DNA of 64,000 nucleotides, taken from contig JBJBEO010000001.1 of NCBI GenBank assembly GCA_047284725.1, forward strand, positions 2,136,203 through 2,200,202. The letters run 5' to 3'. How positions within the stretch are numbered: position 1 is the stretch's first letter; each line of letters opens with the position of its first letter. The notes beneath the pieces were generated by a model. The model saw only the letters and a list, made by a program, of their open reading frames with translations. It did no database searches and was not told where the DNA came from. Shown piece by piece: positions 1 through 64,000 of the stretch. Made by a program: the position numbers and the translations under genes. This DNA comes from Synechococcus sp. GTDB lineage: Bacteria > Cyanobacteriota > Cyanobacteriia > PCC-6307 > Cyanobiaceae.

Positions 1-234
1 GCGGAGTGACTCACTCTCCGACAAACAAAACTCATGGCCGGAGATGGGTTCACCCGAACGGGTGCTGTCGACGAACGTCTTCAGCAGATCATCACCGGCG
101 TCATAGAGCGCGCAGGCAATGCGATCAATCCGCGGAGAGCGCTCGAGCAGGTGACGGTGCAGTTCCTTGAGACGGTTACCGAGAGCATCACCCCGGCTGG
201 ACGGCGCATGCACCGATGCCGCAGCTGATTCCAT
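1..234 (-). CDS. Partial (N-terminus only) GAF-like sensor protein, probably HD/HD-GYP phosphohydrolase family; runs off the window start
   Basis: Manual translation from ATG at 234: MESAAASVHAPSSRGDALGNRLKELHRHLLERSPRIDRIACALYDAGDDLLKTFVDSTRSGEPISGHEFCLSESESLR. The frame is open to position 1 and there is an AGGAG upstream. The DRIACALYD..DLLKTF..ST motif resembles N-termini of HD-GYP proteins as I recall them. Confidence 0.6.
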   Translation of the reverse strand, partial: MESAAASVHAPSSRGDALGNRLKELHRHLLERSPRIDRIACALYDAGDDLLKTFVDSTRSGEPISGHEFCLSESESLR

Positions 235-345
235 CAGCGTCCGAAACACTCCTATTCATCTCATAGTCAGGGCCATGCCAAGAGGCATCCCGTGGCATCA
301 AGGTGAAGACAAAGCCGCTACAAGAGTGGAAGAACGGGAGAGCAC

Positions 346-840
346 ATGAGCGCAACGCAGACACCCGGACAATCCCCCCACAACGCCCAGATCGTGATCG
401 AAGCAATGATCCGGGAATGGGAGCTGCAACCGCATCCCGAAGGCGGCTGGTACCGCGAAGTGCACCGCAGTGACACGACGGTGATACGCAGCGACGGAAG
501 CGAACGCACCGCGATCACCACGATTCTCTACCTCCTCCATGGCGATCAATGCAGTCGATGGCATCGCGTCCGCCATGCCGACGAAATCTGGACGCATCTT
601 CAGGGGGCTTGCCTCAGTCTCTGGTCGCTGCGAAACGGACACGCAGACCAGCAGGTCTTGTCCCTTCAAAACCCTGTGGCCGTGATTCCTGCCAATGTCT
701 GGCAAGCCGCCAGAGCTGAAGGGCCCTACAGCCTGGTGAGTTGCAGCGTTGGACCCGGGTTCGAGTTCGACGATTTTGAACTGCTGCGCGATGTGCCCAA
801 GGAGCAGTGGCCAGCTGGGGTCTTGGAGGACCTGAGCTGA
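346..840 (+). CDS. Cupin superfamily protein (DUF985/cupin_5 type)
   Basis: LQPHPEGGWYRE, TTILYLL, SRWHRV..DEIW and VGPGFEFDDF motifs. Confidence 0.9.
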   Translation: MSATQTPGQSPHNAQIVIEAMIREWELQPHPEGGWYREVHRSDTTVIRSDGSERTAITTILYLLHGDQCSRWHRVRHADEIWTHLQGACLSLWSLRNGHADQQVLSLQNPVAVIPANVWQAARAEGPYSLVSCSVGPGFEFDDFELLRDVPKEQWPAGVLEDLS

Positions 841-878
841 CGCACGAGTCATTACGCTCTTGCTAACTGGAGAGAAGC

Positions 879-1970
879 ATGGGCAGCAGCTTCGGCGATC
901 TGTTCCGCATCAGCACATTCGGCGAATCCCACGGCGGTGGCGTCGGTGTGATCGTGGACGGCTGCCCGCCGCGGCTGCCCCTCGATCTTGCCGGCATCCA
1001 GGCGGAACTCGACCGCCGCAAGCCTGGCCAGAGCAAGATCACCACGCCGCGCAAGGAAGCGGACCAGGTGGAGATTCTGAGCGGGCTGTTGGATGGAGTC
1101 ACCCTGGGCACGCCGATCGCGATGGTGGTGCGCAACAAGGACCAACGCCCCAATGACTACAAGGAAATGGAGGTGGCCTTTCGCCCCTCCCACGCCGATG
1201 CCACCTATCAGGCGAAGTACGGCATCCAGGCCCGCAGCGGGGGCGGCCGAGCATCCGCTCGCGAGACGATCGGCCGCGTCGCCGCCGGCGCTGTCGCCCG
1301 ACAGCTTCTGAGCAAGGTGGCTGGCACCGAAGTGATCGCCTGGGTGAAGCGCATCCATGATTTGGAGGCCCACATCGACCCAGCAACTGTCAAAGCGGAG
1401 GCCGTTGAAGCCAATATCGTTCGTTGCCCCGATCAGCCCATGGCCGAGCGGATGATCGAACGCATTGAGACGATTGGACGTGAAGGAGATTCCTGCGGCG
1501 GCGTGATCGAGTGCGTGGTCAGACAACCACCCGTCGGCCTTGGCATGCCTGTGTTCGACAAGCTGGAAGCCGACCTTGCCAAAGCGGTGATGTCACTGCC
1601 CGCCACCAAAGGCTTCGAAATTGGCTCAGGCTTTGCTGGCACCCTGCTGAAGGGAAGCGAACATAACGACGCCTTTCTGCCCAGCAACGACGGTCGTCTG
1701 CGGACAGCCACCAACAACTCGGGGGGAATCCAGGGAGGGATCAGTAATGGCGAATCCATCGTGATCCGCGTGGCCTTCAAACCAACCGCCACCATCCGCA
1801 AAGAGCAGCAAACCATCAACGCTGCTGGCGAAGCCACCACCCTGGCCGCCAAGGGCAGGCACGACCCCTGTGTTCTGCCCAGGGCCGTACCGATGGTGGA
1901 AGCGATGGTGAATCTGGTCTTGGCTGATCACCTCTTGCGCCAACAGGGTCAGTGCAGCCTGCTGGCATGA
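879..1970 (+). CDS. aroC: Chorismate synthase
   Basis: [24 protein letters not shown] and [13 protein letters not shown] signatures. Confidence 0.98.
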
Positions 1971-1997
1971 CGTTCCCCATTGGGCGACGCTGCTGAT

Positions 1998-2648
1998 TCA
2001 GCCGCTGGAGAGGGCACCGGCACCACTGAGGCGTCCAGCGGCCTTCGCCATACGCTTCGCCACCGAAGTGGCACCACTGCCAGCTGTGGTTTTGCGTGCC
2101 CGCTTAGCAGGACGAGGCTTCGTTGTGCCCGCAGGATTGGCAGTGCCAGCAGCACTCTTCCTGGTTGCTTGACGCACCGAAGCCGACGACGTCTTCGTAC
2201 TCTTCGCCGTCTTGGTGACCGCCTTACCTGCCTTCACTGAAGAAGATTTTGCCACCGTTGCTTGTTTCGGCGACGCCTTCTTGGGCGCAGCTTTTGCGGC
2301 AGCTGTAAATGTCTTGGCTTTCGACTGGCGCTTGGATGAGGTCTTGACAGCTGTCGTCGTGCGTTGACGATGGCTCAACACCATGGCCCATTCGGCATCG
2401 CTCAAAGCCGAGGGTTTACTGCCATGGGCATTGGCCAACTTGGCGGCCTTTTCGATGTCTTGAATCAGATTGACCCAGGAGGTGGCAAAACGTTTATCCG
2501 ATTGCGATCGAGCGCCACTTTCCACCAAGGTTTCGACAACACCAGCGGCCGTGACTTTTTTGCGGCGACGATTGAAGATCTCCTTTTGCAGCTGAGCGAT
2601 CAAGGCATCGGCCTTATCGGACAGCTTGATCGACAACTGAGACATCAC
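1998..2648 (-). CDS. Hypothetical protein with a compact N-terminal domain and a long Lys/Ala/Thr/Ser-rich basic tail
   Basis: 216-aa ORF filling the gap between aroC and eda; low-complexity basic C-terminal half. Confidence 0.75.
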   Translation of the reverse strand: MMSQLSIKLSDKADALIAQLQKEIFNRRRKKVTAAGVVETLVESGARSQSDKRFATSWVNLIQDIEKAAKLANAHGSKPSALSDAEWAMVLSHRQRTTTAVKTSSKRQSKAKTFTAAAKAAPKKASPKQATVAKSSSVKAGKAVTKTAKSTKTSSASVRQATRKSAAGTANPAGTTKPRPAKRARKTTAGSGATSVAKRMAKAAGRLSGAGALSSG

Positions 2649-2684
2649 AAATCAATCACCTATCTCATATGTAGCACTTGAGTC

Positions 2685-3362
2685 TCAATCCAACCACTTC
2701 AGCAGGTCGTGATCAAGGTTGCAGCCGGCTATCACGCCACGCCCGAGAGCGAGGGCGTGATAGCCGGCTGCAAGCCATGGGTCGAGGTCGGCCGCCGTCA
2801 GCCCACCAGCAGCAATCATGCGGGGCAAAGGCGCCAGTGGAACCGACAACTGGCGGAGGTAATCCACGCCGAGGCTCCCCGCAGGAAAGAGCTTGACGAT
2901 CTCACAACCCAACGTCGCTGCCTGACGCACTTCGGACGGCGAAAACACACCAGGCACCAAAACCAGGCCGTGGGAGCGCGCTCGACTGATCAGCGAAGGA
3001 TCCAGACAAGGAGACATGGCATAGGCCATGCCAAGGTCGCTGACGGAATCAAGACCCCCGGCATCGAGCACAGAGGCGGCTCCAAAGTTCACACCGGGAT
3101 AGCGCTCAAGCAGCGAATCCACCAGATCAGTCCAGCGGGGATGTCCTGACCAGGCAATTTCGATGTGCCGAACGCCTGCTTTGGACAGTTGATCGATCAG
3201 TCCCGAGATGGGCGCCTGCTGAACCCTCTGGGATGACCAATCAGAGGAGGTTGGACGAAGCACCACCAAAAGCGGGTGTTCGGCCAACGATGCAATCAGC
3301 TGCCGCTGGCGCTCACGCCAACGGCCGAAATCAGCAGTTGAAGACTCAGACGTATTCGGCAA
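2685..3362 (-). CDS. eda: KDPG/KHG aldolase
   Basis: GAASV, PGVFSPSE, VKLFPA and AAGG motifs of the Eda family. Confidence 0.88.
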   Translation of the reverse strand: MPNTSESSTADFGRWRERQRQLIASLAEHPLLVVLRPTSSDWSSQRVQQAPISGLIDQLSKAGVRHIEIAWSGHPRWTDLVDSLLERYPGVNFGAASVLDAGGLDSVSDLGMAYAMSPCLDPSLISRARSHGLVLVPGVFSPSEVRQAATLGCEIVKLFPAGSLGVDYLRQLSVPLAPLPRMIAAGGLTAADLDPWLAAGYHALALGRGVIAGCNLDHDLLKWLD

Positions 3363-5193
3363 CGCGAACGTCGCGACGAATCAACAACTCTTGCAGTTCT
3401 TCGGAATCAACTGTTTCACGCTCAACCAACATCTCAGCGAGTTCGTCGAGAACAGAACGATTGTCCACAAGAACCTGGGTGGCACGCTTGTAGGCGGCAT
3501 CCACCAACTGAGAGACCTCTGAGTCGATCGTGGCGGCCGTGTCTTCCGAAAAATCACGTTCGGCGGCAATGTCGCGGCCAAGGAACATGCCCCCTTGCGC
3601 CCGCCCCAGGGCCACGGGGCCAAGGGTGTCGCTCATGCCGAAACGCGTCACCATCTGTCGGGCCACTTGGGCCACCTGCTGCAGGTCGTTGGACGCACCC
3701 GTTGTGACCTCGTCTTCGCCATAGATGATCTCTTCAGCGACACGGCCACCCAAGGCAACCGCCATCTGGCTCTGCAGATACGTGCGGGAGTAGAGACCGG
3801 ATTCCATCCGCTCTTCACTAGGGGTAAAGAAGGTGAGTCCACCAGCGTTGCCACGGGGAATGATCGAGATCTTCTGAACCGCGTCGTAATCAGGCATCAC
3901 GGCCCCGACAAGGGCATGGCCAGCCTCGTGATAAGCCACCAAACGCTTGCGACGTTCGGTCATGACTCGATCCTTCTTCTCAGGACCCACCATGATGCGC
4001 TCAATGGCATCACTGATTTCATCATTACTCACTTCCGTGAGCTGGCGACGGGCGGCCAGGATGGCTGCCTCGTTGAGCAGATTGGCAAGGTCGGCTCCGG
4101 TGTAACCGGGTGTACGACGGGCCACTTTGTCGAGGTCAACGTCTTTGGACAGAGTTTTGCTGCGGGCATGCACCCCGAGAATCTGCAGGCGTCCGGCGTA
4201 ATCGGGGCGATCGACAGTGACCTGACGGTCGAAACGACCGGGGCGCATCAAGGCCGCATCCAAGACATCGGGACGGTTCGTGGCAGCAATGATGATGATG
4301 CCGGTGTTGCCTTCAAAGCCGTCCATCTCCGTGAGCAGCTGATTGAGGGTTTGCTCCCGTTCATCGTTGCCACCTCCGAGGCCTGCCCCGCGCTGCCGAC
4401 CCACCGCATCGATTTCATCGATGAACACGATGCAGGGGGCATTTTTCTTGGCCTGTTCGAACAAGTCGCGGACCCGGCTGGCGCCCACACCGACAAACAT
4501 CTCAACAAATTCAGAACCTGAGATCGAGAAGAAAGGAACGCCGGCTTCGCCGGCCACAGCCTTGGCTAAGAGCGTCTTGCCGGTACCGGGAGGCCCGACC
4601 AGCAGACAGCCTTTGGGGATCTTGGCGCCAACGGCAGTGAAACGGTCGGGATTTTTGAGGAAGTCGACGACTTCGGTGAGTTCAAGCTTGGCGCCCTCAA
4701 TGCCGGCGACATCACCAAAGGTGACTTGTGTGGAGGGCTCCATCTGAACCCGCGCTTTGCTCTTGCCGAAATTCATAGCGGGATTGCCACCACCACCGCC
4801 CTGGGAGCGACGGAACAGGAAGAACAATCCACCCAGAAGCAAGAGAGGGAAGACCAGGCTGCCTGCCGCCTGCTGCCAAGCACCCGGCTGACGGGTGGGC
4901 TGCACAGCGATGTCGACGTTGTGGTCGGTGAGCAACTTGAGCAGATCTTTGTCAGGCGCAAGGTTGACCTCGGCCCGGCGACCATCGTTCTCCACGATCA
5001 CGGCAGAGCCACGATCGGGAGAAATGGTGACGCGGCTGACTTGATCGTCTTGCACCGCTTCGACGAAGTCGCTGTAACGGAGGGTGCGAGCTGCTGTAGC
5101 AGGATCGGGCCGGTCAAGGAATGCAGTACCGACCGCGATCACCACGACCACAAGCAGGACATAAAGCCCGACGTTGCGCCAACGCTTGTTCAA
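3346..5193 (-). CDS. ftsH: ATP-dependent zinc metalloprotease FtsH (FtsH3-like)
   Basis: Two TM segments, Walker A GPPGTGKT, Walker B IVFIDEID, zinc motif HEAGH. Confidence 0.98.
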
Positions 5194-5240
5194 GGTTCTC
5201 GTGCTTCTGATGAAGGAATGTTAAACGAGATCCTCAGGGA

Positions 5241-6401
5241 TCACGCGGCGCGGAGCACGTCCACCACGCTCCTGAAGGCAAACCACTCAGGAATTTCCTC
5301 GCCACTGCGCAGCATCTTGCGGAATTGGGTACCACTCAGCTTCTTGACGTGCAGACCGCGGGTCTCGGCATGCTCGGCGGTGACATAGCCCTCTTCCTCG
5401 GTGTACACGAGATTGAGAGAAGGCACCGTCTCCATCGACAGCTCGACAGCGCACTCCTTGGCGAAGTTCTGCGCGTCGTAAGGACCGTAGAAGTCGTCGC
5501 CACTGAGAGACGACTTACAGCCGGCCATGTCGCGGCCAATGATGAAGTGGGTGCAGCCGTAATTGCGGCGAATGATCATGTGCTGAAGAGCCTCCCGCGG
5601 CCCTGCCATATGCATGGCGTAGGGCAGATAGGCCCAGCGGATCCGGTCATTGTTCACCTCATCGGCCAGACGCTCATAGGTCTGGAAGCGAACAGTGCCG
5701 GGGATGTCGTCCTGCTGGGTAGGGCCGCAGGTGGGATGCACCAACACCACAGCGTTCTTGCTCACGTTCTGGGCATGCAGGGCACGGGTGAACAGTTCGT
5801 AGTGGGCACGATGAATGGGGTTGCGGCACTGGAAGGCCACCACGTCTTCGCCAGCCGGCAGACCGGCACGCACCTCAGCGGGGGTCTTGCAAGGGAAGAC
5901 ACGCTTGGGCAAGGCAAGCCCCTGCACCAAACCGCCGAGGTAATAACGCTTGCGCTCCATGGTGATCATGCGCACAGCGGGATGCTCGATCGACGTGGTG
6001 CCGTAGCAGCCCTTGGCCTCAACCACCTTGTCGGGCTCCCATTTGTTTTCGACCGTGAGCACCGCCAGGTCCTGACCTTTGTAGGTGAGGAGCACCTTGT
6101 CACCAACGACGACATCGTCGCGATCGGTGTCCATCACGATCGGCAGCCCGAAGAGATAACCGGATGTGGTGCGATGGCCCGCCACGACGGAGTCGTAATC
6201 GGCCTGATGCATGAAGCCCCGCTCGGGGGAAAAGCCCCCCACCACCAGCAATTCCACATCGCAGGCATTGCGATCGGAGCACTCCAGGGTCTTGGTGGCG
6301 GAAGCCTTGACAGCTGCCTGCTCCGCCGCCGGGACCATCAGGTCCACGAGGGTGCCGCCGTAGGGAGCGATCACGCCATTCGGTGCGGAGGTGACAGTCA
6401 T
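5241..6401 (-). CDS. sat: Sulfate adenylyltransferase
   Basis: AFQCRNPIHRAH, AGPREA and HFIIGRD motifs; start moved to ATG 6401, downstream of the psbO terminator. Confidence 0.96.
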   Translation of the reverse strand: MTVTSAPNGVIAPYGGTLVDLMVPAAEQAAVKASATKTLECSDRNACDVELLVVGGFSPERGFMHQADYDSVVAGHRTTSGYLFGLPIVMDTDRDDVVVGDKVLLTYKGQDLAVLTVENKWEPDKVVEAKGCYGTTSIEHPAVRMITMERKRYYLGGLVQGLALPKRVFPCKTPAEVRAGLPAGEDVVAFQCRNPIHRAHYELFTRALHAQNVSKNAVVLVHPTCGPTQQDDIPGTVRFQTYERLADEVNNDRIRWAYLPYAMHMAGPREALQHMIIRRNYGCTHFIIGRDMAGCKSSLSGDDFYGPYDAQNFAKECAVELSMETVPSLNLVYTEEEGYVTAEHAETRGLHVKKLSGTQFRKMLRSGEEIPEWFAFRSVVDVLRAA

Positions 6402-6449
6402 GACGAGTCTTCGGTTGGGATCAGACGGCAGATTCTCCCAGATGACAAC

Positions 6450-6472
6450 AAAAAAGGGGCCCTTGGGCCCCC
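6450..6472 (-). terminator. Intrinsic terminator of psbO
   Basis: Minus strand GGGGGCCC-AA-GGGCCCC followed by TTTTTT, about 35 nt after the psbO stop. Confidence 0.85.
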
Positions 6473-6506
6473 TCAACGTCGATCGATGCGTTGAAGAAGG
6501 GTGCAA

Positions 6507-7328
6507 TCAGCCTTCTTCAAGACGACCGTAGAGCTCACCACTGATCTTGACGTCGACCACCTCACGGCCACCCATATCGGAGTCGGAAGGCTGAATGGCA
6601 GAGAACACACCAGCAAATTCACCGGTTTCAGGATCCACTTTGGTGATGGAGAGGCTCATCTGGCCGACGCCATCGATGTAACGCTTGGTGTTGTCCTTCT
6701 CAAGGCCATCATCGTCACCACCGAGAGCGATCAGCCCCTGGGCGTACTGAACACCGGTCGTCAGGGCACGGCCCTTGGGATCAATGAAGTTGCTGGTGCG
6801 GTAGCTGGGGGTGCGGTAGGTGCCTTCGAAATCGGTGCTTGTAGAGATGGCCGAGCCTTCTGCAGTCGCGCTGAGACTCTTGCTCGAGAACGTGAAGGGG
6901 AACTCCTCACCGCCAGGAACCAGAACGGTGATGGGTTGGAAGTCGATGCCACCCTGCTCTTTGAAGCTGAGGCCATCGCTGCTCACGTCAAGGTCTCCGT
7001 AGACCTCATCCAGACTTGAGGTGAAGCGCGTGAGAATCTTGCCCTCCACGAATTGCGCTTCCTGGCGCTTGTTCGCAGGCTCACCCTTCACAAACACCCG
7101 GGTGGGATGCATGCAGATGTCCTTGAGCTCATAGGAGCCGCCAGGAGTCAGGCTGATGGAGCCTCGAGCGGACTCGGCAAGAACAGGACAATCATTGGCT
7201 TTGCCGGTGTTGCGAATGTCGTCGTAGGTGATGTTGGAACGTTCCACCGCATCGGCGCCACCGCTACAGGCGGTCACCACGGTGAGACAGAAAGCCAGCA
7301 CCAGGGCCAGCAGGGGACGGATGCTCAT
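6507..7328 (-). CDS. psbO: Photosystem II manganese-stabilising protein
   Basis: TYDDIRNTGKANDCP, GIDFQPITV..PGGE..PF.F and FIDPKGR motifs; signal peptide. Confidence 0.97.
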   Translation of the reverse strand: MSIRPLLALVLAFCLTVVTACSGGADAVERSNITYDDIRNTGKANDCPVLAESARGSISLTPGGSYELKDICMHPTRVFVKGEPANKRQEAQFVEGKILTRFTSSLDEVYGDLDVSSDGLSFKEQGGIDFQPITVLVPGGEEFPFTFSSKSLSATAEGSAISTSTDFEGTYRTPSYRTSNFIDPKGRALTTGVQYAQGLIALGGDDDGLEKDNTKRYIDGVGQMSLSITKVDPETGEFAGVFSAIQPSDSDMGGREVVDVKISGELYGRLEEG

Positions 7329-7439
7329 GAAGGGAAGCCGAAGGGCCGAACGATGACGGTATCCACCGATAGGGCGGATCCTACAGGGGGCAAACGCGAG
7401 TTCCAGCTACCCTTTTGCAGCTCTCAACAACCCGTCGCG

Positions 7440-7763
7440 TTGTCTGCCTCCAGTTCCGAAAACGAAATCTTTGCTGACGCCAACCAGGAACGACTGACGC
7501 AACTGCTCGACGGCCTTGGCGCCCTGGCCGAAGAACTGGAAGGCAATCCCGAAGCACTGCTCGCGCTGTTGCGCAGCATCGAAGCCCTGCATCGCAGCAT
7601 TCAAGACGGCGCTTTCCGAAGCAGCCTGCCGGAAAACCGTCAGCGGCTCTTCAGCCTGTTGCAAACCATGGAACGCAGCGGCGGCTGGCCCTACATCCCT
7701 CGCCTGCAACTCAAGACCTTCATCGCCATGCTCGATCAACCACCCGCTGATCTGGCGGCCTGA
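7440..7763 (+). CDS. Conserved cyanobacterial hypothetical protein
   Basis: Helical ORF ending SLPENRQRLFSLLQTMERSGGWPYIPRLQL; TTG start at 7440 inferred. Confidence 0.75.
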   Translation: MSASSSENEIFADANQERLTQLLDGLGALAEELEGNPEALLALLRSIEALHRSIQDGAFRSSLPENRQRLFSLLQTMERSGGWPYIPRLQLKTFIAMLDQPPADLAA

Positions 7764-9045
7764 AGCTGGCGTCTCCCATCAGGTCGAGGTTGATGAGTTG
7801 ATCCAGAAGCTGGTGAGCCAGTCCCAGCTTGCTCATCACAGGCAGCTCCTCGGCACTGCCATCGGATCGGAGCAACCACCCCCCGTTGTTGCCCTCTCCG
7901 AATCCCTGCCCGGGACGATCGATCGGATTCGCCAGCAACAAGTCACATCCCTTGCGGCGCAGCTTCTCGAAACCGCTGGTACGGATTGCGTCATCGGATC
8001 CACTGAGGGCTGCGAAGCCAAGTAGGTGCTGACCCGGGGGACGACCTGCATGGAGCGCCACCAGCAGATCCGGCACCGGTTCCAGATCTTCGGCAAGGCT
8101 GCGATGGAACTGCTCCTTCGCCGCTTTTTCGACGCTGGCACCACCACGGCGACGAAGGTCAGCGACTGCTGCCGCCATCACCACGGCGTTCATCTCAGGC
8201 TGCAACGCCATCAAACGCTCCTCCATGGCAGCAGCCTCTTCCACAGGATGGCAATTGAGTCCTTCAAGCCACGCGGCTGGTAGCTGCAAAGGGCCATGCA
8301 CAAGCTCCACCTGAGCACCGCGAAAGCGCGCCGCTTGAGCAATGCAGACGCCCATCCTGCCGCTACTGCGGTTGGTGAGCAGCCTGGCGGGGTCGAGGGC
8401 TTCCTGGGTGGGGCCGGCCGACACGAGCAAACGACGCCCGTGCCAGTCGAAGGGCAGGGACGCATCGTCAGAGCAGCTCTGAAAAGCGCTTTGGGCCGCC
8501 AACTGGATCAACTCCGGCGATGCCATGCGGCCGTCTCCGATGCGATCACAGGCCAACAGTCCTGCCTCCGGCCCCAGACGAAGCACCCGATGGTCTTCGG
8601 CGAGCAACGCCCAATTACGCCGCACCGCTGGGTGAGCCCACATCGCCGTGTTCATCGCGGCAGCCGCCACGACTGGCACTTCACAGGCCAGAAGCACACT
8701 GGCGAGCAGTCCCTCCGACAGCCCCTGGGTCCAGCGCGCCAGGGTGCTGGCACTGAGGGGGGCCACGATTACCAACTCAGCCCATTCAGCCAATGCGATA
8801 TGCAGCGGCCGTGATTGAGCGGGATCCCACTGGTCTGCGTCCTGAAAGCAGTGATGACGGCTGAGACTGGCCAAAGCCACAACGCTCACCAACTGTGCAG
8901 CGCTGGGGGACACGACGCAGCGAACCTCTGCCCCGGCCTTGACCAGGGCACTCACAAGCAACGGCGTCTTCACAGCGGCGATGCTGCCGCTAGCAGCCAC
9001 AAGAATGCGACGCCCCTGAAGCGAAGCCGAATCAATCCTCATCAA
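7720..9045 (-). CDS. coaBC: Bifunctional phosphopantothenoylcysteine decarboxylase/ligase
   Basis: SGSIAAVK, AMNTAMW, SAGPT.E.LDP.R...N.SSG.MG and AAAVAD motifs. Confidence 0.95.
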   Translation of the reverse strand: MMRIDSASLQGRRILVAASGSIAAVKTPLLVSALVKAGAEVRCVVSPSAAQLVSVVALASLSRHHCFQDADQWDPAQSRPLHIALAEWAELVIVAPLSASTLARWTQGLSEGLLASVLLACEVPVVAAAAMNTAMWAHPAVRRNWALLAEDHRVLRLGPEAGLLACDRIGDGRMASPELIQLAAQSAFQSCSDDASLPFDWHGRRLLVSAGPTQEALDPARLLTNRSSGRMGVCIAQAARFRGAQVELVHGPLQLPAAWLEGLNCHPVEEAAAMEERLMALQPEMNAVVMAAAVADLRRRGGASVEKAAKEQFHRSLAEDLEPVPDLLVALHAGRPPGQHLLGFAALSGSDDAIRTSGFEKLRRKGCDLLLANPIDRPGQGFGEGNNGGWLLRSDGSAEELPVMSKLGLAHQLLDQLINLDLMGDASFRPPDQRVVDRAWR

Positions 9046-9244
9046 ACGGTTCCTGATCGATCAGGTGCACGTAGGGCCTGGTCAGCTCAGGACGATGAAT
9101 GGCCAAGGCTCTCAGCAGGTGCCAGTCCCCAAGACCGGCAAATGGCGTGGGGTAGTCGTCGTCTTCAAGACGCTGTGCCAACACGGCCACGGATGCTTCA
9201 TCGAAACTCTCGAGTTGCTCGGGAGTGATGGCCGGACTGACCAT
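9032..9244 (-). CDS. Small conserved cyanobacterial protein (DUF2555-like)
   Basis: LAQRLEDDDY.TPF.GL.DWHLLRA.A motif; overlaps the coaBC start. Confidence 0.85.
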   Translation of the reverse strand: MVSPAITPEQLESFDEASVAVLAQRLEDDDYPTPFAGLGDWHLLRALAIHRPELTRPYVHLIDQEPFDED

Positions 9245-9306
9245 GGGGCCTCATTGCCGCAGTCGCTCGCATTCTGCCTGGGCTCTGGCGCTAGGTTTCG
9301 GCGGTT

Positions 9307-9379
9307 GGGGAATTAGCTCAGCTGGTAGAGCGCTGCGATCGCACCGCAGAGGTCAGGGGTTCGAGTCCCCTATTCTCCA
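9307..9379 (+). tRNA. tRNA-Ala (anticodon CGC)
   Basis: GGGGAAT/ATTCTCC acceptor with G3:U70 pair, anticodon arm CTGCG-ATCGCAC-CGCAG, T-loop GTTCGAG. Confidence 0.96.
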
Positions 9380-9403
9380 TACAAGTGCGCAGGTCATCGT
9401 CAC

Positions 9404-9565
9404 GTGAAGTGGACGAGCGAGGCGGAAACGGCCCTGAAGGAAGTGCCTTTTTTTGTGCGACCAGCGGTTCGCAGACGCATCGAAGCGATGGCCCAGGAAT
9501 CGGGTCTGGAGTGTATCGAGGAGTCCTTCTACACCGCAGCAAAAGCACAATTCAGCCAACGTTGA
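9404..9565 (+). CDS. Stand-alone PCP_red-like (ChlB C-terminal domain-like) small protein, 53 aa
   Basis: Manual translation MKWTSEAETALKEVPFFVRPAVRRRIEAMAQESGLECIEESFYTAAKAQFSQR; W..EA...L..VPFFVR motif; below the ORF-track cutoff. Confidence 0.85.
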   Translation: MKWTSEAETALKEVPFFVRPAVRRRIEAMAQESGLECIEESFYTAAKAQFSQR

Positions 9566-9570
9566 TTCCC

Positions 9571-9765
9571 ATGGGTAGGCCTCGAAACCCAAGATCCGTT
9601 CTTGACGTCACACGCAAGCCGCGCCTACCCATGCTCACCGCCCTGGGAGGCCTCGTCGGGCTCAGCGTTCTGGCGCGCCCAAGTGCGCTGATCACCTTCG
9701 GGCTGGTGGCACTGGCGGGCAGTCTGAACTGCAGACGACAGCCCCACGGGCAGACCATGCGGTAA
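9571..9765 (+). CDS. Small hypothetical membrane protein
   Basis: ATG 5 nt after the previous stop; basic N-terminus followed by a hydrophobic hairpin (LTALGGLVGLSVLARPSALITFGLVALAG). Confidence 0.5.
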   Translation: MGRPRNPRSVLDVTRKPRLPMLTALGGLVGLSVLARPSALITFGLVALAGSLNCRRQPHGQTMR

Positions 9766-9793
9766 AAGGGAGGACAATTGTGTTTGCTCCTCC

Positions 9794-9994
9794 ATGTCGC
9801 AGTCAAAGCGCGAACAGGTGGTCAGCCATCTGCGCTACATCCGTCAAGAACTGCGGGAAATGCATCAGGGCGTGATGGAAGATGGTCTCCTGCCGGAAGC
9901 CGGTGAAGTCCGAGGAGTGATGGCTCAGATGGAGGCACTCCTGGAGCTGCTCGAAGGCAAAGGGTCCCGCAAGGCCAAGGCTGAAGCCAAGTAG
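9794..9994 (+). CDS. Small conserved hypothetical helical protein
   Basis: 66-aa amphipathic ORF with host-like codon usage, followed by a hairpin. Confidence 0.8.
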   Translation: MSQSKREQVVSHLRYIRQELREMHQGVMEDGLLPEAGEVRGVMAQMEALLELLEGKGSRKAKAEAK

Positions 9995-10001
9995 TTCCGC
10001 A

Positions 10002-10035
10002 GCCCCCCTTGCCAAGTGGCGAGGGGCACGGTTTT
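10002..10035 (+). terminator. Possible terminator hairpin
   Basis: CCCCTTGCCA pairs with TGGCGAGGGG just after the stop codon; short offset T run. Confidence 0.45.
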
Positions 10036-10247
10036 GTAGAGGCATCCAACGGATTGGATCGAAACGACCAGGTCTGATTGGTTGTCTCAGAGCACTACCC
10101 GTAGCAGAGATTCACTGCAGAAACACCAGAAATGGTGTATACAAGGGCTGGCAGGGCACCGGGTCGGGTGATGGGGATCGTCGGCTGCAAACCCTGCCTC
10201 TTTTTCTTTCAGCGACCAGCGACACCATCACCTGCTGAGTCGAGACG

Positions 10248-10589
10248 ATGACGCACCGTTATCAGGCCACGAGACTTCAGTTGAGCCTGGGTGATTGGTG
10301 GGGGGGACTGAACCGTTGGGCCACCAACCCCTGGCGCAGGGCGTCCCTCCTGGTGATTGCGGTTCTTTCCAGCTTTTTGATCGGCAGCTCAGTGGGATCG
10401 ATCGCTGGTGCGAGCGGATTGATGGATCCCGTCGCAGCACTGCTCACGGTGATGCTGTGGGAACTGCTGGTGCGGCTACGACGGCCTTGGCCCCAGCGGC
10501 CAGACATGAAGCTTGGCCTGCAACTCCTCGATATGGTTCGCATCGGCTTGATCTACGGCCTGCTGCTGGAGGGTTTCAAGATGCTGTAA
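10248..10589 (+). CDS. ycf20: Ycf20/DUF565 family membrane protein
   Basis: Q.TRL, NPWRR.SL and C-terminal GL.YGLLLEGFK motifs. Confidence 0.85.
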   Translation: MTHRYQATRLQLSLGDWWGGLNRWATNPWRRASLLVIAVLSSFLIGSSVGSIAGASGLMDPVAALLTVMLWELLVRLRRPWPQRPDMKLGLQLLDMVRIGLIYGLLLEGFKML

Positions 10590-10743
10590 GGCAGCCAAGG
10601 CACGCGCATCACGGCAGGACTGGAGTGCACGAAGCGCATTGAATCGAGCCTGAATCGGAATCAAATCGGCAGTTTCAAGCCAACGCGGCCACCACGAAAG
10701 AACGTCCATACCCTTCGAGTAGGGACCGTTGCGAGATGCAGCC

Positions 10744-12255
10744 ATGGCCGCAGAGCATTTCTTCCTTGAACTGGAGCCTCCGGAAGAGCATCTGCGTCAT
10801 GCCCCCCACGTGGTGATTGTGGGGGGAGGGTTCTCAGGGGTGCGGGCTTGCAAAGCTCTGGCCCACGCCAACGTGCGCATCACCCTGATCGACAAGCGCA
10901 ACTTCAACCTGTTTCAGCCACTCCTTTATCAGGTGGCCACAGGCCTGGTGTCACGAGGCGATGTCGCCACGCCGCTGCGGCAGCTGGTGGGAAAGCAACG
11001 CAATGTGCAGGTTCTGCTGGGGGAGGTGACGCAGGTGCATGCCGACAACCGGCAGATCGTGTTCAACGGCAAGGCCTACAGCTACGACCATCTCGTGCTG
11101 GCCACAGGCTCCGGCAGCACGTTCTTTGGGCATGAGCAATGGCGCACCTTCGCACCACCGATGAAGATTCTCGAGCATGCAGAGGAGATTCGTCGTCGGC
11201 TGCTGATGGCGATCGAACAGGCGGAACAATCTCCAGATCCAGCCGCACGAGAGTTTCTGCAGACCGTCGTGATCGTGGGCGGCGGCCCCACCGGCTGCGA
11301 AATGGCCGGTGCCGTGTCGGAACTGATGCGCAACGCCATGCGGCGTGACTTCAAACAATTGGATCCCGCCAAAACCAGGATTGTGTTGGTGGATCCAGGC
11401 GAACGCCTGTTGAAGGCCATGCCAGCAACGCTCTCCACCGCTGCCCAGGCCAGCCTGGAGAAGCTGGGGGTGGAAATGCAATTCAATGCCAGGGTGCAAA
11501 CGATGCAGCCAGGCGAAGTGACGATGAGTACCCCCGATGGTGACCGCCGCATCCAGGCCGCCACTGTGATCTGGACAGCGGGTGTGCGCCCTTCCCACCT
11601 GGGGAAACAGCTGGCGGAATCGATCGACTGCGAGCTGGATCGCGCCAACAGGGTGGTGGTGGAAGCGGATTTCACGATCAAGGGACATCCCGAAATCCGC
11701 GTGGTGGGGGATCTTTGCTGCTATCGCCACACCAGCAGCGGCGAACCTTTGCCGGGCATGGCTGGACCTGCCACCCAGGCCGGAGGTTTTGTGGGCAAAG
11801 ACATCGCTGCGCTTGTCAGCGGCAGCCGCCGCCCCAGGTTCAAGTGGTTCGACTTCGGCAGCATGGCTGTGCTCGACAGGGTGGATGCGGTCGCCGATCT
11901 ACGCGGACTCAAGTTCAGCGGCAGCGTTGGTTGGCTGCTCTGGGCCATGGCCCACCTGGCCTTCATGCCTGAGCGGGAGAGCCGCTGGAGCTTGCTGATG
12001 AAGTGGATGTTTGCCGTGATCTCACAAAAACGAGCCTCGATGCTGCTCACCGGGATGCCAAGTCAGCACATCGGACTCGATGCCCCCGATGCCCCCTTCC
12101 CCATGCAAACCGGATCCAGACCTTCGATCGCGGCGCCGGATGCTGCCCTGAAGGCAGCGATGGACTACTACTCGAATCAGATGTCAGGCCAAAGGGATCA
12201 GACCGAAGCACTGAGCGAAGGTTCTGCAGGTGATTCCACCGCTGCCATCAAATAA
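10744..12255 (+). CDS. Type II NADH dehydrogenase (FAD-dependent)
   Basis: [33 protein letters not shown] and IWTAGV motifs. Confidence 0.93.
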
Positions 12256-13244
12256 AGCAGGGCCATGCGCACCGGCACGCCGTTGCGCACCTGCTCCTCC
12301 ACCAAACAGCAGGCGGTGTCATCCAACAAGGCACCGCTCATCTCCACACCACGGTTCACCGGACCGGGATGCAACACCGGCACCAGGCCTCGACAACGCT
12401 GAAGCCGCTGATGGCTGAGCCCGAAATCGCGGTGATAGCGAGCGAGATCGGTAAGCAGGTGCTGGCTCATGCGCTCCTTCTGCAAACGGAGTGTCATCAC
12501 CGCATCGACATCTCCAAGAGCATCATCCAGGTCACGGACGACGCTGACGCGACCACGACAGGAGACAGGATCCGACATCTGGCCCGGCGGAGGCGCCTGC
12601 ACAAAGGCCGCAAATGCGTCTGGCACCAAACTCGGAGGCCCACAGAGCACAACATCCACGCCGCAGGCGGTGAGAGCCCAGAGGTTGGAGCGAGCCACAC
12701 GGGAATGGAGGATGTCGCCCACGATCAGCAACCGCTTGCCCTGCAGGGCATCGATCGAAGCGTGCTCAGGGTCGAAATAGCGCACCAGGGTGTAGAGGTC
12801 CAGCAACCCCTGACTGGGGTGGCTGTGCAAGCCATCACCTCCATTGAGCACCATGGTGCGTTCGCCGGAGGCCTCGAGGGCTTCCGCTAATTGCTGGGGA
12901 ACACTGGTGTTCTGGTGCCGCACCACCAACATGTCGGCCCCCATGGCGACGTAGGTGCGTGCGGTATCCAGAAGAGATTCCCCCTTGCTCAGGGAGCTGC
13001 TGCCAGGCGAAAAACTCTGAACATCAGCCGACAACCGTTTGGCCGCCAACTCAAAACTGCTGCGGGTACGGGTGCTGGGCTCAAAAAACAAGGTGGCGAC
13101 AAGCCGCCCTTGCAGCGCCGGCAATTTGCGAGCACCGGTGAGGGGCATCGAGCCGAAGCGATGGGCCAACTCCAGCACCATCGCGTAATCGTCGCGGGAA
13201 AAGCTGGCCAGATCGAGGATGTGGCGATGGCTCCAGGTGCTCAT
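12198..13244 (-). CDS. pyrB: Aspartate carbamoyltransferase catalytic subunit
   Basis: [21 protein letters not shown] and [10 protein letters not shown] motifs. Confidence 0.97.
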
Positions 13245-13864
13245 GGCAGCTCACCTCCATCCGGGCTCCAGCAGCCGTCGCGCGCTGGGAGGCGATCTCC
13301 TTTGGCCCGCTTGCTGACGCTACGGCTGGCCTGGAGATACCAACGCCAGGGCAGCTCCTGGCCCTGCGTAATTCCGATCCGAGTGGTGGTCACAAGCGCG
13401 GGTTGCTCGAGGGCAGCTGGCCGCGGCGCCAGCCACAACTCATTCTCACCACACACGGAAGCTCTGTCATGGAGGCGGTCAATCCCAAAACGTCGGGCCA
13501 GCAATCCGGGGCCAGCCGCCACACGCTCGGACTCACCTGACAAGGCAGCAGCCCGGAGCAGCACACCATTGGCCCAATCAGCCTTGTGGGTGACCACATT
13601 CACGCAGTGGTGAATGCCGTAGCTCACATACACATAAAACCGCCCTGGCTCACCAAACAGGGTTTCGTTCTGCGGTGAACGGCGGCGATAGCCGTGGCAC
13701 GCGGGGTCATCCTGCGAATACGCCTCCGTTTCCACAATCACGCCCCAAAGCAGGCTGCCGTCTGTTTGGCGTTTCACCAACCTGCAGCCAATCAACTCAG
13801 GGGCAACGACCTCTGCAGGGCGGCAGAAGAAGGCGTGGGGCAGCGATTGGAGGCTTCCCAACAT
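13241..13864 (-). CDS. mpg: DNA-3-methyladenine glycosylase (MPG/AAG family)
   Basis: [24 protein letters not shown] and TTRIGI motifs; start uncertain. Confidence 0.92.
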
Positions 13865-14155
13865 CGATGGAGCAAGCCACGGAGGAGTCAACAATCTCGC
13901 GGAGCCAATCAAACCCTGTTGACACAAACACTCCCAACGCGGGCCATGGGACTCCACCGAGAAAAGCGCTGACATCCATTTTCTCGAACAGGAACAGTGC
14001 TTTCTTGATGGGAAAGCGCTCAGGCATTGTTTCTCCCTTCAGTTCGCCTCCGGTCGCGTGGAGTTCTGGCCCAGGCTGCTGACCCTCGGCCGGCAGCCTG
14101 GGAAACGACACCGATACGCACAATCTGCTTGGCTGGACGTGGCTGGTTCACCACC

Positions 14156-14947
14156 ATGCTGCGGCAACTCCCCCCTCCTCTGAAACGGCAACTGCGGCGG
14201 GCAGGTTGCCAAGCGATGGCCCATTGGCGCCGCTACCCCAGCAAGCGGCAGCTCAGACAGTGGCAGCTGGATACGAAGACTGCAGAAGCCTTCACGGCCC
14301 ACGCTGGCCTGTGGCAAAGCATCAGCACACCTGTTCCTCAACGAGGCGATGCCACCATCTGCGCCAATCGGCGCCACAACCTGCAACTGGCCATCAGCGC
14401 TCTCAACAACCGGCTGATCCTTCCAGGCACCAGCTTCAGCCTCTCCCAGCAGCTCGGCGAACCAACGGAATCTGCTGGCTACCGCGCTGGACCGGTGTTC
14501 GTTCGAGGCGAAGTGCTCAGAGACACAGGCGGAGGCCTTTGCCTGATTGCGACCAACCTCTATCAACTCTTTCTTCACGCAGGCTGTCGCATCCTTGAGC
14601 GCCACAATCACAGCATCGATGCCTACGGCGAAGAGCGCTTCTACCCCCTTGGGGAAGACGCCGCCATCTCCTACACCACCAAGGACATGGCGATCCGCAA
14701 TTCCTTTCGCCAACCGATGCTGCTCCGCATCAGCTTGTTGGAGCATGCAGTGCGCAGCGAACTGCTCGGACCGGGCAGTCGGCCTTTGCAGACCTTCATT
14801 GAGTCGACCGTGCTGGAACGGCTCATGCCATCAACGACACAACACCTTTCTGGCTGGCATGTGAGCACCAGTCGTTTCATCCAGCAACCATCGCAGACCA
14901 GATGGCGGCAGGACTACCAATCCTTCAGTCACTATCAACCCTGCTGA
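14156..14947 (+). CDS. VanW family protein
   Basis: R.HNL.LA...LN..LI.PG..FS, GGGLC..AT.LY, ERHNHS and G.DAAI motifs. Confidence 0.85.
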   Translation: MLRQLPPPLKRQLRRAGCQAMAHWRRYPSKRQLRQWQLDTKTAEAFTAHAGLWQSISTPVPQRGDATICANRRHNLQLAISALNNRLILPGTSFSLSQQLGEPTESAGYRAGPVFVRGEVLRDTGGGLCLIATNLYQLFLHAGCRILERHNHSIDAYGEERFYPLGEDAAISYTTKDMAIRNSFRQPMLLRISLLEHAVRSELLGPGSRPLQTFIESTVLERLMPSTTQHLSGWHVSTSRFIQQPSQTRWRQDYQSFSHYQPC

Positions 14948-14971
14948 GCCAGCCACGGATCGGAGTCGACG

Positions 14972-15694
14972 ATGCCTGCAGCCCAGACACCCAGTCACAT
15001 TCAGGCACGGCGCGACCTGGCCTTCCTTGTGTTGGCGGGGTTGTTTCTCGGCACTTTGGGGATGCTCAACATCCTTGGCCTGACGCGCTTTCTGCAACTC
15101 GGGAGCATCGGCTCCTGGCCGATAGTGGTCGCTGTCGGTGCCCTTCCCTATCCGATCACGTTTCTCTGCACAGACCTGATCAGCGAACTCTGGGGGGAGG
15201 AACGGGCGACCCAGGTTGTGTGGGTAGGGCTGCTGCTGAATGGCTGGGTGGTGCTGATTCTCTGGCTCGGGGGCCTGATGCCGGGCCTGAGTGGTGCTCC
15301 GGATTCCACCTTTTTTGAGATCCAACGGCTCGCCTTTGGGTCGGTGGGTGCCTCCATGGCGGCCTACCTCACTGCCCAGTTTGTGGATGTCAGGCTCTTC
15401 CATTTCTGGAAACAACGCACCGACGGTCAGGCGCTGTGGCTGCGCAACAACGGCTCCACCTTGGTGAGCCAACTGGTCGACACCAGTGCGGTGGTGCTGA
15501 TCAGCCATTACGCCGCCCATGTGCTGCCGGTCCGCGCCGACGAGCCCGTGTTGCCCCAACTGGGGGCCTTCATCGCCAGCGGTTATCTGTTCAAAGCACT
15601 GGCCGCCCTAGCCGACACCCTGCCGTTCATTTGGCTCACTGCCTGGCTGAGGCGCTACCTGGAGGTGCCAGGCGAGGGCGCCGAGATCGGCTGA
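14972..15694 (+). CDS. Queuosine precursor transporter (YhhQ/VUT family)
   Basis: YPITFLCTDLISE.WG, AS..AYL.AQFVDV and LWLRNNGST.VSQLVDT motifs. Confidence 0.9.
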   Translation: MPAAQTPSHIQARRDLAFLVLAGLFLGTLGMLNILGLTRFLQLGSIGSWPIVVAVGALPYPITFLCTDLISELWGEERATQVVWVGLLLNGWVVLILWLGGLMPGLSGAPDSTFFEIQRLAFGSVGASMAAYLTAQFVDVRLFHFWKQRTDGQALWLRNNGSTLVSQLVDTSAVVLISHYAAHVLPVRADEPVLPQLGAFIASGYLFKALAALADTLPFIWLTAWLRRYLEVPGEGAEIG

Positions 15695-15802
15695 TCGCAA
15701 CGTCCAGTCGCCACGCAGCAGCACGAACAGTGACGATCAGCCGACCAAGTCGGGCTAAACGCTCCTGCCTTGGCAAGCTTGATGCCATCAGCCCTTCATT
15801 CC

Positions 15803-15946
15803 ATGGACGCCGCCCTCTCCGGCTTCAATCTCGGCACCGTGCTGCTGTTCGGCTGCGGCCTGTTTGTGCTGGCCACCCTCTATTTCGGAACACGGGGCGG
15901 TTACTACAACACCGACAACTACGACGGCAACGGCACCGCCCACTGA
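15803..15946 (+). CDS. ndhP: NDH-1L complex small subunit NdhP, 47 aa
   Basis: Manual translation MDAALSGFNLGTVLLFGCGLFVLATLYFGTRGGYYNTDNYDGNGTAH: one TM segment plus the characteristic FGT..G.Y.TD.Y.GNG.AH tail. Confidence 0.9.
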   Translation: MDAALSGFNLGTVLLFGCGLFVLATLYFGTRGGYYNTDNYDGNGTAH

Positions 15947-15997
15947 TCCGCAGCCCGACCAAAGCTGAGCGATCATCAAGACAACGACTCGCTCGGC

Positions 15998-16786
15998 ATG
16001 CCCTCAACCCTGCCCGGAGCTGCTGCAAGCACCGATGCCATACGCCTCGCCCTGCGCAGCTGGCCTGAGGTGGATGACTACCTTGAGCAATGCAAAGGCG
16101 TGATCATTCCGCTTGGCTCCACCGAACAACATGGCCCCACCGGGGCCATCGGCACCGATGCCATCACCGCAGAAGCCGTGGCCCTCGAGCTCGGCCGTCA
16201 AAGTGGCGTGCTGGTGACGCCTGCCCAGGCCTTCGGTATGGCCGAACATCATCTCGGTTTCGCCGGCACCATGAGTCTGCAGCCGAGCACGCTGCTGGCA
16301 GTGCTGCATGATCTGGTTCTGTCCCTGGCCACCCATGGTTTCGAGCGGATCTTTGTGGTGAACGGCCATGGCGGCAACATCGCCACCACCAAAGCCGCCT
16401 TCGCTCAGGCCTATGGCACTGCCAGCAGCCGCGGACTGGCCGTTGCTCCGCAGCTGCGCTGCAGATTGTCAAACTGGTTCATGGCGGGGCCAGTGATGAA
16501 GCAGGCCCGCGAGCTATACGGCGACCGCGAAGGCCAGCATGCCACCCCCAGCGAGATCGCTCTCACCCTGCATTTGCACGGGTGCTTGGTCGAGAAGCAG
16601 CGCCCACTGCCAGAGCCAGCTCCATGCGGTGCCATCCATGGCCCGGCGGATTTCCGGCGCCGCCATCCTGATGGCCGCATGGGCTCCGATCCCTTTCTCG
16701 CCAAAGCGGAACACGGAGCTCAGTTCCTCAGCATGGCGGCGTCGGCGTTGCGCGATGATCTGGCAACGTTCCTCGCCGCCGCATGA
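15998..16786 (+). CDS. Creatininase family amidohydrolase
   Basis: [20 protein letters not shown] and VNGHGGN motifs. Confidence 0.92.
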
Positions 16787-17076
16787 GCAAGATCAACGCC
16801 GACGACGTGCGCAAGGTGGCCAAGCTGGCCCGCCTCGACCTGCAGGAAGACACCATTGCCACTTACACAGGCCAGCTGGAAAGGATTCTGGATTACGTCG
16901 ATCAGCTGCAAGCGGTCGACACTGAAGGCGTGCCTCCCACCACCCGTGCCGTCGAAGTGGTGAACGTCACTCGCGCCGACACGGTGGTGCCAACCGACGT
17001 GCGTGAAGACCTGCTCGATCAAGCACCTCAGCGGGAGGGCGACTTCTTCCGTGTTCCCAAAATCATGGCCGAATGA
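16783..17076 (+). CDS. gatC: Asp/Glu-tRNA amidotransferase subunit C
   Basis: [10 protein letters not shown]...FFRVPKI pattern. Confidence 0.95.
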
Positions 17077-17132
17077 ACCAGACGCACGACCAGGCCACCT
17101 TTCCATCGCAGCATTGCGATGGAAAGGTGTGT

Positions 17133-18155
17133 TCAGTGAGGTCGACGCCTTGGGGTCACGGCTGTGCGCTGAAGCAATCCCATCCAGCCCCGACGCATGC
17201 GAGCGCTCGGCATCACACGCGCCAAGCGGCGCATCTTGCTTCCGTGGGGCTTGTGGCTGCGAACCCCCAGGAAGATGTCGTAGAGAAAATTGACCAGATC
17301 TGAGCCGGTCTCAAACAGCCCCAGTCGCTGTGGTGAGCCTTTGGCATCAAGCAACGGTTTGGTGGCTTCATAGGCGGGTTTGTACTCAAACCACGGAATC
17401 GAAGGCCAGAGGTGATGAACGAGGTGGTAGTTCTGCCCCATGATCAACCAATTCATGGTGCGCCCTGGATAAATGCGGGCGTTCTGCCAGCGATTGCGTG
17501 ACAGAAACGGTCGGTGCGGCAGGTAATCGAAGAACAGGCCAAGGGTGACCCCCACCATCAGGGCCGGAGCGAACCAGCAGTTGAAAATGAAAGGCAGGAA
17601 ATCGAAACGCACAGCCGCCACCACCACGGTGACGAACAGAGCGCGTTCCAACCCCCACTGCAGCAGCTCCCAGCGCTTCCAGAGCTTCCGCCGGAAGAAA
17701 AAGAACTCGTGATAGAAAAACCGAGGAGCGATCAACCACAGCGGACCGAAGGTGCTCACGATGTGGTCGGGATCGTTCTTCGGATCATTCACGTGGGAAT
17801 GATGCTGCAGGTGCACCCTGGTAAACACGGGAAAACTGAAGCCCAGCAGGAGCGCGGAGCCATGACCCATGGCTTGGTTGATCCAGGGAACGGGATGGGC
17901 TGCCTTGTGGCACGCGTCGTGCACAACCGTGCCCTCCAGATGCAGAGCCAGAAAACCAGTAGCCAGGAGCACTCGCAGATCCCAACCGCCCACAAACCAG
18001 CCCCAGATCGTGATCACCGCCAGGGCATAGCCGCCCAAAAACAACCCCACCGTGGGATTCCAGGGGCTTGGGGGATCAAGAAACTCCTTCGGAACGGAAC
18101 GCAACCGCTGTCCTGCGGAAGGGGCAGTGACGGCAGCAGCGGGTGCAGAGGTCAT
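17133..18155 (-). CDS. crtR: Beta-carotene hydroxylase (fatty-acid-desaturase-like)
   Basis: His boxes HDACH, HLQHH and HLVHH, plus FFDYLPHRPF; start placed at ATG 18155, downstream of tRNA-Leu. Confidence 0.92.
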   Translation of the reverse strand: MTSAPAAAVTAPSAGQRLRSVPKEFLDPPSPWNPTVGLFLGGYALAVITIWGWFVGGWDLRVLLATGFLALHLEGTVVHDACHKAAHPVPWINQAMGHGSALLLGFSFPVFTRVHLQHHSHVNDPKNDPDHIVSTFGPLWLIAPRFFYHEFFFFRRKLWKRWELLQWGLERALFVTVVVAAVRFDFLPFIFNCWFAPALMVGVTLGLFFDYLPHRPFLSRNRWQNARIYPGRTMNWLIMGQNYHLVHHLWPSIPWFEYKPAYEATKPLLDAKGSPQRLGLFETGSDLVNFLYDIFLGVRSHKPHGSKMRRLARVMPSARMRRGWMGLLQRTAVTPRRRPH

Positions 18156-18211
18156 CGGAAGACGCAGCCTTCTCAACATGTCACAGGCACTTGACCCTAG
18201 TGAAAGTGCTA

Positions 18212-18293
18212 TGCCCACCGGGGGACTTGAACCCCCACGACCGAAGCCACTGGTACCTAAAACCAGCGCGTCTACCAATTCCGCCAGGTGGGC
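18212..18293 (-). tRNA. tRNA-Leu (anticodon TAG)
   Basis: GCCCACC/GGTGGGC acceptor, anticodon arm CTGGT-TTTAGGT-ACCAG, long variable arm, T-loop GTTCAAG. Confidence 0.96.
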
Positions 18294-18348
18294 AGAAGCA
18301 AGACTTTAGGCATTTGCCCAGAATGAAGGGACCCTGGCGACCGCTTGC

Positions 18349-18960
18349 ATGCTGGCAACCCTCACCGGAGATCTCTGCCTGCTGGTGGGCTTGGCGGTGC
18401 TGCTCCTTCCCCTCCTGGCCACTGAACTGAGTCGTCCCCGTGATGGGGTCTGGGGTGCGGTGGTGCTGCTGTTAGGTCTGGTGCTGGTCACCAGCAACGA
18501 CAGACTACGCGGCGCCCCGATGCTTGCCGTCGCCTGTGGTGCCCTTGTCATTGGGCGTCTCGGCAGTGAAGTCGCCCAGGCGCGCTGGCAACAGCTCAGC
18601 CTCGACGAACAGCAACGACTGGGCTCCCGTGAGCGCTGGACCAGCAGCCTGCAACAACTGATCACAGCCTTGGCCAGCCTGAGCAGCAGTACCGGCAGCG
18701 TGATGGCCAGCTTGAAAGCTCCGGCCCAGACCCCACCTGTCAGGGAAGGCGCGAGCCGATCCGGCAAACGCTGGGTCAGGCCCGAAGCACCTGCAATCCC
18801 AACACGATCCGAGGCAGAGCCAGCAGAGGGACCAGCTGCAGAGTCCACCCCTGCAGAGACAGCTGAAGCGCCCCTGCAGCAGCCAATGTCACCATCCCGC
18901 GAACCCCAAGCGACTGACAATCCGGATACTGCTCCTCCGACAGGCACCGGCCAGGACTGA
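18349..18960 (+). CDS. ycf66: Ycf66 family membrane protein
   Basis: N-terminal TM segments with ELSRPRD motif; Pro/Ala-rich tail. Confidence 0.8.
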
Positions 18961-18986
18961 TAATCCCGGTTGCTGCAGCGCCACCT

Positions 18987-21923
18987 GTGTCTGAGGAGAG
19001 CCGGTCTCAGAAAAGCTCGACCCAGGGGAGTGGTCCTGCCAAAGAGGAGCGTCCTTCCTACAAGGAGACCCTCAACCTGCTGCAAACGGGCTTCGGCATG
19101 CGCGCCAACGCCACCAAGCGAGAGCCGCAGCTGCAGGCGTTCTGGAAAGAGCAAGGCATCGATCAGCGCCTCGGCCAGGAGAACAGCGGAGCACCCTTCA
19201 CCCTCCACGACGGGCCTCCTTACGCCAACGGCGCCCTGCACATGGGCCATGCCCTCAACAAGGTACTGAAGGACATCATCAACAAGCATCGGGTGATGCA
19301 AGGCCGACGGGTGCACTACATACCCGGTTGGGACTGCCATGGCCTGCCGATCGAGCTGAAAGTGCTTCAGGGCATGGATCAGGAGCAGCGCAAGGCGCTG
19401 ACCCCGGTGAAGTTGAGGAAAAAAGCTGCTGCCTATGCCCGCAAACAGGTGGATGGGCAGATGGCTGGATTCAAGCGCTGGGGAATCTGGGCCGATTGGG
19501 AGAATCCCTACCTGACCCTTCACAAGGAGTACGAAGCCGCCCAGATCGAGGTGTTCGGCACCATGGCTCTCAAGGGGCACATCTACCGAGGCCTGAAGCC
19601 AGTGCACTGGAGCCCCAGCTCCCGAACAGCCCTGGCAGAAGCCGAACTGGAATATCCCGATAGTCACACCAGTCCAAGCGTGTACGTGGCCTTCCCGGCG
19701 ATTTCTCTGCCGCAGCCGCTGCGCGAAGCCCTCAGCATGCAGGGGCTGGAGCTGCCTGCAGATGGAGCGGCCCTTGGCAACACCCTCAAGGTGGCGATCT
19801 GGACCACGACCCCCTGGACCCTGCCAGCCAACCTGGCGGTCTCGGTCAACGATCGACTCGACTACGCCATCGTTGCTGATGCAGAAGGACAACTGCTGAT
19901 CGTGGCGGCCGAACTTCAGGATGCGCTCGCCCATAAGTTCGAACGATCGCTCGAGCGCAAAGCCGTTGTGAAAGGGGCAGCGCTCGCTGGCCTGCACTAT
20001 CGCCATCCGCTGCTGGAGAGAGAAAGCCCCGTTGTGGTGGGCGGTGACTACATCACCACAGAGTCGGGAACCGGCCTGGTGCACACGGCCCCAGGCCATG
20101 GCGTTGATGACTTCAACACCGGCCGCAAACACGGTTTACCCGTGCTTTGCCCGGTGGACGAGGCCGGCACCCTCACCAACGAAGCGGGGCCCTTTGCCGG
20201 CCTCAATGTGCTCAAGGATGCCAACCCCAGCATTGTTGAAGCGCTGGAGGAAGCGGATGCTCTGCTGAAGCACGAGAGCTACGGCCACCGCTACCCCTAC
20301 GACTGGCGCACCAAGAAGCCAACGATCTTCCGGGCCACAGAACAATGGTTCGCCTCCGTCGAGGGATTCCGCGCCGATGCCCTCGACGCCATCGACCAAG
20401 TGGAGTGGTTGCCCGCGTCCGGGCGCAACCGCATCGAATCAATGGTGGCGGAGCGTGGCGACTGGTGCATCTCACGCCAGCGAACCTGGGGCGTGCCAAT
20501 TCCCGTTTTTTATCACCGCAGCAGCGGTGAAGTCCTGCTCAATGCCGACTCGATCGCGCACATCCAAGCGCTGATCGCCGAGCACGGGGCCGACGTGTGG
20601 TGGGAGAAACAGGAGCGCGATCTGCTCCCCCCAAGCCATCAGGCGGAAGCCGACCAATGGCGCAAAGGCACCGACACCATGGATGTGTGGTTCGACTCTG
20701 GCTCCAGCTGGGCCGCCATCGCCTGCGAGCGGGAGGGGTTGAGCTATCCAGCCGATCTCTACCTCGAGGGATCGGATCAGCACCGTGGCTGGTTCCAGAG
20801 CTCCCTTCTCACCTCCGTGGCGGTGAATGGCCATGCTCCCTACCGCACCGTGCTCACCCATGGCTTCGCCTTGGATGAGAAGGGCCGCAAGATGAGCAAA
20901 TCCCTCGGCAACGTCGTGGATCCGATGGTGATCATCGAAGGCGGCAAGAACCAAAAACAGGAACCGCCCTATGGCGCCGATGTGCTGCGCCTTTGGGTGA
21001 GTTCGGTTGACTACTCCGCCGACGTGCCGATCGGTGCAGGCATCCTGCGCCAGCTGGCCGACGTCTATCGCAAGGTCCGCAACACCTCCCGTTACCTGCT
21101 GGGCAACCTGCACGACTTCGATCCTGCCTGTGATGCCATCGCCATCCAGAAACTACCGGTGCTCGATCGCTGGATGCTGCAACGCACAGCCACGGTGCTC
21201 GACAGCATTTCAGAAGCCTTTGAGAGCTACGAGTTCTTCCGCTTCTTCCAGCTCCTGCAGAACTACTGCGTCAGCGACCTCTCCAACTTCTATCTCGACA
21301 TCGCCAAAGACCGGCTCTATGTCAGCGCTCCCAACGACAAGCGTCGGCGCAGTTGCCAGACGGTGATGGCCCTGATCATCGAACGGTTGGCCGGAGCAAT
21401 CGCGCCCGTGCTCTGCCACATGGCGGAAGACATCTGGCAGAACCTTCCCTATCCGGTCAAGGAGGACTCCGTCTTCCGTCGTGGCTGGCCCACCGTGCCA
21501 AGCAGCTGGCGCAACGACAGCCTGAATGCACCGATGCAGCACCTGCGCGACCTGCGCAGCGCAGTGAACCGCGTGCTTGAGGACTGCCGCGGCCGCCGTG
21601 AGCTCGGAGCGTCCCTGGAGGCCGCCGTGCGTATTGATGTGCGCCAAAGCGAACTGGCGGCCGCCATCACCTGGCTCCAGGAGCACGGACAAGCCGATGT
21701 CGACGGCCTGCACGATTGGCTACTGGTATCCCAGCTCCAACTCGGCGGCGAGCCCTGGGCTGAAGTTCTTGCGAGCGACGACGGAGAACTGGCTCTGATC
21801 GAGGTGGCCCGCTCCCGTGGTCAGAAGTGTGAACGCTGCTGGCACTACGAAAGCGACATCGGCCACCATGCAGAGCATCCAGATCTGTGCGGCCGGTGCA
21901 TCGCAGTACTGGATCGGCGTTAA
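18987..21923 (+). CDS. ileS: Isoleucyl-tRNA synthetase
   Basis: [14 protein letters not shown] (HIGH), KMSKS and C-terminal zinc finger KCERCW..CGRC. Confidence 0.98.
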
Positions 21924-21940
21924 AGGAAGCGCAGCAGGAG

Positions 21941-22249
21941 TCAGATCCAGGCGGCCGCATTCAGCAACTGTTCAACAGGAACCGGCCCCACCAGCACGGT
22001 CTCGGTCACGGGATCGTAAGGGCCTTCCAGGAGGCAGGCCTGCTCGATTTGTGCTCCTTCTGGGAGCACGCTCCGATCAGGGTCAAAGGCGGTGGGATGG
22101 GTTGTGCAACTGGTGAAGCCACGAAAGATCAGCAGTTCCAACGGCTCAGGTTCTGCACCATGCACTGGCACCGATCCCTTCAACCGCACCACCCGGCCTG
22201 GATGGTCACGGCTGATCACCTCGAGAGCCAGCAACGCGTCAGAAGTCAC
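21941..22249 (-). CDS. Conserved cyanobacterial hypothetical protein
   Basis: ELLIFRGF.S.TTHPT.FDPD..VLP and GPY.P motifs. Confidence 0.8.
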   Translation of the reverse strand: MTSDALLALEVISRDHPGRVVRLKGSVPVHGAEPEPLELLIFRGFTSCTTHPTAFDPDRSVLPEGAQIEQACLLEGPYDPVTETVLVGPVPVEQLLNAAAWI

Positions 22250-22850
22250 CGGCCACCCGTCCCTGGCGAGGCAAACGCATCAACAACCACTGCAGCAAAC
22301 CCACCAAATAAGCCACGAGCATCACGTAGCCGAAAAACGCCGCCACTCCCTCATTCCAATCGCCGCCAAAAAGGAAGTCGAACACCCGTTCCAGCACCAC
22401 ATGCAAGCCTTGGGGTGCTTCCAACCAGGCCTTGCAATCGGCTCCCTGCACGGCCATCACGCAGGAGAGACTGCTCACTGCCATGGCAGTGGCAAGCACG
22501 GAGAATCCACTGAGAGCCCAGCGCCAGAGCCGCACAGTGAGGGAGAGGGGATTGCGCAGGGGGCTATCAGCCAGTTCCTCGTTGAGATCCACCCAGAACC
22601 AAACACTCAAGGTCATGAGCACCGGTGCTAAGAGCGCCGTCACAAACCCGAGGGGGCGCTGATCGGTGAGCAGCAGCAGAGTGATCACCAACAAACTGGC
22701 GACCTTCCAGTAAATCGAAAGCAGGCGAGTGATCACCGGCTGACGCCGCACAGACGACCAGATCAACAGCACCAGGGGCAGACCCAGGGCAAAGGTGGCC
22801 CCAAGGCGATAGGTCAGCCACACCAGGCTGCGGTAGGGAAGATCGGGCAC
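22239..22850 (-). CDS. DUF3177-like membrane protein
   Basis: LVWL.YRL, YWKVASLL and WFWVDLNEE motifs; multiple TM segments. Confidence 0.85.
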   Translation of the reverse strand: MPDLPYRSLVWLTYRLGATFALGLPLVLLIWSSVRRQPVITRLLSIYWKVASLLVITLLLLTDQRPLGFVTALLAPVLMTLSVWFWVDLNEELADSPLRNPLSLTVRLWRWALSGFSVLATAMAVSSLSCVMAVQGADCKAWLEAPQGLHVVLERVFDFLFGGDWNEGVAAFFGYVMLVAYLVGLLQWLLMRLPRQGRVAGDF

Positions 22851-22919
22851 CGGCGAGGTTCAAGTCGGCGTCATTATCGACGCACACGGCCAGCTCGGCA
22901 GGGTTGGTAAGGTCCAGCC

Positions 22920-24209
22920 ATGGGGGTGTTTTCTCCACGACATTGGTTTCGGTCGCGCCAGGCCCAGGCTCGCTGTCGGATGGCGCTGTCTCGCCAGACA
23001 TCTCTCGACACCGCCGTCAGAGAGGTCAGCCAGGAACTCGGTGCAGCCGCTGCTGATCTGGCCTTGGTGTTTGTCTCCAGCCACTTCGCCAGTGACCTGC
23101 CGCGCCTATTGCCTCAACTGCAGGAACGTCTCAAGGCTGAACACTGGCTGGGCTGCATCGCTGGCGGTGTGGTGGGAACCGGACAGGACGGCAAAGCCCA
23201 CGAACTCGAGCAAACACCAGCTCTGAGCGTGACGTTGCTCAATATGCCAGGTGCCGTGCTGCAGACCTTCGCCGTCGATACAGACACCCTCCCCGACCTG
23301 GATGGCTCCAACGAACACTGGCATCAGTGGTTGGGGCTCGACCCCAGCCCACTGCGTTCGCTCGTGGTGTTGATCGACCCCACCAGCAGCGGCATGAATG
23401 ACCTGATCAGCGGTCTCGACTATGCCTTCCCCATGGCCCCATGCCTGGGGGGGATTGCGGCTCCCCATTCCGCACTGCATGGATCGCTGCTGCAAGGCAA
23501 ATCAGTGTGTAATGGCGCTGTAGGCATCGCCTTGGGCGGCGACTGGACCCTGGAGCCAGCCGTCGCCCAAGGCTGTAAACCGATCGGACCGGTGTTCGCC
23601 ATCGAGCAGGCCGAACGCAATGTGGTGCTGGAACTCAGCCACGACGAGCGCCGAGACACTCCCGTGGCCTGTCTGCAGAGAGTGCTTGCCGATCTCGACG
23701 AGGACGAGCGGGAGCTTGTCAAAGACTCCTTGTTTCTAGGCATCGAACGACGTTCCCTGCCGATGGGTGCCAGCGGTAGCCCGATGCCCAGCAGCGCTTT
23801 TCTGGTGCGCAACCTGATCGGCGTCGATCCCCGCAACGGCGCTGTGGCGGTCGCTGAACGCATCCGGGTTGGCCAGAACGTGCAATTTCACCTTCGTGAA
23901 GCCGAAGCCTCCCGCCAGGAAGCGCGTCAGCTGCTCTGCGAGGCCCGCGAGCGGTGCGACAGTGCGCCCTTGGCCGCCCTGCTGTTCGCCTGTTTGGGGA
24001 GAGGCACTGGCCTTTATGGCAGTGAAGATGGCGATGTCGACATCGCCCGGGCAGTGCTTGGCGACCTGCCGATGGCCGGTGCTTTCTGCAACGGTGAAGT
24101 GGGCCCCCTCGCCGGCAGCACCTACCTGCACGGTTACACCGCCTCCTGGGGACTGCTGCGTCATGCCCCCCTGGCAATGTCGGAGGCTGATCCACCACCC
24201 GCTGCCTGA
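22920..24209 (+). CDS. FIST N/C-domain signal-transduction protein
   Basis: [26 protein letters not shown] and GAFCNGE.GP...YLHGYT motifs. Confidence 0.9.
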
Positions 24210-24211
24210 CC

Positions 24212-24919
24212 TTGCGCCAGCACGTCAATCCCCTCAGTCGGTTTTTCCAGCTGCCATTGGAGCTGCCTGCCCCTGAGGCTCTGTTCGACGATCCCGGCCG
24301 CCCGATTCACCTCGACATCGGCTCAGCGCGAGGACAGTTCCTGCTCGGACTGGCAGACGTGCAACCGACATGGAACCACCTGGGAGTGGAAATTCGCAGG
24401 CCCCTGGTGGCAGCCGCCCAACGCGAGCGCGACAGCCAGGCCATGCACAACCTCCATTTCCTGTTCTGCAACGCCAATGTGAGCCTGCAGGGCTGGATGG
24501 AAGCACTGCCACCCGATCGCCTGCAGCGGGTATCGATTCAATTCCCCGATCCCTGGTTCAAGAAACGGCACCAAAAGCGACGAGTGCTGCAACCAAGCCT
24601 GCTGCTGGCGATTGCCGCCGCACTGCAACCTGGACGCGAACTGTTCATGCAGAGCGATGTGCTGGAACTGATCGAACCGATGGTGGGCCTCACCGAGCTC
24701 AGTGGTTGCTTCGACAGGCCACAAGGTGATTCCAGGCCCTGGCGAGGCCCCAATCCCCTGCCAGTGCCCACAGAGCGGGAACGGTATGTGCTGGAGCAAA
24801 ACCTGCCCGTGTACCGAGTGCTGTTTCAACGCAACATCAAACCACTGCCAAGCGTTTCAGATCTCGAACGATCCTGGGAACAGATCGATAATCCAGCGGA
24901 GAACACTCCATCTCCGTAA
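24212..24919 (+). CDS. trmB: tRNA (guanine-N7)-methyltransferase
   Basis: [25 protein letters not shown] and PTERE motifs; TTG start. Confidence 0.95.
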
Positions 24920-24931
24920 GGGAGCACGCCG

Positions 24932-26275
24932 ATGGCTGATGCGATGGCTGTGCCACTTCTGTTGCGCTGGCAGGGTTGGCTGAGTGCTACAGACGCCCAG
25001 CAACAACGGCTGCAGGCCGTCGCTGGCCTGGTGCTGATGGCCTTGCTTTCCACCCTGCCCGTGATCAGTCGCACGGGATTGGCCCTCATCGTGACGGCCT
25101 GCGGAGCCCTCTGGCTGCTCTGGGCCCTGATCACACCTCCAGGGAAAATCGGCAGCATCAACTCCTGGCTGATGCTGTATCTCGCGATCGCCTTGATCGC
25201 CACTGGATGTTCGCCGGTGCCGATCGCCGCGGCCAAGGGACTGATCAAATTGCTGAGCTACCTCGGGGTCTATGCCCTGCTCAGTCAGCTCCTGCGCCAA
25301 CACCCCGCGTGGTGGGATCGACTCGTCGCGGCGTTGCTGAGCGGCGGACTCCTCAGCAGCATGCTGGCCTTGCGACAGCTCTATGGCCCCACAGAAGAGC
25401 TCGCAGGCTGGGCCGACCCCAACTCCGTGGCCGATGGCACCATCAGGATTTATGGCCCCCTTGGCAATCCCAATCTGCTGGCGGGCTACCTCGTGCCGTT
25501 ACTGCCGCTGGCCTTGGTGGCCATGCTGCGCTGGCGCGGTTTGGGACAACGTCTGTTTGCCGGGTCGACACTAATCATGGCCGCCGCATCCACCCTGTTC
25601 AGCTACAGCCGTGGCGGCTGGCTCGGAATGCTGGCCGCCATCGGGGTGGTGGTTCTCCTGGTGCTGGTGCGCAGCATCCGCCATTGGCCTCCTCTCTGGC
25701 GAAGGCTCCTTCCCATGGCCCTTTTGGTGGTCGCGGTAGCGCTGATCGCTGTGGCCGCCACACAGGTGGAACCCATTCGCACCCGCGTTGCCAGCCTGGT
25801 CGCAGGTCGGGGCGATAGCTCCAACAATTTCCGCATCAACGTGTGGATGGCATCGCTGGCCATGGTGCATGACCGCCCCTGGCTAGGCATCGGCCCCGGG
25901 AATGCCGCCTTCAACAGCATCTACCCGCTTTACCAGCAACCCCGCTTCAATGCGCTCAGCGCCTACTCGGTCCCCCTGGAAATCCTTGTCGAAACAGGTT
26001 TTCCTGGCCTGATCGCCACTATCGGACTGGCCTGGAGCAGCCTGAAACGCGGCCTAGCAGGACTCAAGGGAGAGGGACTGCTGGCCTTACCTCGCCTGGC
26101 CTGCGTCGCCGCCATCGCCGGCCTCGTGGTGCAGGGAGCCACCGACACGATTTTTTTCAGGCCTGAGGTACAGCTGGTCGGTCTGTTCTGCCTTGCCTCC
26201 CTGGCCCAACCCCTGGAGGTCATCGAGCAGCATCACAACGATGCAAGGCCGCCCCGCGAAGGAACGCCGTGCTGA
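24932..26275 (+). CDS. ictB: IctB family membrane protein (O-antigen ligase-like)
   Basis: RIYGPLGNPNLLAGY, SRGGWLG, DSSNNFRINVW and GIGPGN motifs. Confidence 0.93.
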   Translation: MADAMAVPLLLRWQGWLSATDAQQQRLQAVAGLVLMALLSTLPVISRTGLALIVTACGALWLLWALITPPGKIGSINSWLMLYLAIALIATGCSPVPIAAAKGLIKLLSYLGVYALLSQLLRQHPAWWDRLVAALLSGGLLSSMLALRQLYGPTEELAGWADPNSVADGTIRIYGPLGNPNLLAGYLVPLLPLALVAMLRWRGLGQRLFAGSTLIMAAASTLFSYSRGGWLGMLAAIGVVVLLVLVRSIRHWPPLWRRLLPMALLVVAVALIAVAATQVEPIRTRVASLVAGRGDSSNNFRINVWMASLAMVHDRPWLGIGPGNAAFNSIYPLYQQPRFNALSAYSVPLEILVETGFPGLIATIGLAWSSLKRGLAGLKGEGLLALPRLACVAAIAGLVVQGATDTIFFRPEVQLVGLFCLASLAQPLEVIEQHHNDARPPREGTPC

Positions 26276-27243
26276 TCGCTGGATTCGATGCAGGCCAGAC
26301 CCACACGCGATGCCGCCTGCAACGCCTGCTTCAGACAGCATCGGAATCGGCTTCCCAATCGGAAGCGTGGCGCCCCACCACCGTTGGAGAAGGGGAAGGA
26401 AGCGGAGTGTGCCATCTCGAGGCCGCCAACGGGGATGGGCGCTTCTGCAATGCCGTGCTGTCAAGCCTGCAAGCGGCTTTGACAGCAGCGGAACTCCCCC
26501 AGGACTCCAGGCTCGACGCCGCCGTGGTCGGTGCCAGCGGAATTGAACAGGGAACGTCTCTTCAACAGCGGGGTCAGAGGCTGCTGAGCCAAACCCTGCA
26601 GCTGAACGAGCAGCGTGTGCTGGTGACTGGTGATGAACGCACCGCCCTGCATGCCGCCTTCCCTACGGCTGCCGGGATCGTGTTGATCAGCGGCACGGGA
26701 ATGATCTGTCTCGGCCGCAATGAGGGGGGGCATGAACATCGCTGCGGCGGCTGGGGCTGGCGGCTTGATGGAGGCGGCTCTGCCTATGACATCGGCCTGC
26801 ACGGACTGCAGCTCAGCCTGCGCATGGCCGATGGCCGAGTGCCAGAGACTGGCTTGAGACAAGCCCTCTGGACAGCACTCGACTGCAGCAGTGCCGCAGC
26901 GATCAAGGCCCTGGCGGCAGGCACCCACCTCACCGTGGCGGATCTGGCCCGTCTCGCCCCCTTGGTGGAAGCGTCAGCCGCAACAGGAGACCTCCAGGCC
27001 ATGGCCGTGCTTGAACACTCCGCAGCCTGCCTGGCGGCAGCGGTGGTCGCCGTGGCCACACCGCTGGACCTGACCGCACCTGCCATCAGCGGCCATGGGG
27101 GCGCGATGACCCATCTGCCCACATTCCGGAACTTGGTGGAACGGTCTCTCGATCAACGCCTGCAGACCTGGCGGTGGCAACCGGGTGACGCCGATGCCTG
27201 TGATGGCGCCCTGCACCTCGCCCAGGCACTGGTCAGTGCCTGA
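26269..27243 (+). CDS. BadF/BadG/BcrA/BcrD-type sugar kinase (GlcNAc/MurNAc kinase-like)
   Basis: GFDAGQT.T, LISGTG and RCGGWGW.LD..GSA motifs. Confidence 0.88.
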   Translation: MLIAGFDAGQTHTRCRLQRLLQTASESASQSEAWRPTTVGEGEGSGVCHLEAANGDGRFCNAVLSSLQAALTAAELPQDSRLDAAVVGASGIEQGTSLQQRGQRLLSQTLQLNEQRVLVTGDERTALHAAFPTAAGIVLISGTGMICLGRNEGGHEHRCGGWGWRLDGGGSAYDIGLHGLQLSLRMADGRVPETGLRQALWTALDCSSAAAIKALAAGTHLTVADLARLAPLVEASAATGDLQAMAVLEHSAACLAAAVVAVATPLDLTAPAISGHGGAMTHLPTFRNLVERSLDQRLQTWRWQPGDADACDGALHLAQALVSA

Positions 27244-27262
27244 GAGGTCGAGCAATGACCAC

Positions 27263-28663
27263 TCAAGCGTTGAGGTGCTGATCAGCCAGCTGGGCCAGGT
27301 GATGGCTCCAGTGGTCAACATCCCTCTGCTCTGCCGCCTCCACCATCACCCGCAGGAGCGGCTCGGTGCCGCTGGCCCGGACCAACACCCTGCCGCTGCC
27401 CGCCATCGACTCCTCGGCAGCCGACACGGCATCGGTTAAAGGAGCACAGGTCTCCCACCCCGTGCGACGGTGCTTGTCCGGCACGGTGACATTCACCAGC
27501 TTCTGGGGATACGACTGGAAGCTCTGATCACGCCAGGCATCAAGGCTGAGCCGGCGCTGATGGCAGAGGGTGGCGATCTGCAGAGCCGTGAGCACCCCAT
27601 CCCCGGCCAGGCCATGGGCCGACGACAGGATGTGGCCCGACTGCTCTCCACCCAACGCAGCACCGCTGGTCACCATCGCCGCATGCACATGCTGATCGCC
27701 CACGGCCGTTCGCTCCAACACCCCACCACGGGCCTGCCAGGCCCGTTCGAAGCCAAGGTTTGACATCACCGTGGCCACAAGACGCTGATCCGGCAACGCG
27801 CCTTGATCCTGCAGTGCCGAACCCCAGAGGAAGAGCACATGGTCTCCATCGACCACGCGGCCCTGACCATCGACCGCCAGCATCCGATCGGCATCGCCAT
27901 CAAAGGCAAAGCCCATGGCAGCTCCGCTGCGGGTCACCGCCTCGCGCAAAGGGTCGAGATGGGTGGAACCACAACCCACATTGATGAGACGACCATCGGC
28001 GTCTCCATGCAGAACGGTGAGATCGGCTCCCAGGGCCTGGAACACCTCAGCTCCCAGGGCTGTGGCCGATCCCCAGCAGAGATCCAGGACCACCTTTACT
28101 CCCGCCAGCCCATCTCCGGAAACACTGTCCAGCAATGCATCGCGATAGTGCTGCAGCAGCTCAGGGCGGTGATGGGATGGCGCACAGGCCGCATCCATAC
28201 CTGCAGTCGATGAAGAGCCATCGGTCTCGCCCCGCAGACCGGCTTCGATCGCCCGCTGCAGCTCTGGCCGCACCTTGTTGCCATCCGCACCAAACACCTT
28301 GATGCCGTTGTCATGGGGTGGGTTATGGCTGGCTGACACCATCAGCCCCCCCGCGGCACCGCAATGGCGAATCAACTGAGGAACGGCCGGTGTGGCGCAC
28401 AAACCAAGGGTCCAGACCTCTCGGCCAGCGGCCGTGAGGCCAGCCGTTAAGGCCGCCACCACCATGGCGCCACTGCTGCGGGAATCCATACCAATCAACA
28501 CGGGGCCCTGGCGTGGGAACACCCGGCCGCACCAGTAGCCAACCTGTAACGCCAGGGCAGGCGTGATCACCGAGCCGACACGACCGCGTACGCCATCAGT
28601 GCCAAAAGCAGCCTGGGAAGGATGGTGGGGCACACCCAGAGGCGGCGTGACGTGGTCAACCAT
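27263..28663 (-). CDS. glmM: Phosphoglucosamine mutase
   Basis: FGTDGVRG, SASHNP, FDGDADR, GGEQSGH and RASGTEP motifs; start approximate. Confidence 0.95.
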   Translation of the reverse strand: MVDHVTPPLGVPHHPSQAAFGTDGVRGRVGSVITPALALQVGYWCGRVFPRQGPVLIGMDSRSSGAMVVAALTAGLTAAGREVWTLGLCATPAVPQLIRHCGAAGGLMVSASHNPPHDNGIKVFGADGNKVRPELQRAIEAGLRGETDGSSSTAGMDAACAPSHHRPELLQHYRDALLDSVSGDGLAGVKVVLDLCWGSATALGAEVFQALGADLTVLHGDADGRLINVGCGSTHLDPLREAVTRSGAAMGFAFDGDADRMLAVDGQGRVVDGDHVLFLWGSALQDQGALPDQRLVATVMSNLGFERAWQARGGVLERTAVGDQHVHAAMVTSGAALGGEQSGHILSSAHGLAGDGVLTALQIATLCHQRRLSLDAWRDQSFQSYPQKLVNVTVPDKHRRTGWETCAPLTDAVSAAEESMAGSGRVLVRASGTEPLLRVMVEAAEQRDVDHWSHHLAQLADQHLNA

Positions 28664-28741
28664 CGAGCTGCGGACAAGAGAGCTGGAGATTAGTCGGCCT
28701 GCCAAGGCGCCACCCCAAACGGTGGATCGAGGCCTGTCTGC

Positions 28742-28945
28742 TCAACGCCAGCGCCTTGGGAACAGCAGCAGCACCACCAGCTCCAACACCGCCCAAGCGC
28801 CCACCAGCAGCACCACCCAACCCGGAAGCCACAACAAAGGCCAGATCCATCGACCACCCCAGAGCAGCAACACCAGAAGCCAAGCCAGGCCGCAACGGCG
28901 ACGCTGAACCTGGCCCGGACGGGGCTCCTGCTTCGGTCTCGCCAT
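28742..28945 (-). CDS. Small Trp/Leu-rich hypothetical membrane protein
   Basis: 67 aa with two hydrophobic segments ending FPRRWR; co-oriented and upstream of glmM. Confidence 0.55.
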   Translation of the reverse strand: MARPKQEPRPGQVQRRRCGLAWLLVLLLWGGRWIWPLLWLPGWVVLLVGAWAVLELVVLLLFPRRWR

Positions 28946-28959
28946 GCCAGCGCCCGGTG

Positions 28960-31116
28960 ATGGACAACAGAATGACAGCAGTTCCCCTTGGCGGATTGCC
29001 TGAGCATCAACCCCGCGGATTGCTGTTACTCACGGCCTGCGTGGCCGGAAGCCTGGGGCTGATCCTCGGCGGCCAAAGCCTGCAGAGCCGCCTGCAGAGC
29101 CAGCTCACACCAGCAACAGCGCCATCGCGGCTCTGGCGTCACTACCGATGGTCATGGGATCCGGCCCAGCGGCGCGAGGCCGCACTGCTCCTGGCGGCCT
29201 TGGATCGCGAATCACCATCGCGCCGCCAACAGCTTCTGCACGGACAGGGATGGGGCACAACCCCCGTGGCGGCAGCCGTGCTGCTGCAACAGGCCAACAC
29301 CGCAGACCAGCTGGGGCAAAGCGAACTCAGCAGGTCCCGTTGGCAGCAGCTCTGGACACGCTTCCCAGGCAACCCGCTGAGTGCCGATGCGGCGTATCAC
29401 CTCAGCGCTGAAGAGCCGAGCCTCAACGCCGCGCTGCTGACGCGTTTCCCTGCCCACCCTGCGGCCCTGGAACGGGCGGTGCACACAGGAAACGCGCTGC
29501 ATCTGGCCCAGAACGGTCCGGGGCACCCCGGCGCCGAATCCGTGATCCGCGCCGCCTGCCAGGCCAGTGGCACCGAGCCAACTGACCAGGCTGCTGGCCA
29601 GCGGCAGATCTTGGCCCGAGCCCTGGCTGACCTGGGTGATGGTGCCAGCGGCCTGGCTTGTTTACAGGGCGCCACACCACAACCAGCCACTGCCCTGAGC
29701 ATTGGCCGAGCCCTGGTGCGAGGCACCACGGATCAACGAAGACAGGGCGAACAGCTCCTGGTGGCCATGGCCCGCTATGAGGCCGATGCAGAGACCGAGG
29801 ACGAGGACGCAATTCCCAGCACCGAGCGTCTGGAAGCGGCTCGCCTGCTGAGCGAACCCCTGCAACCCGATGCCAGCCTGCTGGCTCAACTGCCACCGTC
29901 CCTGCGGCGTCATTCAGCCGATGTCGCTGCTGCCGAGGTGAGACTCGGGAGCAGGCCAGCCGCCAGCGTGTTTGAGCAATGGCCCCAGCATCCCGCCAGC
30001 TGGCAGCTGCAGTGGGATCTGGCCCGTTCTGATCTGCTCGCCAGGCGCTGGAACCAAGCTGAAGCCTGGCTCCTGGCACTGGATCCAGCCACCCTGCCGG
30101 AACCCCTCGCCGCTCGCCAGCGTTTCTGGCTGGGATTCAGTCAGGTCAAACAGGGCCGCAGCAACGATGCGATGCATCAGTGGACAACCCTGCTGCAACA
30201 GCATCCCCCTGGTTATTACACATGGCGGGCCACCGTTCGCCTAGGGGAGAGTCCAATGGGCACTGGCCTTCGACAGCGTGCCGGCACAAGACTCAACGTC
30301 CCGAGGCTGATGGAGACCAACGCGTCAGCCACCTCTGCAATCTCATCCGCCCAGCCGTGGCAACCCCTCGGCAGCGGCAATTCCTTTGTGGACCTGCTCT
30401 GGCGCCTGGGCATGACGCAAGCCGCCTGGGAGAGCTGGCAAAGCCGGGGCCAATCGGAACGTGATGCCAGCGCTGCTCAGCGCAGCGACACCATGACAGG
30501 CGCTCGCCTGCGGCTTGCCATGGGCGATCGCTGGGGTGGGCTGGATGCACTCTGGCGTGCCAGCCTGCGCCTGATCAACCAAGACTGCAACAGCCAACTC
30601 ACCCTGCACCGCTGGCTACACCCCCTGCCGTTCGAACCGGCCTTTGATGCCGCCGCCACCAACGAGCGCGTGCACGAAGCCCTGCTGCGGGCCATCGCCA
30701 AACAGGAGTCACGTTATTCCACCGGCGTTCGCTCTCCGGTGGGGGCACAAGGGCTGATGCAACTGATGCCTGCCACCGCTGCAGAGATGGCCGGAGGCCA
30801 GGTTGAGCCAGGGGATCTCAAAGATGCGGCAACCAACGCCCGTCTGGGAGCCCGCTACCTCCACCACCTGCTGGAACAGTGGGCTGGCAATCCATGGCTC
30901 ACGGTGGCGAGTTACAACGCGGGGCCGGGAGCCGTAGCTGACTGGCTCAGCGATGAACTGGAACACGACAGCGAGCTCTGGGCAGAACGCATTCCTTATC
31001 CGGAAACCCGGATCTACACCAAAAAAGTGCTCGGCAACCTCTGGGCTTATCTGCAACTGGGGCAAGACCACTGTGCCGATGGCGCGACACAGACAGAACA
31101 GACAGTCAAAGACTGA
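28960..31116 (+). CDS. Soluble lytic murein transglycosylase (Slt-like)
   Basis: C-terminal AIAKQES, GAQGLMQLMP.TA, ASYNAGPG and PYPETR.Y motifs; start approximate. Confidence 0.9.
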   Translation: MDNRMTAVPLGGLPEHQPRGLLLLTACVAGSLGLILGGQSLQSRLQSQLTPATAPSRLWRHYRWSWDPAQRREAALLLAALDRESPSRRQQLLHGQGWGTTPVAAAVLLQQANTADQLGQSELSRSRWQQLWTRFPGNPLSADAAYHLSAEEPSLNAALLTRFPAHPAALERAVHTGNALHLAQNGPGHPGAESVIRAACQASGTEPTDQAAGQRQILARALADLGDGASGLACLQGATPQPATALSIGRALVRGTTDQRRQGEQLLVAMARYEADAETEDEDAIPSTERLEAARLLSEPLQPDASLLAQLPPSLRRHSADVAAAEVRLGSRPAASVFEQWPQHPASWQLQWDLARSDLLARRWNQAEAWLLALDPATLPEPLAARQRFWLGFSQVKQGRSNDAMHQWTTLLQQHPPGYYTWRATVRLGESPMGTGLRQRAGTRLNVPRLMETNASATSAISSAQPWQPLGSGNSFVDLLWRLGMTQAAWESWQSRGQSERDASAAQRSDTMTGARLRLAMGDRWGGLDALWRASLRLINQDCNSQLTLHRWLHPLPFEPAFDAAATNERVHEALLRAIAKQESRYSTGVRSPVGAQGLMQLMPATAAEMAGGQVEPGDLKDAATNARLGARYLHHLLEQWAGNPWLTVASYNAGPGAVADWLSDELEHDSELWAERIPYPETRIYTKKVLGNLWAYLQLGQDHCADGATQTEQTVKD

Positions 31117-31609
31117 CTGACGCCGGCGTCGCCCACGACCAGAAAGGGCTGGGGAGACTGTGACCCAACCAAATTCCAGAGAGCACAATCGCACTCATCC
31201 AGAAGGCCATCACCGCAGGAGAGGGGACGACCCGAATGCGCGTGAGATCCAGACGGGCCAGCAGCACGGCCGACGCGAGGATCAACACATCTGCCAACAG
31301 CTTGAGCTGTAAAAGGTAGAGACCGCCGGTGATCACCAGCAGGAGAGTGACCACCAGGCTGAACACCCGACTGGAGGCCATCACCATTGAAATCTGCCGC
31401 AGCAACAGGTCAGGCATGGTGCAAATGATCACCACCACCAGGGCCTGGACAACCTCCACGGCCCAGTAGAGATGAGGGTCAAGGCCTTTGTTCTGCATCA
31501 ACTCGGCCTGAAACACCGTCCAGTGATTGCCCATCACCGTGGCCACAGCGAAGAGGAGCAGCACAAGGGGCGCCCTGAACGGCAAGAGGAGAAACCGCAG
31601 CAGCGGCAT
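31106..31609 (-). CDS. Hypothetical membrane protein
   Basis: 167 aa with four or five hydrophobic segments. Confidence 0.75.
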   Translation of the reverse strand: MPLLRFLLLPFRAPLVLLLFAVATVMGNHWTVFQAELMQNKGLDPHLYWAVEVVQALVVVIICTMPDLLLRQISMVMASSRVFSLVVTLLLVITGGLYLLQLKLLADVLILASAVLLARLDLTRIRVVPSPAVMAFWMSAIVLSGIWLGHSLPSPFWSWATPASVSL

Positions 31610-31690
31610 CGGCAGCAGCCCGAGAGAAAAAAGCTAGCAACAGCAGCCTGAAAGGCCTGCCAAAGTGAGAATCAGTTTTGCTTTGACGGC

Positions 31691-32251
31691 ATGACCGGAA
31701 AGCCAGTGTCAGCCAGCTTGAACGTCGTTCAGAAGGCCTTGCTTCTGGTCAGTGCAGTGGTGTTGGCGGTGGTGCTGTTCCTTCTCCGCAATGGCATGTC
31801 GACGGAATCACCGATGGATCAACTCGCCCGTCGATCGCTCCAACCCGAAGTGGCTCTGAGCAACAACACACCAACAATGCTCGAGTTTTACGCCGACTGG
31901 TGTGAGGCCTGCCGGGAAATGGCCCCAGCGATGCTCGACACCGAACGGCGCACCAACGGCCGGATGGACGTGGTGTTGGTCAATATCGACAACCCCCAGT
32001 GGCAAGACCTGATCGACCGCTACGACGTCAACGGCATCCCCCAGCTGAATCTCTTCAGCGCAACAGGTCAGATGCGGGGGCGCTCCCTTGGCCTGCGAAC
32101 CGCACCCCAACTGGCGGCGCTGAGTACTGCTCTGATCAACAACACCCCCCTGCCCCAATTCGCCGGCATCGGCAGCATCAGCAGCCTTGAAGCTGCGGAC
32201 GCGATTGCAACAGCCTCGGCCACCAGTGCCAGTCCGCGCAGCCATGGCTGA
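31691..32251 (+). CDS. txlA: Membrane-anchored thioredoxin-like protein (TxlA/HCF164 type)
   Basis: N-terminal TM segment, EFYADWCEAC, V.GIP. Confidence 0.88.
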   Translation: MTGKPVSASLNVVQKALLLVSAVVLAVVLFLLRNGMSTESPMDQLARRSLQPEVALSNNTPTMLEFYADWCEACREMAPAMLDTERRTNGRMDVVLVNIDNPQWQDLIDRYDVNGIPQLNLFSATGQMRGRSLGLRTAPQLAALSTALINNTPLPQFAGIGSISSLEAADAIATASATSASPRSHG

Positions 32252-32305
32252 CGAAAACAGGCATGATCATCCCGTCATCACTCCAATACCAAACCACCCC
32301 CTGCC

Positions 32306-33031
32306 ATGGATCCCCGCTTTCGGGTCGACCTGATCGCCGCCACCCCCAACCCGCAGCAATGCGTGTATGCCGGCATGCATCAGGATTACAGCGAGGGCTT
32401 CGTTGCCGGGGATCGCGAGCAATGGCCCGATGAAACCCGTGCAGGCGAAATCTGCGTCAAGCGCCTCCTGGCTGGTGAGAGAGGCCATTACGGACCGCTG
32501 GAACATGCTCAGATCGTGCTGAACGTCGGCTGGTTTCCCCACTCGGTGATGCAGCAGGCCCGCACCCACCGAGTCGGGGTGAGCTTCGATGTGCAGTCCA
32601 TGCGCTACACCGGCGATCGCATCTGCAAGGCCGCCAACGGTGAGCTGCCACTCGAGGAGGTGTTCTATCTCCGCCCTGTCGGCACCTACAGCGATCGCCA
32701 AGGTAAGAAATACGCCTACACCGACAGCCTTCGCGATCAAGACCTACAGCTCTGCCAGCAGGCTGCGGACCGGTACCGCTATCTGCTTCAGGCTGGCTTC
32801 GCCGAAGAGCACGCTCGCGGCATACTCCCCTTTGATTACCGCCAGCACTTCGTCGTGAGCTTCAGCCTGCGGGCTTTCCTCCACTTCATGGATCTGCGGG
32901 CCAAGCTCGATGCCCAGCAAGAGATCAGGGAATTATGCGATTTGCTCTGGCCACACCTTGAGGCCTGGGCTCCGGAGTTCGCTGGTTGGTACGAAAAAAC
33001 CAGATTGCACAGAGCACGACTGGCGCCCTGA
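32306..33031 (+). CDS. thyX: FAD-dependent thymidylate synthase
   Basis: GHYGPLEH, RTHR...SFDVQS.RY and E.AR motifs. Confidence 0.95.
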   Translation: MDPRFRVDLIAATPNPQQCVYAGMHQDYSEGFVAGDREQWPDETRAGEICVKRLLAGERGHYGPLEHAQIVLNVGWFPHSVMQQARTHRVGVSFDVQSMRYTGDRICKAANGELPLEEVFYLRPVGTYSDRQGKKYAYTDSLRDQDLQLCQQAADRYRYLLQAGFAEEHARGILPFDYRQHFVVSFSLRAFLHFMDLRAKLDAQQEIRELCDLLWPHLEAWAPEFAGWYEKTRLHRARLAP

Positions 33032-33062
33032 GGACGCAAGCTTGGTGATCAGCATGAGCGAC

Positions 33063-33656
33063 TCAAACCTTCGCCAAGGTCACGCGCTCAGGCTGGTGCT
33101 GGTATTTGCCTTGCCGATCGCTGTAGGTGGTGGCGCAGGGGTCACCTTCAAAGAACAAGAGCTGGCAAATCCCTTCATTGGCATAGATACGGCAATCTGC
33201 GCCTGAGCTGTTGCTGAATTCCAAAGTCAGATGTCCTTCCCAGCTGGCCTCAGCCGGCGTGGTGTTCACGATGATGCCCAGGCGGGCATAGGTGCTCTTG
33301 CCCAGGCAGATCACAGTGATGTTCGGCGGCACCTTCATCTTTTCAAGCGCCACACCCAGTCCGTAGGAATGGGCCGGAAGAATGAAGTAGTCGCCATCCT
33401 CATCGTGGTGAAGTTCCGTTGGTTCGAGGTTGGCGGGGTTGAACCGTTTGGGGTTCATCACCGTGCCAGGCACGTGCTTGAAGATCAGAAACTCCTGCGA
33501 TGACAGGCGCAGGTCATAGCCATACGAAGAGCAACCAAAACTGAGCACAGGCCGTTGCCTTTGATCCGGTTCCAGGTGCCGCACGAGGCCAACCTGGAAG
33601 GGCTCAAGCATCCCCAGGGCGGCCTGCTCGGTGATCCAGCGATCGTTCTTGAGCAT
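33063..33656 (-). CDS. dcd: dCTP deaminase
   Basis: SSYGYDLRL, GKSTYAR, W.G.LTLE and YANEGICQ motifs. Confidence 0.96.
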   Translation of the reverse strand: MLKNDRWITEQAALGMLEPFQVGLVRHLEPDQRQRPVLSFGCSSYGYDLRLSSQEFLIFKHVPGTVMNPKRFNPANLEPTELHHDEDGDYFILPAHSYGLGVALEKMKVPPNITVICLGKSTYARLGIIVNTTPAEASWEGHLTLEFSNSSGADCRIYANEGICQLLFFEGDPCATTYSDRQGKYQHQPERVTLAKV

Positions 33657-34267
33657 CAGAAGCCTCGACGCAATTCAGTGACCTGATCGGCCATCTCCAT
33701 CACGGAGTCTGGAATAGATGGGCCCGTGATGATCACATCCATCGAGCCAGGGCGCTGCTCAAGCGTGCTTCGCACCTCCTGCTCATCGAGATAACCCAAG
33801 GCGACAGCCAAACCGAGTTCATCGAGCACCAACTGGTCAAGATCACCACTGAGCAGATGGGCTCGACACACGCTCCACAAGGCCATGACGGCATCCCTGG
33901 TCGTGACGTCCTGACCTGAAGCAGCGTCGGAGAGACAGCAGGCCACATCAGGGCGCAGCCACTGCAGCCGACCGCAGAGCGTGAGACGCCGATCCGGCCC
34001 TTGCGCCACACCACCCTTGAGGAATTGCACCACCATCACGTGACTGCCAAGACCCGCAGCACGAAGCGCCTGACTCATCACCGTGGAAAAGCTGCCGCGA
34101 TACGAAGCCGTATGCACCTGGAGGTGCCCCTCGGGCGACACCAGATACAGGGGGGGTGGAGGTGTGAGCTGAGGCAATGGGTGCAAGCCCGCACGCTCCA
34201 AGGTCCGGTGATCCGCCAGGGAGGTCTCACCGGGACGATGGCTGGTGCTGAAGCTGGCTGTCATCAA
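33656..34267 (-). CDS. CobO/BtuR (cob(I)yrinate adenosyltransferase)-like protein with a degenerate P-loop
   Basis: RAAG.G..V.VVQFLKG, VLDEL, VIITG and ADQVTE motifs; stop overlaps the dcd start (TGATG). Confidence 0.85.
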   Translation of the reverse strand: MMTASFSTSHRPGETSLADHRTLERAGLHPLPQLTPPPPLYLVSPEGHLQVHTASYRGSFSTVMSQALRAAGLGSHVMVVQFLKGGVAQGPDRRLTLCGRLQWLRPDVACCLSDAASGQDVTTRDAVMALWSVCRAHLLSGDLDQLVLDELGLAVALGYLDEQEVRSTLEQRPGSMDVIITGPSIPDSVMEMADQVTELRRGF

Positions 34268-34339
34268 AATCTCGTCGCGTCCGGGTCGGGCCCGCTGGAT
34301 TCAAACCTAGCGCCGCCGTTCAAGTTCACAAGCCTTTTG

Positions 34340-34355
34340 ACACTATCCCTGGTGT
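34340..34355. promoter_or_regulatory. Candidate NrdR box
   Basis: ACACTATCCCTGGTGT is a 16-bp imperfect palindrome resembling acaCwAtATaTwGtgt, upstream of the operon containing dcd. Confidence 0.5.
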
Positions 34356-34468
34356 CACGGCCCGGCGGAACGGTGTCAACGCTTACCCAGGGTTCTCCAC
34401 AACCCAGCAGCAACGACATCGCATCCCCTGGCAGGCTCAAGCCATCGCAACCGAATCACCCCTGACCG

Positions 34469-35215
34469 ATGTCGACCCCTTCCTTCCCAGAGGCCACGAA
34501 AGACCGCCATGACGGCAGGGACGCATCGACGCTGCGGCCTTTCTCGATCGAATGGGACCCCATGGGCTTTGCCATCAGCTCCCTGATCGTGCGCGCAGGA
34601 CGCACCACAGTGCTCTGCAGCGTGTGTCACGAAGAGGGTGTCCCTCGCTGGCGCAAGGGCCAGGGCAAGGGTTGGCTGAGCGCCGAATACCGACTGCTCC
34701 CCGGCTCAACCCCCGAACGCCAACGCCGGGAACTGCTCAAACTCTCCGGTCGAACCCAGGAGATCCAACGTCTGATTGGCCGCAGCCTGCGGGCGAGCAT
34801 TGACATGGAAGCGCTCGGCGAAAACACCCTGCTCATCGACTGCGATGTGATTCAGGCTGATGCAGGCACCCGCACCGCCTCCATCACAGGCGCCTGGGTG
34901 GCCCTGCAGCACGCCTGCAACACCCTGCTGACGCAAGGCTGCGTCGAACGGCAACCCGTTCTTCAGCAGGTGGCCGCGGTCTCCGTCGGGATCGTGCAGG
35001 GCGTTCCCCTGCTCGACCTTGACTACAGCGAAGACAGTCAAGCGGATGTCGATCTGAATGTGGTGATGGACAGCAACAACCACCTCCTGGAGATTCAGGG
35101 AACCGCTGAAGGTGCCGCCTTCAGCCGCACCGAACTGAATGGGCTACTCGATCTGACCGAACCAGGCCTGCGTCAGTTGATGGCCGCCCAGCGGCTGGCC
35201 CTAAGCAATCGCTGA
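34469..35215 (+). CDS. rph: Ribonuclease PH
   Basis: GWLSAEY.LLP.ST, GRTQEIQRLIGRSLR, QADAGTRTASITG and EIQGTAEG motifs. Confidence 0.97.
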   Translation: MSTPSFPEATKDRHDGRDASTLRPFSIEWDPMGFAISSLIVRAGRTTVLCSVCHEEGVPRWRKGQGKGWLSAEYRLLPGSTPERQRRELLKLSGRTQEIQRLIGRSLRASIDMEALGENTLLIDCDVIQADAGTRTASITGAWVALQHACNTLLTQGCVERQPVLQQVAAVSVGIVQGVPLLDLDYSEDSQADVDLNVVMDSNNHLLEIQGTAEGAAFSRTELNGLLDLTEPGLRQLMAAQRLALSNR

Positions 35216-35220
35216 ATTCG

Positions 35221-35262
35221 GTACCCGTTGCTACATGGGAGACCAGGGGGGATCCTTAGCGT
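35221..35262 (+). promoter_or_regulatory. Canonical NtcA-activated promoter of ntcA
   Basis: GTA-CCCGTTGC-TAC (35221-35234), a 22-nt spacer, then -10 TAGCGT (35257-35262), matching GTAN8TAC-N22-TAN3T. Confidence 0.85.
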
Positions 35263-35286
35263 CCTTCGAACTGCAGTAGAGCCTTC

Positions 35287-36012
35287 ATGTCTGGAGTCAT
35301 GCACGGCTTCAGCCGTACCGTCTCTCCTCCCAAAGCGGCTTTCAGCCAAGCCGCGCCAGATCAGAAAGCCCGCACCCTGCTGGATGTGCTTCGCAATCTG
35401 GAGGGTGCCACCACCGAAATGGTGGAACGCGGCAAAACCATCTTTTTCCCTGGTGATCCCGCAGAAAGGGTGTACCTGATCCGACGAGGTGCCGTGCGTC
35501 TGTCTCGTGTGTATGAGTCCGGCGAGGAGATCACTGTGGCGCTCCTGCGCGAGAACAGCCTTTTCGGCGTTCTCTCGCTGCTCACAGGTCATCGATCCGA
35601 CCGCTTCTATCACTCCGTGGCCTTCACACGCGTGGAGATGCTCACGGCGCCTGCAGCGTCGGTACGCCAAGCCATCGAAGCCGATTCCGGCGTTGGCCTG
35701 CTGCTGCTTCAAGGCCTCTCGAGCCGGATCCTGCAAACCGAAACCATGATTGAAACCCTCACCCACCGCGACATGTCGTCACGGCTGGTGAGCTTCCTTC
35801 TGGTGCTTTGCAGGGACTTCGGCGTTCCCGATGATCGCGGCATCACCATCGATCTCCGCCTATCCCATCAAGCCATCGCTGAAGCGATCGGTTCGACCCG
35901 AGTGACGATCACCCGCCTGCTCGGGGATTTGCGCAATTCGGGGCTAGTGGAGATCGATCGCAAAAAAATCACGGTGCTCGATCCGATTGCTCTGGCCAAA
36001 AAATTCAGCTGA
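35287..36012 (+). CDS. ntcA: Global nitrogen regulator NtcA
   Basis: [28 protein letters not shown] and [25 protein letters not shown]. Confidence 0.98.
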
Positions 36013-36073
36013 CACTGTCTCAGGCGACAATGCAGAGAGGTTGGCCCGGACATTCACCGACCACTAGGGACCG

Positions 36074-37282
36074 TTGACCGGCTGGCTTCTCATTCTCATT
36101 CTGCTGGTGCTCGGGGGCGTCCTTGCTCCCTTGGGTGATCGCTTGGGTACGCGTGTCGGCAAGGCCCGTCTCAGCCTTCTCGGCCTCAGGCCCCGCAACA
36201 CGGCAGTCGTGATTACGGTGCTCACCGGAAGCCTGATCTCAGCCCTGTCGCTGGGACTGATGCTGCTGGTGAGCCGACAACTGCGCGTCGGCCTGTTCGA
36301 GCTCAATACGCTGCAAGCGAAATTGAAGTCGAGCCGCAACGAGCTGGAACGCAGCCGTGCAGCCCAGGCCAAGGTTGCCCTGGAACTGGAGCAAGCCCAA
36401 TCGGAACGACAACGAGCCCGTCAAGATTTCACAGCAGCCCAGGCCAAAGTGGATGCGTTGCGCAAGGCCCTTGTTCCCCTCCAGCAACAACGCCAAGGCC
36501 TCGAGGCAGAGAGGCAGCGACTGAGCCGGGATGTGCAGGCCCGTGACGCTGAAATCCAGCGCACAGAAAAGGAGCTGGCCGATGTGCGAGCACGTATCAG
36601 CGCCGGTGAGAACGAATTACGCGAACTCGAGCAACAACGGCTGGCTCTGCGCTTGGGCAGCGTGGTGTTGAGCAGCGGCCAACCCCTGGCGACAGCCACC
36701 CTTCGCCTCGACAATCCGGGACAGGCGAAACAGGTGATCGACAAGTTGCTGCAGGAAGCCAATCTGCAGGCCTACCAACGCGTGCTGCCAGAAGAGAAGC
36801 CAGACCGACAAATCCTTCTGGTGCCACGCAATGACATCGAACGCCTCGAAGCCACGATCCAAAAGCCAGGCACCTGGGTTGTGAATATCCGCTCCGCCGC
36901 CAATGTTCTGCTCGGCGAAAAAGTGGTGTACGCCTTTCCGGAGGCAAGGCCCAACACCACCGTGGTGCAACGTGATGCTGTGCTGGCAACCACGGCCGTG
37001 GAGCGAGAGGAAATCAGCCCTGAGGCCATACGGAATCGCCTCAACCTTCTGCTGGCCTCCGCCTTGGCGGAGGCCCAGCGCCGAGGGTCTCTCGTCCAGG
37101 GCCTCCAATTTGACGCCAACGACCTCAATCAACTGGGGACAACTTTGCTGAGACGCTCCCCCTCCCGCGTTGCCCTCAAGGTCATCGCCATCGAGGCCAG
37201 TGATACGGCAGAGCCGGTGGTGATCAGGGTCCAACCCATCGGCGACATTCCTCAACCACGTTCTGTCGATCGCCGTGATTGA
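36074..37282 (+). CDS. DUF3084-like membrane-anchored coiled-coil protein
   Basis: GD.LG..VGKARLSL.GLRPR.TA motif, TM segments, long coiled coil. Confidence 0.85.
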   Translation: MTGWLLILILLVLGGVLAPLGDRLGTRVGKARLSLLGLRPRNTAVVITVLTGSLISALSLGLMLLVSRQLRVGLFELNTLQAKLKSSRNELERSRAAQAKVALELEQAQSERQRARQDFTAAQAKVDALRKALVPLQQQRQGLEAERQRLSRDVQARDAEIQRTEKELADVRARISAGENELRELEQQRLALRLGSVVLSSGQPLATATLRLDNPGQAKQVIDKLLQEANLQAYQRVLPEEKPDRQILLVPRNDIERLEATIQKPGTWVVNIRSAANVLLGEKVVYAFPEARPNTTVVQRDAVLATTAVEREEISPEAIRNRLNLLLASALAEAQRRGSLVQGLQFDANDLNQLGTTLLRRSPSRVALKVIAIEASDTAEPVVIRVQPIGDIPQPRSVDRRD

Positions 37283-37736
37283 GCCAAGCCAATCGATCGC
37301 GGCGATCGATCCAGGCCGCAGCAAATGCGGACTCGTGCTGGCGGATCCCATCACAAATGAAGTGATCGATGTGCTGGTGATCCCCGCCGATCAACTCTGT
37401 GACCAACTGACGCAGTGGCATGTCCACGCACCGTTGCGTGAACTGGTGATTGGCAACGGCACCTCCAGCAAGCAGTGGCAAGCGCAGATCGCACACCTTG
37501 CCCCGTTGGTGGAGGTGAATGAAGCCGGCACCACATTGCGGGCGCGCGAGCGCTACTGGCAGATCTGGCCCCCGCGGGGATGGCGCAGGCTTCTGCCGGA
37601 GGGACTGCGACTACCACCCTGCGAACTCGATGGCATCGCAGCCCTGGTGCTGCTGGAAGATCACCTCGGCAGGCGTTTGCATTGTCCATCCCCACCCAGT
37701 CAGGGACCGGGGCTCAGAACCGAGCCCGCACAGTGA
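37275..37736 (+). CDS. YqgF/RuvX-like RNase H-fold nuclease
   Basis: AIDPGRSKCG, VIGNGT and V.E..TTL.AR.RYW motifs. Confidence 0.88.
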   Translation: MIEPSQSIAAIDPGRSKCGLVLADPITNEVIDVLVIPADQLCDQLTQWHVHAPLRELVIGNGTSSKQWQAQIAHLAPLVEVNEAGTTLRARERYWQIWPPRGWRRLLPEGLRLPPCELDGIAALVLLEDHLGRRLHCPSPPSQGPGLRTEPAQ

Positions 37737-37971
37737 AGGTGTAATCGCCTCCCGCCTCCAGGTGATAGTCGGCCTTCACCAGAAACCGCAACAAGGCGTC
37801 TTGAATCAGAGCGCGGCCCAACGACGGTTCCACCATCAACTCACCCCGATCAAAGGCCCAGCTGAATTGCCAGGCAAACCCACCGGCGCTCACTTCGCCT
37901 TCCACACACTTGTCATGGAAGCTCTGGCGCAACACCCGCAGGTGAGCAGTGGTTGACGGCAAGGGCGTCAT
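37714..37971 (-). CDS. DUF3146-like small protein
   Basis: LP.TTA, GEVSAG.F.W.F.W, PSLGRALI and DY.LE.GGDY.F motifs. Confidence 0.85.
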   Translation of the reverse strand: MTPLPSTTAHLRVLRQSFHDKCVEGEVSAGGFAWQFSWAFDRGELMVEPSLGRALIQDALLRFLVKADYHLEAGGDYTFTVRARF

Positions 37972-38591
37972 GCCTTGTCAACCGATTCCAGTTGGAACCC
38001 GTTGAGACGATTGCCGGCTCGCTCAAGGCCTTGACGCTGAATCAGCTCCAGACCACGAAGCACCTCATCGAGGACGTCCTTCAGCAGCGGTTGCTCGGAA
38101 GCATTGAAACTGCCGAGCACATGGGACACAGTGCGAGCTTTTCGCTCTTCCGCAGACCGTCCCGGGGCTCCGATCCCAATCCGCAGCCGGGGGAACTCCT
38201 GGGTACCGAGATGCTGGATCGTGCTCTTCAAGCCATTGTGGCCACCTGCACTTCCCTTGGCCCGCAGCCGCAGACGCCCAAGCGGCAAGTCCATGTCATC
38301 GACCAACACCAGCAATTGGTCTGCCGAAACATCAAACCAATCCAAGGCAGCACGAATGGAGCGACCGCTCTCATTCATGTAGGTCTGGGGCATGAGCAGC
38401 CGCAATCGATCACGACCGAAGCCCACCTCAGCCAACTCAGCTTGAAGCTTGGCCATCGACTTGAAGCGCACGCCTTCGCGCCTGGCAAGCAATTCGAGGG
38501 CCATGAAGCCGACGTTGTGACGGGTACCGGCATAGCGTTGACCAGGGTTGCCGAGCCCCACCACCAGGCGGAGATCACCGGTTTGCATCAA
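37968..38591 (-). CDS. pth: Peptidyl-tRNA hydrolase
   Basis: VGLGNPG..Y..TRHNVGF, PQTYMN.SG and GGHNGLKS motifs. Confidence 0.97.
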   Translation of the reverse strand: MMQTGDLRLVVGLGNPGQRYAGTRHNVGFMALELLARREGVRFKSMAKLQAELAEVGFGRDRLRLLMPQTYMNESGRSIRAALDWFDVSADQLLVLVDDMDLPLGRLRLRAKGSAGGHNGLKSTIQHLGTQEFPRLRIGIGAPGRSAEERKARTVSHVLGSFNASEQPLLKDVLDEVLRGLELIQRQGLERAGNRLNGFQLESVDKA

Positions 38592-38878
38592 CCTTCCGTC
38601 GTCGTCTGGGCTGGCTGGTCATTCGATCCAGTCGAGTCAGATGGATCCTGAACCGCAGTCTGAGCAGCTGGCGGTGCAGAAGTTGAAACGTCCTCAAGCT
38701 GAGGATCAGCCATAGCCTTGTTGATCTCGCGCTCGAATTCCTTGGAAGCGGACTGGAATCCCTTCAGCGTTTTACCGAGCGTTCGACCAAGTTCGGGAAG
38801 TCGCTTCGGCCCAAACACCAGAAGGGCCACAGCGCCAATGACGGCCATCTCTGGAAGGCCGATCCCGAAAACGTTCAT
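38588..38878 (-). CDS. tatA: Twin-arginine translocase subunit TatA/E
   Basis: FGIGLPE...ALLVFGPKRLPELGR motif. Confidence 0.93.
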   Translation of the reverse strand: MNVFGIGLPEMAVIGAVALLVFGPKRLPELGRTLGKTLKGFQSASKEFEREINKAMADPQLEDVSTSAPPAAQTAVQDPSDSTGSNDQPAQTTTEG

Positions 38879-38887
38879 GAATCAAGT

Positions 38888-39088
38888 TCAGCCGAGGCCG
38901 TTCCAGTTGACGTTGATGCCCTCAAGGATGAGCGACTTGTTGTACAGCTGAAGAATCACAAGCAGGAAGACCAGAAACAGCACCATGAAGATGCCCATCA
39001 CTGGAGTGGTCCCCCATCCAGGCACTACCTTGCCGTACTCAGAGTTCAGGGGACGGAGGAGATCTCCCAGACGAGTGCGTTGAGCCAT
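38888..39088 (-). CDS. psbH: Photosystem II protein H
   Basis: [29 protein letters not shown]... Confidence 0.97.
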
Positions 39089-39173
39089 AGCGGCGCTTGG
39101 GTCTCGGGTGAGGTTCAGTCTGGATACTGTAGTGGTCCTGACCTTGATCAGGTCGAACCTGTCGAGAGATGTG

Positions 39174-39314
39174 ATGGAAAGTTCCTCACCAGCCCTGTCT
39201 GTTGCGATCGCCGTGCTTGCTGTGCTGCTGGGCCTAACCGGGTTCGGCGTGTACACCGCCTTTGGGCCTCCCTCCAAACAGCTCGACGATCCGTTTGATG
39301 ATCACGACGACTGA
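39174..39314 (+). CDS. psbN: PSII assembly factor PsbN
   Basis: TM segment plus [20 protein letters not shown]; divergent from psbH. Confidence 0.96.
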
Positions 39315-42298
39315 GTCCGGTCCGCGTCAGAGACAAGCTCAACCTCAGTGAGCTCACCTGGCCTGAAGGTAATGGCCTCAACCAGCTCCCCCCCACAACG
39401 CCGTAGATGCCATCCCTGGGGCCGCCAGATCTGGCGGCGTGCACCTGGATTGAGCAAGCGCATGCGCAGGCACTGGTCGCTTCCCGATCCAGCCTGTTGC
39501 GTTTCAAGGGCCTTGACCGCCACTGGCACCAGTCCGACAGGAAGCGGTGGCATCAGCTGAGTGGGTTCCTGCAGGGATGCGGGCCTGAACCACCCGGACT
39601 CGCGAAAGCCAAGAGCTGCCTGGGGCACTCCGGCTCGGCACCATCCCTCAGGAATCGGCATCAGGGCCAGGCGGTGACGATGCCAACCGCGGTCAGCCTT
39701 GGGATCAGGCCAGGTGGGGCCGCGCAAGAGCGAAACCCCCAGGCGTGCTTCATCGGCATCCACCCCCTGAGGGCCATCAAGCAACAGTGCCAAACCAGCC
39801 CCTGGAGCTGCAGCAGTGCTGGCACACCAGGAGATCACAGGGACTTCCCAGCGCACCTTCTCCCCAGGGGTGAACGTCCGCACCGGTCGTTCAATCACCC
39901 CACCGCTTGTGTCGGCTGCCACACGCACAGCAGGCTGGGCAAGGGGCAGCTCCAAGCGAAGCACCTCATGGGTCTGCCGCCACTCCACGCTGCAGACCAG
40001 TTCCAACCAAGGCGTATCGGCGCGCAGCTGGCAATCAAGACGAAGTCGGCTGGCGCCGGCACGAGCCCGCAAACACACTCGAGCCAGCAAAGGGCCGCTC
40101 TCCACAAGCTCATAGCCCGCAGGATCCCAGGAAACGGGCAAAGGATGGTCGCGGTAGTCGGCCGCCAGATCCCAGGCATCCCAGAACTCGCCCTGATCTC
40201 GGAACCGGCGCAGAGCCATCGCCCCTTGTAGTTGCGAAACCCCATCCGAATTCCAGAGTTGACGCAGCCCATCAGCCCCCAGATCCGCCGTGAGATGGCC
40301 GTTGGAAAGCCGTACGCCGTCTGCGGTCCTCTCCACCTGCACAGACCTACGCACCGGAGGCAAGACAGCGTTGGGCTCCGCATCAACCTTGCGCTCAAGC
40401 GGCCATGCCATCACCCCCGCGTGCTGGGGCAGCTGCACCCAGACACCACCGGAAGGGGCGGACTGGGTGGGTAAGCACTGGCCGGCGGCCCACCACTGCC
40501 CCGCTGGCAATCGCAGCAAAGGCGACCAATGGGCGAGAGGCTGGAGGCCCACAAAGCACCAGTGATCCGCCGCATCCATCGAACCGAGCAGCTGCTGCAA
40601 GGCCTGATCCCGCAGGCTCGCCGCCTGGCGACGCCCCTGCCTCCACTGCGGCTCCGCCTGATCAAACACCTCCGGAATCGACGTGCCAGGCAGGATGTCG
40701 TGAAATTGTTGAAACAGCAAAGGCCGCCAATCGGCCACCGCCTCTGGCAGCACCTCCCGGCGCAGGCACAACAGCGCCGCCGTCAGATCAGCCTCCCGCA
40801 GCAGTCGCTCAAGGCTGCGGTTGTGTCGCTTCTGATCTGGGCGACTGGTGGCACAGCCCCGATGCAGATCGAGATACAGCTCATCGCGCCACACCGGCAG
40901 ATCAGAGGCGGCGGATTCCAGTGAGGCGAGATAAGCGCGCACCGTTGTGGACTGGCGCGGCACCACCTGAGGATGCCCCTGCCAGAGCTGCAACTGCTCG
41001 AGCATTTCCGCCGTCGGGCCACCACCGTGATCACCGACTCCTGGCGTCCATAACGCCTGATCGAGGCCCGTGCGCTGCCGAAAGCTCCGTTGCTCCGCCT
41101 GCATCGCTCTCGGATCCGCATCCGTGCCGATGGGAGGCAACATCAGCGCCATCACCTCAGCACCACCACGACTGCGCCAGCGAAAGAGGCGATGGGGGAA
41201 GGGTGCCGAGGCGTTCCAGGCCAGCTTGTGAGTACAGAACCAACGCACCCCCTCTGCCGCCGCCACCGCTGGGACCCCCGCCCCGAACCCGAAACTGTCG
41301 GGCAGCCAGGCCAACGCATGACTCCACTCGGGGAAGGCACGACGGCTGTAGCCCTGACCGAGACCAAATTGCTGCCACAGCGACGCTGTGCTCACCAACA
41401 CGCAATCGGTTTCCACCCATGGGCCATTGATCGGTTCCCAGCGCCCCTCTGCGCTGGCGGCACTGATTCGTTGCCACAGCGCCGGCCGGAACTGCTCCAT
41501 CCATTCATAAAGAGCCGGGGTGGAGTGCGCGAAACGCAACTCAGGGAAACGATCCATCAAATCGAGAACCGAGCGGAAGGTTCGTTCTGCCGCCTGCCAT
41601 GTGTCGGCCACTGGCCACAGCCAGGCCAGATCCAAATGGGCATGACCAACCCAATGCACGCGACCTTGAGGGCTTGAACGTGCCGCCAAGAAGGCCTCCA
41701 CGCTCTCTCTGGCCTCGACGGAGAGTGGATCCAGCACCAACCACGAGTCCGGCAGATCATCAACGGATGGGAGCGCCAGATCAAGAGCGTCTGGCAACAG
41801 CAACCGTTGAGGGTCATCACCGGGGCACAGCGGTTCTCGCACCACCGCACTGGTGATCAAGGCTCCATCGTCATGACACGGGCTGCGCAGCTCCAGCAGG
41901 CAATCAAGCGGTTGACCCTGCTGCCACGACGCAGGCAGGGGCCAACGGCAGCGGGTATCAAACAGATCACCCTCATGCACCAACACCCCATCGACCCAGA
42001 GGCGCACCTGATCCGCCCACCAACTCAGCACCAGACGCTCACGGCCTCCACCAATCAGCCGCCACGGCTCAGGGCAGGGCAGATGGAGGGTCAGGCGCCG
42101 CCAGATCCCACCCCGCGGCCAGGTCAGCAACCCGCGTGCAGCCCAGTCAGGGCGGTGAATCTGCCCCCATCGATCGTGCAGCGCCAACCCTCGCTCCGGG
42201 GCTTCCAGCACCTGCCATCGCGGCAATAAGTCCAGATGCGTGCGACTGCGAAACGTTTCAATCCACTCCGATCGCTGGGCCTGAAGACGGTTCTGCAT
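39302..42298 (-). CDS. Glycoside hydrolase family 38 alpha-mannosidase
   Basis: [34 protein letters not shown] and QFHDILPG motifs; start approximate (must lie clear of psbI). Confidence 0.93.
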
Positions 42299-42359
42299 CG
42301 TGTCTTCCCAACATTGCCCCATAGGATGATGCCGCTGTCCCAGACGCCGGTCGGTCTCC

Positions 42360-42479
42360 ATGCTTGCCCTCAAGATCTCCGTTTACTCGGTCGTCTTCTT
42401 CTTCCTCGGGATCTTCGTGTTCGGCTTCCTGGCTAGCGATCCCAGTCGCACCCCAAGCCGCAAGGATCTGGAAGACTGA
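42360..42479 (+). CDS. psbI: Photosystem II protein I, 39 aa
   Basis: Manual translation [39 protein letters not shown]. Confidence 0.97.
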
Positions 42480-42487
42480 ATTCGCCT

Positions 42488-42528
42488 TGCTGACCAGTGC
42501 TGTTGGTCACGCCAAGCACTGGTCAGCA
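42488..42528. repeat. Perfect 14-bp inverted repeat after psbI (mRNA stabiliser or terminator-like)
   Basis: TGCTGACCAGTGCT (42488-42501) pairs with AGCACTGGTCAGCA (42515-42528); no U-tail. Confidence 0.7.
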
Positions 42529-42584
42529 CCTGATCGATTCAGCATTCACACCATGGCAAGATCAGCGGCCTCAGGAGAGTTCGC

Positions 42585-45500
42585 TTGCCGGGTCGTTTCG
42601 CCAAACTTCAGCGCCCTGACCTGAGCGAATGCCAGTCGGTTGTCTTGGCTGGAGTTGTGGTGAGCATGAGCATGATTCACATGCTCCACGACAAAGGTGC
42701 CCATGCCGCCCCATTGGGAGGTGATGGATCAACCACGCAGGAACAAAGCAAAGGTCAAGCGCCCCTGGCGATCCAGCTTCAGGCCGATCGTCAGTACTAC
42801 GACGGCGATCTGGATCTGGTCGTTGCCTCCGGCAATGTCAGCGCCCGTATCAATGGCGGTCTGCTGCAGGCCGACAGAATTGAATTTGACACCGAGTTCA
42901 ACACCCTGGCCGCCAGAGGCAGTGTTCGCTTCCGTCGGGGATCTCAGTATTTCCAGGCCAGCAGTCTTCGCTTCAGCCTGATCCACAACGAAGGCGTCTT
43001 GGAAGACGTCTATGGCGTTCTGGATCTCGACAGTGCAGCGATTGACCTGAATCCCGGCAGTGACGTTCGAGGGCCATCCCTCCGTGACAGCAGCCAAGCG
43101 CTGCCGAGCCTGGAGAGTTCTGATCTCGGTTTTCCCACAGCTCAACAGATCGATCTCGAAAGCACCACGGCTGGTCGCATCAGCCTGAATGCTGATGCGA
43201 CCAGCTTCTGGGACCAGACACAAACAGCAGGCCCGGACTGGCTTGTGCCCACTGAGGTCCATGCCGAGTCGACTGAACATCAGTCCATGGCCTGTCCACC
43301 GGTCCTTCCACCAGTGCCCGAATGGCATCCCCATCCGTGGGCAGCAACGGTCTGGGGCGGACAAAGCATTGACTCCAACTTCGGAGACACGTTTTTGTTC
43401 AACGGGCGGATGCGCCCTGAATATCTCGGTGGAGTGACCTTGCAGAAACGGATCTGGAAAGCAGGTCCACTCGCTATTGAAATCGAAGGCAATCTCCTTG
43501 CGCACCATGCCTATCAACAGGCTGGCGGTGAATTCAACCAGTCCGTTCCCTTTGCCGACACCCCTTCCCAGAGCTTCGGCGAAGGCATCGTCGGTCTGGG
43601 TGCTCGCCTCTGGTTGCAGCCATGGCTCAGCTTCGGCGTCGTGGAAGGGGTGAGCTATTTCACCGACAACAGCAACTACGAACGCACCTATCGCGAAAAC
43701 TACGCACAGCTGCTCAACTATCTGGGCTTTGAACTGGAAGCAGCTGTTTCAAAGCAGCTCTCACTGGTGGGTCGTATTCACCACCGCTCCGGGGCTTTTG
43801 GCACCTACAGCGGTGTGCGAGAGGGAAGCAATGCCTACCTCATCGGGGCTCGTTATCGCTGGGGGAGAGATCAGGCCCCTGAACGGCAAGCCGCAATGCC
43901 CCCGCCGCTGGGCTGCCCGGACCCAGACCGCGCCCAGCGCAGAACTGCCAAGAGCCTCAGCGAGGAATTGGATTCAGTCACGTTTGGGGATGGCCAACGC
44001 CCAGCCACAGCCTCCCCATCTGGTCCATCCGAGTCAATCGCCCAAACCAGCGAGTCCAGCCTTTCCCCAGCCGAACAGGAAGCCCTTCGTGACCGTGCCA
44101 TCGCTGCGATCGACCAGAGAATCGGCAGCATCCAGTTCCAGCAGACCCTCACGATTGAGCGGCGCGTCGGAGTCGCTGCAGGGACCCGACGGCAGCAGGA
44201 CACCCGTGAACAAACCATCAGGGAAGAAAATGACTATGGCGGCATGAAGCCCAGTCAGCTCAACGCTCTCGGCAAAACCCAACTCGTCACAGGCGAAATC
44301 AGCCGGTGGCGTGTCCAGGCCTCGCGGATTGAGATCACTCCGGAGGGCTGGTCAGCTGAACGCATGGGCTTCACCAATGACCCCTTTACTCCTGCCCAGA
44401 CCCGTATCGACGCCGAAGGTGTGGTCGCGGTGCAAGAGGCCAACGGCGACCTGCTCATCAAGGCCAAGCGCAACAGGCTGATCGTGGAAGAGCGTCTGCC
44501 GATCAGCGTCAGTCGCAGCCAGCGCATTCAGAAACAAGAAGAAGTGGAAAATCGCTGGGTGCTCGGCATCGACAACGAGGACCGCGACGGCTTCTTTATT
44601 GGTCGCACACTGAAGCCGATCCGGCTGTCGAGCAATTTCCAACTCGACCTGCAACCACAGGTCTTGGTGCAACGCGCGATCGACGGGGAAACCAAGAGCT
44701 ATGTCGCCCCTGGCAGTGCAGTCGACAGTGGCACGGTGACACAACCGATCAGTGCTGCAGACGCGTTCGGTCTGGAGGCTGAACTCTCCGGCCAGGTCTG
44801 GGGATGGAAGACATCACTGAATGCCGACATCAGCAGCCTCGAACCAACCAACATTGCCAACGCCAGCCGTTACTGGGGTGAACTGAAGAATGGATTCACC
44901 ATGCCTTGGCTGGGCAACATCAAAACCCGACTGTTCGGCGCCTATCGCTACCGCACCTGGAATGGCTCGCTTGGCCAGACCGACGTGTATTCAGCCTTTG
45001 GAGGGTTCGCTGAGCAGAAAGGCAACTGGAACTGGGGCCAATTGAGCAATACCTACCTCTGGAGGTTCGGTGTCGGCAACTATCAAGCGGAACGTTTCGA
45101 AAGCGACAACCTGGCTGACCTCTGGCGGGCCAATTTCTATGGATCCTTGAACAGCAGTTACCCGCTGTGGCGAGGTCAATCAGCAGCGCTCACCCCAGAA
45201 GCTGCCTACCGCTATTCCCCTGTCGCCATCGTGCCGGGGCTACGCCTGGACAGCAATATCAACACACTGCTGGCCGCCTATGGCAATGGGACCCGACAGA
45301 ACACCATCTCCCTCAGTGGAGGGCCAACCCTCACACTGGGCACCTTCAGCAAACCCTTCCTCGACTACACCCAGCTCTCGGTGATCGCAGGCGGAACGCT
45401 CAAGCAGGGCTCCAGCCCCTTCGACTTCGATCAAGCGATCGATCTCGGCACCGTGGGCGTAGGTCTCACCCAACAGCTTGCAGGCCCGCTGGTGATCAGT

Positions 45501-45740
45501 GCAGGCGTCGCGGTGAACGCGAACCCCAATTCGAGTTTCTACGGCAGTGTGATCAACTCGAATCTTGAATTGCGCTGGCAACGACGGTCCTACGACTTCG
45601 GCTTCTACTACAACCCCTATGAAGGCATTGGCGGTTTCCGCTTCAGACTCAACGACTTCAATTTCACCGGCACGGGAGTTCCCTTCGTGCCCTACTCACC
45701 GACGACTCTGAACAACGGAATGGGTGAACGGCCCTTCTGA
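42585..45740 (+). CDS. LptD/OstA-like outer-membrane protein (DUF3769 type) with an internal insertion
   Basis: N-terminal OstA-like LQADRQ.YD...A.GNV...LQADRI, C-terminal beta-barrel with D..DRDG.F and RRSY....YNP...GGF.FRLNDF; start uncertain. Confidence 0.82.
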   Translation: MPGRFAKLQRPDLSECQSVVLAGVVVSMSMIHMLHDKGAHAAPLGGDGSTTQEQSKGQAPLAIQLQADRQYYDGDLDLVVASGNVSARINGGLLQADRIEFDTEFNTLAARGSVRFRRGSQYFQASSLRFSLIHNEGVLEDVYGVLDLDSAAIDLNPGSDVRGPSLRDSSQALPSLESSDLGFPTAQQIDLESTTAGRISLNADATSFWDQTQTAGPDWLVPTEVHAESTEHQSMACPPVLPPVPEWHPHPWAATVWGGQSIDSNFGDTFLFNGRMRPEYLGGVTLQKRIWKAGPLAIEIEGNLLAHHAYQQAGGEFNQSVPFADTPSQSFGEGIVGLGARLWLQPWLSFGVVEGVSYFTDNSNYERTYRENYAQLLNYLGFELEAAVSKQLSLVGRIHHRSGAFGTYSGVREGSNAYLIGARYRWGRDQAPERQAAMPPPLGCPDPDRAQRRTAKSLSEELDSVTFGDGQRPATASPSGPSESIAQTSESSLSPAEQEALRDRAIAAIDQRIGSIQFQQTLTIERRVGVAAGTRRQQDTREQTIREENDYGGMKPSQLNALGKTQLVTGEISRWRVQASRIEITPEGWSAERMGFTNDPFTPAQTRIDAEGVVAVQEANGDLLIKAKRNRLIVEERLPISVSRSQRIQKQEEVENRWVLGIDNEDRDGFFIGRTLKPIRLSSNFQLDLQPQVLVQRAIDGETKSYVAPGSAVDSGTVTQPISAADAFGLEAELSGQVWGWKTSLNADISSLEPTNIANASRYWGELKNGFTMPWLGNIKTRLFGAYRYRTWNGSLGQTDVYSAFGGFAEQKGNWNWGQLSNTYLWRFGVGNYQAERFESDNLADLWRANFYGSLNSSYPLWRGQSAALTPEAAYRYSPVAIVPGLRLDSNINTLLAAYGNGTRQNTISLSGGPTLTLGTFSKPFLDYTQLSVIAGGTLKQGSSPFDFDQAIDLGTVGVGLTQQLAGPLVISAGVAVNANPNSSFYGSVINSNLELRWQRRSYDFGFYYNPYEGIGGFRFRLNDFNFTGTGVPFVPYSPTTLNNGMGERPF

Positions 45741-45769
45741 CCATCGAATTCTCAGCTCGGACGCAGTTG

Positions 45770-46234
45770 TCAGTCCGGACCGCCACCGTAAATCAAATGG
45801 CTACCGGTGAGATCCGAGCCGGCGTACTGCATTCCTTCGGTGAGAACCCCGGGGGCAAGCGCATTGATTACCACCGCCTCACGCAGGTCGGCACGGCGTA
45901 GATCCGTTCCAGTAAGTTCAGCATTGCTCAGTACGGCCCGTTGCAGATTGGCGCCGCCAAGACGGGCACCACTGAGATCAGCCCCTTCAAGATTGGCCTC
46001 CTGCAATTGAGCCCCACGCAGATCGGCGTCACGCAGGTCGACGCCGATCAGATGGGCACCGCGAAGATCCACACCCCGCAGGTCACAGCCTGCGCAAGCA
46101 CCTGTGGCCTGCAACTGCACGGCCGGGACCTGTTCAACAGGAATCCGCTGGCCTCCTCGAACAGGGCCAACAACAGAACACCCGAGTGCGATCACACCCA
46201 ACCAGGACACCCAAGACACACGACAACAGTCCAT
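45770..46234 (-). CDS. Secreted or lumenal pentapeptide-repeat protein
   Basis: Signal peptide, CAGCDL, then A(D/N)L.. repeats. Confidence 0.9.
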
Positions 46235-46305
46235 GGCCCCAACACCTCTCTCTCCTTCATAGACACTCAGACAAGTGTCCGCAGCCCCTGCTCAACACTG
46301 AGGCC

Positions 46306-46920
46306 TCAGAAACCGTTGAGGTAAGGAAGCATCGCCATGGTCCGTGTCAGCTCAGCACCGCGAGCGACCAACTGAGACGTGGCATCCCAGCGGCCGCTGC
46401 GCAACATATCGAGGGCACCAGCATCCAACCCCACACTCCAAGCACCTGGTTCACCGCGGAACTGCAATGCCTCAAGGTCCAGGGTCCAGGCCGCGGCTGA
46501 ATCCGCCGCCACGGCGTCCTGCAACTGGAGGATCTGGTCAGGAGTCGCCGTCGCGCATGGAATGCCGAGAGCCAGACAGTTTCCGTGGAAGATCTCGGCG
46601 AAGCTCACTCCCACCAAGGCGCGGATTCCCCAACGCATCAGCGCTTGGGGCGCATGTTCACGGCTTGAGCCGCAACCGAAATTGCCGTTCACGACCAGAA
46701 TCGAGGAACCAGCGTGATCCGGCTGATCGAAAGGATGGGCACCGTCCAACTCCTTGCGATCATCGGCAAATACCTGGTCGCCGAGGGCATCAAAACTGAC
46801 GCACTTGAGGAAACGAGCCGGAATGATCCGGTCGGTGTCGATGTCGTCACCGCGAAGGGCGAACGCTCGACCGCTAACGCTGGAGATCGCGCCGTGAGGG
46901 AATGAACCGGTCTGGGTCAT
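46306..46920 (-). CDS. leuD: 3-isopropylmalate dehydratase small subunit
   Basis: DIDTDRIIPARFL and NFGCGSSREHAP motifs. Confidence 0.97.
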   Translation of the reverse strand: MTQTGSFPHGAISSVSGRAFALRGDDIDTDRIIPARFLKCVSFDALGDQVFADDRKELDGAHPFDQPDHAGSSILVVNGNFGCGSSREHAPQALMRWGIRALVGVSFAEIFHGNCLALGIPCATATPDQILQLQDAVAADSAAAWTLDLEALQFRGEPGAWSVGLDAGALDMLRSGRWDATSQLVARGAELTRTMAMLPYLNGF

Positions 46921-46970
46921 GGCTGAAGGAGGAGAACAGTCGAGACAGAAGAAACGCGAAGCGGAGACAC

Positions 46971-48386
46971 TCAGCCTTCAGCGGCAGCCAAGCTACGCAC
47001 GTCGACCACTGCTCCACGCACCGCAGCAGCGGCCACCATCGCCGGACTCATCAACAGGGTGCGTCCGCTGGCTGATCCCTGACGCCCCTTGAAATTCCGA
47101 TTGCTGGAACTGGCACTGATCTGACGACCTTCCAGGCGATCAGGGTTCATGGCCAGACACATCGAACAACCCGGCTCCCGCCATTCAAACCCGGCGTCTC
47201 TGAACACTTGGTCGAGGCCTTCCGCTTCAGCGGCGCGCGCCACCTGTTCCGAGCCAGGCACCACAAAGGCCTTGATCCCTTTCGCCACATGGCGACCTCG
47301 GGCCACATCCGCCGCAGCCTGAAGGTCACTGAGGCGTCCGTTGGTGCAGCTGCCGATGAAACACACATCGACAGGCACCCCGGCAATGGCAGAACCGGGA
47401 GCCAGATCCATGTAGCGGTAAGCCTCTTCCGCGATGGGGCGATCGGCCGGATCCATTTGATCGGGCGTGGGCACCCTTTCATCGACACCAATGCCCTGAC
47501 CAGGTGTGATCCCCCACGTCACGGTGGGGGCGATGGCTGCCGCATCAAAACGGATTTCATCATCGAAGCTGGCGTCAGCATCCGAGGCCAGCGATCGCCA
47601 CCAGTTCACAGCACGAACCCACGCCTCCGCCTGGGGGGCTTCGGCTCGGCCGGCGAGATAGTCGAAGGTGACCTGATCGGGATTGACGTAACCGCAACGG
47701 GCGCCGCCTTCGATGGCCATGTTGCAGAGGGTCATGCGCTCCTCCATGGAGAGCACCTCAATCGCCGGACCTGCAAATTCATAGGCATGGCCCACACCTG
47801 CCTTGACGCCAAGGGTGCGGATCACATGCAGGATCAGGTCTTTGGCGAAGACACCTGGAGAAAGCTGATTCTCGAACCACAACCGGCGCACCTTGAGCTT
47901 GTTCATGGCCAGGCTCTGGCTGGCAAGCACATCACGCACCTGGCTGGTGCCAATTCCGAACGCAATGGCACCGAAGGCACCATGGGTGGAGGTGTGGGAA
48001 TCACCGCAAGCAACGGTCATGCCCGGCTGGGTGAGACCGAGTTCAGGGGCAATCACATGCACAATCCCCTGTCGACCACTGCCAAGACCATGCAGGGTGA
48101 TGCCATGGCGCTGGCAATTGCGCTCCAGGGTGCTGAGCATCTCCTCCGCAAGAGGATCAGCAAAAGGCCTGGCCTGGCTTGTGGTGGGGACGATGTGATC
48201 AACCGTCGCCACAGTGCGCTCAGGGCAGCGCACGGACAGGCCCTTGTCATCGAGGGCGGCAAACGCCTGCGGGCTGGTGACCTCATGGATCAGATGCAGA
48301 CCGATCAACAACTGGGTGGAACCACCGGGAAGATCTGCCACACGGTGCAGTTCCCAGACTTTGTCGTAAAGCGTGCCGCTGCTCAT
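46971..48386 (-). CDS. leuC: 3-isopropylmalate dehydratase large subunit
   Basis: [28 protein letters not shown] and GCSMC motifs. Confidence 0.98.
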
Positions 48387-48435
48387 TCCGGCGCTGTTAT
48401 CAGCGAATCACCCTAGAGCGTTGCCGCAGGTCTGA

Positions 48436-49707
48436 TCAGGCCTGCGGCAGGAGCTGCAGACGCAGACGATCGAGGGCTTCACCAGCACTGAGACGACGAA
48501 CCCAGTCGCGACCGCGAGTATGACCAAACCGACAAGGACTGCTGCTGCTGCTCTTCGGACCCGAAACGGCAAGATGCACCAGACCGACGGGTTTCTCAGG
48601 ACTGCCACCACCAGGGCCGGCGATGCCGGTGATCGCCACTCCCCAATCGGCACCCGTGCAACGCCGCACCCCCTCGGCCATCGCCTGCGCCACGGGACCA
48701 CTGACGGCACCGTGGCAATCGAGCAGATCAGCCGGCACCCCCAACATCGACTGTTTGATGGCGTTGGAATAGGCGATCACGCCGCCGAGCACCACATCGG
48801 AAGAGCCAGGTACGGCGGTCAACGCAGCCCCCAGACCTCCACCCGTACAGGATTCAGCCACTGCCACGGTCTGGCCCCGTTGACGCAACAAGTCGAGCAC
48901 CACGGACGCCAGGGTGTCGTCATCCGTTCCGAAACAGCGACGGCCCGTGCGTCGTCGCAACTCCTGCTCCAAAGGGGCCAGCATCAGTTGCCCTTCTGCC
49001 TCGGTGTCAGCCCTGGCAGTGAGGCGCAGCATCACCTCACCACCGCCTGCATAGGGCGCCACGGTGGGATTGGAACCCATCAGCAGATCATCGATCTGCT
49101 CCGCGAGTGTCGATTCACCGATGCCCCAGAAATGCAGTTTGCGACTGGTCAACACACCCTGCATCAGGCCGGACTGCTGAAACCAGGGCACAGCCGTGGC
49201 TTTCCACATCGCACGCATTTCGCTCGGCACCCCAGGGAATGTCAGCACCGTGAAGCCCTCCTTGGGCGACCAGATCATCCCGGGGGCCGTGCCTGTGGGA
49301 TTCGGCAGCACCGTTGCCCCGAGGGGAAGCAACGCCTGCCTTCGGGTGCTTGGGGAGGGATCTCGCCCCCTGCTTCGAGCCTTGGCAGTGATGTCAGCCC
49401 ACACCTCAGGGCGCTCCTCCAGAGGCACCTCGAATGCTGCTGCAATCGCCTCTGTCGTGAGGTCATCCGGTGTTGGGCCCAAACCACCGGTGGTGATCAG
49501 CACTGAGCAACGGCACGCCGCTTCGCGCACAAACCAGATGAGCCGGTCGCGATTGTCACCGAGCACCGACTGTCTGTAGTGGGGCAGTGCGAGGCCAGCG
49601 AGCTGCTCACCCAGCCAGCGGGCATTGCCATTGAGGATGTTGCCCAACAACAGCTCGGTGCCGACACAGAGCAACTCAACCCCCTTGGCAAACGGGGGCT
49701 CAGCCAT
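48436..49707 (-). CDS. cinA: Competence/damage-inducible protein CinA (with NMN deamidase domain)
   Basis: [33 protein letters not shown] and TGIAGPGG motifs. Confidence 0.94.
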
Positions 49708-50863
49708 GGCGGTTGGAACAGGGTTGTTGTTCGTAAGGCTCGGAAGCATGGTGCTCGGCCCTGGTGCGGCGGCGAGCGGCTTTGCGCGCAGTGTCTTCAA
49801 TCTGGCGTCGACGCAGCATCACCACAGCAGCCACAAGAATGGCCGTCGCCAGGGCCAACCAGAGGAAACGCAACTCGACGTTGGCCACCACCATCGCCAA
49901 GGCAGCTAACCATTGGGTGAACACATAGATCAAAAGGACTGTGCGACGGTGACTGAAACCCGCCCGCAGAAGCCGATGATGCAGGTGGCGGCGATCGGGA
50001 TAGAAGGGGGAATGGCCATCACTGAGGCGGCCCATGATCACTGCCGACATATCGGCTAGCGGCAAGGACAGAATCAGCAGAGGCAACAACAAGCTGACGG
50101 TGGTGAGCCCCTTGGCAGGTCCGACGATGCTGACCGCGGCCAAGCTGAAACCGAGAAAGTAGGAACCGCCATCTCCCATGAAGATGCGTGCCGGATTGAA
50201 GTTATGGCGAAGAAAGCCGAAACAGCATCCAGCCAAGGCCGCTGCCAGCAACCCTGCCGCTGCTTGATTCAACGAAAAGCTGACCGACAAAAGGCCGACG
50301 GCAGCGATGCCTGCGACGCCAGCCGCCAATCCATCCAAACCATCCAGCCAGTTGATGGCATTGGTGATGCCCACCAGCCAGATCACAGTGGCGGCGAGAC
50401 TGAGCAACCTTGGCAACACAATCACCGAGGCCGAATCACCAAGCCAGGGCAGATCAATCGCGCCGATCTGCACACCCTGTGTCCACACAACGATGGAGAC
50501 GGCAATCTGCCCAGCCAGTCGGGGCCAGGGCGAGAGGGCGAACAGATCGTCCGCCAGGCCAATCAGAAAAAAACAGAGGGATCCGGCCAGCGTGGTCCAG
50601 ATCAATTGATCTCGATCCGGGGCCAGCAAACCAAACCCCCCGATTGCCCAGGTCAGTGCAAGAGCTGTGCAGAAACCCAACACCATGCCAACACCACCGA
50701 GGCGAACCATCGGCGTGGAATGCTGCTTGCGTGAATCGGGTTGATCGGTCAGGCCGAGTGTTAAACCCAACCGCCGCACCATCGGCACCACAACCGTGGT
50801 GATAACTGCCGAGATCATGAGCGTGATCACGGCAACGGCGAGGGGGCTGCTCGCGAGGCTCAA
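49700..50863 (-). CDS. MraY/WecA family glycosyltransferase (undecaprenyl-phosphate GlcNAc-1-phosphate transferase-like)
   Basis: [34 protein letters not shown] and HLHHRL motifs; TTG start inferred. Confidence 0.92.
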
Positions 50864-50952
50864 CGACGACTCCGCAGAGGGAACACCTTCAGAGGTGAGG
50901 CACCAATAATCTAGGCAAGTCGTCGAAGCCGTTCCAGCCCCTGCTGGGCCAG

Positions 50953-52245
50953 TCAGACAAGCGCCGGCACAGTGGAGCCGACCGCATACAGGGGGAAGCG
51001 ACGGCAGAGATCGAGCACCCGCTCCTTGCAACGTGCCTGCATGGCGTCGTCTTCTGGGTTGAGCAGACGATCAGCGATCACATCCGCAACCTCAGTGAAA
51101 GCCTGCGCATCAAAACCGCGTGTGGTGAGGGCAGCGGTGCCGAGGCGCAATCCACTGGTCACAAATGGCGACTCAGGATCGAACGGCACGGTGTTCTTGT
51201 TGGCGGTGATATTCACGTCACTCACCAGCAGATCAGCCACCTTGCCGGTCATACCGATGCCACGCAGATCCAGCAGCACAACATGGTTATCGGTGCCGCC
51301 GCTCACCACATCGATGCCACGGGCCTGAATCTGTTGTGCCAGCGCCTGGGCATTGGCCACCACCTGGCGGCTGTAGCTCTTGAAATCCTCCTGGAGGGCT
51401 TCACCAAAAGCCACGGCCTTGGCAGCGATCACGTGTTCAAGGGGGCCACCCTGCGTGCCTGGGAAAACGGCCTTATCGAAGCGCTTGGCGAACTCTGCAT
51501 CGCGGCAGAGGATCAAACCACCACGGGGACCGCGCAGCGTTTTATGGGTCGTGGTGGTGACCACATCGCAATGGGGAACCGGGCTGGGATGCACACCAGA
51601 GGCGACCAAACCAGCGATATGGGCCATGTCGGCAAGAAGGAAGGCTCCCACCTCATCAGCAATGGCCCGGAAAGCGGCGAAATCAATCGTGCGGGGGTAG
51701 GCGGAGTAACCGCAGATGATCAGCTTGGGCTTGTGTTCCAGGGCCAGCGTGCGGATGGCGTCCATGTCCAGGCGCTGGGTGGCCTGGTCAACGCCGTACT
51801 GCACAACGTTGAACCATTTCCCGCTCACGTTCACAGGAGATCCGTGGGTGAGATGACCACCGTGACTGAGATCCATTCCCATGATCGTGTCGCCTGGCTG
51901 AAGCAATGCCAGGAAGACCGCAAAATTGGCTTGAGCGCCGCTGTGAGGCTGCACGTTGGCCCAGGCCGCGCCGAAAAGCTGCTTGGCCCGCTCGATCGCC
52001 AGCTCTTCGATGGCATCCACGTGTTCGCAGCCGCCGTAGTAGCGCTTATGGGGAAGACCCTCGGCATATTTGTTGGTGAGCACAGACCCCTGGGCCTGCA
52101 TCACAGCGCGGGACGCGAAGTTCTCTGAAGCAATCAGCTCCAGGTGTGTTTCCTGTCGGTTCTGCTCCTGGTCGATCAGAGCCGCGATCGCGGGGTCGGC
52201 ATCCACCAATGGGGCGTTGATCGGTGCTGAAGCGCGGTCTGACAT
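50953..52245 (-). CDS. glyA: Serine hydroxymethyltransferase
   Basis: [21 protein letters not shown] and [14 protein letters not shown] motifs. Confidence 0.98.
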
Positions 52246-52303
52246 TGAAGGAGGCCTGCTGTTGACGAATCGTAGGAAATGACTTCCCACCACCCAATCA
52301 GAC

Positions 52304-52329
52304 AAAAAAAAACTGCCCGGGAAGGCAGT
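52304..52329 (-). terminator. Intrinsic terminator after tRNA-Arg
   Basis: Minus strand ACTGCC-TTCCCG-GGCAGT followed by a long T run. Confidence 0.85.
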
Positions 52330-52337
52330 GTTGCAAG

Positions 52338-52411
52338 CGCGCCTGGAGAGATTCGAACTCCCGACCCTCTGATCCGTAGTCAGATGCTCTAATCCGCTGA
52401 GCTACAAGCGC
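52338..52411 (-). tRNA. tRNA-Arg (anticodon ACG)
   Basis: GCGCTTG/CAGGCGC acceptor, anticodon arm TCTGA-CTACGGA-TCAGA, T-loop GTTCGAA. Confidence 0.96.
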
Positions 52412-52545
52412 TTGGGCCAAACCATCTGACCTCATCGAGGCACCCCTCGTCAACCATCTCGATGATTCCCCCGGGGTTTGCTCATCGCTGCAGGCGAAAG
52501 GCCAAGCCGAGCGCCACAATCAGAAGGCTGTACAGGCCCTGCTCC

Positions 52546-52830
52546 ATGCCAATCCGCTGGTACGGCCCAGCCAATCCCGACGATCCGATTTACCGCCACT
52601 TCAATCGGATCGTGAACGTGACGCTCCACGCCGGCGTGTTCGCCGCCGTGAACAGCGGCCTGTGGTTCGTTCAGGGCATGCGTCATCCCTGGACGCATCT
52701 GAACTGGCTGACGGAAACCTGGCTCGTTCTCCTCCTGGGCCAACTGATCAGAGTGCTGGCGCAGCGCCCCTCCACAGACGAGAGACAAACACCCCTTTCC
52801 CCTTCAGACACCAGCAAACCAACGTCATGA
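52546..52830 (+). CDS. Small two-TM conserved cyanobacterial protein
   Basis: MPIRWYGPANPDDPIYRHFNRIVNVTLH..VF...NSGLWF. Confidence 0.78.
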   Translation: MPIRWYGPANPDDPIYRHFNRIVNVTLHAGVFAAVNSGLWFVQGMRHPWTHLNWLTETWLVLLLGQLIRVLAQRPSTDERQTPLSPSDTSKPTS

Positions 52831-53117
52831 GCCTGGATGCCTCCGATCTGCGCGAGCTCACCAACGCAATCAGCGACCGACTGTTCATTCAGGTCGGCGG
52901 ATGGCATCTCTACCTCGGCGACGCGGGCCTCGCCGAGGCACTGGCCATCGAATGCAGTGCCCGTCTTGATCAAGGCGCAACCATCGCAGCACGCAAGGCT
53001 CTCGAGTCGCTGCAAGTCTCCCTGGGTGGAGGCAGCACCAAACTGCCGCTGGCACGCCTGATTCCGTCTGTTCAGCTTCGTGATCTCGAAGAGATGCTCG
53101 AGCAGCACTGCCGATAA
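52827..53117 (+). CDS. DUF3181-like protein
   Basis: I.V.GWHLYL.DA.L and V.LGGG...LPL..LIP motifs; ATGA overlap with the previous gene. Confidence 0.85.
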   Translation: MSLDASDLRELTNAISDRLFIQVGGWHLYLGDAGLAEALAIECSARLDQGATIAARKALESLQVSLGGGSTKLPLARLIPSVQLRDLEEMLEQHCR

Positions 53118-53141
53118 GGTGCTGCCAACCCTGGAGCTCCC

Positions 53142-53405
53142 GTGCTGATCATCGAGGTCACCAATGCTCGAGAGGTGATGCGGCAACGCATCGGCCGCCT
53201 TGGCGAGCGCCTGATCGGCAAAGTGGTGGATGCCGAGGCTCAGGTGGAGAAGGCCCTGATCCAGGAACTGGAGAACGCCTTCAAGGAATTCGGAATCGAA
53301 GCCCGCATCCTTTCCGTGCAGGGCCCCCAGGTCGTGGGGAAACAGCAGCTGGAGCTTCCGATTCAGGTGAGAGAAGACCGCAACGTCTGTCTCAGCGACG
53401 ACTGA
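53142..53405 (+). CDS. Conserved hypothetical protein
   Basis: 87-aa ORF with host-like codon usage, third gene of the small operon. Confidence 0.8.
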   Translation: MLIIEVTNAREVMRQRIGRLGERLIGKVVDAEAQVEKALIQELENAFKEFGIEARILSVQGPQVVGKQQLELPIQVREDRNVCLSDD

Positions 53406-54999
53406 AACGCCTGGTGAGCGTCCTCGTGATCTCTCGCACCTCTTGCACACCCAGGGCCTGGCCAACCGTCGCAAAGACCAGAAGGCCAGACGCCGCCGAT
53501 AGACCCACCTGGAACAGACGTCCGGTCAGATCGAGGGGCCAGGCGATCAGAGTGCTGACCCCCCAAGCGGCAACACCCGAGAGGGCTGCTGCCAGAAGCA
53601 GGCGAAGGCCATCGATTGACCACTGTTGCAGCGGCAGAGCCCGCAACTTCCATTGCAATGCCAGCAGGAGGGCGGTGCAGGTGATCAGATTGATCGCCAC
53701 CGTGGCCAGCACCAATCCCGGCGCACCAAGGTTGAAAGGCAATTGAGGTCCCCAGGGGGTTGGTCCACCCACCAACATCCAATCGAACACCACATTCATG
53801 CCGATCCCGGCCACCGAGAGACGGAAGGGGGTGGTGGCATCGCCAAGCGCGTAGAACACCCTCACCAGCACATCACGACCCAGATAGGCCGGCATTCCAA
53901 CGCCATAGGCCATGAGCAGTCCTGTCACCAACTGCACCGCCTGCGCGTCAAAAGCGCCGCGCTCATAGACGAGAGCCACGATCGGACCACCCAAGGCCAC
54001 GAACAGCGCTCCCAGCGGCAGCATGCTGGCGGTTGAGAGCATCAACCCTTGACGAATCCGTGCGACCAGCGCAGGGCGATCCTCCGGTGCCGTCAGCCTT
54101 GCGAACGTGGGCAAAAGCGGCACCAGCAGGGCATTGGAGATCAGCCCCAGTGGGGTCTGCACCAGCAGGTTGGCGTAGCCGAGACCGGCGGCCGCCCCCA
54201 ACAGCCCTGATGCAAAGAAGAGATCCGTGAAGACGTTGATCTGCAGCATTCCCGACGACAGAGTCGCCGGCCCCATCACCTTCCACACCTCCTGAACACC
54301 AGGATGTCGCCAGTCCCATACGAACTGCAGGCGTGCCAGTCCCTGCTTGATCAGAGCCGGCAATTGCAGCAACCACTGCAACAGTGCGCCCACGAGGGTG
54401 GCGAGCGCCAACACCACTCCACCGCGGATCGCAAACTGCGGCAAAGCGATCGACGTCCCGAGCTGCCACCAGAGCAATCCCACGCCCAGGATCAACGCCA
54501 GGCTTGACATCAAGGGGGAAATGGCCGGAATCCAGAATTCATCAGCGGCATTCAGCGATCCAAAGCCAAGGCCGATCAGCCCCGCCAGCAAAGCCATCGG
54601 CGCCATCACCTGCAGCTGCAGCACCGCGTTGTGATGCAGCTCCGGGCTCAGACCAGGGCCCACAAGGGTGATGAGCGGATCCGCCGCCACGATCAGCACC
54701 AGCGTCGCGAGCAGTAAGCCCGCACTGACCATCGTGTTGAGGCTGGCAAGGATGTGGGCCCCCTCTTCGCGCGGACGACGACTGAGCACACTGACCATGG
54801 CACTGTGAAAAGGCCCGTTGATCCCACCCAGAAGGATCAGCAGAAAACCCGGCAGCACATAGGCGTAGTTGTAGGCGTCATAGGCCGCACCCACACCAAA
54901 AGCTGCGGCGATCACCAACTGCCGCAGCAGGCCCCCCGCTTTGCTGAGCAAGGTGCCATAGGTCACCACCAGAGCGATGCGCTTCAGGGATCTCGCCAT
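53392..54999 (-). CDS. murJ: Lipid II flippase MurJ (MviN)
   Basis: SK..GL.RQ..IAA.FG, YERGAFD and RVFYALGD..TP motifs; many TM segments. Confidence 0.94.
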   Translation of the reverse strand: MARSLKRIALVVTYGTLLSKAGGLLRQLVIAAAFGVGAAYDAYNYAYVLPGFLLILLGGINGPFHSAMVSVLSRRPREEGAHILASLNTMVSAGLLLATLVLIVAADPLITLVGPGLSPELHHNAVLQLQVMAPMALLAGLIGLGFGSLNAADEFWIPAISPLMSSLALILGVGLLWWQLGTSIALPQFAIRGGVVLALATLVGALLQWLLQLPALIKQGLARLQFVWDWRHPGVQEVWKVMGPATLSSGMLQINVFTDLFFASGLLGAAAGLGYANLLVQTPLGLISNALLVPLLPTFARLTAPEDRPALVARIRQGLMLSTASMLPLGALFVALGGPIVALVYERGAFDAQAVQLVTGLLMAYGVGMPAYLGRDVLVRVFYALGDATTPFRLSVAGIGMNVVFDWMLVGGPTPWGPQLPFNLGAPGLVLATVAINLITCTALLLALQWKLRALPLQQWSIDGLRLLLAAALSGVAAWGVSTLIAWPLDLTGRLFQVGLSAASGLLVFATVGQALGVQEVREITRTLTRRFSRR

Positions 55000-55113
55000 G
55001 TGGTGGGCGTTTTCAGGAACGGAACTGGCCGGCATTCTCGGCCCAGCACCGCAGAGCGGCATGGCCGAGGGGCCACCATGGCCACCATCTCCCGCACCGG
55101 TTGCTGCGCACCC

Positions 55114-55881
55114 ATGCACGGTCAGTCCCTGCTCCAGTTTGAGCCCCTGCAGGAAGGGGTCCTGCTCAAGCGGTACAAACGCTTCCTCGCCGATGTTCGC
55201 CTGAGCGACGGCACCGAGGTGACAGCCCACTGCGCCAACACAGGGCCCATGACCGGCGTGCTGCAACCGGGGCAGCGGGTGCGATTGCGCCATGCACCTT
55301 CACCCAAGCGCAAGCTGGCCTGGACCTGGGAGCAGGCCGAAGTGCCTGGTACCGATGGTCAGCCCTGCTGGGTGGGCATCAATACCGCGCTGCCAAACCG
55401 TCTGATCCGCGCCGCCATCGAAGCCGGCTGCCTCCAGGAACGGCTCGGCGACATCGGCTCAATCCGAGCCGAAGTCGCCTATGGCAAGAACAAGCGGAGC
55501 CGCATCGACCTGCTGCTCCAACCCGTCGACACAGCCCAGGATCAGCGCCCGATCTACGTGGAGGTGAAAAACACAACCTGGACCGATGGATCGCTGGCGC
55601 TCTTCCCTGACACCGTGACTGAACGCGGGCAGAAGCACCTGCAAGAGCTGATGGATGTGCTTCCTGAAGCCCGGGCTGTGCTGGTGCCCTGCCTGAGCCG
55701 GCCGGATGTCACGGGCTTCGCCCCAGGAGACAGCGCCGATCCACGCTATGGCGAACTGTTCCGTGAAGCGCTGGCGGCTGGCGTCGACGTGGTGCCTTGC
55801 TGCTTCGACTTTGGAATCGATCAGATCCAATGGCGTGGGCTGAGGCCTGTGAAGCTCAACGCGACGCAGGATGCGACCTGA
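55114..55881 (+). CDS. sfsA: DNA/RNA nuclease SfsA
   Basis: RYKRFLADV, AHC.NTG.M, SRIDLLL, YVEVK and FPD.VT.RGQKHL motifs. Confidence 0.94.
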   Translation: MHGQSLLQFEPLQEGVLLKRYKRFLADVRLSDGTEVTAHCANTGPMTGVLQPGQRVRLRHAPSPKRKLAWTWEQAEVPGTDGQPCWVGINTALPNRLIRAAIEAGCLQERLGDIGSIRAEVAYGKNKRSRIDLLLQPVDTAQDQRPIYVEVKNTTWTDGSLALFPDTVTERGQKHLQELMDVLPEARAVLVPCLSRPDVTGFAPGDSADPRYGELFREALAAGVDVVPCCFDFGIDQIQWRGLRPVKLNATQDAT

Positions 55882-55883
55882 GT

Positions 55884-55976
55884 GCATCAACCGCTACCAA
55901 ACGACGTCCCAGTCCTTAGAGCAGGGTGAATTTGGTATCAACAGGCACATGAAAGGTGTTCATGACGATGCACTTT
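55884..55976 (+). promoter_or_regulatory. Two near-consensus NtcA boxes upstream of amt1
   Basis: GCA-N8-TAC at 55884-55897 and GTA-N8-CAC at 55935-55948; the second is followed 22 nt later by CACTTT. Confidence 0.55.
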
Positions 55977-56028
55977 GAATTGGATCGGTGGACATTTCCA
56001 CCGGACTCAGCAGCCCTGCTTCTCTTTC

Positions 56029-57498
56029 ATGACATCTGCTCTGCACTCGCCTGCGGGGGGGGGCAAGCGGCTTCAAGAAGTCAGTCTTCTTGAAGGTCCG
56101 ATGCTTCTCCTGCGCAGCATTCGCGGTTTTCGCACCAATCGCTCGCTCACCTGGCTTGCGTGCGTGCCCGTAGCCCTCCTTGGACTCGGCATCTTCAACC
56201 TTTCGGCTCACGCTGCTGATCTTCCTGATCTCAACGCAGCGTTCCTCGCCAACAACCTGTGGTTGCTGGTGGCAACCATTCTGGTGATCTTCATGAACGC
56301 CGGCTTTGCCATGGTGGAAGCCGGAATGTGTCGCCAGAAGAATGCGGTCAATATTCTGGCCAAGAACCTGTTCGTGTTCGCCCTGGCGGTGACTGCCTAT
56401 TGGTTCATCGGCTTTTCGCTGATGTATGGCAATGCCTTCTGGGAAGGAATCCTTTATTACGGCAAAGGCGGCGCATTCGGCCTGTTCTTCGATCCCGCTG
56501 TCACCCCAGAGATGGTGACGGACGGATCCCTCGTTCCCTCCGTTGATTTCCTGTTCCAGGCTGCTTTCGCCGGAACCGCTGCAACGATCGTTTCCGGCCT
56601 TGTCGCTGAGCGCGTCAAGTTCGGCGAGTTCGTGATCTTCGCTCTGGTGCTCACGGCCTTCATCTACCCCATCTCCGGTTCCTGGCAATGGAACGGAGAC
56701 GGCTGGTTGGCACAACTTGGTTTCATCGACTTCGCTGGTTCTTCCATCGTTCACTCCGTGGGCGCCTGGGCTGGCCTTGTCGGCGCCATGCTGCTCGGCC
56801 CCCGTATCGGCAAGTTCGTCAACGGCAAGCCTCAGGCTATTCCCGGCCACAACATGGGCATCGCCACCCTTGGTGCACTGATCCTCTGGATCGGCTGGTA
56901 CGGCTTCAACCCAGGTTCTGTGCTTGGGATGGACGAAACGGTTGCCTACGTGGCCGTGACCACCACCCTGGCTGCAGCTGGCGGTGCCATCGGTGCCACC
57001 GTGATCTCCACGATCACTTCGGGCAAGCCTGACCTCACCATGATCATCAACGGCATCCTTGCCGGCCTGGTGAGCATCACAGCAGGTTGCGGCAACATGA
57101 CCATGGTTGGCTCCTGGGTGGCTGGCCTGATCGGCGGCATCATCGTGGTGTTCTCGGTCGCAGCCCTTGACAACTCAGGCATCGATGATCCTGTCGGCGC
57201 TTTCTCCGTTCACGGCGTGTGCGGTGTGTGGGGAACGCTGGTTGTTGGCCTGTGGGGCGTTGACGGTGCAACCGGCATCGGCCTGTTCAACGGCGGAGGC
57301 ATCTCTCAGCTCGGCGTCCAGGCTGTCGGCTGCGCGGCCTACGCCATCTGGACCCTGGTGACCTGCTTCATCGCCTGGACGATCATCGGTGCTCTGTTCG
57401 GCGGCATCCGTGTCTCTGAGCAGGAAGAGATCGAAGGTCTCGACATCGGTGAGCACGGCATGGAGGCTTACCCCGATTTCGCCACCACCAACAGCTGA
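56029..57498 (+). CDS. amt1: Ammonium transporter
   Basis: FMNAGFAMVEAG, DFAGSSIVH, LWIGWYGFNPGS, IDDPVGA..VHG and EE.EGLD..EHG motifs. Confidence 0.97.
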   Translation: MTSALHSPAGGGKRLQEVSLLEGPMLLLRSIRGFRTNRSLTWLACVPVALLGLGIFNLSAHAADLPDLNAAFLANNLWLLVATILVIFMNAGFAMVEAGMCRQKNAVNILAKNLFVFALAVTAYWFIGFSLMYGNAFWEGILYYGKGGAFGLFFDPAVTPEMVTDGSLVPSVDFLFQAAFAGTAATIVSGLVAERVKFGEFVIFALVLTAFIYPISGSWQWNGDGWLAQLGFIDFAGSSIVHSVGAWAGLVGAMLLGPRIGKFVNGKPQAIPGHNMGIATLGALILWIGWYGFNPGSVLGMDETVAYVAVTTTLAAAGGAIGATVISTITSGKPDLTMIINGILAGLVSITAGCGNMTMVGSWVAGLIGGIIVVFSVAALDNSGIDDPVGAFSVHGVCGVWGTLVVGLWGVDGATGIGLFNGGGISQLGVQAVGCAAYAIWTLVTCFIAWTIIGALFGGIRVSEQEEIEGLDIGEHGMEAYPDFATTNS

Positions 57499-57547
57499 CT
57501 GAAGTGTTGGTTGAGAGGGGAACGCATTCAATCTGTTCCCCCTCGTC

Positions 57548-57576
57548 AAAGTCCGGCCTGCTGGCCGGACTTTTTT
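57548..57576 (+). terminator. Intrinsic terminator of amt1
   Basis: AAAGTCCGGCC-TGCT-GGCCGGACTTT followed by TTT. Confidence 0.88.
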
Positions 57577-57659
57577 CATAGCCACCCGCCAGTAGCTGGG
57601 ATATCACCACGTCAGCCCGCAAGGGCTGCCCATAGAGTCGTTGCACTGTTTTGGCAGAT

Positions 57660-58856
57660 ATGGATACCCACGCCTTTAAGCGTTCGCTGCACCATTCCGA
57701 TCGCTACAACCGACGCGGCTTCGGCCGGGCCGAAGAAGTGGCCGGCAGCCTGGAGCAGGCCTACCAGAGCAGCCTGATCGGGTCCATCCGGGACAACCAC
57801 TACAGACTCAGTCACGGCAGGCTCAACGTCCGACTGGCAGAGGCCTTCGGCTTCTGCTGGGGGGTTGAACGGGCCGTGGCCATGGCCTACGAAACCCGGA
57901 AGCATTATCCCGAGGAGCGGATCTGGATCACCAATGAAATCATCCACAACCCCTCGGTGAATGATCATCTCCGTGAGATGGATGTGGAATTCATCGCTGT
58001 TGATCAGGGCGTAAAGGATTTCTCCGGCGTTGGATCAGGCGATGTCGTGATCCTGCCTGCCTTCGGCGCCACGGTGCAGGAGATGCAGCTGCTGAATGAA
58101 CGCGGTTGCCACATCGTGGACACCACCTGCCCCTGGGTCTCCAAGGTCTGGACGACGGTGGAAAAGCATAAAAAGCACACCTTCACCTCGATCATTCACG
58201 GCAAGGTGAAGCATGAGGAGACCCTTGCCACGAGCTCCTTTGCCGGCACCTACCTGGTGGTTCTCGATCTCAACGAGGCCCAGATGGTGGCTGATTACAT
58301 CCTGGGTCATGGCAACCGCGAAGGGTTTATGGCTCACTTCGCCAACGCCTGCTCCCAGGGATTCGATCCCGACCGCGACCTTGAGCGTTTAGGCGTGGCG
58401 AACCAGACCACGATGCTCAAGAGCGAAACCGAAGAAATCGGCAGGCTGTTTGAGCGCATGATGCTGACCAAATACGGTCCCAGTGCCCTCAACGAGCATT
58501 TCCTGGCCTTCAACACCATCTGCGATGCCACGCAGGAACGCCAGGACGCCATGTTCTCCCTCGTGGACGAACCCCTCGACCTCATGGTGGTGATTGGCGG
58601 TTACAACTCCTCCAACACCACGCACCTTCAGGAAATTGCCGTCAGCCGCGGCATCCGCTCCTTCCATATCGATACGCCGGAGCGCATCGGCGCCGACAAC
58701 AGCATCGAGCACAAGCCCCTTGGCCAGGAGCTGACCTGCGAGACCGATTTCCTACCCAGTGGTCCTGTGACGGTCGGAATCACCTCCGGAGCTTCAACCC
58801 CCGATCGCGTGGTGGAGCATGTGATCCAGCGACTGATCGCTCTGAGCGAGAGCTGA
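57660..58856 (+). CDS. ispH: 4-hydroxy-3-methylbut-2-enyl diphosphate reductase
   Basis: [33 protein letters not shown] and GITSGASTP motifs. Confidence 0.97.
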
Positions 58857-58874
58857 GCCCCAGCCGGCTTTACA

Positions 58875-59573
58875 TTGGTCCATATGCGGGGGCCGTCCCC
58901 GGAGAGGGACCACCATTCCGTGCTGCTCTTGACGAGACATCCAGCCGAAACCCTGCGCCAAAGTGGTGATCCCCAAGTGCGTTGCTACAGCAGCCACTTC
59001 TCTGATGCCATGGAGATGCTGGCCCCTGTCGAACAGGTGAGTGCATACCTCGATCGCCATGACGGCTGGTTTCGGCGCTGCGCCAAACCGATGGACGTCG
59101 AGGTGCTCGACCCCCAGGCCTATGCCCTCAGTCTTGGTCGCTTCGGCAATTTCGGCTTTGAAGTGGAACCCACCATTGGCCTGCGTCTGCTTCCACAACA
59201 GCAGGGCAGCTACACGATCGCCACGGTGCCTGTTCCAGGCAGCAGCACGAGCATGAATGCCCTCTACGACGTTGACTTCCAGGCGTCTCTTCTCCTCGAA
59301 CAAGGCGCTGATCCAGCCGCTGCCCAGCAGGGACAACGCAGCGATGGGCCCCAGCACAGCACGATGGTGAGCTGGGATCTGGATCTCTCCGTCTGGATCA
59401 AGCTTCCGAAAGTAATCACCATGCTTCCCGACGGACTGGTGCAATCCAGTGGTGATCATCTGCTGCGTCAGATCGTGCGGCAAATCTCGCGGCGGCTCAC
59501 CTGGAAGGTGCAGGAGGATTTCCATGCCACCCACGGTTTGGTGTGCCCCCCACGCAAAAGGGCGGCGTTCTAA
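58875..59573 (+). CDS. DUF1997-like protein
   Basis: YL..H.GWF.RCA.PM, GFEVEP.IGL and GD.LL.QIVRQ.SRRLT.KVQEDFH motifs; true start may lie further downstream. Confidence 0.85.
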   Translation: MVHMRGPSPERDHHSVLLLTRHPAETLRQSGDPQVRCYSSHFSDAMEMLAPVEQVSAYLDRHDGWFRRCAKPMDVEVLDPQAYALSLGRFGNFGFEVEPTIGLRLLPQQQGSYTIATVPVPGSSTSMNALYDVDFQASLLLEQGADPAAAQQGQRSDGPQHSTMVSWDLDLSVWIKLPKVITMLPDGLVQSSGDHLLRQIVRQISRRLTWKVQEDFHATHGLVCPPRKRAAF

Positions 59574-59625
59574 ACGCAACGCCGCCCAGAGGAAGCAGAA
59601 GCAAAAGCTTCAGGACATCAGGCCG

Positions 59626-60084
59626 TCAGCGATTGGTCCAGATCTTGTTGACGATCTCCATGCCGCTGACGGCCTGCCAGAGAAACAGCGTCATCGTGCC
59701 CATGTTGAGGCCCACATGCGCCTTGCGAGCAATGAGATTGCCTTGCTGCATCAAGGGGGAGAGTGCAGCTGCCGCAGCGATCATGCCGGTCATGGCAAGG
59801 CCCACCAGCAGATGCGGACCAACAAACAATTTGCCGTTGTTGAGGTAGGTGACCGCCATGCCGCCAAGGGTGCCGAACACCATCAGTGCCAGCAGGCCGC
59901 TACCCCAGAGGTAATGGCGCTGGGCGAACTTGCCAGGGATCAGAGCCTTGCGTTGCTCAGGGGTGCCGGTACGGACTTTCTTAGCCTTAATACCAAGGAA
60001 CATCGCATAGCCACCTGCTGCCAGCAGCGACCACATCATCAGTGGATGAACAAAGTTGAGGCTGAATGGAAGGGTGGCCGGCAT
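59626..60084 (-). CDS. DUF4079-like membrane protein (cytochrome b561-like His pattern)
   Basis: HPLMMW, RHY..G, GPHL..GL and AR.AH motifs; four TM segments. Confidence 0.85.
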   Translation of the reverse strand: MPATLPFSLNFVHPLMMWSLLAAGGYAMFLGIKAKKVRTGTPEQRKALIPGKFAQRHYLWGSGLLALMVFGTLGGMAVTYLNNGKLFVGPHLLVGLAMTGMIAAAAALSPLMQQGNLIARKAHVGLNMGTMTLFLWQAVSGMEIVNKIWTNR

Positions 60085-60138
60085 CGAAACAGACGTTGCG
60101 CAGGAGGAGGCTAGAACTGCATCGCCCCCTGCAGTCGT

Positions 60139-61704
60139 TCAGTGCAGGAAATGGCGCCGGCCGGTGAGCATCATCGCCAGCCCCAGCTCATCACAAGCCT
60201 TGATCGAGTCGGCATCTCGCATGCTCCCGCCGGGATGGATCACCGCCGAGATGCCATAGCTCGCGGCAAGGCGCACCGTGTCGTCGAAGGGAAAGAAACC
60301 ATCGCTGGCCAGCACGGCCCCCTTCACCTGATCACCTGCCGCCTCGAGCGCCAGACGGGCGGAACCGACACGGTTCATCTGACCAGCCCCCACCCCGAGA
60401 CTCTGGCCATCCCGCGCCACCACGATCGCGTTGGACCGCACATGACGCACCAATTGCCAAGCGAACTGCAGATCGGCCCGTTCCTGCTCCGAAGGCACTC
60501 GCTGGGTTGCCACCGTCCAGTTGGAAGGATCGATCGGTTGATCATCGAGATCCTGCACCAACAGGCCACCAAGAATGCTTCGCACATGGTCGTGACCTGA
60601 AGCATCAATCGCGAACGCAGGCAATTGGAGCAGCCGCAGATTGGCCTTGGCCGCCAGCAGTTCACGTGCTTCGGCAGAGAAGCCAGGGGCCACGACACAT
60701 TCAAGAAAGAGACCCGTGAGTTCGCGGGCCGCAGCCACATCCACCTCGCCGTTGATGGCGACGATGCCTCCAAAGGCACTGACACGATCGGCATCCAACG
60801 CACGGGTGAGAGCATGAGCCACGCCATCACCAACGGCCACACCGCAGGGATTGGTGTGCTTCACCACCACAGCAGCCGGCTGCTGGGCAGGGTGGCAACC
60901 CTCCGTGCCGAAACCGAATTCCCTCACCGTTGCGAGGGCCGCCTCAAGATCAAGCAGGTTGTTGGTGCTCAACTCCTTGCCCTGAAGCTGCTCGGCACCA
61001 CCCCAACCCTGGCTTGGATGGCTGTACCAACGGGCGCTCTGGTGAGGATTCTCTCCATAACGCAGGGTCTGACGCAGAGGAACAGCTTCAAGCCATGGGG
61101 CCTGATCAACCTCCACTTGCCCGGCCATCCAAGTGCTGATCGCTGTGTCGTAGGCAGCGGTGTGCTGGAACGCCTCCAGGGCAAGCTGTCGGCGCAGATC
61201 AGCAGGCACTCCACCACCACCAGCAGCATCGAGCGCAGTCAGGACCCTCTCGTACTGATCGGGACTCGTGAGAACAGCAACATCAGCGTGATTCTTGGCC
61301 GCAGCACGCACCATGGCAGGACCACCGATGTCGATGTTTTCGATCGCCTTCTCCCAGGTGACATCGGGACGGGCCACCGTTTCCCGGAAGGGATAGAGGT
61401 TCACCACGACCAGATCGATCAAAGGGATCTGCTGCTGTTCAAGGTCTTGGCGGTGGGCAGCATCAGCTCGCTTGGCCAGGATGCCGCCATGCACGCGGGG
61501 GTGCAGCGTTTTGACCCGTCCCCCGAGGATCTCAGGGGCACCGGTGTGCTCCGCCACCTTGGTCACCGGCAAACCAGCGTCCTGCAGGACCTTGGCCGTG
61601 CCACCACTCGACAGCAACTGATAGCCATGCCGGCGATGCAAGGCTTCCGCCAGTGGCACCAAGCCCGTTTTGTCGGAAACGCTCAGCAGGGCGTACGGAG
61701 CCAT
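60139..61704 (-). CDS. purH: Bifunctional AICAR formyltransferase/IMP cyclohydrolase
   Basis: [40 protein letters not shown] and GRRHFLH motifs. Confidence 0.98.
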
Positions 61705-61762
61705 GGGATCAAGGCGTAATCAGTCCTGAGCCAACCTACGCAGCAATCCTCCATCCCTTCTG

Positions 61763-62398
61763 ATGACCACGGTGCCTCCCGCCACCCTCCGTCTCCAGCC
61801 CCACCCCAATGCCCAGGCGCGGCTGGTGCTGCTCCATGGCTGGGGTGCCGACGCTGATGATTTGCTGATGCTTGGTGACAGGCTGGCGCGAGACATACGC
61901 ACCCCGCTGGACCTGGTCTCCCTCCAGGCCCCTGAACGTCATCCCCAGGGCATCGGTCGCCAGTGGTATGGCCTGTTCCCGCCCGACTGGCAGGCTGTTC
62001 CCGCTGCTCAGCAGCAGCTGAAAAGCCGGCTGATGAAGTTAGCCGAAGACGGCATTCCTCTCCAATCAACCGTGGTGCTTGGCTTTTCCCAAGGAGCAGC
62101 CATGGCTCTGGCCAGCGGTTGCGACCTTCCCCTCGCCGGCTTGATTGCCTGCAGTGGTTACCCCCATCCGGGCTGGACAGCACCGGCAACAAGACCACCG
62201 GTGCTGTTGATCCACGGCCAGCAAGACGACGTGGTGCCCAGCAGCGCATCCGATGAACTGCGCCGACGTCTTGAGGATGGCAAGAACCCCGTCCATCTGG
62301 ACCAGTTTGCCGGTGGCCACACCATCCCGGACGTCATCGTTCCAAGCATCAAAAAAGCTCTCTATCTCTGGCTGGGTTCAACCAGAGACGAAAGCTGA
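61763..62398 (+). CDS. Alpha/beta hydrolase (phospholipase/carboxylesterase)
   Basis: LHGWGA, nucleophile elbow GFSQG, HG..D.VV and GGH. Confidence 0.9.
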   Translation: MTTVPPATLRLQPHPNAQARLVLLHGWGADADDLLMLGDRLARDIRTPLDLVSLQAPERHPQGIGRQWYGLFPPDWQAVPAAQQQLKSRLMKLAEDGIPLQSTVVLGFSQGAAMALASGCDLPLAGLIACSGYPHPGWTAPATRPPVLLIHGQQDDVVPSSASDELRRRLEDGKNPVHLDQFAGGHTIPDVIVPSIKKALYLWLGSTRDES

Positions 62399-62429
62399 AT
62401 GAAGACGAGTGCCCTCGATCGTTGTGCGA

Positions 62430-62798
62430 TCAAACAAAGGCGTATTCGTACTCCTCCATTTCTTCCCAGTCGTCGGAGGCGAGCTCGAGGCCTTCGAACA
62501 TCACCTCTTCGCCGACCTTGTCGACAATGGCGCGGAGGGAGGGAAAAAGGAAATGGTTTTCTTCAGCGTATTGGGCACTGAACAGACCCTTTTCACCCCA
62601 GAAGAAATGATCAGTGGTGTGCTCGTTGCGACGTACGCGCAAAAGAGCAGGTGGGGTGATGCATCCCTCAGCGATGTAACGTCGAGCGGCAGTGACGGGC
62701 TTGTGCTCTCCGGTTTCCAGGTGAAACGTCTGGACGTGGGCGAGAACGCGCTGGCCGGCAAGCCGACGGCGGCTGATCCGCTTACGCTTTTTAGACAT
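62430..62798 (-). CDS. DUF3155-like conserved cyanobacterial protein
   Basis: KPVTAARRYI and RRNEHTTD.FFWGEKGLFSAQYAEENHFLFPSLR motifs. Confidence 0.88.
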   Translation of the reverse strand: MSKKRKRISRRRLAGQRVLAHVQTFHLETGEHKPVTAARRYIAEGCITPPALLRVRRNEHTTDHFFWGEKGLFSAQYAEENHFLFPSLRAIVDKVGEEVMFEGLELASDDWEEMEEYEYAFV

Positions 62799-63146
62799 AA
62801 AAAAGTTGCCTTTCAAGTGAAGGGCAAATAGAAGGGCAGGTTGGACATCACTGTCCGGACTTCAGCACGACCAAAGTGTTCAGGAACGCCTGAATCGTTT
62901 GGAAAGCGAACCATCGACAGCTCGACAGAAGCCGAACTCTTCAACAGCGATTGCGATCAACCTCTGCTGTAGCCTTGATGGAGCAAAAAGTGCAACCCAA
63001 GGGAATTGACGATGTCGCCAAATCACCGCTTAGGGGCGAGTGGCTTGATGTCGTTCATCACATCTTAAGACTTTTTCCCAATTTTTCAAGCCCCGGGGAT
63101 CGCGTCACCTCTCCTCGTCTGTATCAAAAGGCACTCCTCTCAGGCC

Positions 63147-64000
63147 ATGCAGCTGTCGGATCCCTTCCTGCAACTGGCGCAACAACAGCTTCACAGCCTT
63201 GGCGGAACAGGTGTTCTGCAACACCTGGTGCTCTACATCGCCCAAGGGGATCAGGGGGCGTCCACCAGCCTGGTGATGGTGGAGCAATGGCCGGAGGCCT
63301 TCGCCCCTCTGCCCCCTGCCGAAGCCGATCCATCGCTACGTACCCCCGTCTCTGAACGGCGCTGGTACCCCCTGCAACATGACACGTTGCTGTTGGGTGC
63401 CCTGCGCGCGGAAACCCACAGCGATGCGGACTGGAGCGACGATCTGGATCAACGTCTCCATGTCACTGCAGGGGCGTTGGCGACCTGCCTCAGCCTTGAC
63501 CTTGAACGCAGCCGCCTGCACGAGCAGCTTGTCCAACAACAACAGCAGATCAACCTGATGGTGCATCAGCTGCGCAACCCTCTGGCGGCTCTGCGCACCT
63601 ATGCCCAGCTGCTGCTGCGACGGCTCGGCCCCGACAGCAACCACCGTGAGCTGGTGGAAAACCTGCTGCAAGAACAAGGACAACTCAATCGCTATATCGC
63701 AGCTCTCGACAGAATCGGGCACGCCGAGGCCCAGCTCGGCAGCCGTGGAGCCTCTCCATTGCTGCTGCCCCCCGTCCTCCCCGACCAACCCCAGCTGAGC
63801 TTCGCCAAGCTGCTGAAACCACTGGTGGAGCGAGCCAACGCAACCGCTGCTCTGCAGGGACGAACCTGGCATGGACCCACCACCTGGCCCACGTGGATGC
63901 AGGAACCACGCCCTGCCGGCGATGGCGTCATCGCTGAAATCCTTGCCAACCTGATGGAGAACGCGTTTCGCTACAGCCCCTCAGGTTCACCTCTCGGCCT
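63147..64000 (+). CDS. Sensor histidine kinase (Hik2/CSK-like), partial; runs off the window end
   Basis: Manual translation from ATG 63147 (MQLSDPFLQLAQQQL...), H-box HQLRNPLAALRTYAQLL, N-box EILANLMENAFRYS. Confidence 0.88.
   Translation, partial: MQLSDPFLQLAQQQLHSLGGTGVLQHLVLYIAQGDQGASTSLVMVEQWPEAFAPLPPAEADPSLRTPVSERRWYPLQHDTLLLGALRAETHSDADWSDDLDQRLHVTAGALATCLSLDLERSRLHEQLVQQQQQINLMVHQLRNPLAALRTYAQLLLRRLGPDSNHRELVENLLQEQGQLNRYIAALDRIGHAEAQLGSRGASPLLLPPVLPDQPQLSFAKLLKPLVERANATAALQGRTWHGPTTWPTWMQEPRPAGDGVIAEILANLMENAFRYSPSGSPLG

Follow-up and report, generated by a model that had tools for sequence, protein, structure and literature searches.

A PagL-like eight-stranded barrel module predicted within a picocyanobacterial LptD homologue

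Gene Organisation and Identity as an LptD Homologue

The window, meaning the whole 64,000-nucleotide stretch of Synechococcus sp. DNA analysed here, contains a gene for a 1051-residue protein that is longer by about 365 residues than its 666–699-aa orthologues. The additional residues lie between an N-terminal LptA/OstA-like part and a DUF3769 part. The barrel carried by the LPS transporter resembles an enzyme that cuts lipids, and a single protein may therefore both deliver LPS and remodel lipids. The parts of the gene are listed in Table 1.

Table 1. Features of the gene for the 1051-residue protein, with positions in the window.
Feature	Residues	Position	Strand	Basis
Whole gene, DUF3769-type LptD homologue with inserted barrel	1051 aa	42585..45740	+	ORF list, translation, Pfam
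Probable Sec signal peptide	1-41	42585..42707	+	By eye from translation
N-terminal LptA/OstA-like (beta-jellyroll-like) part	~54-150	42744..43034	+	Weak profile matches
Linker 1, poorly conserved	151-236	43035..43292	+	Mean pairwise identity 0.32, n = 29
Cys237 (C-P-P), first Cys of flanking pair	237	43293..43295	+	Invariant, 29/29
Predicted 8-stranded transmembrane beta-barrel, PagL-like, unnamed 'HHRSG' family	252-426	43338..43862	+	AlphaFold2, structure match, hhalign, parity
H399-H400-R401-S402 motif, strand 7; H400 and S402 proposed as catalytic His/Ser	399-402	43779..43790	+	Conservation, PagL alignment
N416, strand 8, proposed third active-site residue	416	43830..43832	+	Conservation, outward parity, PagL alignment
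Cys444 (G-C-P), second Cys of flanking pair	444	43914..43916	+	29 homologues
Linker 2, mostly poorly conserved	445-569	43917..44291	+	Mean pairwise identity 0.39
DUF3769 part, presumed large LptD-type barrel	570-1026	44292..45662	+	Pfam PF12600, E 1e-136

The reading frame starts with TTG. The signal peptide, judged by eye, features a basic n-region followed by a hydrophobic core, with A-H-A ahead of the cut. A first-pass annotation of the DNA had described a strand-rich segment bracketed by two Cys-Pro motifs and embedded between two linkers in a 1051-aa frame, and this description holds. Translation of positions 43293–43916 gives 208 residues, starting with C-P (Cys237-Pro238) and ending with G-C (Cys444), which is followed by Pro445. 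The stretch VGRIHHRSGAFGTYSGVREGSNAYLIGARYRW ends at W426 (base 43862), and GEISRWRVQASRIEITPEGW...NDPFTP, at residues ~570–603, is the start of the Pfam DUF3769 match, where LptD-like sequence resumes. The linkers are poorly conserved: mean pairwise identity among 29 homologues is 0.32 and 0.39 for the linkers versus 0.70 for the barrel, which surpasses every other region of the protein in conservation (0.70 versus 0.61–0.64). Linker 2 contains a single conserved probable helix with the homologue consensus LSPxEQExLR..IDQRI.

The product of the gene is the LptD homologue of this picocyanobacterium. In addition to the Pfam match of the DUF3769 part, homologues spanning the full length, from Synechococcus and Prochlorococcus, carry the labels 'DUF3769 domain-containing protein' or 'LPS-assembly protein LptD', and the language-model neighbours of the DUF3769 part are LptD-family clusters (0.90–0.95). 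Plant TGD4 and LPTD1 are also relatives of LptD/DUF3769. In the available text of PMC4365693, DUF3769 is equated with cyanobacterial LptD. The family is found in one copy per cyanobacterial genome and in 79 of 201 genomes of the phylum (all photosynthetic-class families, f1–f23); the one match beyond these, in family f30, is marginal (22 bits). The large barrel of the 1051-residue protein is presumed from this family assignment.

Likeness to LptD may extend to the N-terminal part, which had been called OstA-like. The three PDB matches of its family profile are to LptA (8bss, 7zed) and LptD (7omm, query residues 54–150) and to nothing else; all matches are weak, however, with E 0.14–0.47 in the PDB and a best value of E 0.087 for LptA TIGR03002, and PF03968 (E 6.6–7.8) is not significant. 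Canonical LptD has PF04453 as its C-terminal model, whereas the genome gave no match to this model at E ≤ 10. In E. coli LptD, disulfides join the N-domain and the barrel, whereas here the only Cys pair flanks the insert. LptE (PF04390) was not found at E ≤ 1 in the 99.98%-complete genome, though a divergent LptE could remain. LpxC is present, and the genome therefore makes lipid A.

Predicted Fold and Membrane Orientation of the Insert

The structure of the 208-residue segment was predicted with AlphaFold2 using 41 aligned relatives. The model is a closed eight-stranded barrel with a mean pLDDT of 89.6 and a pTM of 0.84. Its strands occupy segment residues 16–27, 39–57, 60–73, 93–109, 112–123, 140–151, 156–166 and 178–190, which together correspond to protein residues 252–426, and the alternating strands noticed at first reading are recovered as these eight. 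Both ends of the segment are flanked by linkers, and stand-alone secreted homologues stop at the residue aligned with W426, the same C-terminal aromatic. The predicted barrel is shown in this way to be an independent folding unit, as had been proposed, rather than belonging to the large barrel or the jellyroll.

Hydrophobic residues occupy the outward parity in 8/8 strands, and the opposite, inward parity carries the conserved residues E63, E65, H71, E97, R105, E147, R161, H163 and R165 (segment numbering). R397, H399 and R401 fall on the inward parity within this conserved polar core. H400, S402 and N416 are placed on the lipid-facing parity near the outer-leaflet end, as read from strand parity and not from coordinates, with H400 and S402 at the top of strand 7 on its hydrophobic parity. 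These three are the most conserved outward positions (100%, 98% and 93%, respectively, among 41 family members).

Relationship to PagL

Of 48,161 representative chains compared with the barrel, the best structural match was PagL, the lipid A 3-O-deacylase of Pseudomonas aeruginosa (2erv; Z 16.8, rmsd 1.9, 135 residues aligned), which also ranked first when the 999 best Foldseek chains were compared (Z 16.7, 139/150 aligned). Other barrels come close to PagL or tie with it, including OprF-N (Z 15.9), a designed barrel (15.6) and OmpA (15.2). In the Foldseek search against the PDB, PagL was absent from the top 50 matches, which were generic OmpA/OmpX/Ail/OmpW barrels (E 1e-5 to 1e-3, TM ~0.45–0.5). 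The structure comparison that the first-pass annotation had called for places PagL first by Z-score, in a tie with plain OmpA/OprF barrels, and outside the top 50 by the Foldseek ranking.

A PDB sequence search with the family profile gave no matches at E ≤ 10, PagL included, and the window segment has no Pfam PagL match at E ≤ 10. Among the 41 family members, PagL (PF09411) is the sole Pfam family matched by more than one (4/41, best E 0.0033), and all of these scores lie below the gathering threshold of 23 bits (16.8 bits in one search). Judged by Pfam score, the barrel is not a member of the PagL family. Profile alignment of the family with 23 canonical PagLs by hhalign gave 88.2% (E 3e-6) and paired H400 and S402 with the PagL His and Ser, G414 with Gly, N416 with Asn and W426 with the C-terminal Phe. 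The reversed PagL profile gave 0.5%, and the family against OmpW gave 12%. PagL against OmpW, however, gave 96.9%, and high hhalign scores between eight-stranded barrel families are therefore not specific.

The two proteins share the layout of an eight-stranded outer-membrane barrel of similar size (rmsd 1.9–2.0). The H-x-S of strand 7, the G-x-N of strand 8 and the C-terminal Y-x-aromatic align by column, and the polar residues are lipid-facing near the outer leaflet (by parity in the present case). The catalytic residues of PagL we take to be His126, Ser128 and Glu140, and N416 presumably corresponds to Glu140 by offset count. P. aeruginosa PagL has Glu as its third triad residue, and Asn takes this place in most of the 23 aligned PagLs; N416 aligns with the Asn of 'G-x-N'.

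The differences concern both spacing and motifs. The distance from Ser to Asn is 14 in the barrel versus 12 in PagL, the barrel has an extra invariant inward R-x-H-x-R motif, and it belongs to a family with its own wide distribution, co-occurring with PagL. N154 and N161 (in H-x-S-N and P-N), invariant in the 23 PagLs, are aligned here with G403 and R412; a conserved Asn forms the oxyanion hole of PagL according to the available text of PMC4402001. The two conserved Asn are not kept, and the barrel is therefore termed 'PagL-like' and not PagL. Of the original comparison with PagL, the kinship has survived, PagL being the nearest known relative of the barrel both in structure and in family; the sub-threshold Pfam score, the two missing Asn and the structural tie with non-enzymatic barrels speak against full identity.

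A Family of Stand-Alone Outer-Membrane Proteins

The barrel is a member of an unnamed family of stand-alone outer-membrane proteins of ~190–220 aa present in many diderm phyla, referred to here as the HHRSG family. A search with the segment among 1.84 billion proteins retrieved 364 at E ≤ 0.001 and 31 at E ≤ 1e-30, and its relatives exceed chance. Stand-alone homologues are 185–260 aa long and have their own signal peptides. A search with an 11-sequence subset of the 41-member family alignment located at least 492 genomic loci in Thermodesulfobacteriota, Pseudomonadota, Planctomycetota, Nitrospirota and others. The window segment matches the family profile at E 6e-56 and displays the family features, namely a barrel of ~175 residues, R-x-H-H-R-S-G in strand 7, G-x-N in strand 8 and a C-terminal aromatic.

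The R.HHRSG motif occurs in 314/328 family domains, and H-R-S is kept in 323/327 complete domains. In the 41 family members, H399, H400 and R401 are invariant and S402 is conserved at 98% (H163, H164, R165 and S166 in segment numbering). The conservation anticipated for the H-x-S pair is thus borne out, as is its exposure, on the lipid-facing side by strand parity.

All family members are annotated as 'hypothetical protein', and NCBIfam gave no match for the segment or for 34 relatives. The neighbourhoods of stand-alone members are heterogeneous: no conserved operon was found among 29 stand-alone loci (116 neighbours), a few members adjoin lptF/G or lpxD, and in one genome the stand-alone copy adjoins a gene for a GDSL lipase. 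Phage origin of the low-GC stand-alone relatives was considered and rejected: neither 50,697 phage records nor IMG/VR contained a match. The host of one relative, P0151, was not found among the 401 family genomes, where the best identity was 48%. In 101 genomes of one class, the HHRSG family is present in 14 and PagL in 22, and they occur together in 3, which is about the expectation for independence; the two are therefore not simple substitutes.

Distribution of the Fusion and the Flanking Cysteines

The barrel is fused in 100 of the 151 sampled genomes of the picocyanobacterial family and, wherever the contig is long enough to tell, invariably within a long DUF3769 frame. As a fusion it is absent from the other 51, and many of these do without the barrel altogether. 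The early suggestion that this architecture is shared among most picocyanobacteria under the DUF3769 label is supported by these counts. Orthologues without the insert (666–699 aa) have the same flanking motifs, joined by ~90 residues versus 455. In one genome (G335), the barrel is a separate gene, and the LptD homologue of that genome retains a C-x31-C remnant at the insertion site.

Each of the 29 homologues has exactly two Cys outside the signal region, and these flank the barrel at a distance of 203–209 residues from each other, in agreement with the conserved pair expected from the initial reading. In the distant fused homologue P0159, Q-H-R-P replaces H-H-R-S; in P0159/P0296 both Ser and N416 are lost, with the barrel and the Cys pair kept. 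The insert is best explained as a lineage-specific module spliced into the periplasmic part and composed of linker, Cys, eight-stranded barrel, Cys and linker.

Proposed Function and Alternative Explanations

The best explanation of the sequence and model data, with a probability of roughly 0.6 in our estimate, is that the LptD homologue carries a PagL-like barrel module most likely hydrolysing the ester linkage of an acyl chain in a lipid of the outer leaflet. Both ends of the eight-stranded barrel would be in the periplasm. This would allow the module to lie in the outer membrane next to the large LptD barrel, with the two linkers as tethers and a C237–C444 disulfide probably stapling its base. 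Together, H400, S402 and N416 would make a polar patch on a lipid-facing surface that is hydrophobic elsewhere, near where strands 7 and 8 reach the outer leaflet. Such a patch would have the active-site geometry of PagL, and that of OMPLA as well, and is the predicted site of acyl chain hydrolysis.

The same patch would also suit an esterase whose substrate is not lipid A, namely an OMPLA-like housekeeping lipase that removes stray glycerolipids (phospho- or galactolipids) from the outer leaflet at the point of LPS insertion and so preserves asymmetry. OMPLA (PldA) is a 12-stranded, dimeric, calcium-dependent enzyme with a His-Ser-Asn triad, the composition proposed here, and its H-x-S and neighbouring-strand Asn are likewise located outside the barrel at the level of the outer leaflet. 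Neither OMPLA (PF02253) nor PagL (PF09411) was found in the genome, in other bacteria the presence of the HHRSG family does not depend on that of PagL, the lipid A-specific conserved Asn residues of PagL are absent, and the GDSL lipase neighbour mentioned above fits such a role. We nevertheless regard this reading as rather unlikely, since the nearest fold and profile are those of PagL and not of OMPLA, to which no sequence or structural match was seen, since OMPLA has 12 strands and is activated by dimerisation, and since a barrel physically joined to the LPS translocon would be expected to share its LPS substrate, as argued for PagP-LptD.

Quite improbable, in our view, is a barrel that is no enzyme at all and acts as a structural module, membrane anchor or aid to LptD assembly, possibly in place of the missing LptE, with HHRSG serving folding or lipid binding. 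The failure to find LptE in the genome is compatible with this, as are the inward R397, H399 and R401 of the polar core, the retention of barrel and Cys pair in P0159/P0296 and the scores of plain eight-stranded barrels, which almost equal that of PagL. However, H400, S402 and N416 are outward and polar yet the most conserved of such positions, which the needs of folding would hardly account for on their own; the majority of the family stand alone, in organisms with ordinary LptD/LptE, and many picocyanobacteria (51/151) lack the barrel. That the segment merely adds strands to the large DUF3769 barrel or the jellyroll, a reading left some room by a structure prediction that covers the 208-residue segment, is close to refuted by the high-confidence closed barrel formed by the segment alone, the hundreds of stand-alone homologues, the short junction in orthologues without the insert and the separate gene in one genome.

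Returning to the module as a lipid-cutting enzyme, a broader scenario is offered tentatively, as rather less likely than not. The HHRSG barrels may be previously unrecognised, phylum-spanning outer-membrane lipid esterases, one of which now forms part of the LPS translocon of marine and freshwater picocyanobacteria, where lipid A would be O-deacylated on leaving LptD. Deacylated LPS would then be the default Synechococcus surface, and where streamlined Prochlorococcus has lost the module, its surface lipid chemistry would have changed too, with effects on recognition by phages and grazers. Work by Snyder from 2009 reportedly describes Synechococcus lipid A as 'tri- and tetra-acylated'.

Significance and Comparison with Known Fusions

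Few phototrophs are as abundant as picocyanobacteria, whose outer membrane is where phages, grazers and nutrients meet the cell; what is known of their LPS machinery comes almost solely from homology. If the proposed model holds, an essential transporter brings along an enzyme of its own for lipid remodelling, in a second independent and far more widespread case after PagP-LptD, and hundreds of 'hypothetical' small outer-membrane proteins gain a testable function. That fused, split and absent forms coexist in a single genome family would then offer a natural experiment on the role of the module. The Cys-bracketed insertion also raises a question of assembly, namely how BAM handles two barrels per chain.

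No description of the 1051-residue protein was found in the literature searched. A PagP-LptD fusion has been published as the 8-26 multi-barrel family of Rhodocyclaceae (Solan et al., PNAS 2021, PMC8346858), and the available text of that paper mentions 'a few' multi-barrel architectures in Cyanobacteria; the terms 'Cyanobacteria', 'Synechococcus' and 'DUF3769' were not found in its supplement text, as far as available. PagP-LptD being already known, a barrel-LptD fusion is not new as a kind; the PagL-like variant is new. According to the same available text, PagP-LptD unites, as the window protein presumably does, an eight-stranded barrel of the lipid A-modifying type and an LptD barrel in one chain, through a linker longer than 100 residues for which disorder is predicted, and the rationale of a shared LPS substrate is the same. 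In PagP-LptD, the PagP acyltransferase is N-terminal, the LptD part is of the PF04453 type and 19 beta-proteobacterial proteins are described, whereas the window protein has a PagL-like barrel of an unnamed family, inserted and bracketed by Cys in a DUF3769-type LptD, in most of the sampled picocyanobacteria.

Organization of the Gene and Its Product

The DUF3769-type LptD homologue of the window carries a small barrel within an inserted segment, and DUF3769 is regarded as the cyanobacterial LptD in a core-genome paper (PMC4365693). DUF3769, the sole Pfam match in the protein, covers residues 570–1026 (E 1e-136), and LptD-like sequence resumes after the second linker, as the first-pass annotation had proposed. 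The positions given there were exact: Cys237 and Cys444 are encoded at 43293 and 43914, and the string VGRIHHRSG...ARYRW ends with W426 at base 43862.

Coordinates of the LptD homologue, its insert and the flanking genes
Feature	Position	Strand	Remarks
DUF3769-type LptD homologue	42585–45740	+	1051 aa, TTG start; ORF list and translation
Inserted segment	43293–43916	+	aa 237–444, barrel aa 252–426
GH38 alpha-mannosidase-family protein	39302–42373	-	1023 aa; flanking gene
Pentapeptide-repeat protein	45770–46234	-	154 aa; flanking gene

From the TTG codon, the N-terminus reads as a plausible Sec signal peptide, passing from a basic to a hydrophobic stretch and then to A-H-A (judged by eye). For P0002 (1024 aa, 99% identical), the closest database homologue among the matches listed, the annotated start is an ATG lying 27 codons downstream; this start would delete most of the signal peptide, and the upstream TTG gives a normal Sec-type leader (window 42585–42665). 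The neighbouring genes, LeuD and LeuC among them, are unrelated, and no connection with LPS transport is evident for the GH38 or the pentapeptide-repeat gene.

The Inserted Barrel and the HHRSG Family

The AlphaFold2 model of the segment (208 residues with 41 aligned relatives) has eight strands, a mean pLDDT of 89.6 and a pTM of 0.84, with less confidence at both ends (pLDDT 61 and about 70). Among the 1.84 billion representative proteins searched, 364 relatives were found, many of them proteins of 185–260 aa with their own signal peptides, in which the match reaches the C-terminus opposite W426. The model and these stand-alone relatives confirm the segment as a separate eight-stranded barrel. 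At least 492 loci of the family, called HHRSG here after its R-x-H-H-R-S-G motif, are present in GTDB species genomes, spanning Thermodesulfobacteriota, Gamma- and Alphaproteobacteria, Planctomycetota, Nitrospirota, Rokubacteria and others. No Pfam or NCBIfam family was found for these relatives, and “hypothetical protein” was the only name found.

All eight strands have one hydrophobic residue parity, the opposite parity containing a conserved polar core (E63, E65, H71, E97, R105, S121, E147, R161, H163, R165 and R187; segment numbering, plus 236 for the protein). This pattern is that of a lipid-embedded small barrel rather than of a soluble plug. The barrel is also the best conserved region of the protein: mean pairwise identity is 0.70 there, 0.64 in the N-terminal part, 0.61 in DUF3769 and 0.32–0.39 in the linkers.

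All 41 family members share H163, H164 and R165, and S166 and N180 are conserved in 98% and 93%, respectively. The R.HHRSG motif occurs in 314 of the 328 domains collected, which are not independent of each other (132 are picocyanobacterial). The anticipated conservation of H-x-S was borne out, H-R-S being retained in 323 of 327 complete domains (exceptions HRC, QRS and, twice, HRP). H400, S402 and N416 lie where strands 7 and 8 end on the extracellular side and belong to the hydrophobic parity that faces the lipid, and R397, H399 and R401 face inward; the lipid exposure predicted for the first three is deduced from strand parity and from the alignment to PagL rather than from coordinates. In a distant metagenomic DUF3769 protein (P0159/P0296, 908 aa), whose insert is 33% identical and retains the Cys-bracketed barrel, Q-H-R-P replaces H-H-R-S and Ser replaces N416; this barrel may be a catalytically dead copy.

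Exactly two Cys residues, 203–209 residues apart, are present beyond the signal region in 29/29 aligned full-length homologues, so the conservation proposed for the pair holds. They flank the barrel in A-C-P-P and G-C-P contexts, the 33%-identical homologue included. No mature Cys was found in orthologues lacking the insert. Given both observations, it is reasonable to predict that a C237–C444 disulfide closes the insert at its periplasmic base.

Relation to PagL

PagL was the top structural match in a search against representatives (2erv_B, Z 16.8, rmsd 1.9 Å, 135 of 146 residues aligned) and again among Foldseek’s best 999 chains (2erv_A, Z 16.7, 139 of 150), with OprF-N (Z 15.9), a designed barrel (15.6) and OmpA (15.2) tied with it or close; it was absent from Foldseek’s own top 50. 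Of all Pfam families, only PagL matched more than one of the 41 HHRSG members (4/41, best E 0.0033, all below threshold). One stand-alone member, from a genome that also possesses a true PagL, matches PagL weakly (E 0.033).

An alignment of 23 canonical PagL genes (PF09411 matches in 22 of 101 genomes) was compared with the HHRSG family using hhalign, which gave 88.2% probability (E 3e-6, 115 columns). As controls, the reversed PagL profile scored 0.5% and an alignment of 18 OmpW sequences 12%. Between the profiles of canonical PagL and OmpW the match reaches 96.9% (E 1.7e-10) over their C-terminal halves; the probability is therefore not specific in itself among eight-stranded barrel families, and profile–profile scores of small outer-membrane barrels need family-specific controls. 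What is specific is that conserved polar residues share columns. The alignment pairs R397 with R, H400 with H, S402 with S, A404 with A, G414 with G, N416 with N, Y424 with Y and W426 with the final F. The placement of H400, S402 and N416 is that of PagL, which a review (PMC4402001) describes as an eight-stranded barrel with a Ser-His-Glu triad and a conserved Asn in its oxyanion hole. The two invariant Asn of PagL (N154 and N161, alignment numbering) stand opposite G403 and R412. Hence, the initial description of a PagL-like small barrel stands as to structure and polar columns, but the domain is kept out of the PagL family.

Distribution in Cyanobacteria

A homologue search scored 8000 candidates, 740 of which reached E ≤ 0.001; 120 of these were listed. 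Among the matches listed, full-length relatives are Synechococcus and Prochlorococcus proteins (62–99% identity over 94–100% of the length), which go by the name “DUF3769 domain-containing protein” or else “LPS-assembly protein LptD”. DUF3769 was detected in 79 of 201 genomes sampled across the phylum: 78 belong to families f1–f23 of the cyanobacterial class, in which every sampled genome was positive, and the remaining match, in family f30, is marginal (22 bits). A search of these 201 genomes for the insert gave just 3 positives, all within the window’s own family, whether the query was a single sequence or a family profile. Within that family, a profile search found it in 100/151 genomes (70/98 of high quality) and 40/64 genera, which agrees with the suggestion that the architecture is shared among picocyanobacteria under the DUF3769 label. 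Each of these genomes has a single copy, which lies within an open frame of about 950–1230 aa in every case where the contig extends far enough. Orthologues without it (666–699 aa) occur in small low-GC genomes; the D-V-Y-G to F-T-N-D-P interval spans 90 residues there versus 455 in the window protein.

Long DUF3769 proteins elsewhere in cyanobacteria were ruled out as carriers of an insert at this site, their length coming from N-terminal Pro/Ser-rich extensions. Those encoded at L171, L172 and L008 (900–1100 aa) have Pro/Ser/Asp-rich low-complexity extensions of 300–500 residues preceding the jellyroll-like part, and have no barrel insert.

The picocyanobacterium G335 has a split form. Its DUF3769 gene (L173, G335:C22:141300-144700; about 840 aa) lacks the barrel, and the protein reads A-C-P...(31 residues)...G-C-P at the insert site, the Cys pair being residues 212 and 244. 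The barrel is encoded elsewhere (L147:3634-4599, minus strand) as a secreted protein of about 320 aa whose low-complexity tail is acidic; a GDSL-lipase gene adjoins it in convergent orientation. When 97 domains were placed in a quick ML tree, 14/14 fused copies fell in one clade (SH-aLRT 99), which also takes in the G335 type and a low-GC stand-alone type; 62 other bacterial members fall outside. The low-GC proteins P0144 (224 aa) and P0151 (210 aa), Lys-rich and from marine metagenomes, are 44–45% identical to the insert and share with the fused form a Cys on either side of the barrel; neither 401 genomes of the window’s family nor phage collections yielded their host.

Precedents and Putative Function

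Multi-barrel outer-membrane proteins were described by Solan et al. (PNAS 2021, PMC8346858), whose text mentions only “a few” such architectures in Cyanobacteria; the text of the supplement contains no cyanobacterial terms. Their PagP-LptD (8-26) family comprises 19 Rhodocyclaceae proteins with a linker that exceeds 100 residues and is predicted to be disordered. In those proteins a PagP barrel is appended, whereas the window protein has a different, so far unnamed enzyme-like barrel family, inserted, Cys-bracketed and in a different LptD lineage; in these respects the barrel-in-LptD is new beside PagP-LptD. No description of the window protein was found in the literature searched on DUF3769, on LptD in cyanobacteria or together with PagL, and on multi-barrel proteins. 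The fusion is fixed across most picocyanobacteria.

As both termini of an eight-stranded barrel would be periplasmic, the module would fit between two periplasmic segments of the LptD homologue. Family searches of the window’s own genome detected LpxC, and found no LpxL/M-type acyltransferase, PagL, OMPLA, LptE or match to the canonical LptD model PF04453. According to a review (PMC4515613), the lipid A of Synechococcus WH8102 and CC9311 carries four acyl chains and lacks phosphate. Together with the conservation of the barrel, these points favour a candidate outer-leaflet lipid esterase tethered at the LPS exit site (probability about 60%). An efficiency argument, based on a shared LPS substrate, was put forward by Solan et al. 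for PagP-LptD (PMC8346858) and would apply here too. Lipid A O-deacylation is the leading guess at a specific activity, and a tentative one. The main rivals are an OMPLA-like role, with glycerolipids as substrates, and a purely structural role of the barrel. The loss of the Ser in the distant fused homologue P0159 counts against a simple functional reading, as does co-occurrence with PagL: among 101 genomes of one class, the HHRSG family is present in 14, PagL in 22 and both in 3, as independence predicts.

The gene contexts of stand-alone members (29 loci) are heterogeneous, which also counts against such a reading; most lack LPS transport or lipid A synthesis neighbours, and some have murein or envelope genes nearby. 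Two related loci, L035 and L039, adjoin lptF/G, and L081 adjoins lpxD and a PLD-family gene; only lptF/G, lpxD and the murein or envelope genes hint at the envelope.
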